A stretch of DNA of 64,000 nucleotides from an uncultured Gemmatimonadaceae bacterium. Its GTDB lineage: Bacteria > Gemmatimonadota > Gemmatimonadetes > Gemmatimonadales > Gemmatimonadaceae. Positions 1 through 64,000 of this stretch are shown here, piece after piece. Positions within the stretch are counted from its first letter, which is position 1. Each line of letters begins with the position of its first letter. The stretch lies in NCBI GenBank assembly GCA_963829055.1, contig CAWHHI010000006.1, forward strand, positions 64,001-128,000, given 5' to 3'. Made by a program: the position numbers and the translations under genes. The notes below the pieces were generated by a model. That model saw nothing but the letters and a program-made list of their open reading frames with translations, was not told the origin of the DNA and searched no databases.

Positions 1-145
1 CAACGGGCTCCGTGGCTTTCGCAAGTGAGGTGGACCGACCAAGCGCAAACAAGATACCCGCGGCTCAGCCATCAACGGATGACGTGGCTTGCACCCAGCG
101 TCACCCAGTCACCAGCACGACCACCCAGCAACCAGCGCTGCCCAA

Positions 146-203
146 CCTTCCTCTTGCTAAACGAAAGGAGTTATTCCTATCTTCTCTCGGTAAACGAAAG
201 AAG
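146..203 (+). promoter_or_regulatory. Two tandem imperfect palindromes upstream of padR, probable PadR operator
   Basis: CTTCCTCTTGCTAAACGAAAGGAG and CTTCTCTCGGTAAACGAAAGAAG lie just before the GTG start. Confidence 0.5.
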
Positions 204-215
204 AGAGCGTGCGAC

Positions 216-556
216 GTGGCCGATACCGAACGCGGCGGGGAAGTCATCAAGGGAACCCTCGACCTCCTCGTCCTCAAGACCCTCCAGTTGGGGCCAATGC
301 ACGGCTGGGGCATCACCGAGCTGATCGAGCAACGCTCGGAAAATCTGCTGAGCGTGAACCAGGGCTCGCTCTACCCGGCGCTCTACCGACTCGTCAGGCA
401 GGGACTCATTCGCTCGACGTGGAAGACGAGCGACAACAATCGCCGAGCACGGTACTACGAGCTGACGGCGGCCGGGCGTGAGCAATTGCGTGAGGAGCGT
501 GCACAGTGGGAGCGCCTGTCGCGCGGCGTGAACCTCGTGCTGAAGACAGCGGGAGA

Positions 557-560
<4 letters not shown>
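216..560 (+). CDS. PadR family transcriptional regulator
   Basis: KGTLDLLVL..GPMHGWGI..VNQGSLYPALYRL..NNRRARYYELT; GTG start at 216. Confidence 0.93.
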
Positions 561-3218
<2,658 letters not shown>

Positions 3219-3596
3219 AGCTGGAGTCATTCCGAGCTCGTCGTCACCGATGAGGAGTGGGAGTCATCCTAAGAGCCAATCGCGGAATGAGGTAGCTCCG
3301 CGCTACGCTGGCCATGCCGATCGGCCACACCGACTGATCAGCATCGAGGCCAATCCGTTGCGGAGGAGGAGGTTCCATGCCTGCCACCCGTGCACCGAAA
3401 GCGTGCGATGGGTGGTGCTGCTCAAGCCCGGAACGGTCTCAACGTCCGCGTTAGGCGGGGCGTGCCCGCGTTCGCGATCACACTGGAGGCGGGAGCCGGG
3501 GCCCCTCCTCATGATAAGGCGACATACCGCCTAGCTTGCTTCCTGCATATGAGTCGACTTTCTTCCGCGTCCGACGTAAGAGCACCTGAGGGAGCT

Positions 3597-4400
3597 ATGG
3601 AAATGCAGTTGCAGCTCAAGGAGCGAATTCGGTCATATGTACCGCGCCCGGTCATCGAAGCGCGGCGAGCCGTCATAAAAGGGGTACGGCGTGCACGGGC
3701 CGAGTGGCCGTTGATGTCGCTCCAGCTTGGCAGGCTCGGGACTCTGGACTATAAGAGCCGCGGAGTACTCGTACGGCGACTCCTGGATGCGCACGAGCAT
3801 GTGCAGTGTGCGCACACGCACGAAGAGATGGTTCGCATCCTGAAAGAGATATTCGCCATTCCGGCCGATCGGCCCGGCTGTATTGTCGAGGCGGGATGCT
3901 TCAAAGGCGGTAGTACCGCCAAGCTCAGCATTGCCGCAGCCGAAGTCGGGCGCCGGCTCGTCGTATTCGACTCGTTCGAAGGTATTCCGGACAACGACGA
4001 ACCGCACGACACGACGATCTTCGGCGACACGGCTCGGTTCGCGAAGGGGTCGTACGCCGGCAGGCTGTCGGAGGTCTCTGATAACGTGGAGCGCTGGGGC
4101 GAGCTGTCGGTGTGCGAGATGGTGCCCGGCTGGTTCAGCGACACGATGCCCAAGTTTCGCGACCCCATCGCGATTGGCTTCATCGACGTCGACCTCGCGT
4201 CGTCCACGCGGACGTGTCTGGAGCAACTCTATCCCCGACTCATTCCTGGCGGCGTGCTGTTCTCGCATGACGGGCACCTGCCGTTATGCATCGACGTTCT
4301 TCGCGATCAGGCGATGTGGAAGGCGATCGGTGGTCCGACGCCAGTCATGACCGGACTCGGCACCGACAAGCTCGTCGCGATTCAGAAGCCACGTCAGTAG
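3597..4400 (+). CDS. TylF/MycF-like (macrocin) O-methyltransferase
   Basis: IVEAGCFKGGS, VFDSFEGIP, PGWFSDT, FIDVDL, LIPGGVLFSHD. Confidence 0.85.
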   Translation: MEMQLQLKERIRSYVPRPVIEARRAVIKGVRRARAEWPLMSLQLGRLGTLDYKSRGVLVRRLLDAHEHVQCAHTHEEMVRILKEIFAIPADRPGCIVEAGCFKGGSTAKLSIAAAEVGRRLVVFDSFEGIPDNDEPHDTTIFGDTARFAKGSYAGRLSEVSDNVERWGELSVCEMVPGWFSDTMPKFRDPIAIGFIDVDLASSTRTCLEQLYPRLIPGGVLFSHDGHLPLCIDVLRDQAMWKAIGGPTPVMTGLGTDKLVAIQKPRQ

Positions 4401-4431
4401 TAGGCAACCGCGCCGTCTGTTCACTGGACGG

Positions 4432-6913
4432 TTACGCACCTGGTGGCTTCGCGCGCTCGCTCACGCGAACGAACCGCTTGTCGGTGCGTACGCCGTCGAA
4501 CAGCGGAGAGGTCATGTAGAACCAGAGCCACGCGTTCTCGGGGCTCGATCGCTCGAGCATACTGAGGCCGCGCGCCGTCTGGCCAGTTCGGACGAACGCT
4601 GCCGCGACGTAGAGGGCATCCGTCGCAGACAGCCGAGTGGTGTCGGGCACCGAACGGAACGTGCTGTCGGCCCAGTGGCGTGCGGTCACCGTGTCGCCAC
4701 TGGCTGCAAGCGCGATGGCCATTGCGGCGAACGGCGGGACCCGATACCCAGCCGCGACTCGCACTGCGCTCCGCGCGTCCTCGAGGGCGAGCGCAACTTT
4801 TCCGGCAGCAGTGCGCGTAGTCGAGCGCGCGGCGAACGAGTAGGACGACGATGGGTCTACCGCGATGGCGCTGTCGAGCCAGCGGAGGCCTTCATCGTAC
4901 TTGCCCGATCGGGCGACGAGCGATCCCAGCGACATGAGCGGCGACGCCCAGTCGGGTTCGATGGCGATGGCGCGGCGGTAGTGGGCGATCGCCGGCGCGG
5001 CGAACCCTGACGCCATGAGCGCCTGGCCGTACTGGTACTGTGCTTCCGCGTTCGTGGAGTCGAGCATGACGGCTCGCTCGAACGCGGGAACGACGCCGTC
5101 GAGGGTGCGCGGGAAGCGAAGGAAGAGCAGGTGCCCGCGTGCCAACCAGGCCTCGGCGCTGGCGGTATCCTGCCCAAGTGCACTGTCCGCGGCGGCCAGG
5201 CCGCGCGTGAGCAGCTCGCCACGCGTGAGCCCGCGCGGGTGTGGCCAGCCCCAGTCGGCGAAGACAGCGTAGGCGTAGCCCTTCCGCGCGAGTGCTCGCG
5301 TCATTGCGGGATCGATGCGACTTGCGATCTCGAACTCCTCGATCGCGCGCGCGACGCTCACCGGGTTCCGTTTCGCGAGCTGGAAGTTGCCGCGCAGGTA
5401 GTGATCGTGTGCTTCGGGATTCACGACCAGTGGCTGCACCAGCACCGCACGGTCGTCCGGCGCTCAACGCTCCGCCGGCGTGCAGTCGCAACCTGGTCGA
5501 CGATGGAGTCCTGTATCGGGACGAAGCTGCCGCCGCGTGCGACGTCATACTCGTCGGTCCATGCCTCGGATGCGTCCGCCGTGCTGACGAGCTGCAACGG
5601 CGATGTGGACTCCGGTGCTGGTCCGCCTAACGTTGCCGTCCAGGACGTACTGTACCCCGAGCAGTCGGCCAGCCTCCGCCGGATCGGCGGTGGCGGACGT
5701 ACGGAGGCGCGCTACGGCCCCTCGGCTCTTGATCCGGAGTTTCCCGATCCGGCCCAGCCGTGACGTGATCTCTTCCGTCAGTCCGTCGGCGAGGTAGGCA
5801 TCGAGCGTATCTGAGGATCGGTTGTGAAAGTAGAGCACCGCCACGCTCGGCGATTGCGCCGAATCGCGGAGCTGCCGCGTGCTGGCCGGCGCGATCTCTT
5901 GCTGGCCCCGGGCCTGCAACGTCGCCCACGCTCCTGCCCCGACTACGGCCATGGCCGCCGCTGCAATCACGATCTGCCTAACGCGGTGGCGACGTCCGGG
6001 TTGCGGCGGCACCGGCGCGCTGGCTCCCGTGTCCGGCGTCGCGGTCGCGGGGAAGTCCGCGCTCGCTAGCCCGTAGCGCGAGCTGGTCGAGTGCGCGCAC
6101 GAAATCGGCAGCCGTCGCGAATCGGTCGGCCGGCAGCGTCGCCATCGCCATCGCCGTGACAGCGTCGATCTCGGCCGTGAGCGATGCGCGCACGGCTCGC
6201 ACGCTCGGCGCGCGGTCCGTGAACCGACGCGCGATGATGGCCTGGACGGTCGGCCCCGCGAATGGCGGCTCGCCGGCCAGCATCTCGTAGAGCACGCAGC
6301 CTAACGAATAAATGTCGCTGCGAGCGTCGACGTCGGTCTCGCCCGAGGCCTGCTCCGGGCTCATGTACGCGGGCGTCCCGACCACGAGCCCGATGCTCGT
6401 CAGGCGTTCGCCGTCGGCGGCATTCACCGCGCGTGCAATGCCGAAGTCCGTGACCAGCGCGTGGCCGTCGGACAGGAGGATGTTCTCGGGCTTGATGTCG
6501 CGATGCACCACGCCGCGCGCGTGCGCGTACGCCAGCGCTTCCGCGGACTCTCGAGCGAGGCGGAGGGCCTCGCCGACGGGGAGCTGACGTTCTGCGACCA
6601 GGCGCGCGCGGAGCGACTCGCCCTCGACCAGCGGCATCGTGTAGTAGAGAAACCCGCCGGACTCGCCGCCGCCGAACAACGGCACGATGTGCGGGTGCTG
6701 GAGCCGGGCGGCGAGCTGCGTTTCGCGTCGAAAGCGCTCCACGCTCATCGACTCCGCGACTTCGGGGAGCAACACCTTCAGTACGACGCGGCGGCCGAAC
6801 GCCCGCTCCTCCGCGACGAACACGCGCGACATTCCGCCGCCGCCGAGCTCGCGTTCGAGCCGAAAGGCGGAGCCAAGAGCGGTCTGTAGCTGGTCGGGCA
6901 GGTCGAGGGTCAC
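4432..6913 (-). CDS. Ser/Thr protein kinase with TM segment, TolB-N-like and TPR domains (frameshifted across 3 or more ORFs)
   Basis: ELGGGGMSRV, HRDIKPEN, DFGIARA, GTPAYMSPEQ; SVAVLYF..YLADGLTEEIT; TPR-like repeats in 4432-5445. Confidence 0.88.
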
Positions 6914-6994
6914 GCGAGGGCCGCGAGGGCCAGATTGAACGCGTCGAACATAGGCGCTGTTCATCGGTCCGCCAGCCGCTCATCTTCGGTGCTC

Positions 6995-7432
6995 ATGGAT
7001 CCGTACCTCGCCGCCGCAGTCGACGAAGCCCGTGAAGGTCTGGCTGAAGGGGGGATTCCGATCGGCTCCGTCCTCGTGATCGATGGCAGGATCGTCGGAC
7101 GCGGGCACAACCGGCGGGTGCAGAAAGGGAGCGCGATCCTGCACGCCGAGATGGACTGCCTGGAGCGAGCGGGGAGGCTCAAGGCGGCCGACTATCGTCG
7201 GTCGACGCTCTACTCGACGCTGTCGCCGTGCGACATGTGCAGCGGCACGGCCCTTCTGTACGGCATTCCGCGGATCGTGATCGGCGAGAACCGCACGTTC
7301 CGTGGGCCTGAGGACTACGTCCGGTCGCGCGGCGTCGAGCTGACTATCGTCGACGACGCTGAGTGCGTCCGGCTCATGCGCGAGTTCATCGCTGCGAAAC
7401 CCGAACTCTGGAACGAGGACATCGGGGTTTAG
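6995..7432 (+). CDS. Nucleoside/cytosine deaminase (zinc-dependent CDA family)
   Basis: GGIPIGSVL, HAE and PCDMC motifs, WNEDIG C-terminus as in yeast-type cytosine deaminase. Confidence 0.9.
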   Translation: MDPYLAAAVDEAREGLAEGGIPIGSVLVIDGRIVGRGHNRRVQKGSAILHAEMDCLERAGRLKAADYRRSTLYSTLSPCDMCSGTALLYGIPRIVIGENRTFRGPEDYVRSRGVELTIVDDAECVRLMREFIAAKPELWNEDIGV

Positions 7433-7536
7433 TCTGGATAAGTCCAGGGTCAGCCACCTAACGACCCACGCGTTCTTGCAACTCTGCCCCATCTGCGGCG
7501 ACAGTGATGCGCCGCCCCCAATGTGATAGGTGTGAC

Positions 7537-9237
7537 ATGGTCGCGACTCGCCCCACCGCGTTCGCCCTTGCCCTTACCATCGCTGGCGCCGTCCCCACTG
7601 CGCGCGCCCAGCCGGGACGCTCGGCCGAGTTGCCGCGCGAGCACGCCCCGCGTCCGACGACGGCGGCGATCACGGCGGCAGACCTCATGACCCGCCTCTA
7701 CATCTTCGCCGATGACTCCATGCTCGGACGCCTGCCCGGCACGCTTGGCGAGCGCCGGGCGACGATGTACCTCGAACGCGAGCTACGACGATTGGGCTTG
7801 ACGCCGGCCGGCGAGGACCGCGGGTACTTCCAGGTCGTGCCGCTCGTGAGCCGGGTCGTGTCCGCCCGCTCGGCCCTCTCGGTGGATGATACCCCGCTCG
7901 AACTCTGGACCGACGCCGCAGTGAGGGAACGCCAGGATTTCCCGCCGGGACCGGCCCAGCAACCGTTCGCTGGGATAACCGTCGTATATGGTGGTCCGTA
8001 TGCAGACACCACGAAGTGGATCAGTGGCGAGGCCGCCGCTGGCAAGGCGGTGCTGCTCACGCGAAAGGCCGGCGACCGGGTGGTGTTGGCGGAGCACTTC
8101 GGCCGTGCGGCGGCTGTCATTTTCGATGATCTGGAGACGTACCCGCCGTCAGCTGTCGCGGCTTGGCGCCAGCCGTCGGTGTTTCTTCGACCCGACAGTG
8201 CTGCCGGAGCCCCGGCCGCCGTTCGAATCCATGTCACACACGCCGTGGCGTCGCGCCTTTTCGGCGGCGCTCGCCTCGACACATTGCTGCCTGGCGCCAA
8301 TGGCCGTATGCTGCGCGGGCAGTTGACCTTTGACGACTCCGCGGTAACCGCACGGAACGTTGTCGCAGTGCTCCCAGGGCGAGATCCTTCCCACCGCAGC
8401 GAGTACGTCGCGCTCACGGCGCACCACGACCACCTCGGCTACAACCACGAGCCGGTGGACAGCGATTCGCTGCATGCTTTCCGCACGGAACTGGAGCAAC
8501 GGATGCCCGGGGCCGCGGACGGCGCACCGGTTTCACCAGAACAACTGGCGGCGATCCGAGTGAACGTGGATAGTCTCCGGCGCCTTCGCCCGGCCCGCCG
8601 CGACTCGATCTACAACGGGGCCGAGGATGACGGGTCGGGCTCGATGGCGCTCCTTGAGATCGCCGAGGCCCTGGTCGCGCCGGGCGTCACACGCCCCGCT
8701 CGCTCGGTGCTCTTCGTCTGGCACACGGCTGAGGAGCTTGGACTCGTCGGTTCGGGCTGGTATACGGATCACCCTACGGTACCGCGCGACTCCATCGTTG
8801 CCGCGATCAATGTTGACGGGTTCGGGCGGTGGACGCCGAAAGACTATCAGGGCGGGCGCGGACCGCGCACGCATGTGATCGGCGCGCGCCGACTTTCGAC
8901 TCAGCTCGGCGACATCGTCGAGAGCGTGAACAGGGCATCGCGTCATCCGCTCCTGCTCGATTATACCCTCGACGCGCCAAACCATCCCGACCAGATGTAC
9001 TGCCGGAGCGACCACTACATGTACGCGCGTTATAGTATCCCGAGCGTGTTCGTCACGGACCCGTTGTATCCGGACTACCATATTGTGTCCGAGGAGCCGC
9101 AGTACATCGACTACGCGGGGTTCGCCCACGGCACCCGGTTTGTTCATGACCTCGTTCTGCGCCTCGCGAACGCCGCCCGCAGACCGCTTGTGAATGGCAT
9201 GCGGCCATCAAACCCGCACGCGACCTGCGTGCAGTGA
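7537..9237 (+). CDS. M28 family metallopeptidase with signal peptide
   Basis: AHHDHLG, NGAEDDGSG, HTAEELGLVGS, CRSDH, DYH motifs. Confidence 0.88.
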   Translation: MVATRPTAFALALTIAGAVPTARAQPGRSAELPREHAPRPTTAAITAADLMTRLYIFADDSMLGRLPGTLGERRATMYLERELRRLGLTPAGEDRGYFQVVPLVSRVVSARSALSVDDTPLELWTDAAVRERQDFPPGPAQQPFAGITVVYGGPYADTTKWISGEAAAGKAVLLTRKAGDRVVLAEHFGRAAAVIFDDLETYPPSAVAAWRQPSVFLRPDSAAGAPAAVRIHVTHAVASRLFGGARLDTLLPGANGRMLRGQLTFDDSAVTARNVVAVLPGRDPSHRSEYVALTAHHDHLGYNHEPVDSDSLHAFRTELEQRMPGAADGAPVSPEQLAAIRVNVDSLRRLRPARRDSIYNGAEDDGSGSMALLEIAEALVAPGVTRPARSVLFVWHTAEELGLVGSGWYTDHPTVPRDSIVAAINVDGFGRWTPKDYQGGRGPRTHVIGARRLSTQLGDIVESVNRASRHPLLLDYTLDAPNHPDQMYCRSDHYMYARYSIPSVFVTDPLYPDYHIVSEEPQYIDYAGFAHGTRFVHDLVLRLANAARRPLVNGMRPSNPHATCVQ

Positions 9238-9440
9238 CAGCCGACCGCGCCCCCGACGGTAGTGCTGAGCCGCCAGAGGCGGGCCGTCACCACCTGACCG
9301 TTGCCGGGAGACTTGCTCGAGCCGCGGCCTTTGCCTGAACGTGGGACGGTTCGTATGTTGGCGTGGACAACCAACATCCATCGACGCGCACGGCGTGGGC
9401 GTCGCGATTGCGACGGCGCACGCTGGTCCGCGGAGGGCGC

Positions 9441-10897
9441 ATGAAATACCCCGAAGTCAGGAACTATCGCGACGGGTCGTTCGTCGACGGCGACCGCGCG
9501 TACATCGACGTCTACAATCCGAGCGACGGCAGCGTCATCTCACGCGTCCCAATGTCGACACGCGAGGACGTGGACGCCGCGGTCTCGAGCGCCGAGCGTG
9601 CGTTTCCGGGCTGGTCGCGGACGCCGATCAAGGAGCGCGTGCAGGTCTTCTACAAGTACAAGGCGCTGCTCGAGCAGCACATCGACGAGCTCGCCGCGCT
9701 CGTCAGCGGAGGAGAACGGAAAGGTCACGAGCGAAGCGCGGGCCGAGGTGCTGAAGGCGGCGGAGCTCTGCGAGTTCGCGTGCTCGCTGCCGCAGATCGC
9801 GCCGGGCGAAGTGCTCGAGGTGAGTCGCGGGGTCGAGTGCCGGATCGAGCGGTACCCGTTAGGCGTCGTGGCGGCGATCACGCCGTTCAACTTCCCGAAC
9901 ATGGTGCCGAACTGGTCCCTGCCTAACGCCATCGCGCTCGGCAACTGCATGATCCTCAAGCCGTCGGAGCTCGTGCCGCTGAGCGCGGGACGGATCGCGG
10001 AGCTGCTGCGCGAGGCGGGGCTGCCGGATGGCGTATTTCAGGTGGTGCACGGCGGGCGCGAGACGGTGGAGGCGCTGTGCGATCATTCCGGCATCGCGGC
10101 GATCAGCTTCGTCGGGTCGACGAAGGTGGCGAAGGTCGTGTACCGGCGCGGGACGGCGAATCTCAAGCGCGTGCTGGCGTTAGGCGGCGCCAAGAACCAC
10201 CTCATCGTCATGCCTGACGCGGACGTCGAGATGGCGTCGACGAACATCGTGGCGTCGATGTCGGGGTGCGCGGGGCAGCGCTGCATGGCGGCGTCGGTGA
10301 TGGTGGCGGTGTCGAAGGTCGATCACATCATCACGCGGATGGTCGAGCACGCGCGCAACATCGTTCCCGGTCGCGACATCGGCCCGGTCATCTCGGCCCA
10401 GGCGAAGGAGCGGATCGAGCGCTACATCACCGAGGCCGAGGACGCGGGCGCGACGGTGCTGGTGGATGGTCGCGGTGCGGTGGTGCCGGGGCGTGAGGGC
10501 GGCTATTTCCTCGGGCCCGACGATCATCGACAACGTGACGCCGGACATGCGGATCGCGCAGGACGAGGTGTTCGGCCCGGTGCTCGCGATCGTGCGCACG
10601 AAGAACGTGGACGAGGCGATCGCGGTGGAGAATCAATCGCCGTACGGGAACGCGGCGTCGGTGTTCACGGAGAGCGGCGGCGTCGCGCGCCACGTGATGG
10701 AGCGCGCGAGCGCGGGCATGGTCGGCGTGAACGTCGGCGTCCCGGTGCCGCGTGAGCCGTTCTCGTTCGGTGGCTGGAACGAGTCGAAGTTCGGCGTCGG
10801 CGACATCACGGGCCGAGGGTCGATCGAGTTCTGGACGCAGTCGAAGAAAATGACAACCAAGTGGAATCGGGAGGCGGGAACGAACTGGATGAGTTGA
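9441..10897 (+). CDS. mmsA: CoA-acylating (methyl)malonate-semialdehyde dehydrogenase, two frameshifts (~9710, ~10515)
   Basis: ITPFNFPNMVP, SFVGST, GGAKNH, AGQRCMA, DEVFGP, GVNVGVPVP. Confidence 0.88.
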
Positions 10898-11027
10898 GTG
10901 CGGCTGATGCCGGCTCGCCCCCATCCAAGGGCCAATTTCCGGCCTGAGTATCTCCCTGCTACGATAGCCATGCTGATCGGCCACACCGGCTGAAAGCATT
11001 GCTCGAATCCGTTGCCGGGAGGTTCCC

Positions 11028-11845
11028 ATGTCGGGAACGGGCCTCACTACTTCCAGCCTTCTCGCATTCCTCACCAGTCTGCTGGTGGGATGCCCCGCTG
11101 ACGACTCCGTGATTCCCACGTCGCTGACTCGCGGGCGCGTCAGCGTTGACCATGCCGCTGTTGAGCATGCCGCCGCCAGCCCCGAGTTCGGCTATTTCGG
11201 TGCGACAGGACCCGGGTCTCTGGGGCGGGCTCGACCCTGCGTGGGGTGCCTGCGCGAATGGCCACACCCAGTCGCCCGTTGACCTGGCTGGGGACCTGGT
11301 GCGGTCTCGGAGCCACGACGCCAGAGCTGAGCTTCGACTATGACCACTCCACGACGGGAGAAATCTTCAACAACGGCCACACCGTCGAGATCGAGACCGA
11401 AGGGAAGAACGTTCTCACGATCGATGGTGTCGCGTACTCGCTCACCCAGTTTCACTTCCACTCGCCGAGTGAGCACACGATCAACGGCGATGGGTACGAC
11501 ATGGAGCTCCACCTGGTGCACACCAGTGCCACCGGTGCTACCGCGGTGGTCGCGGTCTTCCTGGACCGGGGCCACACGAGCGGGGCCTTGTCGACGATCT
11601 TCGACCAGCTGCCCAATGACGTGAACGTGCATCACGAGCTCGAAGCGCCCTTCGACGTGCGCGCGTTCCTGCCGCAGACCGTGCCCAATGTCCAGTACAT
11701 CGGGTCGCTCACGACGCCTCCATGCACCGACGGGGTGCACTGGGTAGTGCTGGTCAGTCCCGAAACGATCTCCAGCGAGCAGCTGGCGCAGTTCCACGAG
11801 CGGATCCACTTCAACGCTCGGCCGGTGCAGCGCTCGCTTCCCTGA
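11028..11845 (+). CDS. Alpha-class carbonic anhydrase (frameshifted N-terminus)
   Basis: QSPVDL, NNGHT, QFHFHSPSEH, ELHLVH, GSLTTPPCT, NARPVQ. Confidence 0.88.
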
Positions 11846-12288
11846 CCGGCCCGCTCGGTACTGAACGTTCGCGCTCGGGACAACCGCCCTCCCCGGGCCC
11901 CTCCCCCTCTGGCTCGTTAGGCAGCACATCGCGGCGCGCTGGCCGTAGCCCGGCCGGCGCCCCTTCGCGGCAGGGTTGGTTACCCTGCGTGCCGCGAGCT
12001 GGCGTGCCCGCATCTCCGCGGCGCTTACCACGCTGGTGCATACGCGGTCGGTGGGGTCTGATGTGATCATGGTATCGCCGATAGCGACCACGGACGGCGA
12101 AAGATCGGGTTTGCCGCAGGTTGGGGCGGACCGTATGTTGGCCCTGAGGACCCACTCGAGACACAACGGCGACGCGCCGCAACTGGCGGCGCTGGAGTCG
12201 CTTGAACGGTTCGAACGACTCTGACTCCTTGGTCTCGAACTGAGAGTCCACTGCATCCAGCGACGAGCTGGCTCTATCGGGGGTGACC

Positions 12289-13418
12289 ATGGCTGATCGT
12301 TCGACGACCTTTACGGGTATCCACTTCGAGAACCCGTTCCTGCTCTCCTCCGCGCCGCCAACGGAGTCCGAGAGCAACATTCTCCGCGCGTTCGAGGCCG
12401 GGTGGGGCGGAGTCGTGACGAAGACGATCGGGCTGCATCCTGTCGTCAACGTCGTCGGCGCGAAGGCGAAGTTCATGCGCACGTCGCCTGACGACGCCTA
12501 CGTCTCCATGAAGAAGCGGCCCGGTGCGGCGCTGCACTCGTCGTGGAACTGGGAGCTCATCTCCGACAAGGCGCTCGACTGGTGGGTGCCGCGCATCCGC
12601 GCATCAAGGAAGCGTTTCCGAATCGCGTGCTCATCGCGTCGATCATGGCGGGTTCCGGCAACGACAAGGAGCTCCGCAACTGGCAGACGCTCGCGGAAGC
12701 GTGTCAGGATGCCGGTGCCGATGGACTCGAGCTCAACTTCTCGTGTCCGCACATGGACCGGAAAGACATGGGGTCCAACATCGGCAAGGATGAAGGGCTC
12801 TGCTCGGTCGTGACGGAGGCGGTGAAGGCGGCGGCGAAGGTGCCGGTGTGGACGAAGCTCACGCCGGCGACGAACGACATCGTGGTCGAGGCGGCGGCGT
12901 GCTTCCGCGGCGGCGCCGATGCGATCGTGTCGTCGAACACGTTTCCGTCGCTGCCAATGATCGACCCCGAGACGCTGGAGTTCGAGATCAACGTCGACGG
13001 TTTCGTGTCGAGCGGCGGCCTTGGCGGGCCGGCGATTCTGCCGCTGTCGTTATGCAACATGGCGCGCATGTGCCAGGCGTTCCCGGACAAGGCGTTCTCC
13101 GGGATCGGCGGCGTGTCGGACTTCGCCCAGGCGCTGTCGTACTTCCTGCTCGGCTGCGGGACGGTGCAGGTGTGCACGTCGGCGATGCTGGATCAGGCCG
13201 TGGGGCCTAACGTGATCAAGCGGCTGCTCGCGGGCCTGGATCGATTTCTGGAGCAGCATGCGGCGGACGGTTGGACGTCGCTCGAGGATTTCCGCGGGAT
13301 CCGTCGTGATCGCATGGTGGCGCAGTCGGCGATCCGTCGTCCGGCCGGTGATGACTACCAGGGCGGGTACGACATCGTCGAGGGATACGCGGCGCCGGAG
13401 CAGCCGGCGCGGGTCTAG
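12289..13418 (+). CDS. preA: Dihydropyrimidine dehydrogenase subunit PreA-like (frameshift ~12600)
   Basis: NPFLLSSAPPT, AFEAGWGGVVTKT, NWELIS, ELNFSCPH, SGIGGV, VQVCT. Confidence 0.87.
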
Positions 13419-13421
13419 GCA

Positions 13422-13536
13422 CTGTCATCCCGAGGAGCGGCAGCGACGAGGGACCTTCTGCGATGTCATCGTAGCCCGTCCGGCCACAAGAACACTCACA
13501 GAAGGTCCCTCGTCGCTTCGCTCCTCGGGATGACAG
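13422..13536. repeat. REP-like palindrome, TGTCATCCCGAGG variant
   Basis: CTGTCATCCCGAGGAGCG...CGCTCCTCGGGATGACAG with inner GAGGGACCTTCTG/CAGAAGGTCCCTC. Confidence 0.85.
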
Positions 13537-13546
13537 AGGAGAATCG

Positions 13547-14915
13547 ATGCAACTCGATACGATCGTCAAAGGTGGTACCGTCGTCACGCCTGGCGGGACG
13601 TTCGTCGGCGACGTCGGGATCGCGGGCGAGAAGATCGCCGCGTTAGGCTCGTCGCTCGACGCCGCGGGCGCCAAGACCATCGACGCCACCGGCCACTACG
13701 TCATCCCCGGTGTGCTCGACGTCCACGTCCACCTCGAGCTGCCGTTCTGCGGCACCGTGTCGGCCGACGACTACCGCAGCGGCACCCGCGCTGGCGCGCG
13801 TGGCGGCGTCACGACGCTCATCGACTTCGCCATCCCCTACGCCGGCGACTCGCTGAACGACGCCGCCGACAACTGGATGAAGAAGGCGGAAGGAAAGTCG
13901 CTCATCGACTACACGTTCCACATCTGCATCACGCGCTGGAACGAGCACAAGGATCAGATCGAAGGGATGGTGAAGCGCGGCTTCACGACCTTCAAGGAGT
14001 TCATGATCTACGAGTCGGAGGGCTGGCAGTCCGACGATCGCGCGCTCTACGGCACGCTGGAGAAGATGCGCGAGTACGGGACGATGCTGCTCGTGCACGC
14101 CGAGTCGGCGCGGGTGCTCGATGAGCTCATCGCGCGGCATCACACGCCGGAGCTCATGAAGCAGTACGGCGCGCGGCTGCATCCGATGACGCGCCCCAAC
14201 TTCGTCGAGGCCGAGGCGATCCAGCGCGCGGTGCAGTGGAGCGAGGCGACGGGCGGGAAGCTCTACATCGTGCACATGTCCACGGGCGAAGGCGCCGACA
14301 TCATCCGTGCGGCGCAGGCGCGCGGCGTGCCGGTGATCGCCGAGACGTGCGTGCAGTACCTCGTGCTCGATGACTCCGTGTTCGAGCGTGAGGACGGCCA
14401 TCTCTTCGCGTGCTGCCCGCAGCTCAAGAAGCCGAAAGACGTGCAGCGTCTCTGGCAGGGATTGAACGGCGGCGAGGTGTCGGTGATCTCGACGGACACG
14501 TGCACGTTCACGCGCGAGCAGAAGGCGATGTGGGAGGGCGACTGGACGAAGATCCCGATGGGCATGCCGGGTCTCGAGACGCTGCTGCCGCTCACGTACA
14601 CGCACGGCGTGTTAGGCGGCCGGATGTCGATCGAAGACATGTGCATGAAGCTGAGCACGAACCCGGCGCGCATCATGAACCTCGCGCCGCGAAAGGGATC
14701 GATCGCGATCGGCGCGGACGCGGATCTCGCGATCATTCACCCGACGCGGAAGCACACGGTGGATCCGTCGGCGATGGAGACGAACGCGGACTGGTCGCCG
14801 TTCGAGGGGTGGGATCTGGCGGGGTTCGCGAGAACGACTGTGTCGCGCGGAGAGGTGATCGTTGACGACTATCGCGTCGTTGGGAAAGAGGGGCGTGGGG
14901 TCTGGCTTCGTCGGG
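13547..14915 (+). CDS. hydA: Dihydropyrimidinase; true 3' end uncertain because the ORF runs into a heptamer repeat and on to 15166
   Basis: PGVLDVHVH, GGVTTLIDF, HAE, VHMS, STDTC, GMPG, STNPAR, GADAD. Confidence 0.9.
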
Positions 14916-14993
14916 AATCGGGAATAGGGAATCGGGAATCGAGACGCTTCCCGGGGCACAGTTCCGATTCCCGATTCCCGATTCCCCATTCCC
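14912..14993. repeat. Heptamer tandem/inverted repeat (GGGAATC)n...(GATTCCC)n
   Basis: Directly visible; related copies at ~20615-20633 and 29513-29590. Confidence 0.85.
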
Positions 14994-15004
14994 GCTGGTG
15001 CTCG

Positions 15005-16474
15005 ATGACAACACATACGGGAGTCGAGAGCTCGACATTCACTCCACCGGCTGCCGGCTCACGGCGATCTCCGATAGCCCGCTCTGGAATCCCGACCTCG
15101 CGCCGACCGCGCCTGAACGCCGGACCTGGTCCACGTACAACATCGCCGCGCTGTGGATCGGCATGAGCGTCGTCATCACCACGTACACGCTCGCGTCCGG
15201 GCTCATGGCGCAGGGCATGACCTGGTGGCAGGCGATGGTCACGATCTTGTTAGGCAACACGATCGTGCTCGTGCCGATGATCCTCAACGCGCACGCGGGC
15301 ACGAAGTACGGGTTGTCGTTTCCAGTCCTGTGTCGGGCGAGCTTCGGGGTGCGCGGCGCGAACGTGCCGGCGATGCTGCGCGCGATCGTCGCGTGTGGAT
15401 GGTTCGGCATTCAGACGTGGATCGGCGCGCTCGCGCTCGATGCCCTGTTCACAGCCGCGTGGCCGGGCTGGGCCGCGGATGCCCGGCAAGACCGTCATCG
15501 CGTTCGGGATCTTCTGGGGCATCCAGGTCGTCATCATCCTCAAGGGCACCGAAGGCATCAAGGTGCTCGAGAGCTGGTCGGCGCCGCTGTTGTTAGGCGG
15601 TGGTGCGTTGCTGCTCTGGTGGGGCATCGACCGCGGGGGCGGACTCGGGCGCGTGCTCGGTGAGTCCGTCAAACTGCAGCAGGGAAAGACGCCGTTCTGG
15701 ACGTTGTTCCCCGCGGCGCTCACGGCGAACGTCGGGTACTGGGCGACGCTCAGTCTCAACATCCCCGATTTCACGCGCTACGCGAAGAGCCAGCGCTCCC
15801 AGGCGTTAGGCCAGGCGCTCGGGCTGCCGACGACAATGACGGCGTTTGCATTCATCGGCGTCGCGGTGACGAGCGCGACGATCGTGATCTTCGGCGCACC
15901 GGTGTGGGACCCCGTCGTGCTCGTGACGAAGATCGGCGGAGCCGGCGTGGTGGTGTTCGCGGCGCTGGTCGTTCTCGCGGCTCAACTCACGACGAACATG
16001 GCGGCGAACGTCGTGTCGCCAGCGAACGACTTCTCGAACCTGAGCCCGCGGCGGATCAGCTACGTCACGGGAGGCCTGATCACGGCGGTCTTCGGGATCG
16101 TGATGATGCCGTGGAAGCTCTACTCCGACGCCGCCGCCTACATCTTCACCTGGCTCCTCGGCTACTCGAGCCTGATGGGCGCGTTAGGCGGGATTCTCAT
16201 CGCCGACTACTGGGTGTTACGCCGCCAGCAGCTCGACGTGAATGACCTGTTCCGGGAGCAGGGGCGTTACACGTACCGGAACGGCATCAACATGCGTGCG
16301 ATCGCCGCGCTGGTCCTGGCGCTTCTGCCGGTCGTGCCGGGCTTCATTCGCGCGGTGTCGGTGCCCGGCGGGCGAGTCGCGGATCCCAACGTTCTCGACG
16401 ATCTGTACTCGTACGCCTGGTTCGTGACGTTCGCGTCTGAGCTTCGTCCTGTACCTGCTCTTCATGCGCGGTGA
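15005..16474 (+). CDS. NCS1 family nucleobase:cation symporter (frameshifts ~15065, ~15480 and near the 3' end)
   Basis: LWNPDLAP, GTKYGLSFPV..RASFG, CGWFGIQTWIG, NIPDFTRYA, NMAANVVSP. Confidence 0.88.
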
Positions 16475-16579
16475 GTCGTCGCATCGCGTGCGGCAGTAGC
16501 GTGTCATTCCTCGACTCGCTGCGGTCGCACGGAATGACACGTACCCTTGATCGGATGCGACTGACGCCGGGCTGTAGCG

Positions 16580-17260
16580 TCAGCTCTTCAGCTCGTTCTC
16601 CTTGATGCTCTGCGCCTTCGTGAGGTGCTCCTGCACCTTTCCGGTCGCCTTCTCGATCGCTGCACGCAGCTCCGCACTGGTCGTGTTCTTCGCTGCGTCC
16701 TGAAGCTTGTCGAGCAGGTCCTTGTGATCGTCGATCTGGTTGTCGATGTACTTCTTGTCCCAGTCGGCGCCCGCAGGCTTGTCGGTCAGGTCCTTGATCT
16801 GGTCCCTCGCGTTGTCCATGACGTCGTGGACGTCACCGTCAGCCGTGTCGGGAGTCACCGACAGCTTTGCTGCGAGAGACCTCATTTCGAGCGCGAGCGC
16901 ACGGTGCTCGGTGACGAGCTGCTGCGCGAACTTCTTCACGGCAGGGTTGGTTGCCTTTTTTGCTGCGAGCTGGCTCTCGCGCACCTCGCCGGCGTTGTTC
17001 GCGCCGATGAATCCGAAGACGGAGGCGTCGGTCCAACCGCCACGCTTGACGACGCTTCCTGCGGCGGACTCCATCTTCCGGGCCGCTGTGTCTGCGGCCG
17101 CGCCGACACGGCTCGCCGCCGTGTCCACGGCCGCGCCAACCCGATTGGCCGTGGTGTCCGCCGCGCTATCGGCCGCGGCGCGGTCCTGCTGGCTGCAGGC
17201 ACAGAGTGTCAGGACAACGGCGGCTGTCCCGCACAAGAGACCATTCGTTCCGAACTTCAT
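16580..17260 (-). CDS. DUF4142 domain lipoprotein
   Basis: Lipobox-like LCAC; EVRESQLAAKKATNPAVKKFAQQLVTEH, WDKKYIDNQIDDH. Confidence 0.8.
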   Translation of the reverse strand: MKFGTNGLLCGTAAVVLTLCACSQQDRAAADSAADTTANRVGAAVDTAASRVGAAADTAARKMESAAGSVVKRGGWTDASVFGFIGANNAGEVRESQLAAKKATNPAVKKFAQQLVTEHRALALEMRSLAAKLSVTPDTADGDVHDVMDNARDQIKDLTDKPAGADWDKKYIDNQIDDHKDLLDKLQDAAKNTTSAELRAAIEKATGKVQEHLTKAQSIKENELKS

Positions 17261-17587
17261 GGGCCCTCCTTTCTTGTGGGCCATGAGGAAGTCGAATTCA
17301 CCTTCGTCGGCGACTGATCGGTGTGCAAGACGCGTTCTTCGGGGGCGGTTTTCGCTCGGCTGACCCCGCTGCATTCGCGGGGTGTTCGGACGCGCCTGCT
17401 GTACCGCCTCGCTGTCTCCCACCGACCTCCGCCACGGCGCGTTAGGCGTGCCGGCACTCGAGAGAGATCGCCACAATCGGAAATGCTCGCGCTCAGGGTC
17501 GAGGATTCGTCCTTGGGTCAATGGCTTTCTATCCGAGCGGAGCGAAAGCGCCCAGCGCCTTCGGCGCTCCGCTCGGAATGACTGCGG

Positions 17588-18121
17588 TCAGTCGTTGAAG
17601 TTGATGTGCCCCTCGAACGATCCGGTCGAAGTCGACCTCGCCGTCGCAAAATCAATGACGCCAATCTTCCGCACCGTAAACGTGCCGGTGGCTCCGGCAA
17701 ATCGTCCGCTGCCGCCGACGATCGTCAGAACCTCAGTGAAGCTCACGACCGTTGGATCCTGGCTTACAGTAGCCACGCCGACAAACGTGGTATGCAGCTG
17801 GTCGCCGTTCGCCGCGACGAAGTCGTAGGTACCTGTCGCCGTCGGCGTTGCCAGATCAGCGACAGCCGCGTAGGTCATCGTGAAGCGGCCGAGGTGAGTC
17901 GCGGTGCCGACGCCGGTTCCCTGGACCAGGAGGTTCGGTGGAACAACCACGCCCTGGTCAGCCGCCGTGAACGCGCCACTGAACGGCAGCTGCGTCGCGT
18001 TGTGCGAATGCGCCAGCGCCGGGCTGGTCGGCGAGGTTGGTGACGTCGAAACCTGGTCGCTGCAGGCCGCCGCGAGCACACTCACGGCGAGAATGATCGG
18101 TCGCATGACGATCGGTCGCAT
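17588..18121 (-). CDS. Hypothetical lipoprotein (GTATHLGRFT..AANGDQL..GGSGRFAGATG)
   Basis: RBS-like GGAG, lipobox LAAAC, coherent codon usage. Confidence 0.7.
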   Translation of the reverse strand: MRPIVMRPIILAVSVLAAACSDQVSTSPTSPTSPALAHSHNATQLPFSGAFTAADQGVVVPPNLLVQGTGVGTATHLGRFTMTYAAVADLATPTATGTYDFVAANGDQLHTTFVGVATVSQDPTVVSFTEVLTIVGGSGRFAGATGTFTVRKIGVIDFATARSTSTGSFEGHINFND

Positions 18122-18238
18122 AGGAGCTCCTTCCCGTTTGAAGAACGACGCGGGCCACGGCCCGGCATGGATGGATGCGCGGGTCTCGAGGTGGCGCACC
18201 GAGAAGGGCGGACACTACCGCGCCGATCGCCGCGGCGT

Positions 18239-18303
18239 CTTTAGAGTTCCCTTTGAAAGCCGTTGAATGTCGATTTGTGCGTCGTTGAACCGGTGTTTGC
18301 CTG
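18239..18303. promoter_or_regulatory. Phased ~11-bp TTTG/TTGA direct repeats between divergent genes
   Basis: CTTTAGAG, CTTTGAAA, GTTGAATG, ATTTGTGC, GTTGAACC, GTTTGCCT. Confidence 0.45.
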
Positions 18304-18372
18304 ATCTCCGGGTGACGTTACGACGCTGCCGGCGCCCTTGCGCATGATCGGCCGGCGAACCCATCGTGGCTC

Positions 18373-20554
18373 ATGGACGGCAATGGATCAGCGTCGCGAG
18401 TCCACTTTGGCACGGTGACGCTCATCCCTGATGAACGCCTCGTGCTGAAGGACGGCCGAGCCCGTGCCGCTCACCCCGAAGGCGTTCGACCTGCTCGTGG
18501 TCCTCGCGGCGAATCCCGGACGCCTGCTCACGAAAGAGCACCTGATGCAGGCGGTCTGGCCGGACGTGATCGTCGAAGAATCGAACCTCGCCTATCACGT
18601 CTTCGCGATTCGCAAAGCACTCGGCGAGAGCGCCGCCGCCGATCGGTTCATCGAGACCGTGCCGAAGCGCGGCTACCGGTTTGTGGCGCCCGTGCGGACC
18701 GACGCTGCGGTCCAGTCCGCCGTCGCTTCGGACGCCGAGCGCAGGGAGCATTTCCCCGGCAGACGTCGAACGGGTATCACGTTGCACGTATGGCTAGGTC
18801 TCGTGGGTGGCCTGGCGGTCTTCGCGTTGATGCTTCCGCGCCTCGGCCCATTCCGATCGAATTCCGGTTCAGCCACGTCGGTTCATTTTCAGGAACCGGT
18901 CACGGGGCGTCTGGCAGAAACCGGGATGTTCTCGATTTCCCCGGATGGACGTCGTCTGGTCTTCGCGGCCGAAGGCGCGGACGGCGTCCTGCGGCTGTGG
19001 TCACGCGCGCTGAACACGCTCGAGCCGGTTCCGCTCTCGGGCACGGACGTATTCGCCATCATCCCGCCCGTCGTCTGGTCTCCCGACAGCAGATTCGTCG
19101 CCTTCGACCCTGGCTACGTGCTCAAGAAGGCCGGCGTGGACGGCGGCGCACCGGAGTCGTTATGCGAGCTGCCTGGTACCGCCGTGGGCGGAAGCTGGAA
19201 CCGCGCGGGTGACATTCTTCTCGGAAACGCTCTCGGTGGTCTGATCCGATGCCCCGCCTCGGGCGGAGGCGCGACGACGGTGACGGTGGCGGACCTGTCC
19301 AAGGGGGAGCTTCACATCTTTCCGTCGTTCCTTTCGGACGGACGGCGTTTCCTGTACCTGCGCATTTCGCGCACGAACCCCGAGACATCCGGGATCTATC
19401 TCGGTGAGCTCGATGCCGAATCGCGCAGCGTCGGAGATCGGCTGATCACGACAGGGTTCGGCGCTGCCTTCGTGCCCGCAGTCGGCTCGGGGCCCGGCAC
19501 GATCGTCTTCGCGCGCGACGCGACACTCTTCGCCCAGCGTTTCGACGAGCAACGGCTGGAGTTGATCGGCGACCCGATTCGTCTTGCCGATGGAATCGGT
19601 TCGTATCTGGACGGGGCCTTCTTTTCAGTCTCGTCGAAGACGCTCGTCTACCGAGCCCCGGAGCCGGACTCCAGACTCACCTGGTTCGACCGCCAGGGTA
19701 AAGAGCTCGGGCGTGTGGGCACGCCAGACCGATTCTCGGGTCTCTCGCTTTCGCCCGACGGCAATCGAGCGCTCGTCACGACGCAGGCGCCGCAGGGTAC
19801 TGTGAACGCAGACCTGTGGCTGTTCGATCTGACTGCGACTGCGACGCCGCGACAACGGCTGACGTTCGGGCCCGCACTGGAGTACTGGCCCACGTGGTCG
19901 GACAACGATCGGTTCGTGTACGGTTCCGGCGGGGGAGCATCGGGTGTGTATCAGCAGACGCTCGGCAGCGAGCGTACGCTGTTGTTCAAGACGTCGGGCC
20001 CCGAAGTCCCGACGAGCATGAGCGGCGATGGACGCATTGTCCTCTACGTGACGATTACCGGACCGGCCACGGGCGCCGACGTGTGGGTGCGCGTGGGTGG
20101 TCGTACTTCGGCGAGCCCGCGGCCGTTCCTGCAACGCGAGAAGGACCAGACGGAAGCCCAGCTTTCACCGGACAGCCGCTGGGTCGCCTACGTCTCGAAC
20201 GAGGCAGGTCCCAGCGAGGTGTTCGTCACCGAGTTTCGGTTCGACCCAGCCACTGACTCGGTCAGTGCTGGCGAAAGCGTTCGCATTTCCGAGGGCGGTG
20301 GCCGCGCGCCACGGTGGCGTCGCGACGGACGGGAGTTGTTCTACCTCACGCCGGATGGTTCGGTGATGGCGATCGAGGTCGGTGCGACGAGCGCATTTCG
20401 TCCAGGTATGGCGAAGCGACTGTTCAACGTGCCGGGTGTGATCCCCGAATGGGGAGTGACCCCGGACGGCGCTCGTTTCCTGTTCGCGGTACCCGTGAGC
20501 CCGCCTCCGCCGTTCCACGTGGTGCAAGACTGGCAGGCAACACTTCCCAAGTAG
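18373..20554 (+). CDS. Membrane-anchored OmpR/CadC-type winged-helix regulator with TolB-like beta-propeller (frameshift ~18460)
   Basis: LTPKAFDLL, VWPDVIVEESNL, IETVPKRGYRF; repeated SPDG/WSPD motifs. Confidence 0.85.
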
Positions 20555-20636
20555 GAGACTTCGTTGTCATTCCTCGACTCCGCGCTGACGCGCTCCGCTC
20601 GGAATGACAACATCCCCGATTCCCGATTCCCGATAA

Positions 20637-21505
20637 ATGCCACGCATCGTCAAAGCCGGTCTGATCCAGACCTCGCACGCGTGCAGCACCGCCGAGCCGA
20701 TCGAGACCATCCGCGAGGCGAACATCGCCAAGCACATGTCGCTCATCGAGCGGCCGGACAGGAGGGCGTGCAGCTCCTCTGCATGCAGGAGATCTTCACC
20801 GGTCCGTACTTCTGCGCCGAGCAGAGCGCGCGATGGTACGACGCCGTGGAGCGGATTCCCGACGGCCCGACGACGCGGCTCATGCAGCAGGTCGCGAAGA
20901 AGTACGAGATGGTGATCGTCGTTCCGCTGTATGAAGAGGACGGCGCGGGCATCTACTACAACACCGCCGCCGTCATCGACGCGGACGGCACCTACCTCGG
21001 CAAGTACCGCAAGAATCACATCCCGCACTGCGCGCCCGGCTTCTGGGAGAAGTTCTACTTCCGGCCAGGAAACCTCGGCTACCCGGTATTCAAGACTCGT
21101 TATGCGGACGTCGGCGTCTACATCTGCTACGACCGGCATTTCCCGGAAGGCGCGCGCGAGCTCGGGTTGAACGGCGCGGAGATCGTGTTCAATCCGTCGG
21201 CGACAGTGGCGGGGTTGTCCGAGTATCTGTGGAAGCTCGAGCAGCCGGCGCACGCGGTGGCGAACGCGTTCTTCGTCGGCGCGATCAATCGCGTGGGCTA
21301 CGAAGAACCGTGGCGCATCGGCGAGTTCTACGGCCAGAGCTACTTCTGCGACCCGCGCGGGCAGTTCGTGGCGCAGGCCTCGCGTGATCGGGATGAGCTC
21401 ATCACGGCGGAGATCGACCTCGACAAGATCCGCGAAGTGCGCAACGTGTGGCAGTTCTACCGCGATCGCCGGCCCGAGACCTACGGCGGGCTGTGCAAGC
21501 TGTGA
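20637..21505 (+). CDS. Nitrilase-family beta-ureidopropionase (frameshift ~20755)
   Basis: QEIF, YYNTAAVID, KYRKNHIP, WEKFYF, ICYDRHFPE, FYRDRRPE. Confidence 0.88.
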
Positions 21506-21569
21506 CGCTTGCGTGGCGCGCCGCTATTGTCGGCGCGCTGTTGCTCGTTAGGCCCAGTGGCGCGAGCGT

Positions 21570-21737
21570 GTCATTCCGAGCGAAGCGCCGAAGGCGCGAA
21601 GTCGAGGAATCGCGACCATACGGGTAGAGGGCTCTCTACCCCGCAGAGTCTCGATTCCTCGACTCGCTCCGCTCGCTCGGAATGACGACCTGCTCGGAAT
21701 GACGACCTGCTCGGAATGACGACCCGCGCGGAATGAC
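21570..21737. repeat. REP-like palindrome plus tandem CTCGGAATGAC tails
   Basis: GTCATTCCGAGCG..GTCGAGGAATC..GTAGAGGGCTCTCTAC..GATTCCTCGAC..CGCTCGGAATGAC. Confidence 0.9.
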
Positions 21738-23245
21738 TACCTCCACTGCGCGCGCATCTGCTCGATGACCGCCTGGCGGATATCGCGACGCTCGCCGACC
21801 ACCTCGACACCCGGTGTGTCGCGCTTGAGGAATTCGATACCGACCTCGAGCCCCGTCAGCAGATAGTCGGCGATCGCCACGCGATACGTGCGAGACTCAT
21901 CGAGCGGTGCGCCGGCGATTCGCCACCCGGCGACGGTCGATCCCTCGACGCTCGTGCGCTGCAGAAAACCGCCGCTCCCGATGTTCCGTTCGCCCGCCGC
22001 GAGCACTCGGCTGAGCAACTCCCCCCGCATGCGCACGTCTACGGTCTTCCCACCGAACGGCAACATGCGGATCACATCGTACTGCGTGATTGGACCTACC
22101 GGCACGGCGTCGTCGATGCGAATCGCGCCCGCGTTGAACAGCGAGAGCTCCGCGTCAGGCACGTCCCGACGCATTGCCGCACCGATCAGATCAGTCATTG
22201 TGCTATGCGTCGTACGCACCGTCGACTCGCGACCGTCGAGTGTGATGGGCGTGTTGGCAACGAGCTCGCGCGGCCGGAAGCCATCGTGCCCGAACCCGGC
22301 GAACGCCGTGTCCACCCATCGCGCGACGACATGAGCGACGCCGCTATCTTCGGCCATACGCTCGTCGATGGCCACGAGCCTTGATGCTACCTCCGCGCGT
22401 CGTCCGTTGGACGGCGGCCGGATCTCCAGGATCTGCACGGAGCGCACATTGGCGTCACTCTTGAGCACCGGCGTGAACCGCGGACCTCGGCGCAGCGTGT
22501 AGTTCTCGTGCTCGTGCCCACCGAGTACGACGTCGATTTCCGGATTCTCGGTGAGGAGACGCGCATCGTCATTGACGCTCACGTGCGTGAGGGCGATGAG
22601 CACGTCCGCGGAATCACGCAGCAGTGTCGCCTCGCGATGCGCCGCCTCGAACGGATCGGTCACTCGACTCCACGACGGACGATTCGACGGAATCACGACG
22701 CCGAGGAACGCGACGCGAACGTCGCGTCCGCCGGCGCGAACCGTTCGGATCACGTGCGGCAGCACCTTCGCGAATGGTCTGCCCGCGCTGTCGGTCACGT
22801 TCGCGGCGATCACGACGAAGCGCGCCTCGTTCATCCGCGCGAGAAATGCGTCGCGGCTGATATCGAACTCGTGGTTACCGAGTACCGCGACGTCGAGCCC
22901 GACCGCGTTGAGCACGTCCACCATCTGCCGACCATTCAACCGCTCACCACCAACGCGCGCGGTACCGAGTGCCGAGGGCGACACGAAGTCGCCGCCGAGC
23001 GTAGTGATGAGCGTGGGAAAAGAGTCGCGAAGCGCCCGGCGCAGCGTCGCGACTCGTGCCAGTCCACCGCTCTTGCCCGCCTCGACCGGCGTGATCTCGT
23101 AGACGTCGTTGAAATGCAGGATGTGGATCGCGTCGGCACCGGTCGCGACCGGCGCCGGAGTCGCGGAGCTGTTGGGCCGCGTTGGCGCGCACGCGGCGGC
23201 GATAACTGTGGCGGTGAGAAGACGGACAAACGACTTCACGATCAC
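21737..23245 (-). CDS. Bifunctional metallophosphatase/5'-nucleotidase (lipoprotein)
   Basis: HFNDVY, GGDFVSPS, GNHEFD, GGHEH, NAGAIR, LPFG. Confidence 0.88.
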   Translation of the reverse strand: MIVKSFVRLLTATVIAAACAPTRPNSSATPAPVATGADAIHILHFNDVYEITPVEAGKSGGLARVATLRRALRDSFPTLITTLGGDFVSPSALGTARVGGERLNGRQMVDVLNAVGLDVAVLGNHEFDISRDAFLARMNEARFVVIAANVTDSAGRPFAKVLPHVIRTVRAGGRDVRVAFLGVVIPSNRPSWSRVTDPFEAAHREATLLRDSADVLIALTHVSVNDDARLLTENPEIDVVLGGHEHENYTLRRGPRFTPVLKSDANVRSVQILEIRPPSNGRRAEVASRLVAIDERMAEDSGVAHVVARWVDTAFAGFGHDGFRPRELVANTPITLDGRESTVRTTHSTMTDLIGAAMRRDVPDAELSLFNAGAIRIDDAVPVGPITQYDVIRMLPFGGKTVDVRMRGELLSRVLAAGERNIGSGGFLQRTSVEGSTVAGWRIAGAPLDESRTYRVAIADYLLTGLEVGIEFLKRDTPGVEVVGERRDIRQAVIEQMRAQWR

Positions 23246-23319
23246 GACGAATCTCCTGTGGACTACGGCGTTGGTATTCTATCCCGGGTAATGGTGGGGG
23301 AGTATTCTCACCGTCACTC

Positions 23320-24288
23320 ATGCGATACTCGAGATTGGCCTTGCTCGCCGTCGCCGTCGGATGCGGGAGCGACAAAGCCACCGCACCGTCGGACGTGGCC
23401 ACGGATCCGGCTCGCGCCGTTTTCGTGACGAGCGACATCCAGCACTTCTGGGCCGCGTACGACGCCAACGCCGGTGGCGGAACCTCGGCGTTTCAGGCCG
23501 AGTACCTCGACCGCGCGTCTCCGGGGCTGCGCGACTTCATCGCGTCGCGCAACCTGACCGCGGCGAACCTGGCCTCCATGGTCCGGACGTACCCGCGCTA
23601 CTTCTCGAGCATTCGCGCGTCGACGTTGACGCTGGCGTCGGATGAGACCCTGCAGAATCGAATCCGTGAGGGCTACAGGAAGATCGCGGGCATGTACACC
23701 GCGGCCGTGTTTCCGCCCGTGACGTTCCTCATTGGCCGCTTCAGCACCGGTGGAACGACGTCGACGAACGGGATGCTCGTGGGGCTCGAGTTCTACGCGA
23801 TCACGCCGTCGACGCCGCTGGACGAGCTGGGCCAGTTCCAGCGCGACAACGTCCGGGCGCTCGACAGCCTGCCGATCATCGTCGCGCACGAGCACACGCA
23901 CATTCTCCAGGCGCGAGCCGGCGGCGTGTTCAACAAGGCAAGGAAGAACCTGCTCGAGCAATCACTGCTGGAGGGCGGCGCGGATTTCGTCGCGTATCTC
24001 GTGACGGGCGGCAACATCAACGCACGCCTGCAGGCCTACGGGATTCCCCGCGAAGCGGCCCTCTGGGCCGAGTTCAAGACGCAAATGCGCGGGACGGACG
24101 TGAGCCGCTGGCTCTACAACCAGGGCAACGCGACCGCCGACCGCCCGGGCGACCTGGGGTATTTCATCGGCTACCGCATTGCGGAAGCGTTCTACGCGCG
24201 TACGGCGGACAAGCGTCAAGCGCTCCTTGGGATCATCGACGTGAGCAACGCCGATCTGTTCCTCACTCAGAGTGGCTACGCGCCGTAG
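23320..24288 (+). CDS. DUF2268-like putative Zn peptidase lipoprotein
   Basis: HEHTH (HExxH), EGGADF, DLGYFIGYRI. Confidence 0.75.
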   Translation: MRYSRLALLAVAVGCGSDKATAPSDVATDPARAVFVTSDIQHFWAAYDANAGGGTSAFQAEYLDRASPGLRDFIASRNLTAANLASMVRTYPRYFSSIRASTLTLASDETLQNRIREGYRKIAGMYTAAVFPPVTFLIGRFSTGGTTSTNGMLVGLEFYAITPSTPLDELGQFQRDNVRALDSLPIIVAHEHTHILQARAGGVFNKARKNLLEQSLLEGGADFVAYLVTGGNINARLQAYGIPREAALWAEFKTQMRGTDVSRWLYNQGNATADRPGDLGYFIGYRIAEAFYARTADKRQALLGIIDVSNADLFLTQSGYAP

Positions 24289-24399
24289 CTGGCGCGAGGT
24301 TGGCGCGGGAAAGACACCGGTGCCGGTCAGGCGACTCCTCGACTACCGGGTCGTGGTAGCCGGCGACCTCGCGGAAGAGCCGCGCGGTGCTGCCCACCC

Positions 24400-24712
24400 C
24401 ACCGGCCCAATCGCGCCGGACCTCATTACACTTCGTAGCACCGCGGCACTGGCGCCGACGACGTTGTTCGGGACGGTTTGCCTGAGGCGCGACGTCGCGG
24501 GGGTCGGCGGGTTCGAGGATGCGCGTCGTCGATCGACGAGACTTCGCGCCTTCGGCCTCGATCTCACCGTTCTCGATCTGTCGGCACTCGTGCAGGCGCG
24601 AACGGCTTCCAGCAGACGCGAGGACATCGCGAAGCTGCCGATGCTCGAAACACTGCTCGCGCTCCCCGCTCTTGAAGAGCGATATCGCGAGCTCGCTGCC
24701 AATCGTTCATAA
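24400..24712 (+). pseudogene. Possible remnant of a nucleotidyltransferase-like gene
   Basis: LDLSALVQARTASSRREDIAKL resembles the C-terminus of small NTase proteins; no good N-terminus. Confidence 0.3.
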
Positions 24713-24736
24713 CATCGTACTTACTACATAGTCATC

Positions 24737-26578
24737 GTGTCCGAAGACTCCCCAATTTCCGCCTTCGCCGAGCTCGGGCTCGACCCGCGCATCACCGCGA
24801 CACTCACCACGCTCGGGTACGAGGAGCCGACGCCGATTCAGCGCGAGGCCATCCCCGCCCTGCTCGCCGGCCGCGATGTGCTCGGGCAGGCGGCCACTGG
24901 CACCGGCAAGACCGCCGCGTTCACGCTGCCGCTCATTCAGCGCGCAGCCCTCGGCGTCGATGGCGACTCCGTCATCGATCATGACGAGGACGGCGCGCCG
25001 AGGGATGACGGCAAGGGACCATCGGTGCTCATTCTGGTGCCGACTCGCGAGCTCGCGATGCAGGTCGGCGAAGCGGTGCACAAGTACGGCAAAGGCCTCG
25101 GCATCCGTGCGGTGCCCGTGTACGGCGGACAGGACATCCGCCGTCAGCTTCGCGCGCTCGAGCGCGGGAGCGACGTCGTCATCGCCACACCGGGGCGCGC
25201 GCTCGACCACATCCGCCGCAAGACGATGTCGTTAGGCAACGTGCGCGCCGTCGTGCTCGACGAGGCGGACGAGATGCTCGACATGGGGTTCGCCGAAGAT
25301 CTCGAGTCGATCCTTTCCGCCGCGCCCTCGGTTCGGCAGACGGCGCTCTTCTCGGCCACGCTGCCGCCGCGCATTCGCGACATGGCCGAGCGGCATCTGA
25401 CCGACCCGGTGCGCCTGTCGATTCCCACCGAGCGCACGGCGAGCGGCGCGATTCCGCGGGTGCGCCAGATGGCGTACATCGTGGGCCGGTCGCACAAGAT
25501 CGCGGCGCTGGGACGCATTCTCGACGTCGAAGCGCCGACGCTGGCGTTCATCTTCTGTCGCACGCGCACCGAGGTCGATGAGCTGACCGAGACGCTCAAC
25601 GGTCGCGGCTATCGCTCCGAAGCGTTGCACGGCGGCATGTCGCAGGAGCAGCGCGATCGCGTCATGCGGCGCGTCCGCAGCGGTGCGACCGATCTGCTCG
25701 TCGCGACAGACGTGGCGGCGCGTGGACTCGACGTCGAGCAGGTGTCGCACGTCGTGAACTACGACGTACCGTCGGCGCCGGAAGCGTACGTGCATCGCAT
25801 CGGCCGCACGGGGCGAGCCGGACGCGAAGGCGTCGCGATCACGCTGGCCGAGCCGCGCGAGCATCGGTTGCTGCGCAACATCGAGTTCATCACGAAGCAG
25901 AAGATCGAGGTCGCGACTGTTCCGACGGTCGCGGATCTGCGCGCGCGACGCCTCGAGCTCACTCGTGGCTCGCTCGAGGAAGCGCTGATGGAGGGCGAGG
26001 ACTCGCTCGAGACGTATCGGGTGGTCGTGAACGCACTCGCCGCTGAGTACGATGTCGTGGACATCGCGGCGGCAGCGGTGAAGCTCGCCGACGAGCGTCG
26101 TCGCGATGGTGACGCGCCCGAGGAGGTCGAGATTCCCGCGGCACACGTGCGTGAGCGGTCGCGCGAGGGCAGGGAAAGCCGCGGCCCGCGTGAGTCGCAG
26201 GGCCGAGGTGAGCGGGAGGGTCGCGGCGAGCGCGAAGGCCGTGGCGATCGGCCCGAGCGCGGTGCCCGTCCCGAGCGCACGCCACGTCGCGGCAGTGGTC
26301 GCGGACGTCCGCCCGAGTGGGACGTGACGCGCGTGTACGTGGGCGCGGGTCGCAAGGCGGGGGTTCGGCCTGGTGACCTCGTCGGCGCCATCGCGAACGA
26401 AGCACGCGTGGACTCGAGCAACATCGGAGCGATCGAGATCGCTGATCGTTTCTCGCTCGTCGAGGTTCCGGAGCCGATGGCCGAGCGGATCATCGACGCG
26501 CTGCGAAACACGACGATCAAGGGCAAGCGTGTGATGGTACGTCGTGATCGAGACTTCGAGGGTGGAAGCCGGGACTGA
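24737..26578 (+). CDS. deaD: DEAD-box RNA helicase with DbpA-type C-terminal RNA-binding domain
   Basis: PTPIQ, ATGTGKT, PTRELA, DEAD, SAT, HRIGRTGRAG, RPGDLVGAIANE. Confidence 0.93.
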   Translation: MSEDSPISAFAELGLDPRITATLTTLGYEEPTPIQREAIPALLAGRDVLGQAATGTGKTAAFTLPLIQRAALGVDGDSVIDHDEDGAPRDDGKGPSVLILVPTRELAMQVGEAVHKYGKGLGIRAVPVYGGQDIRRQLRALERGSDVVIATPGRALDHIRRKTMSLGNVRAVVLDEADEMLDMGFAEDLESILSAAPSVRQTALFSATLPPRIRDMAERHLTDPVRLSIPTERTASGAIPRVRQMAYIVGRSHKIAALGRILDVEAPTLAFIFCRTRTEVDELTETLNGRGYRSEALHGGMSQEQRDRVMRRVRSGATDLLVATDVAARGLDVEQVSHVVNYDVPSAPEAYVHRIGRTGRAGREGVAITLAEPREHRLLRNIEFITKQKIEVATVPTVADLRARRLELTRGSLEEALMEGEDSLETYRVVVNALAAEYDVVDIAAAAVKLADERRRDGDAPEEVEIPAAHVRERSREGRESRGPRESQGRGEREGRGEREGRGDRPERGARPERTPRRGSGRGRPPEWDVTRVYVGAGRKAGVRPGDLVGAIANEARVDSSNIGAIEIADRFSLVEVPEPMAERIIDALRNTTIKGKRVMVRRDRDFEGGSRD

Positions 26579-27065
26579 TTTGCTGACGTACGACGTCGTC
26601 CCGACGCCGATCGGCCGCCTCATCGTCGCCAGCGACGGCTCGGCCATCGCGGGGGTGTGGATGGCGAACGCGAATCCTCGTGACGCAGCCTGGGCGAGTC
26701 ATCGCGGGACCGACGCGTTGCTCGCCCAGGCGCGCGAGGAACTGCTCGCGTACTTCGACGGGCGACTCCGCGACTTCACCGTTCCGCTCGCGCCTAACGG
26801 GACGGAGTTTCAGCGTCGCGTGTGGGATGCGCTGCGCGAGATTCCGTTCGGGACGACGATCAGCTACGCGGCGCTCGCGGGTCGCCTGAACAACACGGCG
26901 GCGCTGAGAGCCGTCGGCGCGGCGAACGGTCGTAACCCGATCCCGATCATCATCCCGTGTCACCGCGTCATCGGCAGTGACGGATCGCTGACCGGGTTCG
27001 GCGGAGGGATCGAGCGGAAGCGGTGGCTGCTGCAGCACGAGGGCGCGCTTCTTACCATCTTATGA
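26562..27065 (+). CDS. ogt: Methylated-DNA-protein cysteine methyltransferase
   Basis: GTEFQRRVW, RAVGAANGRNP, IPCHRVIG. Confidence 0.93.
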   Translation: MEAGTDLLTYDVVPTPIGRLIVASDGSAIAGVWMANANPRDAAWASHRGTDALLAQAREELLAYFDGRLRDFTVPLAPNGTEFQRRVWDALREIPFGTTISYAALAGRLNNTAALRAVGAANGRNPIPIIIPCHRVIGSDGSLTGFGGGIERKRWLLQHEGALLTIL

Positions 27066-27125
27066 CTATGTAGGGTGGCCGGCGCGCGATACTGAGTCCA
27101 TGACTCAGCGTGATCAGCGCGCCTC

Positions 27126-28073
27126 ATGACGGCGACCGCCGCACCTGCGGCGTCCGCGTACCGCGCGATAGACGGCGTTCACTGGTGCCTTCGCATCGGT
27201 GCGGCGGCGTGCTTCATCGGGCACGGGGCGTTCGGCGTCATCACGAAGTCGGCGTGGCTGCCGTATTTCGCCGTGACAGGCATTTCGCCGGACGTCGCAT
27301 ACGCGCTCATGCCGGTGATCGGAACGATCGACATCGTCCTGGGGCTCACGGTCCTGCTGTCGCCTCGGCCGATCGTGCTGCTCTACATGAGCGTGTGGGC
27401 GCTGTGGACCGCGCTGCTCCGGCCGCTCGCTGGTGAAACCGTGTTCGAGGCGATGGAGCGGGCGGGGAACTACGGCGTGCCGCTCGCGATGCTCCTCCTC
27501 GTCGGGTTACCCAGGAACTGGCGGCGCTGGCGCGGGTGGTTTCGAGTGTCTGAAGGAGCGCCGGTAAATGCCGCGACGCTCGTCCGCGTGCTGCAGTGGA
27601 CGACGGCCATGCTGCTGTTCGCGCATGGCGCGCTCGCCGCGATCACACAGAAACCGCTGTTCGCGGTGCACTACGCCGCGTTAGGTCTGCCTGCCGCGAT
27701 CGCGCCGGCGATCGGATACGTCGAGATGGCGGTCGGGCTCTCGGTCCTCGTATTTCCGATCCCGGCTCTGCTCATCGCGATCGCGGTGTGGAAGGCCGCG
27801 ACCGAGGCGTTGTTTCCGATCGCCGGAGCGCCAATGTGGGAGTTCGTCGAGCGAGCTGGCAGCTACGCCGCACCGCTGGCCCTCGCGCTGCTGGTGGCCA
27901 GCCGCAGCCCTGTGCGCACCCAAGGAGAGGTTTGTGGTAGATCGTTAGGCATTACGTCATTCCGAGCGGAGCGCCGAAGGCGCGCAGTCGAGGAATCGCG
28001 ACTCGTCCCGATAGAGGGCCCCTCTAGCCGTATGATCGCGATTCCTCGACTCGCTGACGCTCGCTCGGAATGA
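27126..28073 (+). CDS. Membrane protein with an internal duplication; C-terminus reads into a REP element
   Basis: Two repeats of HG..IT.K / E..ERAG.Y..PLA; hydrophobic segments. Confidence 0.7.
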   Translation: MTATAAPAASAYRAIDGVHWCLRIGAAACFIGHGAFGVITKSAWLPYFAVTGISPDVAYALMPVIGTIDIVLGLTVLLSPRPIVLLYMSVWALWTALLRPLAGETVFEAMERAGNYGVPLAMLLLVGLPRNWRRWRGWFRVSEGAPVNAATLVRVLQWTTAMLLFAHGALAAITQKPLFAVHYAALGLPAAIAPAIGYVEMAVGLSVLVFPIPALLIAIAVWKAATEALFPIAGAPMWEFVERAGSYAAPLALALLVASRSPVRTQGEVCGRSLGITSFRAERRRRAVEESRLVPIEGPSSRMIAIPRLADARSE

Positions 28074-28093
28074 CACGGCCGCTCGGAATGACA
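27956..28093. repeat. REP-like palindrome
   Basis: Same GTCATTCCGAGCG/CGCTCGGAATGAC ends and TAGAGGGCCCTCTA core. Confidence 0.9.
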
Positions 28094-28115
28094 ACACCAA
28101 CCAAGGAGACCCACG

Positions 28116-29126
28116 ATGCTACTCACACATGCCTTGTTGACGTTCCTCGCGGCGGCGAGCCCGCCCGATAGCCTGTTGTCGGCCGACTCGCTGCTCGTCG
28201 AGTTGCGGAAGGGCGGCTACACGATCGTGTGGCGTCATACGGCGACCGACAGAAGTGTCCAGGAGCCAATGGACTATCAGAACACTCCGCGCTTTCAGCA
28301 GCGGAACTTGACCGACCGCGGCATCGCCGACGCGAAGGCGGTCGGAGCGATCTTCAAGAGCCGTGGCATCCCGGTCGGCGAGGTGCTGTCGAGCCCAATG
28401 TTCCGGACGCGCGAGACCGCTGAATACGCGTTCGGGCACGTGGAGTCCACGCCGCTGCTGCGTCAGGTCGATCGGTCACCGGAACAGCTGCGGTTGATCG
28501 CCACCGAGCCAGCCGCCGGAACGAATCGCGTGCTCGTGACGCATCACTTCGTGATCGAGCAAAACGTGCCGGGCATCAAGCCGGGGATGATCGGCGAAGG
28601 CGAAGCGGTGGTGGTGAAAGCAACCGGCCGCGACGGGCTGCGCCTCGTCGGCATCTTCAAGATGGCCGACTGGCAACGGCTGAGCGAGCAGCTCGACAAG
28701 TCCGCATCGACGAGCACCAACGGCGGAACCGCAGCCAGGACGTTCGTTCACGGAGGGGCCGCTCCGGCTGGCCCTACGGCGTCGCCGGCCGCCACCGCAG
28801 CGTTGCTCCAGGCCCCGCAGAATGTCGCGATCACCAACTATCTCGAGGCCTTCAACAGCGGCGACGCAGCGCGCATGCGCGAGTTCTACGAGCGATCCGT
28901 CGTGCCGAATCCGACGCGCACGATGGACGAGCGGATGGAAGTCTACAATCGACTGAAGGGCGACCTCGGAACAGTGACTGTGATTTCGGCCGAGGCTGTC
29001 GAGACGAATCGTGTTGCGGTGAAGGTTCAAGCGAGCAAGGGAACCACCGCCGTCATCACGTTCGCCCCTGAAACGCAGCAGCCATACCGCCTCGTGACGA
29101 TCAGCTTTGCGATCGTCGGCGGATGA
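28116..29126 (+). CDS. Histidine phosphatase family protein with extra C-terminal domain
   Basis: WRHTAT, QRNLT..G, SSPMFRTRETA, VLVTH. Confidence 0.75.
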   Translation: MLLTHALLTFLAAASPPDSLLSADSLLVELRKGGYTIVWRHTATDRSVQEPMDYQNTPRFQQRNLTDRGIADAKAVGAIFKSRGIPVGEVLSSPMFRTRETAEYAFGHVESTPLLRQVDRSPEQLRLIATEPAAGTNRVLVTHHFVIEQNVPGIKPGMIGEGEAVVVKATGRDGLRLVGIFKMADWQRLSEQLDKSASTSTNGGTAARTFVHGGAAPAGPTASPAATAALLQAPQNVAITNYLEAFNSGDAARMREFYERSVVPNPTRTMDERMEVYNRLKGDLGTVTVISAEAVETNRVAVKVQASKGTTAVITFAPETQQPYRLVTISFAIVGG

Positions 29127-29274
29127 GCCTAACAACGTTAGGTGTCGCGAGAGGCTAACGTGGCATGCACCGCGTGGCTCCGTCAACAACGACGCGAGTA
29201 GTCCGTCGACCGTCTGACACTTCCACCGATTCGCCGCCGTAAGTGATTTGAATCACCGGCGTCGAGGTCGGATC

Positions 29275-30273
29275 ATGGAAAGCCCGTCGAACACTCAGGC
29301 GACCCGCTCAGCGAGCAGGTCGCCCGAAAGTGTCCCACTCCCCTCCGACAGCATCATGATGTGGGGTGCCAAGGGATCAGGGAAATCGGTGTACATCGCT
29401 TCCCTGGTCTACTGGAGTCCTCCCGCTGATGCCGCGCGTCGCGTGTGCGTGCTCCCCGCGAATTCAACGGCGGCCGAGTGGGTGGCGGATCGCGTCAGAA
29501 GCCTGACGGCCGCGGGAATCGGGAATCGGGAATGGGGAATCGGAGCCTCCGCGGGCAGTTCGATTCCCGATTCCCCATTCCCGATTCCCGAGGTGTACAA
29601 GACGCTCACCGAACGCCGCCTCGACTTCCGTCTCTACACCCTGCCCACGACGGCCGGGCCCATAACGCGGCTACTCAACACCGAGTCGCGCTACGAGGCG
29701 AGCCTCAACTTCTGGGACGTGCCTGGCGAAGTGTACGACGGCGACATCCCGCCCAACATCCTGCGCGAGATGACCCGCGCGCGCGGGCTCATCCTGCTCA
29801 TCAACCCGAGCTTCGTGCCTAACGAAGGCCGAGAGCGCTACTACATGCGCTTCTTCGACCGCACGCTCGGCCGACTCAAGTTCGCGCTCGCCGAGGCTGC
29901 GCGTCGAGGGGAGCGGGTGCCGTTCGATCCGCGCACGAACCAGCTCACGATACCGGTTGCGGTCTGCCTGAGCCAGATCGATCGGTCGCCGCAGTTCATG
30001 GACGCCGAGCCGAAGGCGCTGTTCGAAGAGACCGTCGGCGACACCGCGCCCATCCTGTACTCGTGGCTCACGACGTTCGACATCTTCAAGCTGTCGGCGT
30101 TAGGCCGGCCGCTGCGCCGAGTCGGCGATCGCGAGGTGCTCGACGGCGAGCCGCGGCCGAAGTTCGTTCACTTGCCGATCTCGTGGATCGTGAGTCGGAC
30201 GGGCGGCGCGGAAGGCGGACGGCGGATGGCGGATGGCGGAGGAACAGCGCGGGTATCTGGGGGGCGGGCATGA
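29275..30273 (+). CDS. TRAFAC-like GTPase (double-GTPase system, copy 1)
   Basis: G1 GAKGSGKS, G3 DVPGE, G4-like SQID, SALG. Confidence 0.75.
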   Translation: MESPSNTQATRSASRSPESVPLPSDSIMMWGAKGSGKSVYIASLVYWSPPADAARRVCVLPANSTAAEWVADRVRSLTAAGIGNREWGIGASAGSSIPDSPFPIPEVYKTLTERRLDFRLYTLPTTAGPITRLLNTESRYEASLNFWDVPGEVYDGDIPPNILREMTRARGLILLINPSFVPNEGRERYYMRFFDRTLGRLKFALAEAARRGERVPFDPRTNQLTIPVAVCLSQIDRSPQFMDAEPKALFEETVGDTAPILYSWLTTFDIFKLSALGRPLRRVGDREVLDGEPRPKFVHLPISWIVSRTGGAEGGRRMADGGGTARVSGGRA

Positions 30274-32762
30274 CCACCGCAACTGCACCTCGCCGCGCGA
30301 TCTGGGGGCTCGTCAACGACGGGTACGCGCTCGTCGCCAAGACCGCGAACCTCACGCCCGACGAAGCATTCGAGCTGTGTCGCGTGCCCGACATCGGCGA
30401 CCCGAGCGCCTACCTCGACTTCGGCGTCGCGTATCTGCACGCTCCGAAGTGGGGGCACGTGTTCGCGCGATACTTCACGAACGCCGAACGTGACTCCGCA
30501 GGGCGTGCGTCGCTCGTGTACGACGTCGTCGCGCTCAGCGACCACGACTTCGCCGCGCTCGGCAACGATCCTTTCGCCGCGCTGCCTCCGCTCGCGAGCG
30601 ATCGCCGGCCGGAGCGATTCGGCGAGCTGCCCCTCCCGACATTTACTCGGCGCGACAATGGCTCCGAGGCCGCGCGACTCACCGAGCTGCTGGCGCGTGA
30701 GGATCACGCGGCGATTACCCTGCTGCTCGGAGCCCTCCTCGCTGGCGATCGCGTGCTCTGCCTTGCGAACGGAATACGCAGTGAGACTGTCGAATGTCTC
30801 ACGCTACTGCTCCCTCCGTCTCTGCGAACGCTGGTCACGTTTCAGATGCCGACGGTCGACTTTCCGAAGCACGCGCCACGGCTCACCGTGGCCGAGCGCG
30901 CGCATGCGCTACTCGTGGAGCGCGACTGGACGGCGGTGCTGCCCCAGGACGCGAGCGATCCGCGACTCGCGGAAGCGACGGCGACAGCCACCAGGCTCCT
31001 GGCGTTAGGCGCGAATCCACTTCGTCTGCAGCGGGCCTGGAGTCCGATCGAGAATGCTTCGTCCGGTGCGTCGAGTCGCGGGACGCAAGTCGTCCAGCCC
31101 GACCTGGGCGTCGCGGTCGCTGCCATGCTTCGCATGGACCAACTGCACGAGGCACTGCGCGCGGGAGACCTGAGACGCGCGGTGCTCGTCGCCGCACGAG
31201 CCGAGACGCTGGACGAGCGCGTCAGTTTGTCGGACGCGATGTTCGCGCAGTCCACGCCGGAACGCATCGCGACCGCGCTCGGAGACGTCGTGCGCGGCGA
31301 GCAACGTGGCGCCTGGGCGGCAGTGCAGGCGGTGGTCGGCAGCGTCGTCGCGAAACGCGAACGGCAACCCGAGCACTTCGCGTCGTTCTTCACCGTGCTG
31401 ATCGACTGTCTGTGCAGTGTCCCACCGAAGCCAGATGATGCGACTGCCCGACTCGTCCTCGTTACACTCGCGTGCGCGGCGGCGTCGCTCGATGATCTCG
31501 AGCGCTTTCTCGACGTCGCCGACCCTACCCTCCCTTGGGAAAGCGCCTGGCGCGACGGCAGCGCACGCTGGGTAAAGGGACGCTCGGCTGTCGCACGCGT
31601 CTTCGATGCGCTGGCGGCGAAGGGCGCGACGTACGGCGATGCGATCGACGGCGTGCACGCGATCGGAACGGTTACCGCGAAGGCAACCGTTGGTCGAAGC
31701 CGAGATCGTGCCGCGGCGCTCGGCCTCGCACTCGTCAGGCGGACGCTGCGCGAGCGCGCGACACTCGAGCCCCCCGATCGACTCGGCGCACTCGTTGGTG
31801 GGCTCATGCACATATGGTCGCCCGACGTCATCGGTGTCGCGCCGAGCGTCGCGTCCCCGGCCGATGAGACCGACCGCACGCTGCGCCGCTTCCTGGGAGT
31901 CGGCGAACCGCTGTCCTCGAGCCATGACCCGCGGCGGCTCGCAGCTGAACTGTCGCGCACGGTCGGTGAGTCAGGCGACGGCGGGGACACGGAATTACTG
32001 GGATGGGTCGTCGCCGCGCTCGAGCGTGCGCATGCCGGAGCGGTAGGAGACATGACGGTCCGGGTCGTCGCGGCGCTGCTCGAGGAGCAACGACGCCTCA
32101 CGTCGCGCTCGGAGCTCGCCGCGCACGTTGGCCGCGTGTTGCGGCACTTCGCGGCCACGGACGCAGCGTTCGTGTTCCGTCCGGCGTGGCTCGACGTCGC
32201 GCGGCAGGTGGACGACGCGTCGAGGCGAGAACTCCTCGCGCGCGCACTGGCTTGGGTGGCCCGCGGGTACGCGAACGGAAAGTTCACGGTTGGTGCGTTC
32301 GCGGACGCGTGCGTCGCGGCTGGCGGTGAAGGCGCCACGATCGACGACGCGACGGTGGACGTGCTCGTGCCCCATCTCGCCGCGGCCGCAACAGCGCGCG
32401 GGAGCTCCACGGAGCTGGGCTTACTCGCCGCGACGCTGGCGTCGGTCGCGACGCCGTCGGCGGCCGAGCGGCTGACGGCTGTGCTGCTCGAGGCGGTGGA
32501 CGAGGCGACCGGTGACACGGTGCGCATGCGTCGTCTCGCGCTGGCGCTGCAGGAGATCGAGCGCGTTCGCGACGAAGACCGGTATGGCGAGGCACGGGCG
32601 ACACTGCGTCGCGTGCTGGCGCGAGGCGGCGTCGCGATGGATGAGGAGCGCGCCCTTCGCGTCTTCCTCGGCGTCGATGACGGAACGGTGATGGGCCGAC
32701 TGCTTGGCCGGTTGCCGAGCCTAACGCCGCGCGCGAGTGCGGCGATGGGTGATCGTCGATGA
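30270..32762 (+). CDS. Large GTPase-associated (GAP1-like) protein
   Basis: N-terminal ERDSAGRASLVYDVVAL and LLLPPSLR..VTF resemble GAP1 N/M domains; lies between the two GTPases with ATGA overlaps. Confidence 0.55.
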   Translation: MTTATAPRRAIWGLVNDGYALVAKTANLTPDEAFELCRVPDIGDPSAYLDFGVAYLHAPKWGHVFARYFTNAERDSAGRASLVYDVVALSDHDFAALGNDPFAALPPLASDRRPERFGELPLPTFTRRDNGSEAARLTELLAREDHAAITLLLGALLAGDRVLCLANGIRSETVECLTLLLPPSLRTLVTFQMPTVDFPKHAPRLTVAERAHALLVERDWTAVLPQDASDPRLAEATATATRLLALGANPLRLQRAWSPIENASSGASSRGTQVVQPDLGVAVAAMLRMDQLHEALRAGDLRRAVLVAARAETLDERVSLSDAMFAQSTPERIATALGDVVRGEQRGAWAAVQAVVGSVVAKRERQPEHFASFFTVLIDCLCSVPPKPDDATARLVLVTLACAAASLDDLERFLDVADPTLPWESAWRDGSARWVKGRSAVARVFDALAAKGATYGDAIDGVHAIGTVTAKATVGRSRDRAAALGLALVRRTLRERATLEPPDRLGALVGGLMHIWSPDVIGVAPSVASPADETDRTLRRFLGVGEPLSSSHDPRRLAAELSRTVGESGDGGDTELLGWVVAALERAHAGAVGDMTVRVVAALLEEQRRLTSRSELAAHVGRVLRHFAATDAAFVFRPAWLDVARQVDDASRRELLARALAWVARGYANGKFTVGAFADACVAAGGEGATIDDATVDVLVPHLAAAATARGSSTELGLLAATLASVATPSAAERLTAVLLEAVDEATGDTVRMRRLALALQEIERVRDEDRYGEARATLRRVLARGGVAMDEERALRVFLGVDDGTVMGRLLGRLPSLTPRASAAMGDRR

Positions 32763-34234
32763 CGGCTGCGACCACTCCCACGACTCCAACGTCGCCGGTG
32801 ATGCCGCCGCGCGTCACGCCGGTGCCGGTGCTCGGGCCGGGAGACACGCACGACGGCTTCTTCCTCTGGGGCGCACCGAAGGCGGGCAAGAGCGGCTTCA
32901 TCGGTGCGCTGTACGGTCTCTCGCGCGGTGACGACGTCGACCGCTGGACGGCACACCCGAAGGACTGCGACGATCCGCACACACAGGAGATGGTGCTGCG
33001 GGCGCACGAGGAGCTGAGCGAGCGCCGCAACACGAAGACCGGTGTGCGTGACACGCCGTATCGTCCGCTGCGCCTAACGCTGAGGAAGATGAAGGCCGGC
33101 CGGCAGGTCGGCGAGCTCAAGGTGGCGCTCGTGGACCCCGCCGGTGAGTTCTCCGTCGACCCGGCGCATCGACTCAGCTCGGCCGGAAAGCACCTGTATC
33201 GTCAGGTGGCGACGAGCCATGGCGTGCTCTGGCTGTTCGAGGCGACGCCCGACGGGAGCGCGTCCACACTCGACCGCCTGTTGATCCTCGAGCAGCTCGT
33301 CGCATTGCTCGAGGCGGGCGGCGCGCCGCAGCTGGATCTCCCGGTCGCGATCTGCCTGAGCAAGATCGACTGTCTCACCGAGGAGAAGCGTCGCGCCGCG
33401 CTCGCGAATCCCACACAGGCGCTGCTCGATCACCTCGGTCCGACGTCACTCACGTGGTTCGAGGCCGTGTGCCCGACGCTGCGTTGCTTCGCGGTGTCGT
33501 CCGCGGGTGTCGTTCCGGACAAGGTGCGACCAATCGGGCTCAACGACGTGCTCGATTGGCTCGAGGAGCAGCGCACGCGCCGCATCCGCACCGTGCGCGC
33601 TGCCGCGGTGCGAAGTCGCGCTATGGACCTCGTGAAGCGATGGAGCGGCATGGTCGCGAAGGGCGCGGCGATGGTCGCGCTCATTGGTGGCGTGGCGTAC
33701 GGCGGCTCGCGCATTGTGTCGAAGCTCAGGAAACCGCGAACGGTCGCTGTTACCGGTGTCACGGTAGCTGACACGGCGGCGCGGTCTCAACGCGTTCCGC
33801 CACCGTCGCGCGCGTCGGCGTCGCCTGACGCGCGTATGCCGACCAGGACATCGACGCGACCGCGAGTGTCCAGCGGCGACGTCGCTCGACGAACGGCTCG
33901 TACGCCTCCGCGCGTCGCCGCGTTCGATGTCAGGGCCGAGCGCGACAGCATGCGCGCCGCGTTCGCGGAAGGACTCGCGGTGCAGCGCGACGGCGAGTCC
34001 GGCGCGACATGGTTCCGTCGCGCATACGTGCACGCGACGCGCGTGATCGAGCGCGGCAGCGCGGGGAGTCGCGAGTACACGCCCGAGCGATTGATCCGCG
34101 CGCGATCGTGCCTGCTCGGCCAGCTCGACTGCCCTCGCTCGACCATGAGCGAGGACCTCACGTGGGTCCTGGTTTTCGGCGATGATGCGCAGCGCCGCAC
34201 GGCGGTGCGCCTGCTCGAACGGATCGGCGCATGA
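32759..34234 (+). CDS. TRAFAC-like GTPase (copy 2) with TM helix and C-terminal region
   Basis: GAPKAGKS, DPAGE, SKID, SSAG; hydrophobic segment GAAMVALIGGVAYGG. Confidence 0.75.
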   Translation: MTAATTPTTPTSPVMPPRVTPVPVLGPGDTHDGFFLWGAPKAGKSGFIGALYGLSRGDDVDRWTAHPKDCDDPHTQEMVLRAHEELSERRNTKTGVRDTPYRPLRLTLRKMKAGRQVGELKVALVDPAGEFSVDPAHRLSSAGKHLYRQVATSHGVLWLFEATPDGSASTLDRLLILEQLVALLEAGGAPQLDLPVAICLSKIDCLTEEKRRAALANPTQALLDHLGPTSLTWFEAVCPTLRCFAVSSAGVVPDKVRPIGLNDVLDWLEEQRTRRIRTVRAAAVRSRAMDLVKRWSGMVAKGAAMVALIGGVAYGGSRIVSKLRKPRTVAVTGVTVADTAARSQRVPPPSRASASPDARMPTRTSTRPRVSSGDVARRTARTPPRVAAFDVRAERDSMRAAFAEGLAVQRDGESGATWFRRAYVHATRVIERGSAGSREYTPERLIRARSCLLGQLDCPRSTMSEDLTWVLVFGDDAQRRTAVRLLERIGA

Positions 34235-37200
34235 CATTGACTGCCGCCATCGTACTCTGCATGGCGGTGACCGCCTCGCTCGCGTTCTGGGCCTGGCGGT
34301 TCCCCGCTCGATTGCCGCGCGTCGTGACCCTCCTCGCTGTCGCGGCACCGCTCCTGTTCCTCGGATCGCTCGTGCGCGGTCGAGGTGATGGCCGCTCGGG
34401 GCGATCGCTCCAGGTCATCGGGCAGTACGGGTTCCTGCTCGACACGCTTCGGATCGGCGCCGGCCCTGGTGCCGACGTGCGCATTCCAGCGCCCAGCGGT
34501 GGGCGCGGCGGCACGGGGCTGGTTGCCGTGCACTTCCGGCCTAACGATTCGTCGCTCACCGTTCATGCCGAAGCGGGAGCGCCGCCCGTCGTCGTGGGCG
34601 ACCGGGTGCTGGCGGCCGCACGAGTAGGGCAGGACGCTACGCTCGCCGTGTCGCGAGCGGGAAGCGCGGCGACGTCGATCAGGGTCGCGATGCCCTGGTG
34701 GCCGCTCGGCTGCGCCACACGCATCGCTTCGTTGTGTGGCGAACGCATCGTGAGCACGGGCGATGTGGCGGTTCGCGCTCGCGTTACGGAGAACGGTGTC
34801 TGGAGCGATGCCCTCGATCCTGCACTCGCTCGGCTACCTTCGTTCGTGCTGTTCCGTCGCGAGGGCCAGGTATATGTCGCGGCGGGCGCGCGGACGGCCA
34901 TCACGGTGAACGGCGCGGCGCTGCCTGTCGAAGCGCGCGTCGACGACTGACGCAATCGAGATTGGTATCGGTCGCGAGACATCACGGCTTCGCGTCGTCG
35001 CGGATCGCCGCGCGAACCGCATGAACGTTCTGTTCGGCGGGCGACTCGTCGGAGAGCGATGGCCACTGCATGCTGGTGACGACCGGGCGGTTCACCGCGT
35101 GTCGTACGGTGCGCCGCCATCGCCGGGAACGCTTCCGCTCATCGATCTGAGCGGGACGCCGTTAGGCACGAGCGCCACGGCGTACTCCGGCGCGCTCGAG
35201 TGGGCGCCGGGCAGATGGCGGTGGCACGCAAACGGCCGCATGCGAACGATCGCGTCCGGTGAGACGGTGTTACTGCCCGGCACCGGCACTGCTCGTGAGG
35301 AGCGCGGGCACCTGGTTCGGCTCTCCGAGGGCGCAGGCGCACAGGGTTCGCTCGCGAGCATCGCGCTCGTCTGGATGCTCGGCGCGTTGCTGCTTGCCGC
35401 GTCGGCGGGCGCGGCAACTGGTGCGGTGCCGGCGCTGCGGCTCGGCGTACTTGGCCTGGCGTACACGTTGGCGATGGTTCGCTCGACGATCGCCGTGCGC
35501 GTTGCGACGTCCGAGCCGTTCAACGCTGAAGCCGTCCCGACCACGCTCGTATTCCTGATTGCGTTCCCGGTGCTCGTGTATCTGCTCGAGCAGATGCGCG
35601 TGTGGGATTGGCGGCAGCTCAGGGGTGACGCCGGTAGAGCGTCGCAGTGGAGGGCCGCGACTCAGGTCGGTCTCGTGTCAGGCGCTGGCGTACTCACGTA
35701 CGTGCTCGCCGGCGGGATCGACCGCGCGCTGTTCGTCATGTTCATCGTCATCGCGGGAACGGCCGGGCTCGTGGTGCTGCAATCGCTGCTCGTTCCGAGC
35801 GAAGCGCGTAGCGCAACGACAGGGATCCCGCTCGGCATGTTCGAGATCGGCGCGGAGCGAGGCTTCTCGAGCCGCCACCTCATGCGGGCGGTGAGCACGC
35901 TGCTCGTGCTCGTCGTCCTGTACATCGCGCTCGCGCTTTCGTTACGCGGTGTGCCGCCCTACCTGAGCATGGCGGCGTACACCGTCGTGCTCGCGGTCGT
36001 GTACACCGCGGCGGAACTGAGAGGGCGCGTGTGGGCGCGCATCTCGCCAGCGAGACACGCGCTCATGGTGCGCGTCGTCGCCGCACTCGGCGCCATCGGC
36101 GGATTGGTGAGTGCGTTCACGTTTGTTGGAGCGAGGCCGCTTCCGGTCGTCCTCGGTGCTGTCGCGGGGGCGCTCGCGGCGACGCTCGTCGCGCGCTTCG
36201 TTCTCGCGCCGCTCGTCGGGCCCGTGCGACTGTGGCCGTATCGTCGGCAGGACATTCTCCCGCCACTCTGGTTCGCGTTCGCGCCGGTGGCGTTGCTGCT
36301 CGTCGCACAGTGGAGCGCGGTGCGGCGACTCGGTATCACGCTCGGCTTCGCGTTGGCGATGGCCGGGCTTGCTGCTCGTGGTGCGCGTGTTCGCCGTGCT
36401 CTGGCACAGCGAGACGAAGGAGCGGGTCGACGCTCACCTCCGGGACGCCACGCCCGGCGGCGAGACGCGTCGTCGGACGCCGATGTTCCTCGCGCTCGCG
36501 CTCACGGTCTATGCCGGCTACCTGGGCGCCGACCGCGGGCTGATGTTGCTGCTGGTGACGTCCGTGCTCGCGACGCTCGTGATGGCGACGGCGATGCTCG
36601 GGCCGAAACGACTCGCGGTGTCGGTCCTGGCGCTCGTCGTGACGTTAGGCAGCGTCGGAGCGTGGCTGCGTGTGTCGCCTGTCGAGCTCGCGACGCGGCC
36701 AATGTCGTTGGCCACGCCTCAGGTTCGCTACGCGGCGGTTCGTCACCCCCGCGCGCTCGAGCGACAACTGCTCGTCGCCCGTAGTGGCGCGGCGCGTGAG
36801 ATCGTCAGCACGCTCCAGCAGGATTGGGGGATGCGCGCCTACGCCGCGTCAGGCAGTACGTGGGGCAACGGGCTGTACGGTACGACCGTACACGCGTCGC
36901 GCGATCTCCGAGGACGTGGCGCTCACGGACAACGCGTTCGCGGTGTTCGTGCTCAGCGAGCACGGGTTCGTGGGCGGCGCCGTGCTGCTCACGGCATACC
37001 TGGCACTGGCACTTCTGCTGTTAGGCAGCGCGACGATCGCGGGTCGCGCGGTGAACGAAGTGCCGCGTGGCATTCTGCTCGGCGGGCTCGCCATGTACGT
37101 GGCCGTGCCGGCTCTGTACATGGCGGCGGCGAACGTCTCGCTGCTGCCGCTGACCGGACAAAACCTCCCGCTCCTTGGCCTGCGGTCCGGTGCTGACGTG

Positions 37201-39529
37201 GCGTTCGCGTCGTGGACGCTCGCGCTCGCGGTGATCGCGTTGCCGCGAGCGACCGGCGTGGCGCGCGGCGTCACGGAGCGGGCCGAGATCAATAGCCGAG
37301 CGATGCGGCGGCTCGCGATCATCCTCGGTGCGGTCGCGGCAATGGTCGTGCTCGTTGGCGCGGTCGTCGTGCGCTCGCTCTACCGGGCGACACATCGCGA
37401 GGTGGCGCCGTTCCAGCTCGCGACGTTCGCGGACGGACTGCGTGCCGCGGTCGAGCGCGCAGACATCGTGCAGACGTGGCGACTCGATCATTCCCGGCAT
37501 CGCGGCGCGCGGGAAGCTCGGCTACCGCGACGGCGACTTCGTGCTGGCGACGGTCGATCGCGCGAATGCGTTCGCGGCGAATCGCGCGGAGTACCGCTCG
37601 CACTGCGTGGAGCGCGCAGCGTGGCTCAAGGGCGACGCGTCGGGCGTGCAGGTGTCGGACGCGCCGTGCAAGGTGGATGCGCCGGTGGGCAGCGGCGGGC
37701 CGTGGACCGGACGGTTGATTGGCCGGTGGTGCGCCAGCAGTCGCCGGACAGAGATGCGCGCAAGGGTCGTCGAGGTGCAGTCGGACGTCGTGCTCGCGAG
37801 TGGCGCGAGTGGAGTCCTGCTGGCGCCTGACGCGGCGGACGTCGTGCGCGTCTCGTGTCGCGATACGACCGTCGCGTTCGGCGCGAGCGCCGAGATCGGC
37901 TGCATGCGCGACGCGCGGGTGCGTGCGCGACGGACCGCGAAGGGCGCGGTGGTCGATGTCGTGGCGGCCGGCGCAGGCGTGACGAAGAACGGCAACCCTC
38001 TCGCGTCAGGCGAGCGGCTCCGGTTCGGCGACGTCGATCGCGATCGACAGCACGGCGACGTGGGTCGTGGACGCGACGCCTCGCGGCTCGCTCGGGTATT
38101 CGCGCGAGCGCAACGGCCAGTCCGGTGCGCGCCATCATGCCGACGACGCCGGCGCTGCTGGCGCGTCTCGATTCGCTGCTGTCGGACGGGTTGCAGCTCG
38201 GGGCCCGTGCAGCGGCGTCCGACGTGACGCTGACTGTCGATCGCGCTGCCATCGATGCGGTGCAGCGTGGACTCGACCGACGTTGCGCAGACGCCGCGTC
38301 AGGCGGAGTGCGCCAGTGTTCGGCGATGCTCGTGGATGCCGAGACTGGTGACATTCTCGCGTTCGCGGATTGGGCGAAGCCCGGCGTCCGCGTGAGTCGT
38401 TTCGCGGCGCTCGATCACAACTTCCGGAATCATCGTGCGGCGTCGACCGTGAAGCCGTTCATCGCGGCGGCGGTGCTGAACGAGTATCCGTCGCTCAGGA
38501 CGCTCGTCGTCGATCATCCTGGCGATCGCTTCGCGAGCGCGGCCGGCTGGCCGTTGGGTTTCACGACGCCAATGAAGTCGGAGCTGCACGGGTGTGCGCG
38601 CGTGCCGGTCGGGTGGGATTGCTTCATTCCGAACTCGAACAATCTCTACGCCGTGACGCTCGGGTTCCTGGGCGCAGCGGAGCGCGGCCCGAACGGCCTG
38701 CCGGCGTTAGGTGGAGTGGCCGAGGGGCCGTGGTACGCCGTCGGTGGACAACGGATGGCGCAGCGCCCGAGGTTCGCGGTGCAGAATGGGCGTCGCGTGA
38801 TCGCGAGCTCTCCACTCGCGCACCAGCTCGAGACGCTGTTCGACGCTCGCATAGGACGGCAGGCCGGCGCGTTCGACGAGAGTCTGTGGAATCCGCTCAC
38901 GACTCGGCGGATGCTGCGCACGAATCCGCAGTGGCAGCTCGTGTCGCCGGACGTGCCGACGCTGCCGCTCGATTCGCCGCAGTTCTCGGATCTCCGCTAT
39001 CTCGCCGGCTTCATGATCGGCGAGAACGAGAACAACTGGAGCAACGCGGCGCTCGTGCGTGCGCTCGCCCGCATCATGAACGGGCGTGGCACGGAGCTGC
39101 GGCTGATCCAGCGTGTCGGCGACATCGGACTCGCGCCGATGGAGAAGGCGGGTGTGCGATTCGGCGCCGGCCGGGACGACTGTGCTGGCTGGCATGCGGG
39201 GCGTCGTTCGCGGAAGCGGCACGGCTGCGCGCACGACCGCGAACATGTTCGACGCTCCCGGATTCGACTTCTTCGGGAAGACGGGCACGCTCGAGAGTCA
39301 GCGCTTCGAGCCGCTCTCGCTGTTCCTGTTCGGCGGGCGTGATGGCCGCGCAAAGCCGCACGGGTGTCCGGTGGTCGGGATCGTGTACGTAGAGTCGGAG
39401 CGCGGCGCGGCGGAGCGCCTAACGGGTGTGTCGCTGTTCGCGGACGTGGTGGCGCCGGTGCTGCGGGAGCGTTACGGGTGGGGGGACAAACCATGCGTGA
39501 TCGCGCGTTCGGCTGGAGAGACGCCGTGA
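34231..39529 (+). CDS. Very large fusion: FHA-like beta domains + multi-TM FtsW/RodA (SEDS) domain + penicillin-binding transpeptidase; about 6 frameshifts
   Basis: SEDS motifs LTDNAFAVFVLSEHGFVG and LPLTGQNLPLLG; PBP motifs ASTVKP (SxxK), SNN (SxN), GKTGT (KTG); coding continues by frame switches near 34940, 36365, 36890, 37475, 38035, 38125 and 39175. Confidence 0.72.
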
Positions 39530-39534
39530 GTGTT

Positions 39535-39658
39535 TGTCATTCCGAGCGAGCGCAAGCGAGTCGAGGAATCGTCGTCGTCCCGGTCGAGAGGCCCGTCTGA
39601 CTCGGTGAGCGCATCGCGATTCCTCGACTCCGGCCTGCGGCCTCCGCTCGGAATGACA
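39535..39658. repeat. REP-like palindrome
   Basis: Same family ends. Confidence 0.88.
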
Positions 39659-40702
39659 ATCGCTCCGACTCGCTTCTGCGCTGGGCTCGGGATGACTGCG
39701 CTCATCCTCGGCTCCAGTGCGTGCAACCGCGGCGCTCGATGTCGTGCGCGAGCAATTCGCCGGTCGATCGCGCTCGACGATCGATTCTCTCTCCGCGCAG
39801 AACGCATCGCTCCAGCGGCAGATGGTGGTCTTCGAGCGCATCTCGGCCGAGAAGGACACGTTGCTGCGGGAGGTGCGGGACGCGCACGTCCTCATCGAGG
39901 CCGTAGCGGAGCAGCTGCGACGGATGGACGGCTCGCCGATGGAGTTCGAGTCGGTAGACTCGGCCGGTATGACCACGACGGGCACGTCGATGGGAGCAGC
40001 GGCGGGCGGGTCGGACAGCGTCGTTGCCGCCGGAGGTGACGTCGGTGTCGATGCGGCAGGCGAGATCCCGGCCGGCCCCGGCACCTATCGCGACGCGATG
40101 CTCAGCAAGCTCGAGGGCGTTAGGCGTCGCCTGGCCGACGTCGAGGACAGCTCGCGCGTGCGTGGCGAGCGGCTGCTCGAAGCCGCGCAAGACAACGATC
40201 GCCTGCGTGCCCAGATCGAGGAGCACCTTCGCACGATCGAGGGGCAGAAGGATCTGATCGCGACCTATCTCGTGCGGATCACGGAGCTCGAGACGCAGGT
40301 CACGGCGCTCACGGATTCGACGCGCAAGCTGACGGAAGCGAACGAGGTGCTGAGTGACTCGCTTCGGCGCATCACGTCGCGGGCGAATACGGCGTGGTAC
40401 GTGGTCGGGACGCGCGCGGAGTTGGTGCGCTCCGGCGTGCTCACGGAGGAAGGCGGGATCCTCGGCTTCGGAAAGAGCCTGGCGCCGTCGCGGGCCATGT
40501 CGCGCAACGTGTTCACGCGCATCGACCGGCTCCGTGATACGGTGATTGCGCTACCGATCGGCGAAAGAGTACCGGATCGTGTCGCGACATGATCCGGGGC
40601 TGGTGTCGGTGACGACATCGCCCTCCGGCGGGACGATGCGAGATCAAGGAGCCGGAGCGGTTCTGGAGTGCATCAGGTTGGCTGATCGTCATCTACGACT
40701 GA
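39653..40702 (+). CDS. Coiled-coil lipoprotein (Cbp1-like C-terminus), frameshifted
   Basis: Lipobox-like GSSAC, heptad region, WYVVGTRAEL..GGILGFGK..FTRID..SRH..ERFWSAS.WLIVI. Confidence 0.6.
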
Positions 40703-40817
40703 CTCGCATTGTGCTCGCCGGGAAGCGGCTGGCGTCCGGCGGCGGCATGGCCAGTACCAAGTGCGTCAGCCGCTCAGTCGCCGGTCATCAGGCTTCAGTC
40801 CCCGTATCCGCCGGCTG

Positions 40818-40930
40818 TGTCATTCCGAGCGGAGGCCGCAGGCCCGGAGTCGAGGAATCGCTCGCTCGCCGATAAGGGCCCTCTATCGGGAGAGCAGGAT
40901 TCCTCGACTTCGGCCTCGCACCGCTCGGCA
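40818..40930. repeat. REP-like palindrome
   Basis: TGTCATTCCGAGCG..GAGGAATC..GATTCCTCGAC..CGCTCGGCATG. Confidence 0.85.
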
Positions 40931-40957
40931 TGCGCCGTCGGCTCCGCGAAGCTGACA

Positions 40958-42107
40958 CTACGCGCGGTTCGGACAGTTTCGCGTCCGTCTGCAGGTCGCG
41001 CCAGCGTCTTCGGCCGCGCGTGTTTCTCTCCGCCCGTTTGTCTTGAAGACTCGGAGTAGGTACCAGAGCGACGGGATGAGGATCACCGCCCCTCCCGCGA
41101 GGACTGCCAGGTTGCTCTCCAGCGTCTCCACCGGCGCAGCGGCGGCATCGATCGTTAGGCTCGGCGGAATGATCAGCGGGAACTGCGCGAGCGCCCATCC
41201 CCAGAGGATCAGCGTTACCCATCCTGCTGCCGCGACGCGCGCGAAACGGTAGTGTCGCCGGACGAGCGCGAACACCGCGGCGGCCGCCGCGAGTGCCGAT
41301 CCGACCAGAAGCGGCAGCGACCACCCGACGCCGATCAGGCGTGCCATCACGCCGCCTCGCGCCACACCTAACGCCAACGCGATCAGCGCCGTGATCGCCG
41401 CCGCCGCGGCAGCACCGAGGGCTCGGCGGCGGAAGTCGTCCTGCAGGTCGGTGTTGCCGTCGGCCTCGACGGTCAGATACGTCGCGGCGAGGAACGAGAA
41501 TAGCGCCAGCGTCATCGCGCCGACCGCGAGCGTGAACGGAGAGATCCACGGGTTCACGTAGAGCGCCGCGAAACTGACCGGCGCCGCCGCGCTACCGGCA
41601 TCCGGCAACGCGGCCGCCCGCCCGGTGCCGATACTCGCGAGTGCGGATCCCGACGCTACCCGATACTACCGCGCCGACGATCATCCCGAGCACTATCGGC
41701 GTTATCAGGCTCGAGGCGGCGAACACCTGTCCCCACCTCCGTTGCTCGGTGCGTGGGCCGTACGAGTACGATCGGAAGATGAACGCCGAGCCGCGGAGCA
41801 CGATGCCCACGAGCATGAGGGACAGTGGGATGTGCAGAATCGTCCCGAACGCCGCGAACGCCGGCGGGAAGCACACGAACAGCACGACCACGACCACGAT
41901 GAGCCACACGTGGTTCGCTTCCCAGATCGGGCCGATCGCCTTCGAGATCAGCGAGCGCTGTTGCTCGCGTCGCGGGCCCGTGGCCAGGAGATCCCACACG
42001 CCGCCGCCGAAGTCCGCGCCGCCGAACAACACGTACGCGTTCAGCGCGACGACGACGACCCACGCCGTCAGCTCGGCCACCGTCAGGTTGGCGATGATGT
42101 CGAGCAT
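40958..42107 (-). CDS. cydB: Cytochrome bd ubiquinol oxidase subunit II (frameshift ~41620)
   Basis: GADFGGGVW, IGPIWEANHVWL, LRGSAF. Confidence 0.9.
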
Positions 42108-43432
42108 CAGTGGTCCGACTCGGAGGCGGAGGTGGGCGTGCGCACGATCTGTTGTCGCACCATGTACACGACGATGAGGCCCAGCAGGACGTAGAGCAGC
42201 GTGAACGTGAGGAACGGGACGACGAGGCCCGGCATCGGCGACACGGCGTCGGCGGTGCGGAGGACGCCGTACACGATCCACGGCTGCCGCCCGACTTCCG
42301 TGACCGTCCAGCCGGCTTCGATCGCGATGAAGCCCATGGGCGTCGCGAGCGCGAGTGCGCGCAGCAACAGGCGATCGTCGGCGAGCGCCTGCGTCGCGCG
42401 ACCGCGCCACCAGCGCCACAGCGTCCAGACGCTCACGAGCGCCATGTACGTGCCTAACGCCACCATGATCTGGAACGCGATGTGGACGATCGCCACCGGC
42501 GGCCACTCGTCGCGCGGAATCGAGTCCAGCCCTTTCACTTCCGCGCGCGGGTCATGAAAGGCGAGCAGGGAGAGGCCGTACGGAATCTTGATGGCCCAGC
42601 GTGTCTCGCGCCGGTCGACGTCGGGCCAGCCGCCAATGTGGAGCGGCGCACCAGCCCGCGTGTCGAAGTGAGCCTCGAGCGCGGCGAGCTTGGCGGGCTG
42701 CGCGCGCGCGACGTAGCGAGCGCTGAGGTCGCCGGACAGTGGCTGGAGGATCGCGGCCGGCGCGCCAACCGCGAGCGCGACCGCCAGTGCGCGCCGATGG
42801 AAAACGGTGTTCTGCCCGCGCAGGATCTGGATCGCGTGAATGCCGGCGACGGCGAGCCCGGTCGCGGCGTACGCGGCGAGCGTCATGTGAAGCGTCTGGG
42901 AGAACGCCGCCTCGTTCGCCATGGCGGCGAGCGGCCTAACGTTGATCGCCTTGCCGCCGACCATATCGAATCCCGCCGGCGAATTCATCCACGCGTTCGC
43001 GATGACGACGAAGATCCCCGACAGCACGCCACTCAGCGCGACGATGATCCCGGCGGCGAGATGCGCGGCGCGGCTCACGCGATCCCACGCGTACAGGTAG
43101 ATCCCGAGGAAGATCGCTTCGGTGAAGAACGCGAATCCTTCCAGCGAGAACGGCATCCCGAAGATCGGCCCGGCGAATTGCATGAAGCTCGGCCAGAGGA
43201 GGCCGAGCTCGAAGGAGAGAACCGTCCCCGACACGGCGCCGACGGCGAACAGGATCGCGGCGCCCTTGGACCAGCGCTTCGCGAGGTCGAGGTACGTCGC
43301 TTCGCCGGTGCGCATCCAGCGCCATTCCGCGATGACCATGAGGAGTGGCAGCCCGATCCCGATCACCGAGAAGACGATGTGGAACGCGAGCGACATGGCC
43401 ATCTGACTGCGCGCGGCGAGCAGATCGGACAT
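42107..43432 (-). CDS. cydA: Cytochrome bd ubiquinol oxidase subunit I (short Q-loop/CioA type)
   Basis: FHIVF, GAVSGTVLSFE, QPAKLAALE, EAGWTVTEVGRQPW. Confidence 0.93.
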   Translation of the reverse strand: MSDLLAARSQMAMSLAFHIVFSVIGIGLPLLMVIAEWRWMRTGEATYLDLAKRWSKGAAILFAVGAVSGTVLSFELGLLWPSFMQFAGPIFGMPFSLEGFAFFTEAIFLGIYLYAWDRVSRAAHLAAGIIVALSGVLSGIFVVIANAWMNSPAGFDMVGGKAINVRPLAAMANEAAFSQTLHMTLAAYAATGLAVAGIHAIQILRGQNTVFHRRALAVALAVGAPAAILQPLSGDLSARYVARAQPAKLAALEAHFDTRAGAPLHIGGWPDVDRRETRWAIKIPYGLSLLAFHDPRAEVKGLDSIPRDEWPPVAIVHIAFQIMVALGTYMALVSVWTLWRWWRGRATQALADDRLLLRALALATPMGFIAIEAGWTVTEVGRQPWIVYGVLRTADAVSPMPGLVVPFLTFTLLYVLLGLIVVYMVRQQIVRTPTSASESDH

Positions 43433-43477
43433 CGGATGGGGTATCAGGCGTTCGTCACACGACGCGGAGCGGACCCG

Positions 43478-43627
43478 TGTCATTCCGAGCGAGCGCAGCC
43501 GGGAGCCACGGAACGTGGGCAGATGAGGAATCCTTGGCGTCCCGGTAGAGAGCCCTCGACCGGTACGATCGCGATTCCTCGAGCGCCCAGAGGCACCCGC
43601 GGCCTGCGGCCTCCGCTCGGAATGACA
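43478..43627. repeat. REP-like palindrome
   Basis: Same family ends. Confidence 0.85.
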
Positions 43628-43640
43628 AATGAATCTAGTC

Positions 43641-43670
43641 TTGACAACGAACGGGGGTCGATGCTAGTGT
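43641..43670 (+). promoter_or_regulatory. Sigma70-type promoter for the ncRNA/Ro60 locus
   Basis: TTGACA-N18-TAGTGT with extended -10 TG. Confidence 0.6.
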
Positions 43671-43682
43671 GCGCCCCTTGGG

Positions 43683-44195
43683 AGTCGCGTCCCGATGTTC
43701 ACGGCACGCCGCGCACTGCGCGGAGGTGCCACCTCGACCATTCACCGCACGGTCGAGCGAGCATCGAGGGCGCGACTTTGCGTTTCTGGGTGACCGGTGT
43801 CGCGGTGCCGGGGTCTGGCTAGTCACCTGCGGATCGAGCTCCCGCGTGCGCGCACGAGTACAACGCGAGTGCGCAGCAGCGATCCGTTGAACCAATAGAT
43901 GTGAAGCACCAAGGAATCTCTTCGAATGAAACCAACCATTTATCTCCCACTCGCCAATCGCGACGTCAGCGGCCCGTGCCGCTCGAGCGCGAGCTTGCCC
44001 GCGCGCTTCGGCGTCGGGCGGAGTGAGATGCATGGTCTGTGGATCGAGACCGAAGGCAGGCAAGTGGGCACGAAGGATCAACGCACGCAGAGTGCGGGTG
44101 GCTCAGGGGAGAAGCGAACGCCGTAGCGTATCGCGATCGTCCGAGCGAGGAGCGAATCAATCGCCCCACCTGCGCAACGCTGCAGGTGGGGCGAT
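43683..44195 (+). ncRNA. Candidate large structured non-coding RNA of unknown family
   Basis: No credible ORF; multiple long helices and crossing pairings directly after the promoter. Confidence 0.45.
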
Positions 44196-44284
44196 CTGCA
44201 TCTGGTGGCCCAAGTCGTTGGCTGTGTGATGGTTGTTGGTCGCTGTTTGACAATCGAACGTCCGGAATTTGGAAGTTGTTCAGA

Positions 44285-44386
44285 GACTTCACCGTCGGCC
44301 GGCGGGAGTGTGGCGCCAACAGCGTTAGGCGAACGCGACTCCCTGTGCTGCGAGCGATTCTGCTCCCGTCGTGCCTCGGTGAAGTC
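44285..44386 (+). ncRNA. Y RNA-like long stem
   Basis: GACTTCACCG/CGGTGAAGTC and GGCCGGCGGGAG/CTCCCGTCGTGCC pair; sits in the Ro60 locus. Confidence 0.5.
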
Positions 44387-44392
44387 CCATGT

Positions 44393-44467
44393 GCCGCCGT
44401 AGCTCAGTGGATCCAGAGCACCTGGTTACGACCCAGGGGGTCGCGTGTTCAAGTCACGCCGGCGGTT
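44393..44467 (+). tRNA. tRNA-Arg(ACG), CCA not encoded
   Basis: GCCGCCG/CGGCGGT, GCTC/GAGC, CCTGG-TTACGAC-CCAGG, GCGTG-TTCAAGT-CACGC. Confidence 0.85.
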
Positions 44468-44476
44468 CCTTTTGAT

Positions 44477-44603
44477 GGGCCTGTAGCTCAGTTGGTAGAG
44501 CACCAACAAACACCCTTGCCGTTTTCGTCCGCCTAACGGGCCGCAGGTGGAGGGTTATCGCCTTCAACGCGGGAGGTCGCAGGTTCGAGTCCTGCCAGGT
44601 CCA
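44477..44603 (+). ncRNA. tRNA/Y RNA chimera: tRNA cloverleaf (anticodon TCA) with a 54-nt Ro-binding-like helix inserted in the anticodon stem
   Basis: GGGCCTG/CAGGTCC, GCTC/GAGC, GCAGG-TTCGAGT-CCTGC; insert 44505-44558 with CGTCCG/CGGGC[C]G. Confidence 0.75.
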
Positions 44604-44607
44604 TATT

Positions 44608-44771
44608 TGTCATTCCGAGCGGTGATGTCATTCCGAGCGAGCGCAGCGAGTCGAGGAATCGCGATCATATCGGTAGAGGGCCCTCTATCGGGACGAGTCG
44701 CGATTCCTCGACTCGCTTCGCTCGCTCGGAATGACTACCCGCTCGGAATGACATCGCCCGCTCGGAATGAT
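44608..44771. repeat. REP-like palindrome with duplicated ends
   Basis: Same family. Confidence 0.9.
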
Positions 44772-44806
44772 TGCGACGTGTATGGGCTTTTGCCGCACGT
44801 CGTCCG

Positions 44807-44921
44807 GGGATCGTAGTTCAACGTCAGAACGCGCCACCGCCGCACGAGTCCTTTGCCCGACGAGGGCCGACGAGTGCGGATGAACGGTGGCGAGATGCGG
44901 GTTCGACTCCCGCCGATTGCC
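44807..44921 (+). ncRNA. Second tRNA/Y RNA chimera: anticodon loop replaced by an extended helix ending in a bulged-C stem
   Basis: GGGATCG/CGATTGC, GTTC/GAAC, CGCCACCG/CGGTGGCG, CCGCAC/GTGCGG, TTGCCC/GGGC[C]GA, GCGGG-TTCGACT-CCCGC. Confidence 0.72.
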
Positions 44922-45025
44922 GGTGGTACTTGTAGGACAAATCTGCGATTCGGATGGTCGCCTAACGGGCCCGGCTGGCTTCTTGGCGCATTCGAACGGC
45001 GGCCGCAGATAACTGAAACCGCAAT

Positions 45026-45392
45026 TCACCGCGGAGGACGCTGAGGACCGCATCGCAACCATCTCAGACGAAAAACGCGAACGGATTCGCCGGATCGGCC
45101 GGATCGACTCCGAGGAGAGGCGGGTCGGCGTATCGCAACGAGCCCTTTGAAGGGGAACAGCACGCACCAGTGGCGGGTCATCCCGAGCGGCAGCGTTTGT
45201 CATCCCGAGCGCAGCGAGGGATCTTCTCGAACGTCATCGTAGCCAGTCCGGCCACGATGCCATCACACAAGGTCCCTCGTCGCTAGCGCTCCTCGGGATG
45301 ACCACGGAATCAATCCGCCAGATCAGACGAATCCGTTCGCGTCCTTCGTCTGAGGTGGTTGCCGAAGCAGTCCTCGGCGTCCTCCGCGGTGA
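45026..45392. repeat. Nested palindrome: ~85-bp outer inverted arms enclosing a REP-like element (45178-45302)
   Basis: TCACCGCGGAGGACGCTGAGGAC..AACGGATTCG pairs with CGAATCCGTT..GTCCTCGGCGTCCTCCGCGGTGA. Confidence 0.8.
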
Positions 45393-45499
45393 CATGGCCG
45401 TTGGCGTCGCCCGCGTTCGGCCGATGACCCTTGTCGGTCGTCGTCCAGCTCACGCGTCCGAAAGGCGGAGCAGGCCACCGCTGGCAACAGTCGTATCTC

Positions 45500-45615
45500 A
45501 GTCGTGGAGCCGAAGGGCGGTTCCCTCTCCAGTGCCTCGCCCGACCCATCGGGCCGATAGACGAGGGTTATCTGGTCAAGCGGGTTCGAATCCCGACGCT
45601 CTTCGCTTCACGACT
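45500..45615 (+). ncRNA. Y RNA (YrlA-related) candidate with two bulged-C helices and a T-arm
   Basis: AGTCGTGGAGC[C]GAAGGGCG/CGCTCTTCGCTTCACGACT; inner TCGCCCGA/TCGGGC[C]GA; GAGGGTTATC; CGGG-TTCGAAT-CCCG. Confidence 0.65.
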
Positions 45616-45634
45616 CGCTTGCACGACTCGCTTC

Positions 45635-45828
45635 GCCGAGTGGGTCGACGAGGCTCGATTATCGATGACACTCGGACTCCGAAAGGAGCAATTCGAGCCC
45701 GCTACCTCATCCGCTCGGCTACATCGTCCCCGGTCTTCGGGTCGACGCAGCGTGGGTTATCGGACCGTGCGCGGAGCTGGATCCAAACAGTTCCACATGG
45801 CAACCCCACCGCATCAACTCATCCGAAG
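45635..45828 (+). ncRNA. Two further Y-like stems (45635-45719 and 45735-45828)
   Basis: GCCGAGTGGGT/ATCCGCTCGGC; CTTCGGGT/ATCCGAAG with GTGGGTTATC. Confidence 0.45.
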
Positions 45829-45867
45829 GCCATTCACTCCCATCACCCTCGACCAAGGAGGCGAGAG

Positions 45868-47529
45868 ATGTTGGACTTCACGAAGCACTACGTGGCTCGC
45901 CTAACGCGTCTCGTGACGCCGCAGGCCGAGCGTATCCCGGAGACCACTCAGGTCCCCAACTCGGCGGGCGGGTATGCCTGGCCCGTCGACCCGTGGACGC
46001 GCTTCGATCGGTTCCTGATCTTCGGGAGCGAGCGCGGAACGTATTACATCCGCGAGCGCACGCTGACGATCGAGAACGCGACGAACGCGCGCCTGGTCAT
46101 CGCGGAGGATGGACCTCGCGCCGTCCGTCGGATCGTCGAGGTCAGCACGGGCGGGCGGGCACCGAGCAACGATCCGGCGTTGTTCGCGCTCGCCATGTGC
46201 GCGGGGCTCGGGGACGACGTCACGCGCGCGATGGCGCTCGAGGCGCTGCCTGACGTGGCGCGCACGGCGACGCACCTCTTCCACTTCCTGCAGTACGTCC
46301 GCGCGTTCCGCGGGTGGGGGCGTGGCGTGCGTCGTGCCGTCGGACGCTGGTACACGGCCAAGCCGGCGCCGGCGATCGCGTACCAGATGCTCAAGTACCA
46401 GGCGCGTGACGGGTGGACGCACCGCGACGCTTTGCGCCTGGCGCACCCCAAGGCACCGACCGTCGGGCACGACGTGCTGTTTCGCTACGCCACGAAGGGG
46501 TGGGAAGGGGTGTTGGAGCTCGAGGGGATCAACGATCTCGACGTGGTCGCGCTCATCGAGGCGATCAAGTCGCTCGCGCACCTAACGCCGGCGGAAGCCG
46601 CGAGCGTGATCACGCGCATGCGTCTCACGCGCGAGATGGTGCCGACCGAGCTGTTGGCGTCGCCGGCCGTGTGGGATGCGTTGCTCGAGCGCATGCCGCT
46701 CATGGCAATGATCCGCAACCTCGGGGTCATGACGAAGGTTGGGCTGGTCGCGCCGGGAAGCGATGCGGCGCGGACGGTCGTGGATCGACTCTCTGACACG
46801 AACGCGCTGCGTGGCGCGCGCGTGCACCCGGTTGCGGTGCTCGTCGCCATGAAGACGTACGCGCAGGGGCGCGGAATGAAGGGAAGCGGGAAGTGGTCGC
46901 CGGTGGCGCAGGTGGTCGATGCGCTCGACAAGGCGTTCTACCTCTCGTTCGAGAATGCGCCCACGACGGGCAAGCGGATCATGCTGGCGCTCGACGTCTC
47001 CGGATCGATGGGGTCGCCGGTGTTCGGGATGGACTACCTGACGTGTCGTGAGGCGGCGGCCGCGATGGCGCTCGTGACGGCCGCGACGGAGCCGAACCAT
47101 CGCTTCGTTGCGTTCACGACGGGTGACTATCCGTCGCAGTGGACGGCGACGCATGGGTCGCAGTACAACACGGGATTGTCGGAGCTGGCGATCTCGCCGC
47201 GTCAGCGTCTGGACGACGTGGTGCGCCTGACGGGGAACCTGCCGTTCGGGGGAACCGATTGCGCATTGCCGATGGTCGAGGCGTTGAAGCATCGCTGGGC
47301 GGTGGACGCGTTCGTCGTGTTCACGGACAGCGAGACGTGGGCCGGGAACATTCATCCCTCGCAGGCGCTTCGCGAGTACCGGGAGCGCATGGGAATCGCG
47401 GCCAAGCTGGTGGTGGTCGCGATGACGTCGAACGGGTTCAGCATTGCGGACCCGGACGATGCGGGAATGCTGGACGTCGTGGGGTTCGATACCGCGACGC
47501 CTAACGTGCTCGCGGAGTTCATTACATAA
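45868..47529 (+). CDS. rsr: Ro60/Rsr TROVE + vWA domain RNA-binding protein
   Basis: NSAGGY, RFLIFGSE.GTYY, KYQARDGWTHRDALRLAHPK, MPLMAMIRNLG, DVSGSM, GGTDCALPM, TDSETW, MLDVVGFD; RBS AAGGAGG. Confidence 0.95.
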   Translation: MLDFTKHYVARLTRLVTPQAERIPETTQVPNSAGGYAWPVDPWTRFDRFLIFGSERGTYYIRERTLTIENATNARLVIAEDGPRAVRRIVEVSTGGRAPSNDPALFALAMCAGLGDDVTRAMALEALPDVARTATHLFHFLQYVRAFRGWGRGVRRAVGRWYTAKPAPAIAYQMLKYQARDGWTHRDALRLAHPKAPTVGHDVLFRYATKGWEGVLELEGINDLDVVALIEAIKSLAHLTPAEAASVITRMRLTREMVPTELLASPAVWDALLERMPLMAMIRNLGVMTKVGLVAPGSDAARTVVDRLSDTNALRGARVHPVAVLVAMKTYAQGRGMKGSGKWSPVAQVVDALDKAFYLSFENAPTTGKRIMLALDVSGSMGSPVFGMDYLTCREAAAAMALVTAATEPNHRFVAFTTGDYPSQWTATHGSQYNTGLSELAISPRQRLDDVVRLTGNLPFGGTDCALPMVEALKHRWAVDAFVVFTDSETWAGNIHPSQALREYRERMGIAAKLVVVAMTSNGFSIADPDDAGMLDVVGFDTATPNVLAEFIT

Positions 47530-47530
47530 C

Positions 47531-47656
47531 GTCATTCCGAGCGAAGGCCGTCAGGCCGCAGTCGAGGAATCGTGACCCTATCCGATAGAGGGGCCCCTCT
47601 ACCGGTATGACAGCGATTCCTCGACTTCGCGCCTGCGGCGCTCCGCTCGGAATGAC
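47531..47656. repeat. REP-like palindrome
   Basis: Same family. Confidence 0.9.
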
Positions 47657-47673
47657 CAACCAGGAGGCGAGAC

Positions 47674-48138
47674 ATGATGTTGAACAGAATGACGAATCGT
47701 GCTCGCCTGACGCGTCTCGCGACGCCGCAGGTCGAGCGAAATCAGGGAACGTGGCTGCTCACGCGATCCGCCGATGCCCCCCAGTGGCCGGCGGACGAGT
47801 GGGAGCGGCTCGATCGCTACCTCATTTTCGGCAGCGAGCCTGACGCGACCACGCGTGACGTGCACGTCCTGCGCGGCCGCATCGAGGTCGATGGTCCTCG
47901 CGTCGTACGACGCATCGTCGAGCTCATCTCGCTCGGCCGCGTCGTCAGCGACGAGCCGTGCCTAACGGCACTCGCCATGTGCGCGACGCTCGGCAACGAG
48001 GCCACGCGCACCATGGCGTGCGAGGCGGCCGCTGAACTCGGCGCGTTTGAAATTCTTCAGGGAGGTGAGCGCGGGGCGGTCGCGTGGTTTGTCGCGGCCG
48101 CCCCGCATCGCCGGCTGTCACGTGTTCCAGCTGCCTGA
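47674..48138 (+). CDS. Short paralog of the Ro60 N-terminal TROVE region
   Basis: RLTRLATPQ, WERLDRYLIFGSE, DGPRVVRRIVE, ALAMCA align with the upstream Ro60; similar RBS. Confidence 0.7.
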   Translation: MMLNRMTNRARLTRLATPQVERNQGTWLLTRSADAPQWPADEWERLDRYLIFGSEPDATTRDVHVLRGRIEVDGPRVVRRIVELISLGRVVSDEPCLTALAMCATLGNEATRTMACEAAAELGAFEILQGGERGAVAWFVAAAPHRRLSRVPAA

Positions 48139-48260
48139 TCCTACCTGCCAGCTGGTAGCTGGGTGCTCGTGCTTGTTGACGCGAACCGCGTCCAACTGCG
48201 CTGGGTGACGCTGGGTGAAGGCAGTCAGAATTGAATTGATATCCACAATCAACAACTAAC

Positions 48261-48581
48261 ATGAACAGGTTGAAGCAGTACCTCGAGGACGAGGAACCGC
48301 TGATGCCGGAGGGAGACTACTGGGTCATCGAGACGCGTAGCGCATACCTGGTCGTCTCGGCGGATACGGCACGCGCGATCGAGCGCGCGCTGACACGCCT
48401 CTGGCGCCCGCGGTGGCTCGTGTTCCGTGATCTCACGGGTGGTCGTCGACGTTTGCAGACGAACGTCGTCGAATGCATTTACGAGAGCACGGCGAAGCAG
48501 CGAGAAGTTCGGCGCGCGTTCGATCGCGACAGGCGCCGTGAGGAAAAGGCGGACCGGCGTCCGTGGGAAGACGACGACTGA
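48261..48581 (+). CDS. Hypothetical protein
   Basis: Clean ORF with typical codon usage. Confidence 0.6.
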   Translation: MNRLKQYLEDEEPLMPEGDYWVIETRSAYLVVSADTARAIERALTRLWRPRWLVFRDLTGGRRRLQTNVVECIYESTAKQREVRRAFDRDRRREEKADRRPWEDDD

Positions 48582-48716
48582 ACACCGCGTCTTGCGACGA
48601 CCATCACGCGTCGCCGGTCGGGCTCGCTACTCCCAAGCGGGCCCTTCGGCACCAGCGGCCAGATCTTTGCGGCGGCTTTGCGGTCCCTTTTCACCCTACA
48701 CCGCGAGGCGCACCCA

Positions 48717-49229
48717 ATGGCAAAGACTCCGAAGATTGCTCCATGCCTCTGGTTTGCGGATGAGGCCGAAGAGGCCGCGCGTTTTTACACCGGGATCTTC
48801 AGGAAATCACGCATCCTGACGACGACGCGGTACGGCAAGGCTGGATTCGAAGCGCATCACCGGCCCGAGGGATCGGTGATGACCGTCGAGTTCGAGCTCG
48901 ACGGACAACGGTTCACCGCACTCAATGGTGGGCCGGCATTCACGTTCAACGAAGCGATCTCGCTTCAGATCTACTGCGATTCGCAAGACGAGATCGACTA
49001 CTACTGGTCGAAGCTGGGCGAGGGCGGCGATCCGAAGGCGCAGCAGTGCGGCTGGTTGAAGGATCGCTACGGCGTGTCGTGGCAGGTCGTGCCCAAGGGC
49101 ATGGAGGAGTTCTACAAGGACGAGAACTCCCCGGGCGCGCAGCGTACGATGGAAGCGATGCTCAAGATGAAGAAGCTCGACATCGCGGAGCTCAAGCGGG
49201 CTTACGACGGTGAGCTGGCGAACGTCTAG
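48717..49229 (+). CDS. VOC/PhnB-like (3-demethylubiquinone-9 methyltransferase family) protein
   Basis: PCLWF..AEEAA, ALNGGP.F.FNEAISL, QCGWLKDRYGVSWQVVP. Confidence 0.9.
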   Translation: MAKTPKIAPCLWFADEAEEAARFYTGIFRKSRILTTTRYGKAGFEAHHRPEGSVMTVEFELDGQRFTALNGGPAFTFNEAISLQIYCDSQDEIDYYWSKLGEGGDPKAQQCGWLKDRYGVSWQVVPKGMEEFYKDENSPGAQRTMEAMLKMKKLDIAELKRAYDGELANV

Positions 49230-49422
49230 TTAGGCGCTGGCTACCGGTCGTCATTCCGAGCGGAGCCCGCGTACCGCGGGCGCTCCGCTCGGAATGACGA
49301 CCGCTCTGGACATGACAACGTGTCATGTTCGGCGGATGACGTTCCCCAGTGTCGCGAATCGGACGGAGTGCGTAACCTGAGCCCCAGGTTCAACGGCTAC
49401 AGGACTCATTCCGGATCCGCAC

Positions 49423-51250
49423 ATGCGCTCGCGCCGCTCGATAGCAGTCATTCCGTCGCTCATTCTCGCCATCGCAATCGCCGCCGCGCCGATCCTGGCG
49501 CAGGACGCGCCAGCTACACTCTTTCACAACGTCCGCGTCTTCGACGGGACGCGCATGCTCGCCGCCCAGGATGTGCTCGTGCAATCCGGCCGCATCGCGC
49601 AACATCGGGCCGAGCCTAACGGCACCCGCCGGCGCGGTCACGATCGATGGGCGTGGCAAGACGCTGCTCCCCGGACTCATCGACTCGCACACCCACACGT
49701 TCGGCGACGCCAGCAAGACCGCCCTCATCTTCGGCGTCACCACCGAGCTCGACATGTTCAGCGACGCCGCCGCGGCCCGCACTGCGCGCGCGGAGCAGGC
49801 AGCCGGCAAGGCCACCGATCGCGCCGATCTGTTCTCGGCAGGCACGCTGGTCACCGTTCCGAAAGGCCACGGCACCGAGTACGGCATGACGATTCCGACC
49901 ATCACTGAACCGGATTCCGCCCAGGCGTTCGTGGACGCGCGGATCGCGGAAGGGTCGGACTACATCAAGCTCGTGTACGACGACGGCCACACGTATGGCA
50001 TGTCGCTCCCCACGCTCCGCAAGGAGACGATGCGCGCGGTGATCGCCGCGGCGCACAAGCGCGGGAAGCTCGCGGTCGTGCACATCGGCGACCTCGCCGG
50101 CGCGCGTGATGCGATCGATGCCGGAGCGGACGGACTCGTGCACCTCTTCGTCGATCGCGAGCCCGACGCCGAGTTCGGAAAGTTCGTCGCGGCCCACCAC
50201 GCGTTCGTCACGCCGACGCTGACGGTTCTCATGAGCATCACTGGCGTCGGAGGTGGTGCGACACTCATCACCGACACGCGACTGAGTCCGTTCCTCTCGA
50301 AGATGGATCGCACCGTATTGGCGCAGGCATTCCCGACTCGACCGGGGACGCCGCCCAAGAGCTACGAGGCTGCCGAGAAGTCGATCAAGCAACTTCGCGC
50401 GGCGGGCGTTCCGATTCTCGCGGGCACCGATGCCGGGAACCCGGGCACGTCGCACGGTGCGGCGCTGCATCGCGAGCTCGAGCTGCTGGTGAAAGCCGGG
50501 CTGACTCCCACCGAAGCGCTGGCCGCCGCGACCAGCGTTCCGGCGAAGACCTTCCGGCTCGGCGACCGCGGTCGCATCGCGAAAGGCATGCGCGCCGACC
50601 TCGTGCTCGTGAATGGCGACCCATCTGTGGACATCACCGCGACGCGGGCGATCGACGGCGTGTGGAAGCAGGGCGTTCGTGCCGATCGTGACAGCTTCGC
50701 GAAGGCCATTGTCGCGGCGAATACGGCTGTCGGACGCGAGCCGCCCGGTGCAACTTCGGGCGTCGTGAGCGATTTCGAGAGCGGTACGACCGCGACGACG
50801 TTCGGCGCCGGCTGGTCGGTCACGACGGACGCGCTGGCGAACGGCAAGTCGGAGTCCGCCATGAAGGTCGTGAACAACGGCGCCAACGGCAGCGCGAAGT
50901 CGCTCGAGATCACCGGCACCATCTCGCCCGCGCTTCCGTACGCGTGGGGAGGCGCGATGTTCTCGCCGGGTCAGCAGATGATGACGCCGGCGAACCTGTC
51001 GTCGAAGAAGGAAGTGTCGTTCTGGGCGAAAGGTGATGGCAAGACGTACCGCGTGATGATCTTCACCGAGGGCAAGGGGTATACGCCGCTCATGCAGGAC
51101 TTCGTCGCAGGGTCCGAGTGGAAGCAGTACACGTTCCCGTTCTCCGCGTTCAGCGGAATCGATGGGCACGACCTCATGGCGTTGATGTTCGTCGGCGGAC
51201 CGCAGCCCGGCCCATTCGCCTTCCAGATCGACGACGTCCGCTTCCGCTGA
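49423..51250 (+). CDS. Secreted amidohydrolase with C-terminal CIA30-like domain (frameshift ~49605)
   Basis: PGLIDSHTH, AGTDAGN, RADLVLVNGDP; FWAKGDGKTYRV. Confidence 0.83.
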
Positions 51251-51267
51251 CAGCTATCTGAACACGC

Positions 51268-52354
51268 GTGCCTAACGCCACGGAGCCGCGCCGCTTTCGC
51301 CTCCTGCCACCGGAGCTGAGGCTGGATTCCCTACGCCTGGCTCACCTACCTCGGCTCTTTCTTCATCGAGCCAATCGTACGGGGATGGAATCCGGGCTAC
51401 TGGGCGGCAACGATCGCGGGCGCGCTCTTTTTCCTCGTGTCGTACTTCCGGGGGTACTGGGAGCGCGGTCCGCGGCTGGTGGCGATCATCGCATTTCAGG
51501 TGGCGTTAGGTGTCGGATTCTCGCCGTTCAACGCCGGCTCGGCCGTGTTCTTCGTGTACGCGGCGTCGTTCGCGGGAAAGCTGGATACAGCCAAAGCCGC
51601 GTTGTGGTTGGTGGCGCTCGTCACCGCGGTCGGAGCTACGACGGGATGGCTGGTCGGCGCGTCCCCCTACTACTTGGTTTCGGCCGTCGTCTTCGCACCG
51701 CTCATTGGCGCGGTCAACGTGCATTTCCACCAGCAGGAGAAAGCGAACGCAGGGCTGCGTCGCGCTCACGCGGAGATCGAGCGTCTCGCCGCGGTGGCCG
51801 AACGCGAGCGCATCGCGCGCGACCTGCACGATGTGCTCGGTCACACGCTGTCGCTCATCATCCTCAAGTCCGAGCTGGCGTCGAAGCTGTCGGCCAGGGA
51901 CCCGGAGCGCGCCGCGAAGGAGATCCGCGACGTCGAGCAGGTGGCCCGCACGGCGATGGCCGAGGTTCGCGAGACGATTCGCGGCTACCGGACGACGCTG
52001 GACGCCGAAGTCACCCGGGCGCGCGCACTGCTGGAGACGGCGGGGATTCCCGGGGAGTTCTCCGTGACGCTCTCCGAGCCTAACGCGGAACGTGACGAGG
52101 TCCTCGCGTTCGTGTTGCGCGAGGGCGTGACGAACGTCGTCCGCCACTCGGAGGCGACGGTCTGCCGCGTTCACGTCGAGCAGTCGAGCGACCGATGCAC
52201 GCTCACCATTCACGATGATGGCCGCGGCGCGGAGCCCACCGAAGGGAGTGGCGTTCGCGGAATGCGCGAACGGGTGAGCGCGGCCGGCGGGACGCTCGCG
52301 TACCAGGTGTCGGCCGGTACGCGCCTGACGGTCACGCTGCCGGTCGCCGGATGA
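51268..52354 (+). CDS. DesK-like sensor histidine kinase (frameshift near the N-terminus)
   Basis: ERIARDLHDVLGHTLS, EGVTNVVRHS, DDGRG. Confidence 0.9.
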
Positions 52355-52953
52355 TTCGCGTCGTCGTCGCCGAGGATCAGTCGATGGTGCTCGGCGCACT
52401 CGCCGCACTCCTCGAGATCGAGCCGGAGATCGAGGTCGTGGGGAAGGCGCGTGACGGCCGCGAGGCGCTCGAGCTCGTGGAGCAGGAAAGGCCGGACGTC
52501 CTCCTCACGGACATCGAGATGCCGCTGATGACCGGTCTCGAGCTGGCCGCGGAGATCGCGCGACGTCGGCTCACGACGCGCGTGATCATCCTGACGACGT
52601 TCGCGCGCGGCGGCTACCTGCGGCGCGCGCTGGACGCGGGCGCGAGCGGCTATCTCCTCAAGGACAGTCCGGCCGAGGAGTTGGCGAATGCCGTGCGGCG
52701 CGTGCATCAGGGAGGCCGCGCGATCGACTCCGAGCTCGCGCGCGAAGCGTGGACCGAGCGTGATCCGTTGAACGATCGCGAGCGGCAGGTGCTTCGATTG
52801 GCGGCCGAGGGAACGGCGACCGGCGCGATCGCCGCGTCGCTCGGCCTCTCGGAGGGAACGGTGAGAAACTATCTCTCCGACGCGATCTCCAAGCTCGGGG
52901 CGTCGAATCGCGTGGAGGCGGCGCGAACGGCGCGGACGAAGGGCTGGCTCTAG
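52351..52953 (+). CDS. DesR/NarL-family response regulator
   Basis: AEDQ, TDIEMP, LTTF, LSEGTVRNY. Confidence 0.93.
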   Translation: MIRVVVAEDQSMVLGALAALLEIEPEIEVVGKARDGREALELVEQERPDVLLTDIEMPLMTGLELAAEIARRRLTTRVIILTTFARGGYLRRALDAGASGYLLKDSPAEELANAVRRVHQGGRAIDSELAREAWTERDPLNDRERQVLRLAAEGTATGAIAASLGLSEGTVRNYLSDAISKLGASNRVEAARTARTKGWL

Positions 52954-54386
52954 TCGATCCCCACTCGCCCTTTCACTGCCGCGATGAGCTTCGGCGAGTC
53001 GTAGCCGACGCCGTCCTTGAAGACGGTGGTGACTTTGCGAATCACGCTTGGATCCGCGGCGAGATCCCCTTGCAGCACGACGAGGTCAGCGAGCTTGCCG
53101 CGCTCCACCGACCCGAGCTTGTCGTAGACGCCAAGAATCTTCGCGCCGTTCGACGTCATGATCTGCACCACCTGCGCCGGCGTGAATCCCGCCTCCACAA
53201 GCAGCTCGTAGTTCCGCTGATCGCCGAATCCCGGTAGCGCACCGCCGAAGCCCGTTGGATCCACGCCGGCCGCAAGCCGCCCGCCGGCCTTCACGAAGTC
53301 GCGCTCGAACTGCATTGCGTTCTTGAGCATCGGCGGCGTGAACGTCCAGTCCTTCGACGTGTCGATCTGCGCGCGCATCTTCAGATAGGCCTCGCGCACC
53401 TCGGGACTCATCGCCTCGAGCGTGCGCTCATCCTTCGTCGGCCGGTTCGGGAAGAACGGCTCATACACGGCGAGCGTGGACGTCATCCCGACGTTCTTCG
53501 CGACCATCGCGCTGATGGCCGCGCGGGCGGTGTCGCTCGTCATGTTCGCGATGCCGACTCGCGCCACGCTGTTCGACGGACACGCGTCCGGCAGCTTCGT
53601 CGGGTCGAAGTCGGTCGCCGTCAGCAGGCCATGCTCGAGGTTGTCGATGCCTAACGCCACGGCCTCCTTGAAGCTCACCGAGCACAGATGCCCCGTGACC
53701 TTCATGCCGCGCTTGTGCGCTTCGTCGATCGCGGCCTTGAGCTCCGCCCGGTGAATGTCGGTGTACGCCTTGATCCACTCCGCGCCTTCCTGGGCCCAGT
53801 ACGCGACGAACCGCCGCGCCGCCTCCGGTGTCGTGATCGGCGCCATGCTTCCGGCCGAGCCTGCGACGCCACCGGTGATGTAGGGCGCCGTCAGGTGCAC
53901 CCGCGGTCCTGGTATGCGCCCCGAGTCGATCGCTTCCTTGGTGTTGATCTCCGCGTAAGGCGCTCTGCCGCCGGTCGTCCGAATCGTCGTGACGCCGCTG
54001 CCGAGATAGAGGCGCGGACCGGTGAAGGACATCTGCGCCGCGCGTCCGCCGGCCGCGGTGTAGAACAGGTGGTCGTGCATCCCGACGATGCCAGGGATCA
54101 CGGTGCTGCCCGCGAGGTTCATCGTCCGCGCGCCCGCCGGCACCTTCACGCTCGATGCCGCGCCCACCTCGGCGATCTTCCCATTCTGAATGACGACGGT
54201 CTGGTTAGGCTTGGGCGCGCTGCCGGTGCCGTCGATGACGGTCACGTTCGTGAGCGCGACGACAGGCTCGCTCACGGTCACAAACGTTCGCGTCTGCTGC
54301 GAGAGCGACGCCGCCGACTGGGCGGCGATGGCCGCGAACGGAGCGGAAAGCAGGGCAACGAGCGCCGACGAATTGAGTACTCGCAT
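52950..54386 (-). CDS. Secreted amidohydrolase
   Basis: PGIVGMHDH, GHLCS, LEHG, GKLADLVV. Confidence 0.88.
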   Translation of the reverse strand: MRVLNSSALVALLSAPFAAIAAQSAASLSQQTRTFVTVSEPVVALTNVTVIDGTGSAPKPNQTVVIQNGKIAEVGAASSVKVPAGARTMNLAGSTVIPGIVGMHDHLFYTAAGGRAAQMSFTGPRLYLGSGVTTIRTTGGRAPYAEINTKEAIDSGRIPGPRVHLTAPYITGGVAGSAGSMAPITTPEAARRFVAYWAQEGAEWIKAYTDIHRAELKAAIDEAHKRGMKVTGHLCSVSFKEAVALGIDNLEHGLLTATDFDPTKLPDACPSNSVARVGIANMTSDTARAAISAMVAKNVGMTSTLAVYEPFFPNRPTKDERTLEAMSPEVREAYLKMRAQIDTSKDWTFTPPMLKNAMQFERDFVKAGGRLAAGVDPTGFGGALPGFGDQRNYELLVEAGFTPAQVVQIMTSNGAKILGVYDKLGSVERGKLADLVVLQGDLAADPSVIRKVTTVFKDGVGYDSPKLIAAVKGRVGID

Positions 54387-54405
54387 CCGTGTCTCCGGGA
54401 TCTAT

Positions 54406-54513
54406 GTCATTCCGAGCGAGCGACAGCGAGTCGAGGAATCGTTGGCGTCAGGAGCGGCCTCTACCTCGAAAGCATGGATTCCTCGACTCGGCCTCGGCCT
54501 CCGCTCGGAATGA
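54406..54513. repeat. REP-like palindrome
   Basis: Same family. Confidence 0.88.
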
Positions 54514-56689
54514 CTACCGCACGGTGAACGCCATCATCATCTGGGCCGACAAGTGCTCCGCAATGTGACAGTGTACCATCCACCGTCCGGGGTTCGATAG
54601 ATCGAGCAGGATGTCTGCCGTCGCGCCGGCCGGCAGCAGTACCGTGTCCTTCCAGACCAGATTCGTGTTCGGAACACCGTTCACCGCGAGCACGAGAAAC
54701 CGCTGACCGTGAATGTGAATCGGGTGCTGCATTCCGTGGAACGATTGCCGCTCGTTCACCAGCCGCACCTTCACCACGTCGCCGCGCCGGAAGGTCCAGT
54801 CGATGTCCATGTTCTCCTTGCCCGTCGCCGCGTCGCGGAGAATCCAGCGGACCTGATCGCCCGTCGCGGCCCAGTTCATCCCGGGCATCGTCCCGCTCCA
54901 CTCGACAGGCGTGAAGAAGACCGAGTCGAGCTGCATGATCTGGCGGGTGAAGAACGGAAGCCCCTGCGTCTCCATCGTGAGCACGAGGGTCTTGTCGACT
55001 GGACGCGCCATTCTGTCCCGATAGCGAGCGACGTCGGCGCGCGTCGCCGTGTCTACCCGGAGCGTGCCGAACGACGAAGCCAGGCTCGGGCTGGCTGCAC
55101 GGGTGCCGACGCGCACGACGCCTAACGTATCCGTCTCCGTGAAGAAACGGCCGTAGAGGTGATCGAGCCCGCGCACGCGGTTCACCAGCGCCACCTCTCC
55201 CGGCCGGTCGAACCGCACGTGCACCACATAGCGCTCAGCTGGCGCGATCACGATGCTCTCGACCCATTGCTCCCGCTCGTAATTCCCGACGTCGCTTGCG
55301 ACGACCTTCATCCGCGCGCCGGGAAACGAGACGTTGAACGTGCGTGTGTTCGCGACATTGGTGAGATAGAAGCGCACGACCTCGCCGCGGTCGACCGAGA
55401 GCGCATAACGCGGCTCACCGTTCACGAGCATCACGTTGCCGAACCGGCCCATCAGCGCGTGGGTCGTCGTCGAGGCGCCGAACGGCACCATGCCATCCTC
55501 CCCGAGGAGGAGGTCATCCAGCATGAGTACCTCGTCGCGGCTCGCGGGCGAGAAGTAGTCGGGCCGAGGTGAACGGACCATGAGGTTACCGTAGAGCCCC
55601 AGATCCTGCTGGACGTCCTCGCGCACGTGCGGGTGGTACCAGTAGATGCCGGCGTCCGGGAACCGAAGGTGATAGGTGAATCGTCCGCCGGGCGCGACTG
55701 CTTGCTGCGTGAGATCGGGGACGCCGTCGAACGCGTTGTCCAGCCGAATGCCGTGCCAGTGGACCGTCGTCGGCTGGTCCAGCGCGTTCGTGAGCTCGAC
55801 GGTGATCTCGGCACCCTGCGCTACCTGAAGAAGCGGGCCGGGATACTGGTCGTTGAACGCGAACATCGTGAGCGTGCGCCCCTTGAAGGGCCGGCGGACG
55901 ATGCCGGCGGTGAGGCGCAGCGTATCGCCACTCGTGAGTCGAACCAGCGCGTCGCGGCTGCGCCAGCGGAAGGCTGTCGATGTTCGCCACTCGTGGCAGA
56001 TACGCTGCCGCGTTAGGCCGCAGCGTCATCTCGGCCGGAAGCATCGAGATGCCTGGGGGCATCGGCACCATCGTCCAGCCCAGCGAATCCTTCCCGGCCT
56101 GGCCGTGGTGCTCGTGACCTTCGGGACTCGAGTCCGTGCGCGTGGCGCCGAGGACGAACTGCATGAAGTCGGGTGGCTGCAGTCGCGTGCTCGGGGACAT
56201 CCCCCGAAGGACGAGACGCCCGGTCATCTCCTTCGTCGCGGCCGCTGCTTCAGCCGTGATGAGGATGGAGAACTTGTCGAGCGCGATTGCTGGGAGCACG
56301 TTGCGGCCGTTGCCCACGACGCCGAGCCGCTGCACGAAATCCATCGTTGGCGATGTGGCCCACGCGACGTACGCAACGTAGGCGCCGAGCGACGCCGGGC
56401 TCGCGAGGCCGGTGAGGGTGATCGCAGGCGTGTAGCGCAGGTGCCCATCCGCCGTGACGTCGACCGTGAACGGTCCGGGCGTTCGGCCGAGCTCGACGCG
56501 TCCCGCGCCAGATCGGATACCCACCGCCGGGACCAGCTCTATGCAATAGAGATCGCGACTCGGCGACAGCCGAGCCTCGGCGCCGTCGCAGAGTGATGCG
56601 TGCGCCTGGGGCTGCGCTTCGAGCGCGGGTGTGACCGAAGCGGTGAGGCAGACGCCGAGACACAGGGCGCGCCTCGAAAACGAATGCAT
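54514..56689 (-). CDS. Multicopper oxidase with N-terminal extension (frameshift ~55945)
   Basis: HWHG, WYHPH, HPIHIHG, HCHIAEH..MM. Confidence 0.88.
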
Positions 56690-56865
56690 GCGTGTTCCGG
56701 GTATCGGCACAGGCGTCATCATCGCCGCGCTCTGGCGCCGCAGTGGTTCGGGGTGGTTTGGTTGCCGGGCGGAGACCGGTCCGTGCGAACCATGTGCGTC
56801 TCGCGCTTCATGATAGTTCGACTGCTGCTTCTCCTGCGTCAACCGTACGCTTCACCGAGGCTCAC

Positions 56866-57879
56866 ATGTCTTTTGTTCATCTGCCGGTACCGTCGGTGGT
56901 TGCGTTCGTCGCGCTGCTCGCCGGGCTCGAGACGAATAGTCTCACGCGCGAAGCACAACAGGCGAGCGCCGCGGCTCCCGCCATCGTCGAGTACCAGATT
57001 CCGCGCGCGGGCAACTTCCCCCACGACCCGGCGGTCGGACCGGATGGGATCGTGTGGTACACGGACCAGACGAACAGCTTCATCGGGCGACTCGATCCCG
57101 CCACCGGCGAGATCACCGACTATCCCACGCCGACGCCGGGCTCAGGGCCGCACGGCATCGAAGCGGGGCCGGACGGGATGGTGTGGTATACGGCGCAGCT
57201 GACCGCTCGTATCGGGCGTCTGGATCCGAAGACGCGCATGATCAAGGAGTTCCCGCTGCCGCCTAACGCGCGAAACCCGCATACCCCGATCGTGCACGGC
57301 GGCAAGATCTGGTTCACCGACGCGAACAACAACACGTACGGCGTCCTGGATCCGAGCACCGGCAACGTGAAGGTGTTCGAGTCGCAGACGCGCGGATCCA
57401 TCCCCTACGGCATGCGCGCCGCGCCGGACGGCTCGGTGTGGATCGCGTTCCTCGGCACCAACAAGCTGGGGCGCGTCGACACGACGACCGGCGCAGTGCG
57501 CGAGTACCCGCTGCCTGACGCGGCTGCGCGACCGCGTCGCCTGCAGGTCACACCTGACGGCATGGTCTGGTACACCGACCACGCTCGCGGCTACCTCGGC
57601 CGCCTCGATCCGGCGACGGGGAAGATCAAGGAGTGGGCGGCGCCGGGCGGCGCACCGGGCCCGTACGGGATCGCCATCGGGACGGATGGCCGCCTCTGGT
57701 TCGATGAGGAGTTCGCGGGAGACATCGTGGCGTTCGACCCACGAACCGAGAAAATGGAAGTCGTGAAGATTCCGACGTCGGGTGCGGTCGTGCGACACAT
57801 GGTCACCGACGCTCCGCGTAAGCGCATCTGGCTCGCGTTGAGCGGCACGGGGCGCATCGGGAAGATCGAGCTGAAGTAG
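56866..57879 (+). CDS. Vgb (virginiamycin B lyase-like) beta-propeller protein
   Basis: Repeated PHG/PYG..GPDG.VWYT..IGRLDP units. Confidence 0.85.
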   Translation: MSFVHLPVPSVVAFVALLAGLETNSLTREAQQASAAAPAIVEYQIPRAGNFPHDPAVGPDGIVWYTDQTNSFIGRLDPATGEITDYPTPTPGSGPHGIEAGPDGMVWYTAQLTARIGRLDPKTRMIKEFPLPPNARNPHTPIVHGGKIWFTDANNNTYGVLDPSTGNVKVFESQTRGSIPYGMRAAPDGSVWIAFLGTNKLGRVDTTTGAVREYPLPDAAARPRRLQVTPDGMVWYTDHARGYLGRLDPATGKIKEWAAPGGAPGPYGIAIGTDGRLWFDEEFAGDIVAFDPRTEKMEVVKIPTSGAVVRHMVTDAPRKRIWLALSGTGRIGKIELK

Positions 57880-57888
57880 TTCTGGCTC

Positions 57889-58046
57889 GTCATTCCGAGC
57901 GGTGTCATTCCGAGCGGAGCCGCGAAGCGGCGGAGTCGAGGAATCGCGATCATACGGGTAGAGAGGCCCTCTCTACCGGGACGATCAGCGATTCCTCGAC
58001 TCGCCTGCGGCGCTCGCTCGGAATGACGCCTCCGCTCGGAATGACA
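57889..58046. repeat. REP-like palindrome with duplicated ends
   Basis: Same family. Confidence 0.9.
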
Positions 58047-58222
58047 CCTACGTCGATTGACAAGATGGGCGCCCCAGCGCAGCATTCCGCTCAGTGCGCG
58101 CTGGGGCGCCTCCTGTCCGCGGCAAGGGAGATTACTCCCACCCATTCGGTTCGCTGCAGCATGTCGAACCTTCTTCCAGCCCGTCACTCAGCGGACGCCG
58201 GGCAGCTACCGGAGGAAGGTCC

Positions 58223-59962
58223 ATGGTCAGACAGCTCACGCCCCAGAGCACCCTCGAGAACCTCAAGAGGGAAGCGAAGCGCTGGCTCCACGCGCTTCGC
58301 GACACCGATCCCGGCGTGCAGCGCGACGCCCGCGCCCGTCTCGATCGCGCGGTGCCTAACGCGCCAGCCCAGCCGTCGCTTGCGCGACGTCCAGCACGCG
58401 CTCGCGCGCGAGCACGGGCTCCCTGGGTGGGCGGCACTCAAGAACGAGCTCGCGGCACGCGCACCAGCCGAGGCGGAGCACGCCAGCCGCATCGCCTGGT
58501 TCATCGAGAACGCGTGCCCCGATCACCACATTCGCAGCGCATCCGCGCACGTGCGATCGTGGCACATCACGCGGCGTCTCCTCGAGCGCTACCCCGACAT
58601 CCCGGGCGACAGCTTCTACACCGCGATCGTCTGCGGCGACATCGACCGTGTGATGAAGACGCTCGCCGACCGGCCCGAGGCCGCAACCGAGAAAGGCGGC
58701 CCCAAAGGGTGGGACCCGCTGCTCTATCTCTGCTTCACGCGCGTTCCGCTCGCCGCGGCCAGCGACAACGCGGTCGCCATCGCGCGGGCGCTGCTGGACA
58801 ACGGCGCCGATCCTAACGCGCACTTCATGGCCGGCGGCAGCGTCTACACGCCGCTCGTCGGCGTCGTCGGCGAAGGCGAAGAGAACCGGCCTCCGCATCC
58901 GCAGCGCGACGCACTCGTGAGACTCCTGCTCGAGCGCGGCGCGCAGCCGTACGACATCCAGGTCATCTACAACACGGGATTCCACGGCCGCATGCTGTGG
59001 TTCCTGGAGATGATCTACGAGCACACTGTGAAGCTCGGCCGCAAGGCCGACTGGGACGATCCCGACTGGTCGATGCTCGGCATGGGTGGCTACGGTTCCG
59101 GCGCGCGATGGATGCTCAACATCGCCGTGCGCAACAATGACCTGACGCTCGCCCGGTGGGTGCTCGAGCACGGCGCGAATCCTAACGCGGCGCCGCCGCG
59201 TCGATCCGCGGATGTCGCAACGTTCGCTGTACGAAGACGCCGTCCTGAATGGGCTTCACCGAGATGGCCGATCTACTCGTCCAGTTCGGCGCAACGCCGA
59301 GCGGAAGACGCTCGAGGGAGTGGACGCGTTCACCGCGGCGTGTCTCCGGCTCGATGCGGCCGCCGCTCGCGGACATTCTCGCACGACACCCGGAATACCT
59401 GCGGGCCCCCGAGCCAATGCTCGCCGCGGCGCACCAGGACCGCGCCGACGTCGTGGCGTTCCTGCTCGATCTCGGCATGTCACCGGACGTCGAGACGCCG
59501 CAGGGGCAACGCGGGCTGCACGTCGCGGCGTACGAGAACAGGATGCGCGTGGCGCAGTTGCTCGTGGAGCGTGGTGCGGCGATCGATCCCTTCGAGAAGA
59601 ACTGGGGCAGCACGCCACTCGGCGCCGCCATCTACGCCCAGAACCGCGCGATGATCGAGTTTCTCGGACGCGTGAGCCGCGACATCTGGGAGCTCACGAA
59701 CTCGGGGAACATCGAGCGTCTCCGCGAGCTGCTGCGCGACGACCCGGATCGGGCGAAGGTGGTGAGCGATGGGCACACGCCGCTCATGTGGCTTCCGCAA
59801 GACGACGAGGCGCGAGCAATGGAGGTGGCGAAGCTGCTGCTCGCGCACGGCGCGGATCCAACGCTCAGGAATAACGATGGAGAAACGGCGGCGGACCGAG
59901 CGGCCAAAGCTGGTCTCCTGGAAGTCGCGGACTTGCTGAATCACAGCTCGAATTCACGATGA
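58223..59962 (+). CDS. Ankyrin repeat protein (several frameshifts)
   Basis: LENLKREAK.W, AREHG..GW..LK, LLDNGADPN, LLAHGADPTLRN. Confidence 0.8.
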
Positions 59963-59989
59963 ACATGCGCCGATTGGCGCCAAGGCAGC

Positions 59990-62728
59990 TCACTCGCTCC
60001 GCAACGATCGCAGCGGATCGATCCCGACCGCTCTCCTCGCCGGAATCACCGCTGCGACGCCGGACGCGAGCAGCATCAGCGCCGCCGACGTCCCGAAGCT
60101 CACGACATCCACCGGGGGAAGTCCGTACAACAACGCCTGCATGGCGCGCGCGACGCCTATCGCACCCACGCTACCGACGACCACGCCTAACAACACCGAT
60201 CGCAGTCCATCCCGCAGCACCAGCCAGAGCACATTCGCCGGACGTGCGCCCAGCGCCATCCGTATGCCGATCTCCTGTGTGCGCCCGGTCACGAGAAAGG
60301 CGACGATCCCGAACACGCCGACGCCGGCGATGACGAGCGCGAGCATCGCGAAGCCGCCGGCGAGCAGCATCGTGAAACGCGGACGCGAGAGGGCGCCGCC
60401 GACCACGGCGTCCAGCGGCTGCACGCTCGCCACGCTGATGGCCGAGTCGAACGCGCGCAGTCGACTCGTCACCGCACCCACGAGTTGCTCCGGCGGAACG
60501 TCGGCGCGCAGCACCAGCGACAGTCCTCGGCCGGGATTCTGCGCGAACGGCAGGAACACGGCCGGAGCCGCAGCCGACTCCACCGACTCCACGCGGACAT
60601 CGCGAACCACGCCTACGATCGTCCGGTACGCGGCGAACGTCCGATCGTCGAACAACACGATCGTCGCGCCGATCGGATCGCCACTCGGCCAGAAACGCTT
60701 CGCCATCGCTTCGTTGATGACGGCGACGCCCGCGGGGCGCGGCGCATCGAGGTCCGTGAGGTCACGCTCGCTGAATCGATCGGCCGAGCTGAAGTCACGA
60801 CCTCGCACGACGGGGATTCCCATCGCCGAGAAATACGTCGGCGTCACGATCTGAATTCCCGCCTTCCACTGGTCAGCGGCGGACGTCGGCGGGCTATGAC
60901 CGTGAGCGCCCGGCGCGTCCGTGCGCCACATGCTCCCCGACCCGACCTCTCCCGTGAGCGGAATGTTCGTCGTCCCCGCAACAGCGCGTACACCCGGGAT
61001 ATGGCTCAGCTCCGCCATGAGCTGATCGTAGTACTGAACGCGCTCGAACCACACACGCGGTTTCGCGAACCTGCCGGTTGCCAGGCGAATCTCGGCGGAA
61101 AGGACATCATGTCGCCGAAAGCCGAGATCCGTCGCTTGCAGCCGTTCGAAGCTCCGAAGCAGCAGCGCGGCGGCGACGGTGAGCACGAACGTGAGCGCGA
61201 CCTGACTACCGACGAGCCACTCGCGAGTTCGCGCGCCCGTCGAGCCGGCGCCCCCAGTTCGGGTCCGCATGGCATCGGTCAGTCGGGTGTCGCGCGAACG
61301 AAGTGCCGGCGCGAGGCCGACGAGTACGGCGGTCACACACGTCACCACGAGCGCGAAGAGAACGACAGGTCGATTGAATGCGACCTCGCCGATCCGCGGA
61401 ATCTCCGTCGGCGCAAGAGCGAGCAGCACGCGACTGCTCCCGTAGGCGACGAGCACTCCGCCCATACCGCCGAGTACCGCGAGCAGGAGTCCTTCGGCCA
61501 TCCACTGCCGCAGCAGTCGCCGCACGCCGGCACCTAACGCGAGACGCACCGCGGTCTCGTGTCGTCGCGCCGTCGCACGCGCCACGGCGAGGGTCGCGAC
61601 GTTGCCGCACGCAACGAGCAGCACACACCCGGCGAGCCCGAACAGCACCAGCAGTATCGCCCGCGTGTTCCCGACGATCGTCTCGCGAAGCGGCGCCATC
61701 TCGAGCGTCCAGCCAGCGTTCGACGCCGGGTACTCGGACGCGAGCTGAGCCGCAATCGCCGAGGCCTCGGTTGTCGCCCGTTCGATCGTTAGGCCCGGCC
61801 GGAGCTTCGCGATCGCACCGTAGTAGCGGAACTGCCGTTCCTCCGCCGCGAGCGTGGGTGAGTACGAGAGTGGCGTCCAGATCTCGGTGCCCACGGGAAA
61901 CGAGAAGCCGCGCGGCGCGACGCCGGCAATCGTGTACGACCAGCGGCCGTCAACGCGGACGGTGCGGCCGACGACATCGCTGGCGCCGCCGAACCGGCGC
62001 TGCCAGAGCTCGTAGCCGATCACTACCTCGTCGAACGATCCAGCGAAGCGAGTGGTGCCATCGTCCGGCGGAAACGTCCGACCGAGGACGGGCCGGGCGC
62101 CGAGCATCTCGAAGAGCGCAGGCGAGACCGCGGCGGCCCGCGATTGCCACGTATCCTGTCCGTCGGAGACGAGAAAATCGCGCTCGCCGAACAACGCGAT
62201 GCGTTCGAGCGTGCGACTCCGCGCACGCAGGTCCACGAACGTCCCGGGCGAGACGGCTCCGCGCTCCACGCGCTGCGTCTGACTGCTTTCCCAGAGGCGG
62301 ACGAGGCGATCCGGGTTGGCGTAGGGAAGCGGGGCGATGACCACGGCATGCAGAACCGAGAACACCGCGGTGTTTGCGCCGATGCCGAGGCTCAGTGCGG
62401 CAACGGCGGCCAGCGTGAAGCCGGGTGCACGCCGGAAGGCACGGATCGCGTGGCGGAGATCCTGCGCCAGATCCTCGAGCCACGAGATGTTTCGTACGTC
62501 CCGCACGTCCTCGGCCGCTCGATCGACGCCGCCGAACGCGAGCCGGGCCGCGCGGCGCGCGGCGTTAGGCTCCATGCCGTTCCGGATGTTCTGCGCCGTT
62601 TCCATGTCGATGTGGAAGGCGAGCTCCGCCGCCATCTCGCGTTCCGTGGCGCGTCGCCGAACGAGTGCGCGCAGGCGTCGGCGCCAGCCGGCCATGCGGT
62701 CCCTGATGTCGGGTACGCGGCGTCGCAT
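59990..62728 (-). CDS. Duplicated MacB/FtsX-type ABC permease (ADOP family)
   Basis: ELAFHIDMET, LGIGANTAVFS, QEIGIRMALGA, IDPLRSLRSE. Confidence 0.92.
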   Translation of the reverse strand: MRRRVPDIRDRMAGWRRRLRALVRRRATEREMAAELAFHIDMETAQNIRNGMEPNAARRAARLAFGGVDRAAEDVRDVRNISWLEDLAQDLRHAIRAFRRAPGFTLAAVAALSLGIGANTAVFSVLHAVVIAPLPYANPDRLVRLWESSQTQRVERGAVSPGTFVDLRARSRTLERIALFGERDFLVSDGQDTWQSRAAAVSPALFEMLGARPVLGRTFPPDDGTTRFAGSFDEVVIGYELWQRRFGGASDVVGRTVRVDGRWSYTIAGVAPRGFSFPVGTEIWTPLSYSPTLAAEERQFRYYGAIAKLRPGLTIERATTEASAIAAQLASEYPASNAGWTLEMAPLRETIVGNTRAILLVLFGLAGCVLLVACGNVATLAVARATARRHETAVRLALGAGVRRLLRQWMAEGLLLAVLGGMGGVLVAYGSSRVLLALAPTEIPRIGEVAFNRPVVLFALVVTCVTAVLVGLAPALRSRDTRLTDAMRTRTGGAGSTGARTREWLVGSQVALTFVLTVAAALLLRSFERLQATDLGFRRHDVLSAEIRLATGRFAKPRVWFERVQYYDQLMAELSHIPGVRAVAGTTNIPLTGEVGSGSMWRTDAPGAHGHSPPTSAADQWKAGIQIVTPTYFSAMGIPVVRGRDFSSADRFSERDLTDLDAPRPAGVAVINEAMAKRFWPSGDPIGATIVLFDDRTFAAYRTIVGVVRDVRVESVESAAAPAVFLPFAQNPGRGLSLVLRADVPPEQLVGAVTSRLRAFDSAISVASVQPLDAVVGGALSRPRFTMLLAGGFAMLALVIAGVGVFGIVAFLVTGRTQEIGIRMALGARPANVLWLVLRDGLRSVLLGVVVGSVGAIGVARAMQALLYGLPPVDVVSFGTSAALMLLASGVAAVIPARRAVGIDPLRSLRSE

Positions 62729-62729
62729 G

Positions 62730-63062
62730 TCAGGACCCGGCGAGTATGAGGTCGACTGCACGAACGTAGTCGCGCCACTCGCGAGTCTCGGCTGTGAGCG
62801 CGCGCTTGCCGGATGCGGTCAGCGTGTAAACCCGAGCCGGCCGATTCTGCTCGGTGCTCTGCCATTCGCTCTCGATCCAGCCCTGCTGCTCGAGGCGCTG
62901 GAGCGCGGGGTAGAGTGAGCCCTGGCCCACGCGCAGAAGGTTCTCGGACTGCTGCTGGATCCGCTGGCTGAGCGCCCAGCCGTGCATCGGTGCGCCGGCG
63001 AGGGTCCTGAGGATGAGCAGGTCGAGCGTGCCGCGCAGGAGGTCGGTCTGCGTCCTGGCCAT
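62730..63062 (-). CDS. PadR family transcriptional regulator
   Basis: LRGTLDLLIL, MHGWA, GQGSLYPALQRLE. Confidence 0.93.
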   Translation of the reverse strand: MARTQTDLLRGTLDLLILRTLAGAPMHGWALSQRIQQQSENLLRVGQGSLYPALQRLEQQGWIESEWQSTEQNRPARVYTLTASGKRALTAETREWRDYVRAVDLILAGS

Positions 63063-63082
63063 CGGGACTGTCGGAAGTCGGT

Positions 63083-63139
63083 GTATTGTCGGAACCCGAC
63101 AACACGATGCGGGGCGTATTGTCGAAAGTCAACAATACG
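63083..63139 (-). promoter_or_regulatory. Two palindromes upstream of padR, probable operator
   Basis: GTATTGTCGGAACCCGACAACAC and CGTATTGTCGAAAGTCAACAATACG. Confidence 0.55.
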
Positions 63140-63160
63140 CTCGCTAGAGGCCGCCGGCCG

Positions 63161-63958
63161 TTAGCCGCCTAACAGTGCCACCCACGTCCCGTCCACGAGG
63201 GCGTGAGTGATGGCGGACGCCGTAATCCGTTGCGTGCGCCAGTAGACCCAGCCATACGCAAGGCCCGCGATGGCAGCGAGCAGCATGTATCGTGGGTCGG
63301 GGAAGTGGGCCAGGCCGAACACGATCGACGCGATTACCCAGCCCGCCCGTGGGCCGAGCCACCGAGCGAGGAGGTTCTGCAGCAGCCCGCGGAAGAGGAA
63401 CTCTTCGGGCACGCCGGTCACGAGATAGATGATGAATGGCGCGCCGGCGACGTGAGTCGCGTCGAGCGCTGGACGCCACGCGATGAAGCCGGTCGCGAAG
63501 CCGATCGGCAGCGCGACGACGGCGTAAGCGAGAAACGCGGTCACCGCCAGGCTGGCGTCGCGGGCGGTCAGGCGGTACGTGTAGCCTATGCCCGGGAGCG
63601 GCCGCGCGACGAGAAAGAGGTACATCGCGTCCACGAGCCCGACGAGCTTTCGCATGTCGACGCCGTTAGGCGCCGGTAGCGGCAGTGCCGGGAGGAGTCG
63701 AAACTCGATGGGCAGCCAGAGCGCCAGAATGACGGCGAGCTCACGCACGGGGACGCGCCGCTCCTCGCCCTGGGTGTCCCGAGCCCCGGCCGCGGCGAGC
63801 AGGAGCGGCGGGAGAAACAGGTATGCCGCATAGATCGGGACGCGCAGTCCGATAGGGAGCCCCGACACGCCGGCATACGCGGTGGTGGCCAGGAAGAGCG
63901 TCGCGGGGCCGGCGAATAGACGTCCGAGCGGGGGCAAACCCTCCACCGCCGACCGCAA
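63161..63958 (-). CDS. CPBP/Abi family intramembrane glutamic endopeptidase (start may lie beyond the window)
   Basis: EEFLFRGLLQ, FGLAH, AITHA. Confidence 0.85.
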   Translation of the reverse strand: MRSAVEGLPPLGRLFAGPATLFLATTAYAGVSGLPIGLRVPIYAAYLFLPPLLLAAAGARDTQGEERRVPVRELAVILALWLPIEFRLLPALPLPAPNGVDMRKLVGLVDAMYLFLVARPLPGIGYTYRLTARDASLAVTAFLAYAVVALPIGFATGFIAWRPALDATHVAGAPFIIYLVTGVPEEFLFRGLLQNLLARWLGPRAGWVIASIVFGLAHFPDPRYMLLAAIAGLAYGWVYWRTQRITASAITHALVDGTWVALLGG

Positions 63959-64000
63959 TGACTGCCTAACGCCGTCGATCGACAGTGCAATGTACGCGCC

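Follow-up and report, generated by a model that had tools for sequence, protein, structure and literature searches.

In a 64-kb window (64,000 nucleotides) from an uncultured Gemmatimonadaceae bacterium, the 1.6 kb between a TTGACA box at position 44248 and the start of rsr (45868) carries a gene for tRNA-Arg together with five conserved genes for structured RNAs (C, D, E′, F1 and F2), each of which contains the bulged-C helix GGGY[C]GA, of the type that Ro60 proteins are known to bind. These five RNAs are probably Y RNAs that would bind the Rsr ring and be released from a common precursor by tRNA-processing enzymes. To the extent that sequence can tell, the array stands as an expanded, structurally varied set of Ro60-type RNAs, and covariation supports all three of its architectures (F1 and F2; C and E′; D), compensatory changes having been found across homologous loci. 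In this genome the five are confined to the rsr locus, with one paralog of D, named D2, upstream of rtcB. An earlier note had read the gap of ~2.2 kb before rsr as such a set; this holds for the five covarying elements at the rsr locus, but the first ~600 nt form a separate unit and some of the stems are repeats. Analogies for the proposed functions are drawn from Deinococcus radiodurans (the Yrn2-tRNA-Asp-Yrn1 polycistron), Salmonella and M. smegmatis, following Chen et al. 2014 (PMC4201824).

The protein encoded at this locus is a Ro60 ortholog, as had been proposed. The ORF at 45298-47529 matches Pfam TROVE (2.4e-43) and vWA_Ro60 (1.6e-62) at residues 220-742, and rsr itself likely starts with the ATG at 45868, preceded by AAGGAGG, giving 553 aa (45868..47529, + strand). 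Rsr matches X. laevis Ro60 (1yvp, 7.6e-124) and D. radiodurans Rsr (2nvo, 5.2e-111), and the gene is intact. Both sequence motifs noticed earlier as shared by three elements were recovered: GGGCCG lies within C, D and E′, and GGGTTATC occurs three times in the 64-kb window when both strands are searched (44552, 45565 and 45754), always on the + strand and upstream of rsr, against a chance expectation of 0.38 (three copies were reached in 1 of 100 shuffles). The published motif GNCGAAN0-1G found no exact fit in the elements, which read GCCGCA, GCCGAC, GCCGAU and GUCGAC.

F1 (45635..45719) and F2 (45732..45831), both on the + strand, are stand-alone Y RNAs that score 63.4 and 61.3 bits with model R2; F1 is conserved in G001, G002, G005 and G006. 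The terminal stem of F1 is GCCGAGUGGGU[C]GA / UCAUCCGCUCGGC, with CGAUUAUC in place of GGGUUAUC, and that of F2 is GGUCUUCGGGU[C]GA / UCAUCCGAAGGCC, accompanied by GUGGGUUAUC. This stem resembles that of animal Y RNAs and of nematode stem-bulge RNAs (Rfam RF01656): it is built from the 5′ and 3′ ends and comprises four pairs, the bulged C, and G and A pairs, with an upper stem of the GGGUUAUC type; the differences are a U-A rather than C-G pair next to the bulge, the bacterial host, and an RF01656 score for F2 that falls under the cutoff (26.6 bits, E 0.003; cutoff 38). RF01656 passes its own cutoff on counterparts in five Verrucomicrobial-type loci, and no Rfam Y-family model attains its cutoff in the window. 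Model R2 matched 7 of the 61 genomes of relatives, exactly the seven that hold rsr, and none of the 54 in which the rsr query had found nothing; in the organism's own 7.8-Mb genome it matched F1 and F2 only. Across the type-1 RNAs (n = 25), 95.8% of cells pair, compared with 76.3% after shuffling (0/500) and 35-45% with partners slid. Because a script admitted rows to alignment A3 on the condition that they had the core helix and at least five further pairs, the high pairing of helix 1 is partly built in; only the variety of its pair types, together with helix 2 (90.6% paired), escapes this selection bias. The fourth pair is U-A (19) or C-G (6) and never broken, and the bulged C and the following G are invariant in the alignment. 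By analogy, F1 and F2 would act as classical Y RNAs, with a terminal stem that binds Ro and variable loops for a partner.

C (44477..44603, + strand; model R1 107.8 bits, register classifier 3TD) and E′ (45505..45610, + strand; 45.9 bits, classifier 3T) carry a capped Y-RNA stem in place of the anticodon arm, with the acceptor end open, and are the un-permuted counterpart of YrlA. In C, a 7-bp acceptor stem carrying G3:U70 and A73 is combined with a D arm, the capped Y stem (CACCCUUGCC..GUCCG / CCUAA loop / CGGGC[C]GC..GGAGGGUUAUC), a variable hairpin and a T arm. E′ is closed by a long stem and contains a capped Y stem (..GCCCGA / CCCA loop / UCGGGC[C]GAU..GAGGGUUAUC) and a T arm (GCGGGUUCGAAUCCCGA), but no D arm. 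Model R1 gave 38 matches in this genome, of which only C, D and E′ exceed 100 nt. Among the relatives C has an ortholog in G004 only, and its structure is supported by covariation; E′ has no ortholog in the genus, its architecture recurs in L029, L032, L036, L041 and L043, and an RNA-library contig spans 45490-45702. The acceptor helix of the tRNA-order RNAs is 95.2% paired, with five of its seven pairs changed on both sides, and a perfect 7-bp acceptor stem of varied sequence is present in 20 of 21 type-3 RNAs.

YrlA (RF02553) is described as a circularly permuted tRNA that runs from the 5′ Ro strand through the T arm, a closed acceptor-like hairpin and the D arm to the 3′ Ro strand (PMC4201824; Wang et al. 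2018 preprint, 10.1101/312249). Like YrlA, the RNAs described here are encoded on the rsr strand no more than 4 kb from that gene, and contain tRNA-like T and D arms and a Ro-type helix whose GNCGA core is followed by a junction containing YUAY (here GGGUUAUC). They differ in that C, and the D-arm-less E′, follow ordinary tRNA order with an open 7-bp acceptor stem, and that a 4-5-nt loop joins both Ro strands. The Rfam YrlA search suggested by the earlier note gave no valid match; its hit (27.8 bits, cutoff 69) is an artefact that bridges the T arm of tRNA-Arg and the D arm of C. Because C, D and E′ have a tRNA-like build in normal order, they likely represent a new arrangement within the known class of tRNA-mimicking Y RNAs. 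By analogy, C and E′ would act as YrlA does, with a capped Ro-binding hairpin at the anticodon-arm position, and their open acceptor end may receive tRNA-like ends through RNase P, 3′ trimming and CCA addition. The tRNA-like domain of tmRNA is charged by AlaRS through G3:U70. G3:U70 and A73 occur together on an open acceptor stem in 6 of 21 tRNA-order Y RNAs (C and five others); unlike tmRNA, C has no mRNA-like part, and its G004 ortholog has G3-C70.

D (44774..44923, + strand) is a 5′ hairpin (44774-44802) followed by a cloverleaf, which the Rfam tRNA model matches at 37.2 bits with a 50-nt insert (44807-44921); C and D are the two tRNA-shaped RNAs with inserted helices that had been reported. 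In the cloverleaf, a 10-bp stem closes the structure, the D arm has no GG dinucleotide, the T arm is canonical, and a 61-nt rod contains tandem G-A, with GCCC-GACGA-GGGC[C]GA at its tip. D is 85-91% identical in five relatives, exceeding the conservation of tRNA-Arg; here as in the other counts across relatives, kinship means that the counts are not independent. In 16 sequences D is 96.9% paired, with 10 pairs changed on both sides (0/500), the proposed pair 84-107 breaking in 7 of the 16; around the bulged C the alignment columns are invariant, which leaves the register of the helix ambiguous at that point.

Gene order associates D with rtcB no less than with rsr. In G000, G001 and G005, rtcB is preceded at a distance of ~280-290 nt by D2 on its own strand, and G001, G002 and G006 have a second rtcB inside the rsr locus, placed between the RNAs and rsr and directly preceded by D and tRNA-Arg. 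We considered that D and D2 could serve RtcB and not be Ro60 ligands. As a leader or decoy, for instance, such an RNA could sense or imitate damaged tRNA and control or guide the RNA ligase; the GGGCCGA hairpin would then only resemble a Ro site. In 80 metagenome loci with a D core, rtcB follows downstream on the same strand in 26, D is without GGGUUAUC and the upper Y stem, and this genome, which is 86% complete, yielded no RtcR (PF06956), all of which fits such a role. However, rsr follows downstream on the same strand in 20 of the 80, starting just ~155 nt after the D core in seven of these with no rtcB detected between, and 23 D2-type loci are without downstream rtcB, which leaves this reading possible but doubtful. 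More broadly, 19 of 74 loci have rtcB no further than ~4 kb from rsr. Since rsr and rtcB are known operon partners, the Ro60 and RtcB readings of D are compatible. With D and D2 as Y RNAs, they would likely join Rsr-based RNA quality control to RtcB-based RNA repair. The order in the Salmonella operon is rsr-yrlBA-rtcBA. In PMC7790460 it is presented as an RNA repair operon, which our locus resembles in the linkage of rsr, Y RNAs and rtcB, with rtcB between the RNAs and rsr in the three relatives named above; here, in contrast, RtcR was not found and rtcB lies on another contig, behind D2. These are the genome's only rtcB matches, in agreement with the absence of rtcB from the window noted earlier.

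Counterparts of the array RNAs occur in many phyla, upstream of rsr and on its strand. Across 75 loci, types 2, 1T, 3TD and 3T lie 117 times on the rsr strand and never on the opposite one, and type 1 lies 83 times on the rsr strand and 10 times opposite. The tRNA-order form was found in 17 of 23 Gemmatimonadota loci, and also in Chloroflexota, while the permuted YrlA form was found in none of those 23 and in 30 of the 52 loci of other phyla; the tRNA-order form thus dominates in Gemmatimonadota, and other phyla are mostly permuted. In other phyla rsr also lies inside large same-strand tRNA arrays (15 loci with 117 Rfam matches, five to RF01656 and the rest to tRNA), the locus has undergone rearrangement among the relatives and contains many repeats, and C and E′ are not conserved across the genus, as would be expected if the tRNA-shaped elements were decaying, functionless pseudo-tRNAs from a horizontally acquired tRNA array. 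This is improbable given that D is better conserved than the bona fide tRNA-Arg, that the acceptor, T and rod helices are kept by compensatory changes with nearly all acceptor stems perfect, and that the insert, in 17 of 23 Gemmatimonadota loci and in Chloroflexota, is invariably one and the same two-stranded Y stem, placed where the anticodon arm would be.

The TTGACA box at 44248..44253 (P2, + strand) is conserved in all three relatives, within a block (CGCTGTTTGACAAYCGA) that is invariant in 4 of 4 genomes, and is likely the putative start of the RNA operon. It is followed by B0 (44285..44388, + strand; inverted repeat I18), a long-stem RNA of ~100 nt with the invariant core GCGTTAGGCGAACGCGACTCCCTG, a closing stem with compensatory changes and an RNAalifold energy of -46.8 kcal/mol on four genomes; B0 is without the Ro-type motif. 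The tRNA-Arg(ACG) reported previously was called by ARAGORN and Rfam (44393..44469, + strand; 60.5 bits). It is an extra, divergent third copy among three tRNA-Arg(ACG) and 62 tRNAs of the genome, and its closest matches are not the other two copies.

RNA-library contigs from three studies cover F1-F2, with F2 covered in all three: 45641-45856 (X18), 45689-45839 (X19), and 45649-45798 and 45791-45942 (X20), each with 1-4 differing letters. When 20 kb was compared, all 11 pieces of at least 100 nt among the matches listed fell within 44045-49754. The data are assembled contigs from runs selected for containing this stretch, with DNA carry-over possible, and give a hint of expression. The contig at 45791-45942 crosses from F2 into rsr, and no terminator-like site was found on the + strand from 44250 to 45868, consistent with the whole stretch acting in cis as one long 5′ leader, or attenuator, of the rsr mRNA and yielding no separate RNAs. 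We consider this very unlikely, as the stretch includes a bona fide tRNA gene and tRNA-like units, which are normally excised by RNase P and RNase Z, the units are reshuffled independently of one another across relatives, and known rsr loci yield discrete Y RNAs from such precursors, according to PMC4201824. In the same source, the D. radiodurans rsr locus has a Yrn2-tRNA-Asp-Yrn1 polycistron and RNAs a, b and d, and so likewise combines several small RNAs and a genuine tRNA upstream of rsr, with both Ro-helix strands kept, as in animal Y RNAs. As described there, Yrn1 has its Ro stem at the acceptor position and keeps an anticodon-like arm, whereas here the Ro stem takes the anticodon position, and the polycistron contrasts with our array, for which we infer co-transcription.

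Although D aligns over its full length to the Rfam tRNA model, with 50 nt as an anticodon-loop insert, it is scarcely credible that C, D and E′ are intron-bearing genes spliced to working tRNAs, since C and E′ retain no anticodon stem-loop, the whole arm being replaced, the inserts are far shorter than group I introns and are the conserved part, the archaeal/eukaryal splicing endonuclease is not known in bacteria (see also 10.1101/312249), ARAGORN calls none of the three, and the joints seen in RNA-library contigs carry other anticodon arms and 19-26-nt flanks and so derive from other organisms' ordinary tRNAs.

A separate unit takes up the first ~600 nt of the gap and comprises a promoter-like box, a leader, a 66-codon ORF and a terminator-like hairpin. 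The promoter-like box P1 (43641..43672, + strand; TTGACA, ~18 nt, TAGTGT) was previously read as a sigma70-like promoter; its TTGACA is kept in both relatives that cover the position (G002 and G004), but a simple consensus promoter scan returned no sites and did not call it. Transcription from P1 probably serves the leader and the small ORF, and not the RNA array directly. The structured leader (43676..43800, + strand) is a near-invariant block in 3-4 genomes that ends in GCGACTTTGCGTTT; against Rfam it gave nothing at E<=10 except one weak, chance-level match, one RNA-library contig spans 43684-43752, and we treat it as context outside the Y-RNA set. The ORF (MKPT[IV]YLPLA...LWIETEG..., 43926..44126, + strand) is conserved, with start and stop in identical alignment columns in G002, G004 and G006, which overturns the view that the gap holds no credible ORF; it matched no Pfam family at E<=1. 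A G+C-rich terminator-like hairpin lies 3′ of it (44160..44195, + strand), with invariant arms and a variable loop in four genomes.

Of the further stems pointed out earlier, several are copies of one repeat with ~450-500 BLAST matches genome-wide (43478-43627, 44605-44770, 45177-45300 and 47531-47656). The segment at 44605..44770 contains nested copies of the palindromic repeat GTCATTCCGAGCG (inverted repeats I3 and I19; 497 matches) and lies outside the RNA set. An insertion at 45026..45392, with inverted arms of ~90 nt flanking a repeat copy (I1 and I6), is private to this genome and absent from all relatives; its inner part has 452 genome matches.

Downstream of rsr, the short Ro60 paralog recognised earlier (47674..48138, + strand; 154 aa) corresponds to about the first 140 residues of Rsr, with 46% identity to residues 10-142 (E 2e-30). 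This truncated paralog is also found in G001, G002 and G005, and an RNA-library contig spans 47766-47976.

The rsr gene of the 7.8 Mb Gemmatimonadaceae genome that holds the window lies within an open reading frame at 45298–47529, whose TROVE and Ro60-type vWA domains begin only at residue 220. TROVE, the HEAT-repeat ring (PF05731, 2.4e-43), is followed by vWA (PF25045, 1.6e-62), and an ATG at 45868 with AAGGAGG in front of it gives an Rsr of 553 amino acids, matched over near-full length by Ro60 of X. laevis (1yvp) at 7.6e-124 and by Rsr of D. radiodurans (2nvo) at 5.2e-111. A truncated paralog of 154 amino acids (47674–48138), with 46% identity to the Rsr N-terminus (~140 residues), is kept in three congeners (G001, G002 and G005). 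This paralog has a ribosome-binding site of its own, and an RNA-library contig lies over it.

Upstream of rsr, cydA ends at 43483 on the opposite strand, and ~2.2 kb separate it from rsr, so the gap of the earlier note is correct in size. It had been described as lacking a credible open reading frame; alignment with three relatives divides it into two units. The first opens with a conserved TTGACA box at 43641, followed by a nearly invariant structured leader of ~120 nt that ends in a U-rich tail, a 66-codon open reading frame (43926–44126) with start and stop in the same columns in all four genomes and no matching Pfam family, and a hairpin with invariant arms (44160–44195). The stretch 43641–44195 is a separate conserved unit ahead of the RNA array, and one RNA-library contig spans 44045–44264. 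The second unit starts at another conserved TTGACA box, at 44248, so the RNA array proper is ~1.6 kb long (44250–45867). A consensus promoter scan called neither box, and both promoters are therefore proposed from conservation.

Palindromic repeats of the GTCATTCCGAGCG type lie at 43478–43627, 44605–44770, 45177–45300 and 47531–47656, with ~450–500 BLAST matches in the genome. Copies of this intergenic family (GTCATTCCGAGCG...CGCTCGGAATGAC) flank and interrupt the rsr locus. An insertion with inverted arms of ~90 nt occupies 45026–45392 and is found in no relative. Some of the additional stems reported for the gap are accordingly genome-wide repeats or this insertion.

Within the array, the only true tRNA found by ARAGORN and Rfam is tRNA-Arg(ACG) at 44393–44469, and Rfam at gathering score returned nothing else on the window. 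The genome has 62 tRNAs, and this one is its third Arg(ACG) copy, divergent and unlike the other two. Its end reads CC and then T, not CCA, and in relatives it travels with element D. Five elements (C, D, E', F1 and F2) have the GGGY-C-G(A) motif in common, all on the + strand and 37–1391 nt upstream of rsr. F1 (45635–45719) and F2 (45732–45831) stand alone, their 5' and 3' ends paired in a long stem with GGGU[C]GA over UCAUCC. In C (44477–44603), an acceptor stem of 7 bp is combined with a standard D arm and a T arm, and the hairpin between these two arms has CGGGC[C]GCAGGUGGAGGGUUAUC as its descending strand and an ascending strand that provides the partner for the lower and the upper Y helix alike. 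E' (45505–45610) repeats the design of C without the D arm. D (44774–44923) begins with a 5' hairpin and continues into a cloverleaf comprising a 10-bp closing stem, a D arm lacking the GG dinucleotide, a canonical T arm, and a rod of 61 nt with the tip GCCC-GACGA-GGGC[C]GA. None of the host tRNAs is a close source of the C, D or E' bodies. The shared motif GGGTTATC was borne out: its three copies in the whole window all lie at the rsr locus, upstream of rsr, where 0.38 would be expected in the window.

B0 (44285–44388, ~100 nt) is a sixth conserved RNA with a long stem, without the GGGY-C-G(A) motif, and the first past the second TTGACA box. Its core GCGTTAGGCGAACGCGACTCCCTG is invariant, and its closing stem carries compensatory changes. 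The B0 loop GCGTTAGGCGA is complementary to CGCCTAACG(G), which is found in C and at 44959. At 44957–44975, GGTCGCCTAACGGGCCCGG resembles the apical hairpin of C (GTCCGCCTAACGGGCCGC), and this segment, beside the insertion at 45026, may be a remnant of another tRNA-order element.

The folds were tested by covariation. For the stand-alone form, we aligned 25 elements from the genus, other Gemmatimonadota, Chloroflexota, one Gemmataceae genome and Verrucomicrobia-type loci, the rows being picked by script for the core helix plus at least five further pairs. In this alignment 95.8% of cells are paired, against 76.3% after shuffling (none of 500 as high) and 35–45% with slid partners. The bulged C is invariant, and the pair beside it is U-A in 19 elements and C-G in six, with no breaks. 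The 13-pair helix is 97.4% paired, a high value that is partly built in because rows were picked on the core helix; the variety of pair types is free of this bias. The upper helix, which was no selection criterion, is 90.6% paired, and three of its four pairs changed on both sides.

The acceptor helix of 12 C-type RNAs is 95.2% paired, with changes on both sides in five of seven pairs, and among 21 high-scoring C-type RNAs all but one form a perfect acceptor stem of 7 bp, although its sequence varies. CCA is encoded in none of these 21 tRNA-order RNAs. G3:U70 together with A73, the alanine identity set that tmRNA uses too, occurs in six of the 21 (C of the window and those at L028, L031, L032, L039 and L041); it is not conserved even in the genus, since the ortholog of C in the congener G004 has G3-C70. 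D is 85–91% identical over five relatives, against 82–85% for the tRNA-Arg. Six pairs of D changed on both sides in a set of seven sequences, and with metagenome relatives included (16 sequences) pairing in the proposed fold reaches 96.9%, both sides having changed in 10 pairs against 4.1 expected (0/500). The columns near the bulged C never vary, so the register proposed there is provisional, and one proposed pair fails in seven of the 16. This alignment (A5) left out two sequences with D-loop insertions (L135 and L177), a variant of the D paralog D2 (L179) and near-duplicate rows. Outside the D2 type, 26 distinct metagenome sequences matched the D core, and three of them (L132, L160 and L181) were rejected as chance matches in unrelated sequence.

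rsr itself was found in seven of 61 related genomes, namely that of the window and six congeners, and in none of the 54 from other genera. The covariance model of stand-alone Y RNAs (R2) matches exactly these seven and none of the 54 others, finding only F1 and F2 in the genome of the window; because sequences of the genus are in the model, the informative part is its silence elsewhere. The model of C-type RNAs (R1) gave 38 matches in the same genome, ordinary tRNAs among them, and those longer than 100 nt were only C, D and E'. At ~45–70 bits R1 overlaps ordinary tRNAs and tandem permuted YrlA units (such as L079 3642–3764, 69 bits), so its matches were counted as tRNA-order only with a pairing test.

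We compared 75 rsr loci (the window and 74 of 80 collected) by a register test that locates the partner strand of GGGY[C]G either just upstream, across a loop of 3–16 nt, or downstream. A classifier based on duplex energy had been dropped, as any 200-nt stretch of G+C-rich DNA gave −25 to −35 kcal/mol. The rsr strand carries 83 stand-alone elements, 40 stand-alone elements with a T arm, 42 permuted YrlA-like elements and 35 tRNA-order elements, of which 24 have both the D and the T arm and 11 the T arm only. The opposite strand carries 10 stand-alone elements and none of the other classes. Bare tRNA-order calls that lacked a T arm, 17 on the rsr strand against 14 on the opposite one, were discarded as noise. 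Among 23 Gemmatimonadota loci, six of which belong to this genus (the window and five congeners) so that the counts overstate independence, 17 have a tRNA-order element with both arms and none has the permuted form. Of 52 loci from other phyla, 30 carry the permuted form and three, two of them Chloroflexota, the tRNA-order form with both arms.

One known family for comparison is YrlA. Chen et al. 2014 (PMC4201824) define it by GNCGAAN0-1G and a YUAY junction, then T, acceptor-like and D stem-loops in that order; Wang et al. 2018 (10.1101/312249) describe most YrlA RNAs as circularly permuted tRNAs with closed acceptor stems and propose an origin from a dimeric tRNA. All five elements lie where YrlA would, on the strand of rsr and less than 4 kb from it. 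D, E', F1 and F2 contain GNCGA, and C reads GCCGC; set against GNCGAAN0-1G, which YrlA has on the strand entering the T arm, the elements read GCCGAC, GCCGAU, GUCGAC and GCCGCA, with C, U or an A-less form instead of A at the sixth base. YrlA begins with a 5' Ro strand, continues through the T arm, a closed acceptor-like hairpin and the D arm, and finishes with a 3' Ro strand. The order in the window is not permuted: in C and D the acceptor strands enclose the D arm, the insert and the T arm, in this sequence, and the register classifier assigned no element in the window to the permuted type. The Rfam YrlA model (RF02553), with which the locus was to be checked, returned at best 27.8 bits against a gathering score of 69, at 44436–44504, an artefact bridging the T arm of tRNA-Arg and the D arm of C.

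F1 and F2 have the paired ends and bulged-C helix of classical Y RNAs, in rows pre-selected for the core helix, and the sole notable Rfam match is that of F2 to RF01656, where it scores 26.6 bits (E 0.003) against a cutoff of 38 that it does not reach. RF01656 describes nematode stem-bulge RNAs, which are Y-RNA homologs. The tRNA model accepts D at 37.2 bits (cutoff 29) only with a 50-nt insert for a loop, and matches C over partial length at 21.2 bits; ARAGORN calls neither, and neither has a decoding anticodon stem-loop.

The D family is tied to rtcB as well as to rsr. As the earlier note remarked, rtcB is absent from the window, and the only matches in the genome lie on another contig (C4:100426–101581), in two frames split at ~100984; the gene is intact in relatives, and the split is either a frameshift or an assembly error. 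Some 285 nt upstream of it stands D2, an 85% copy of D (D2 and rtcB together, C4:100015–101581; L097 5016–6582). D2 is not truncated, carries an insert of ~60 nt in its T loop, and has a closing stem (CTGGGGACCG/CGGTCCTCGG) with compensatory changes in G001 and G004. It is 92–95% conserved in four relatives, and in G001 and G005 it shares the strand of rtcB and stands ahead of it. D2 is followed by a long hairpin built of GGGAATC-type repeats, whose end falls right at the rtcB start codon.

Three congeners have a second rtcB, ~64% identical to the first, in the rsr locus itself, between tRNA-Arg and F1 (G001, L014; G002, L012; G006, L016), and it is for this reason that 1.4 kb is missing from the window by comparison. 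At this position the window and G004 carry C and other RNAs instead. Across the collection, 19 of 74 loci have rtcB no more than ~4 kb from rsr. The D core is present in 84 metagenome stretches, of which 80 were analysed; on the same strand downstream there is rtcB in 26 of the 80 and rsr in 20, and the start of rsr falls ~155 nt past the core in seven. A further 23 are of D2 type with neither gene, and six of these, looked at individually, repeat the G002-type arrangement almost identically. Around rtcB in the other Gemmatimonadota loci examined, no D-type signature was detected, and no RtcR domain was found in the 86%-complete genome. D and D2 are a new cloverleaf family linked to rsr and rtcB, and by moving with both genes they offer a way into the still unexplained connection of RNA repair with quality control by Ro60.

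Parts of the stretch occur in 20 sequencing runs. Four of these are recorded as RNA; a fifth, X16, bears an RNA label but is probably DNA. Contigs from RNA libraries of three studies cover F1–F2 nearly exactly (X18, 45641–45856, two other letters; X19, 45689–45839, four other letters; X20, 45649–45798 and 45791–45942, the latter reaching into rsr). In a fourth run a contig covers E' and F1 (45490–45702, with a 13-nt gap), and one RNA-library contig lies over D at 91% identity. In the 20 kb compared at a likeness of at least 95%, all 11 listed pieces of at least 100 nt fall inside 44045–49754. These contigs are a hint of transcription only, as they give neither strand nor ends, the runs were picked for this stretch and DNA carry-over is possible; neither gaps in cover along the 20 kb nor the small word shares in X16–X20 were read as silence or habitat. 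Joints that skip 70–78 nt inside C trace to ordinary tRNAs of other organisms and do not reflect splicing.

The Ro60 locus with an array of tRNA- and Y-like RNAs, as first observed, is confirmed, and its interpretation is partly supported: the cluster of Y RNAs with varied structures stands, and the locus is a rich example of one. Given the genes, the covarying folds, their specificity for locus and strand and the RNA-library contigs, a working model can be set out. A single precursor would run from the box at 44248, punctuated by tRNA and tRNA-like units. Rsr would bind at the bulged-C helix, with F1 and F2 as classical tethers, C and E' offering a tRNA-like body with free ends, and D and D2 possibly bridging the functions of Rsr and RtcB. 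A bolder joint reading, which we regard as a long shot, would have the tRNA-order Y RNAs cut by RNase P and CCA-tailed and those with G3:U70/A73 (C of the window and five others of the 21) charged with alanine as tmRNA is, so that Ro60 would be tethered to an aminoacylated tRNA body able to engage EF-Tu or ribosomes; D and D2 would be a shared adaptor coupling Rsr decay and RtcB repair, and the tRNA-order form would be ancestral to permuted YrlA.

Bacterial Y RNAs have been represented by three bench-studied species and one covariance model of the permuted YrlA form. The tRNA-order version is spread through the whole phylum Gemmatimonadota, also occurs in Chloroflexota, and with its open acceptor end escapes the published model. 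It bears on the origin of tRNA mimicry by Y RNAs, and the open end prompts one to ask if CCA or an amino acid might be added. In D. radiodurans, according to PMC4201824, Yrn2, tRNA-Asp and Yrn1 form one precursor, and the arms of Yrn1 follow the opposite order, its Ro stem being formed by the ends; Gemmatimonadetes and Chloroflexi are absent from the searchable supplements of that paper. The Ro stem of Yrn1 thus takes the acceptor position, whereas in the window elements it takes the anticodon position. C and E' match neither YrlA nor Yrn1: their Ro stem is a capped one in place of the anticodon arm, and their acceptor end is open. Judged from its listings, the literature searched holds no description of this design, and the tRNA-order form is apparently undescribed.

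Two-stranded, animal-like Ro helices are common in bacteria. Many rsr loci of other phyla (L026, L039, L055, L061, L075, L084 and others) are embedded in long arrays of same-strand tRNAs that extend upstream and downstream of rsr and reach ~20 T arms in 4 kb. Of 15 such loci scanned, five (L044, L055, L061, L075 and L084) have an RF01656 match above the cutoff of that model directly ahead of rsr. A Yrn1-like order was seen only outside the window, at L067 (2973–3097), L084 (1825–1951) and L087 (3152–3276), where a Ro-type terminal stem encloses D, anticodon-like and T arms in normal order as a fourth topology.
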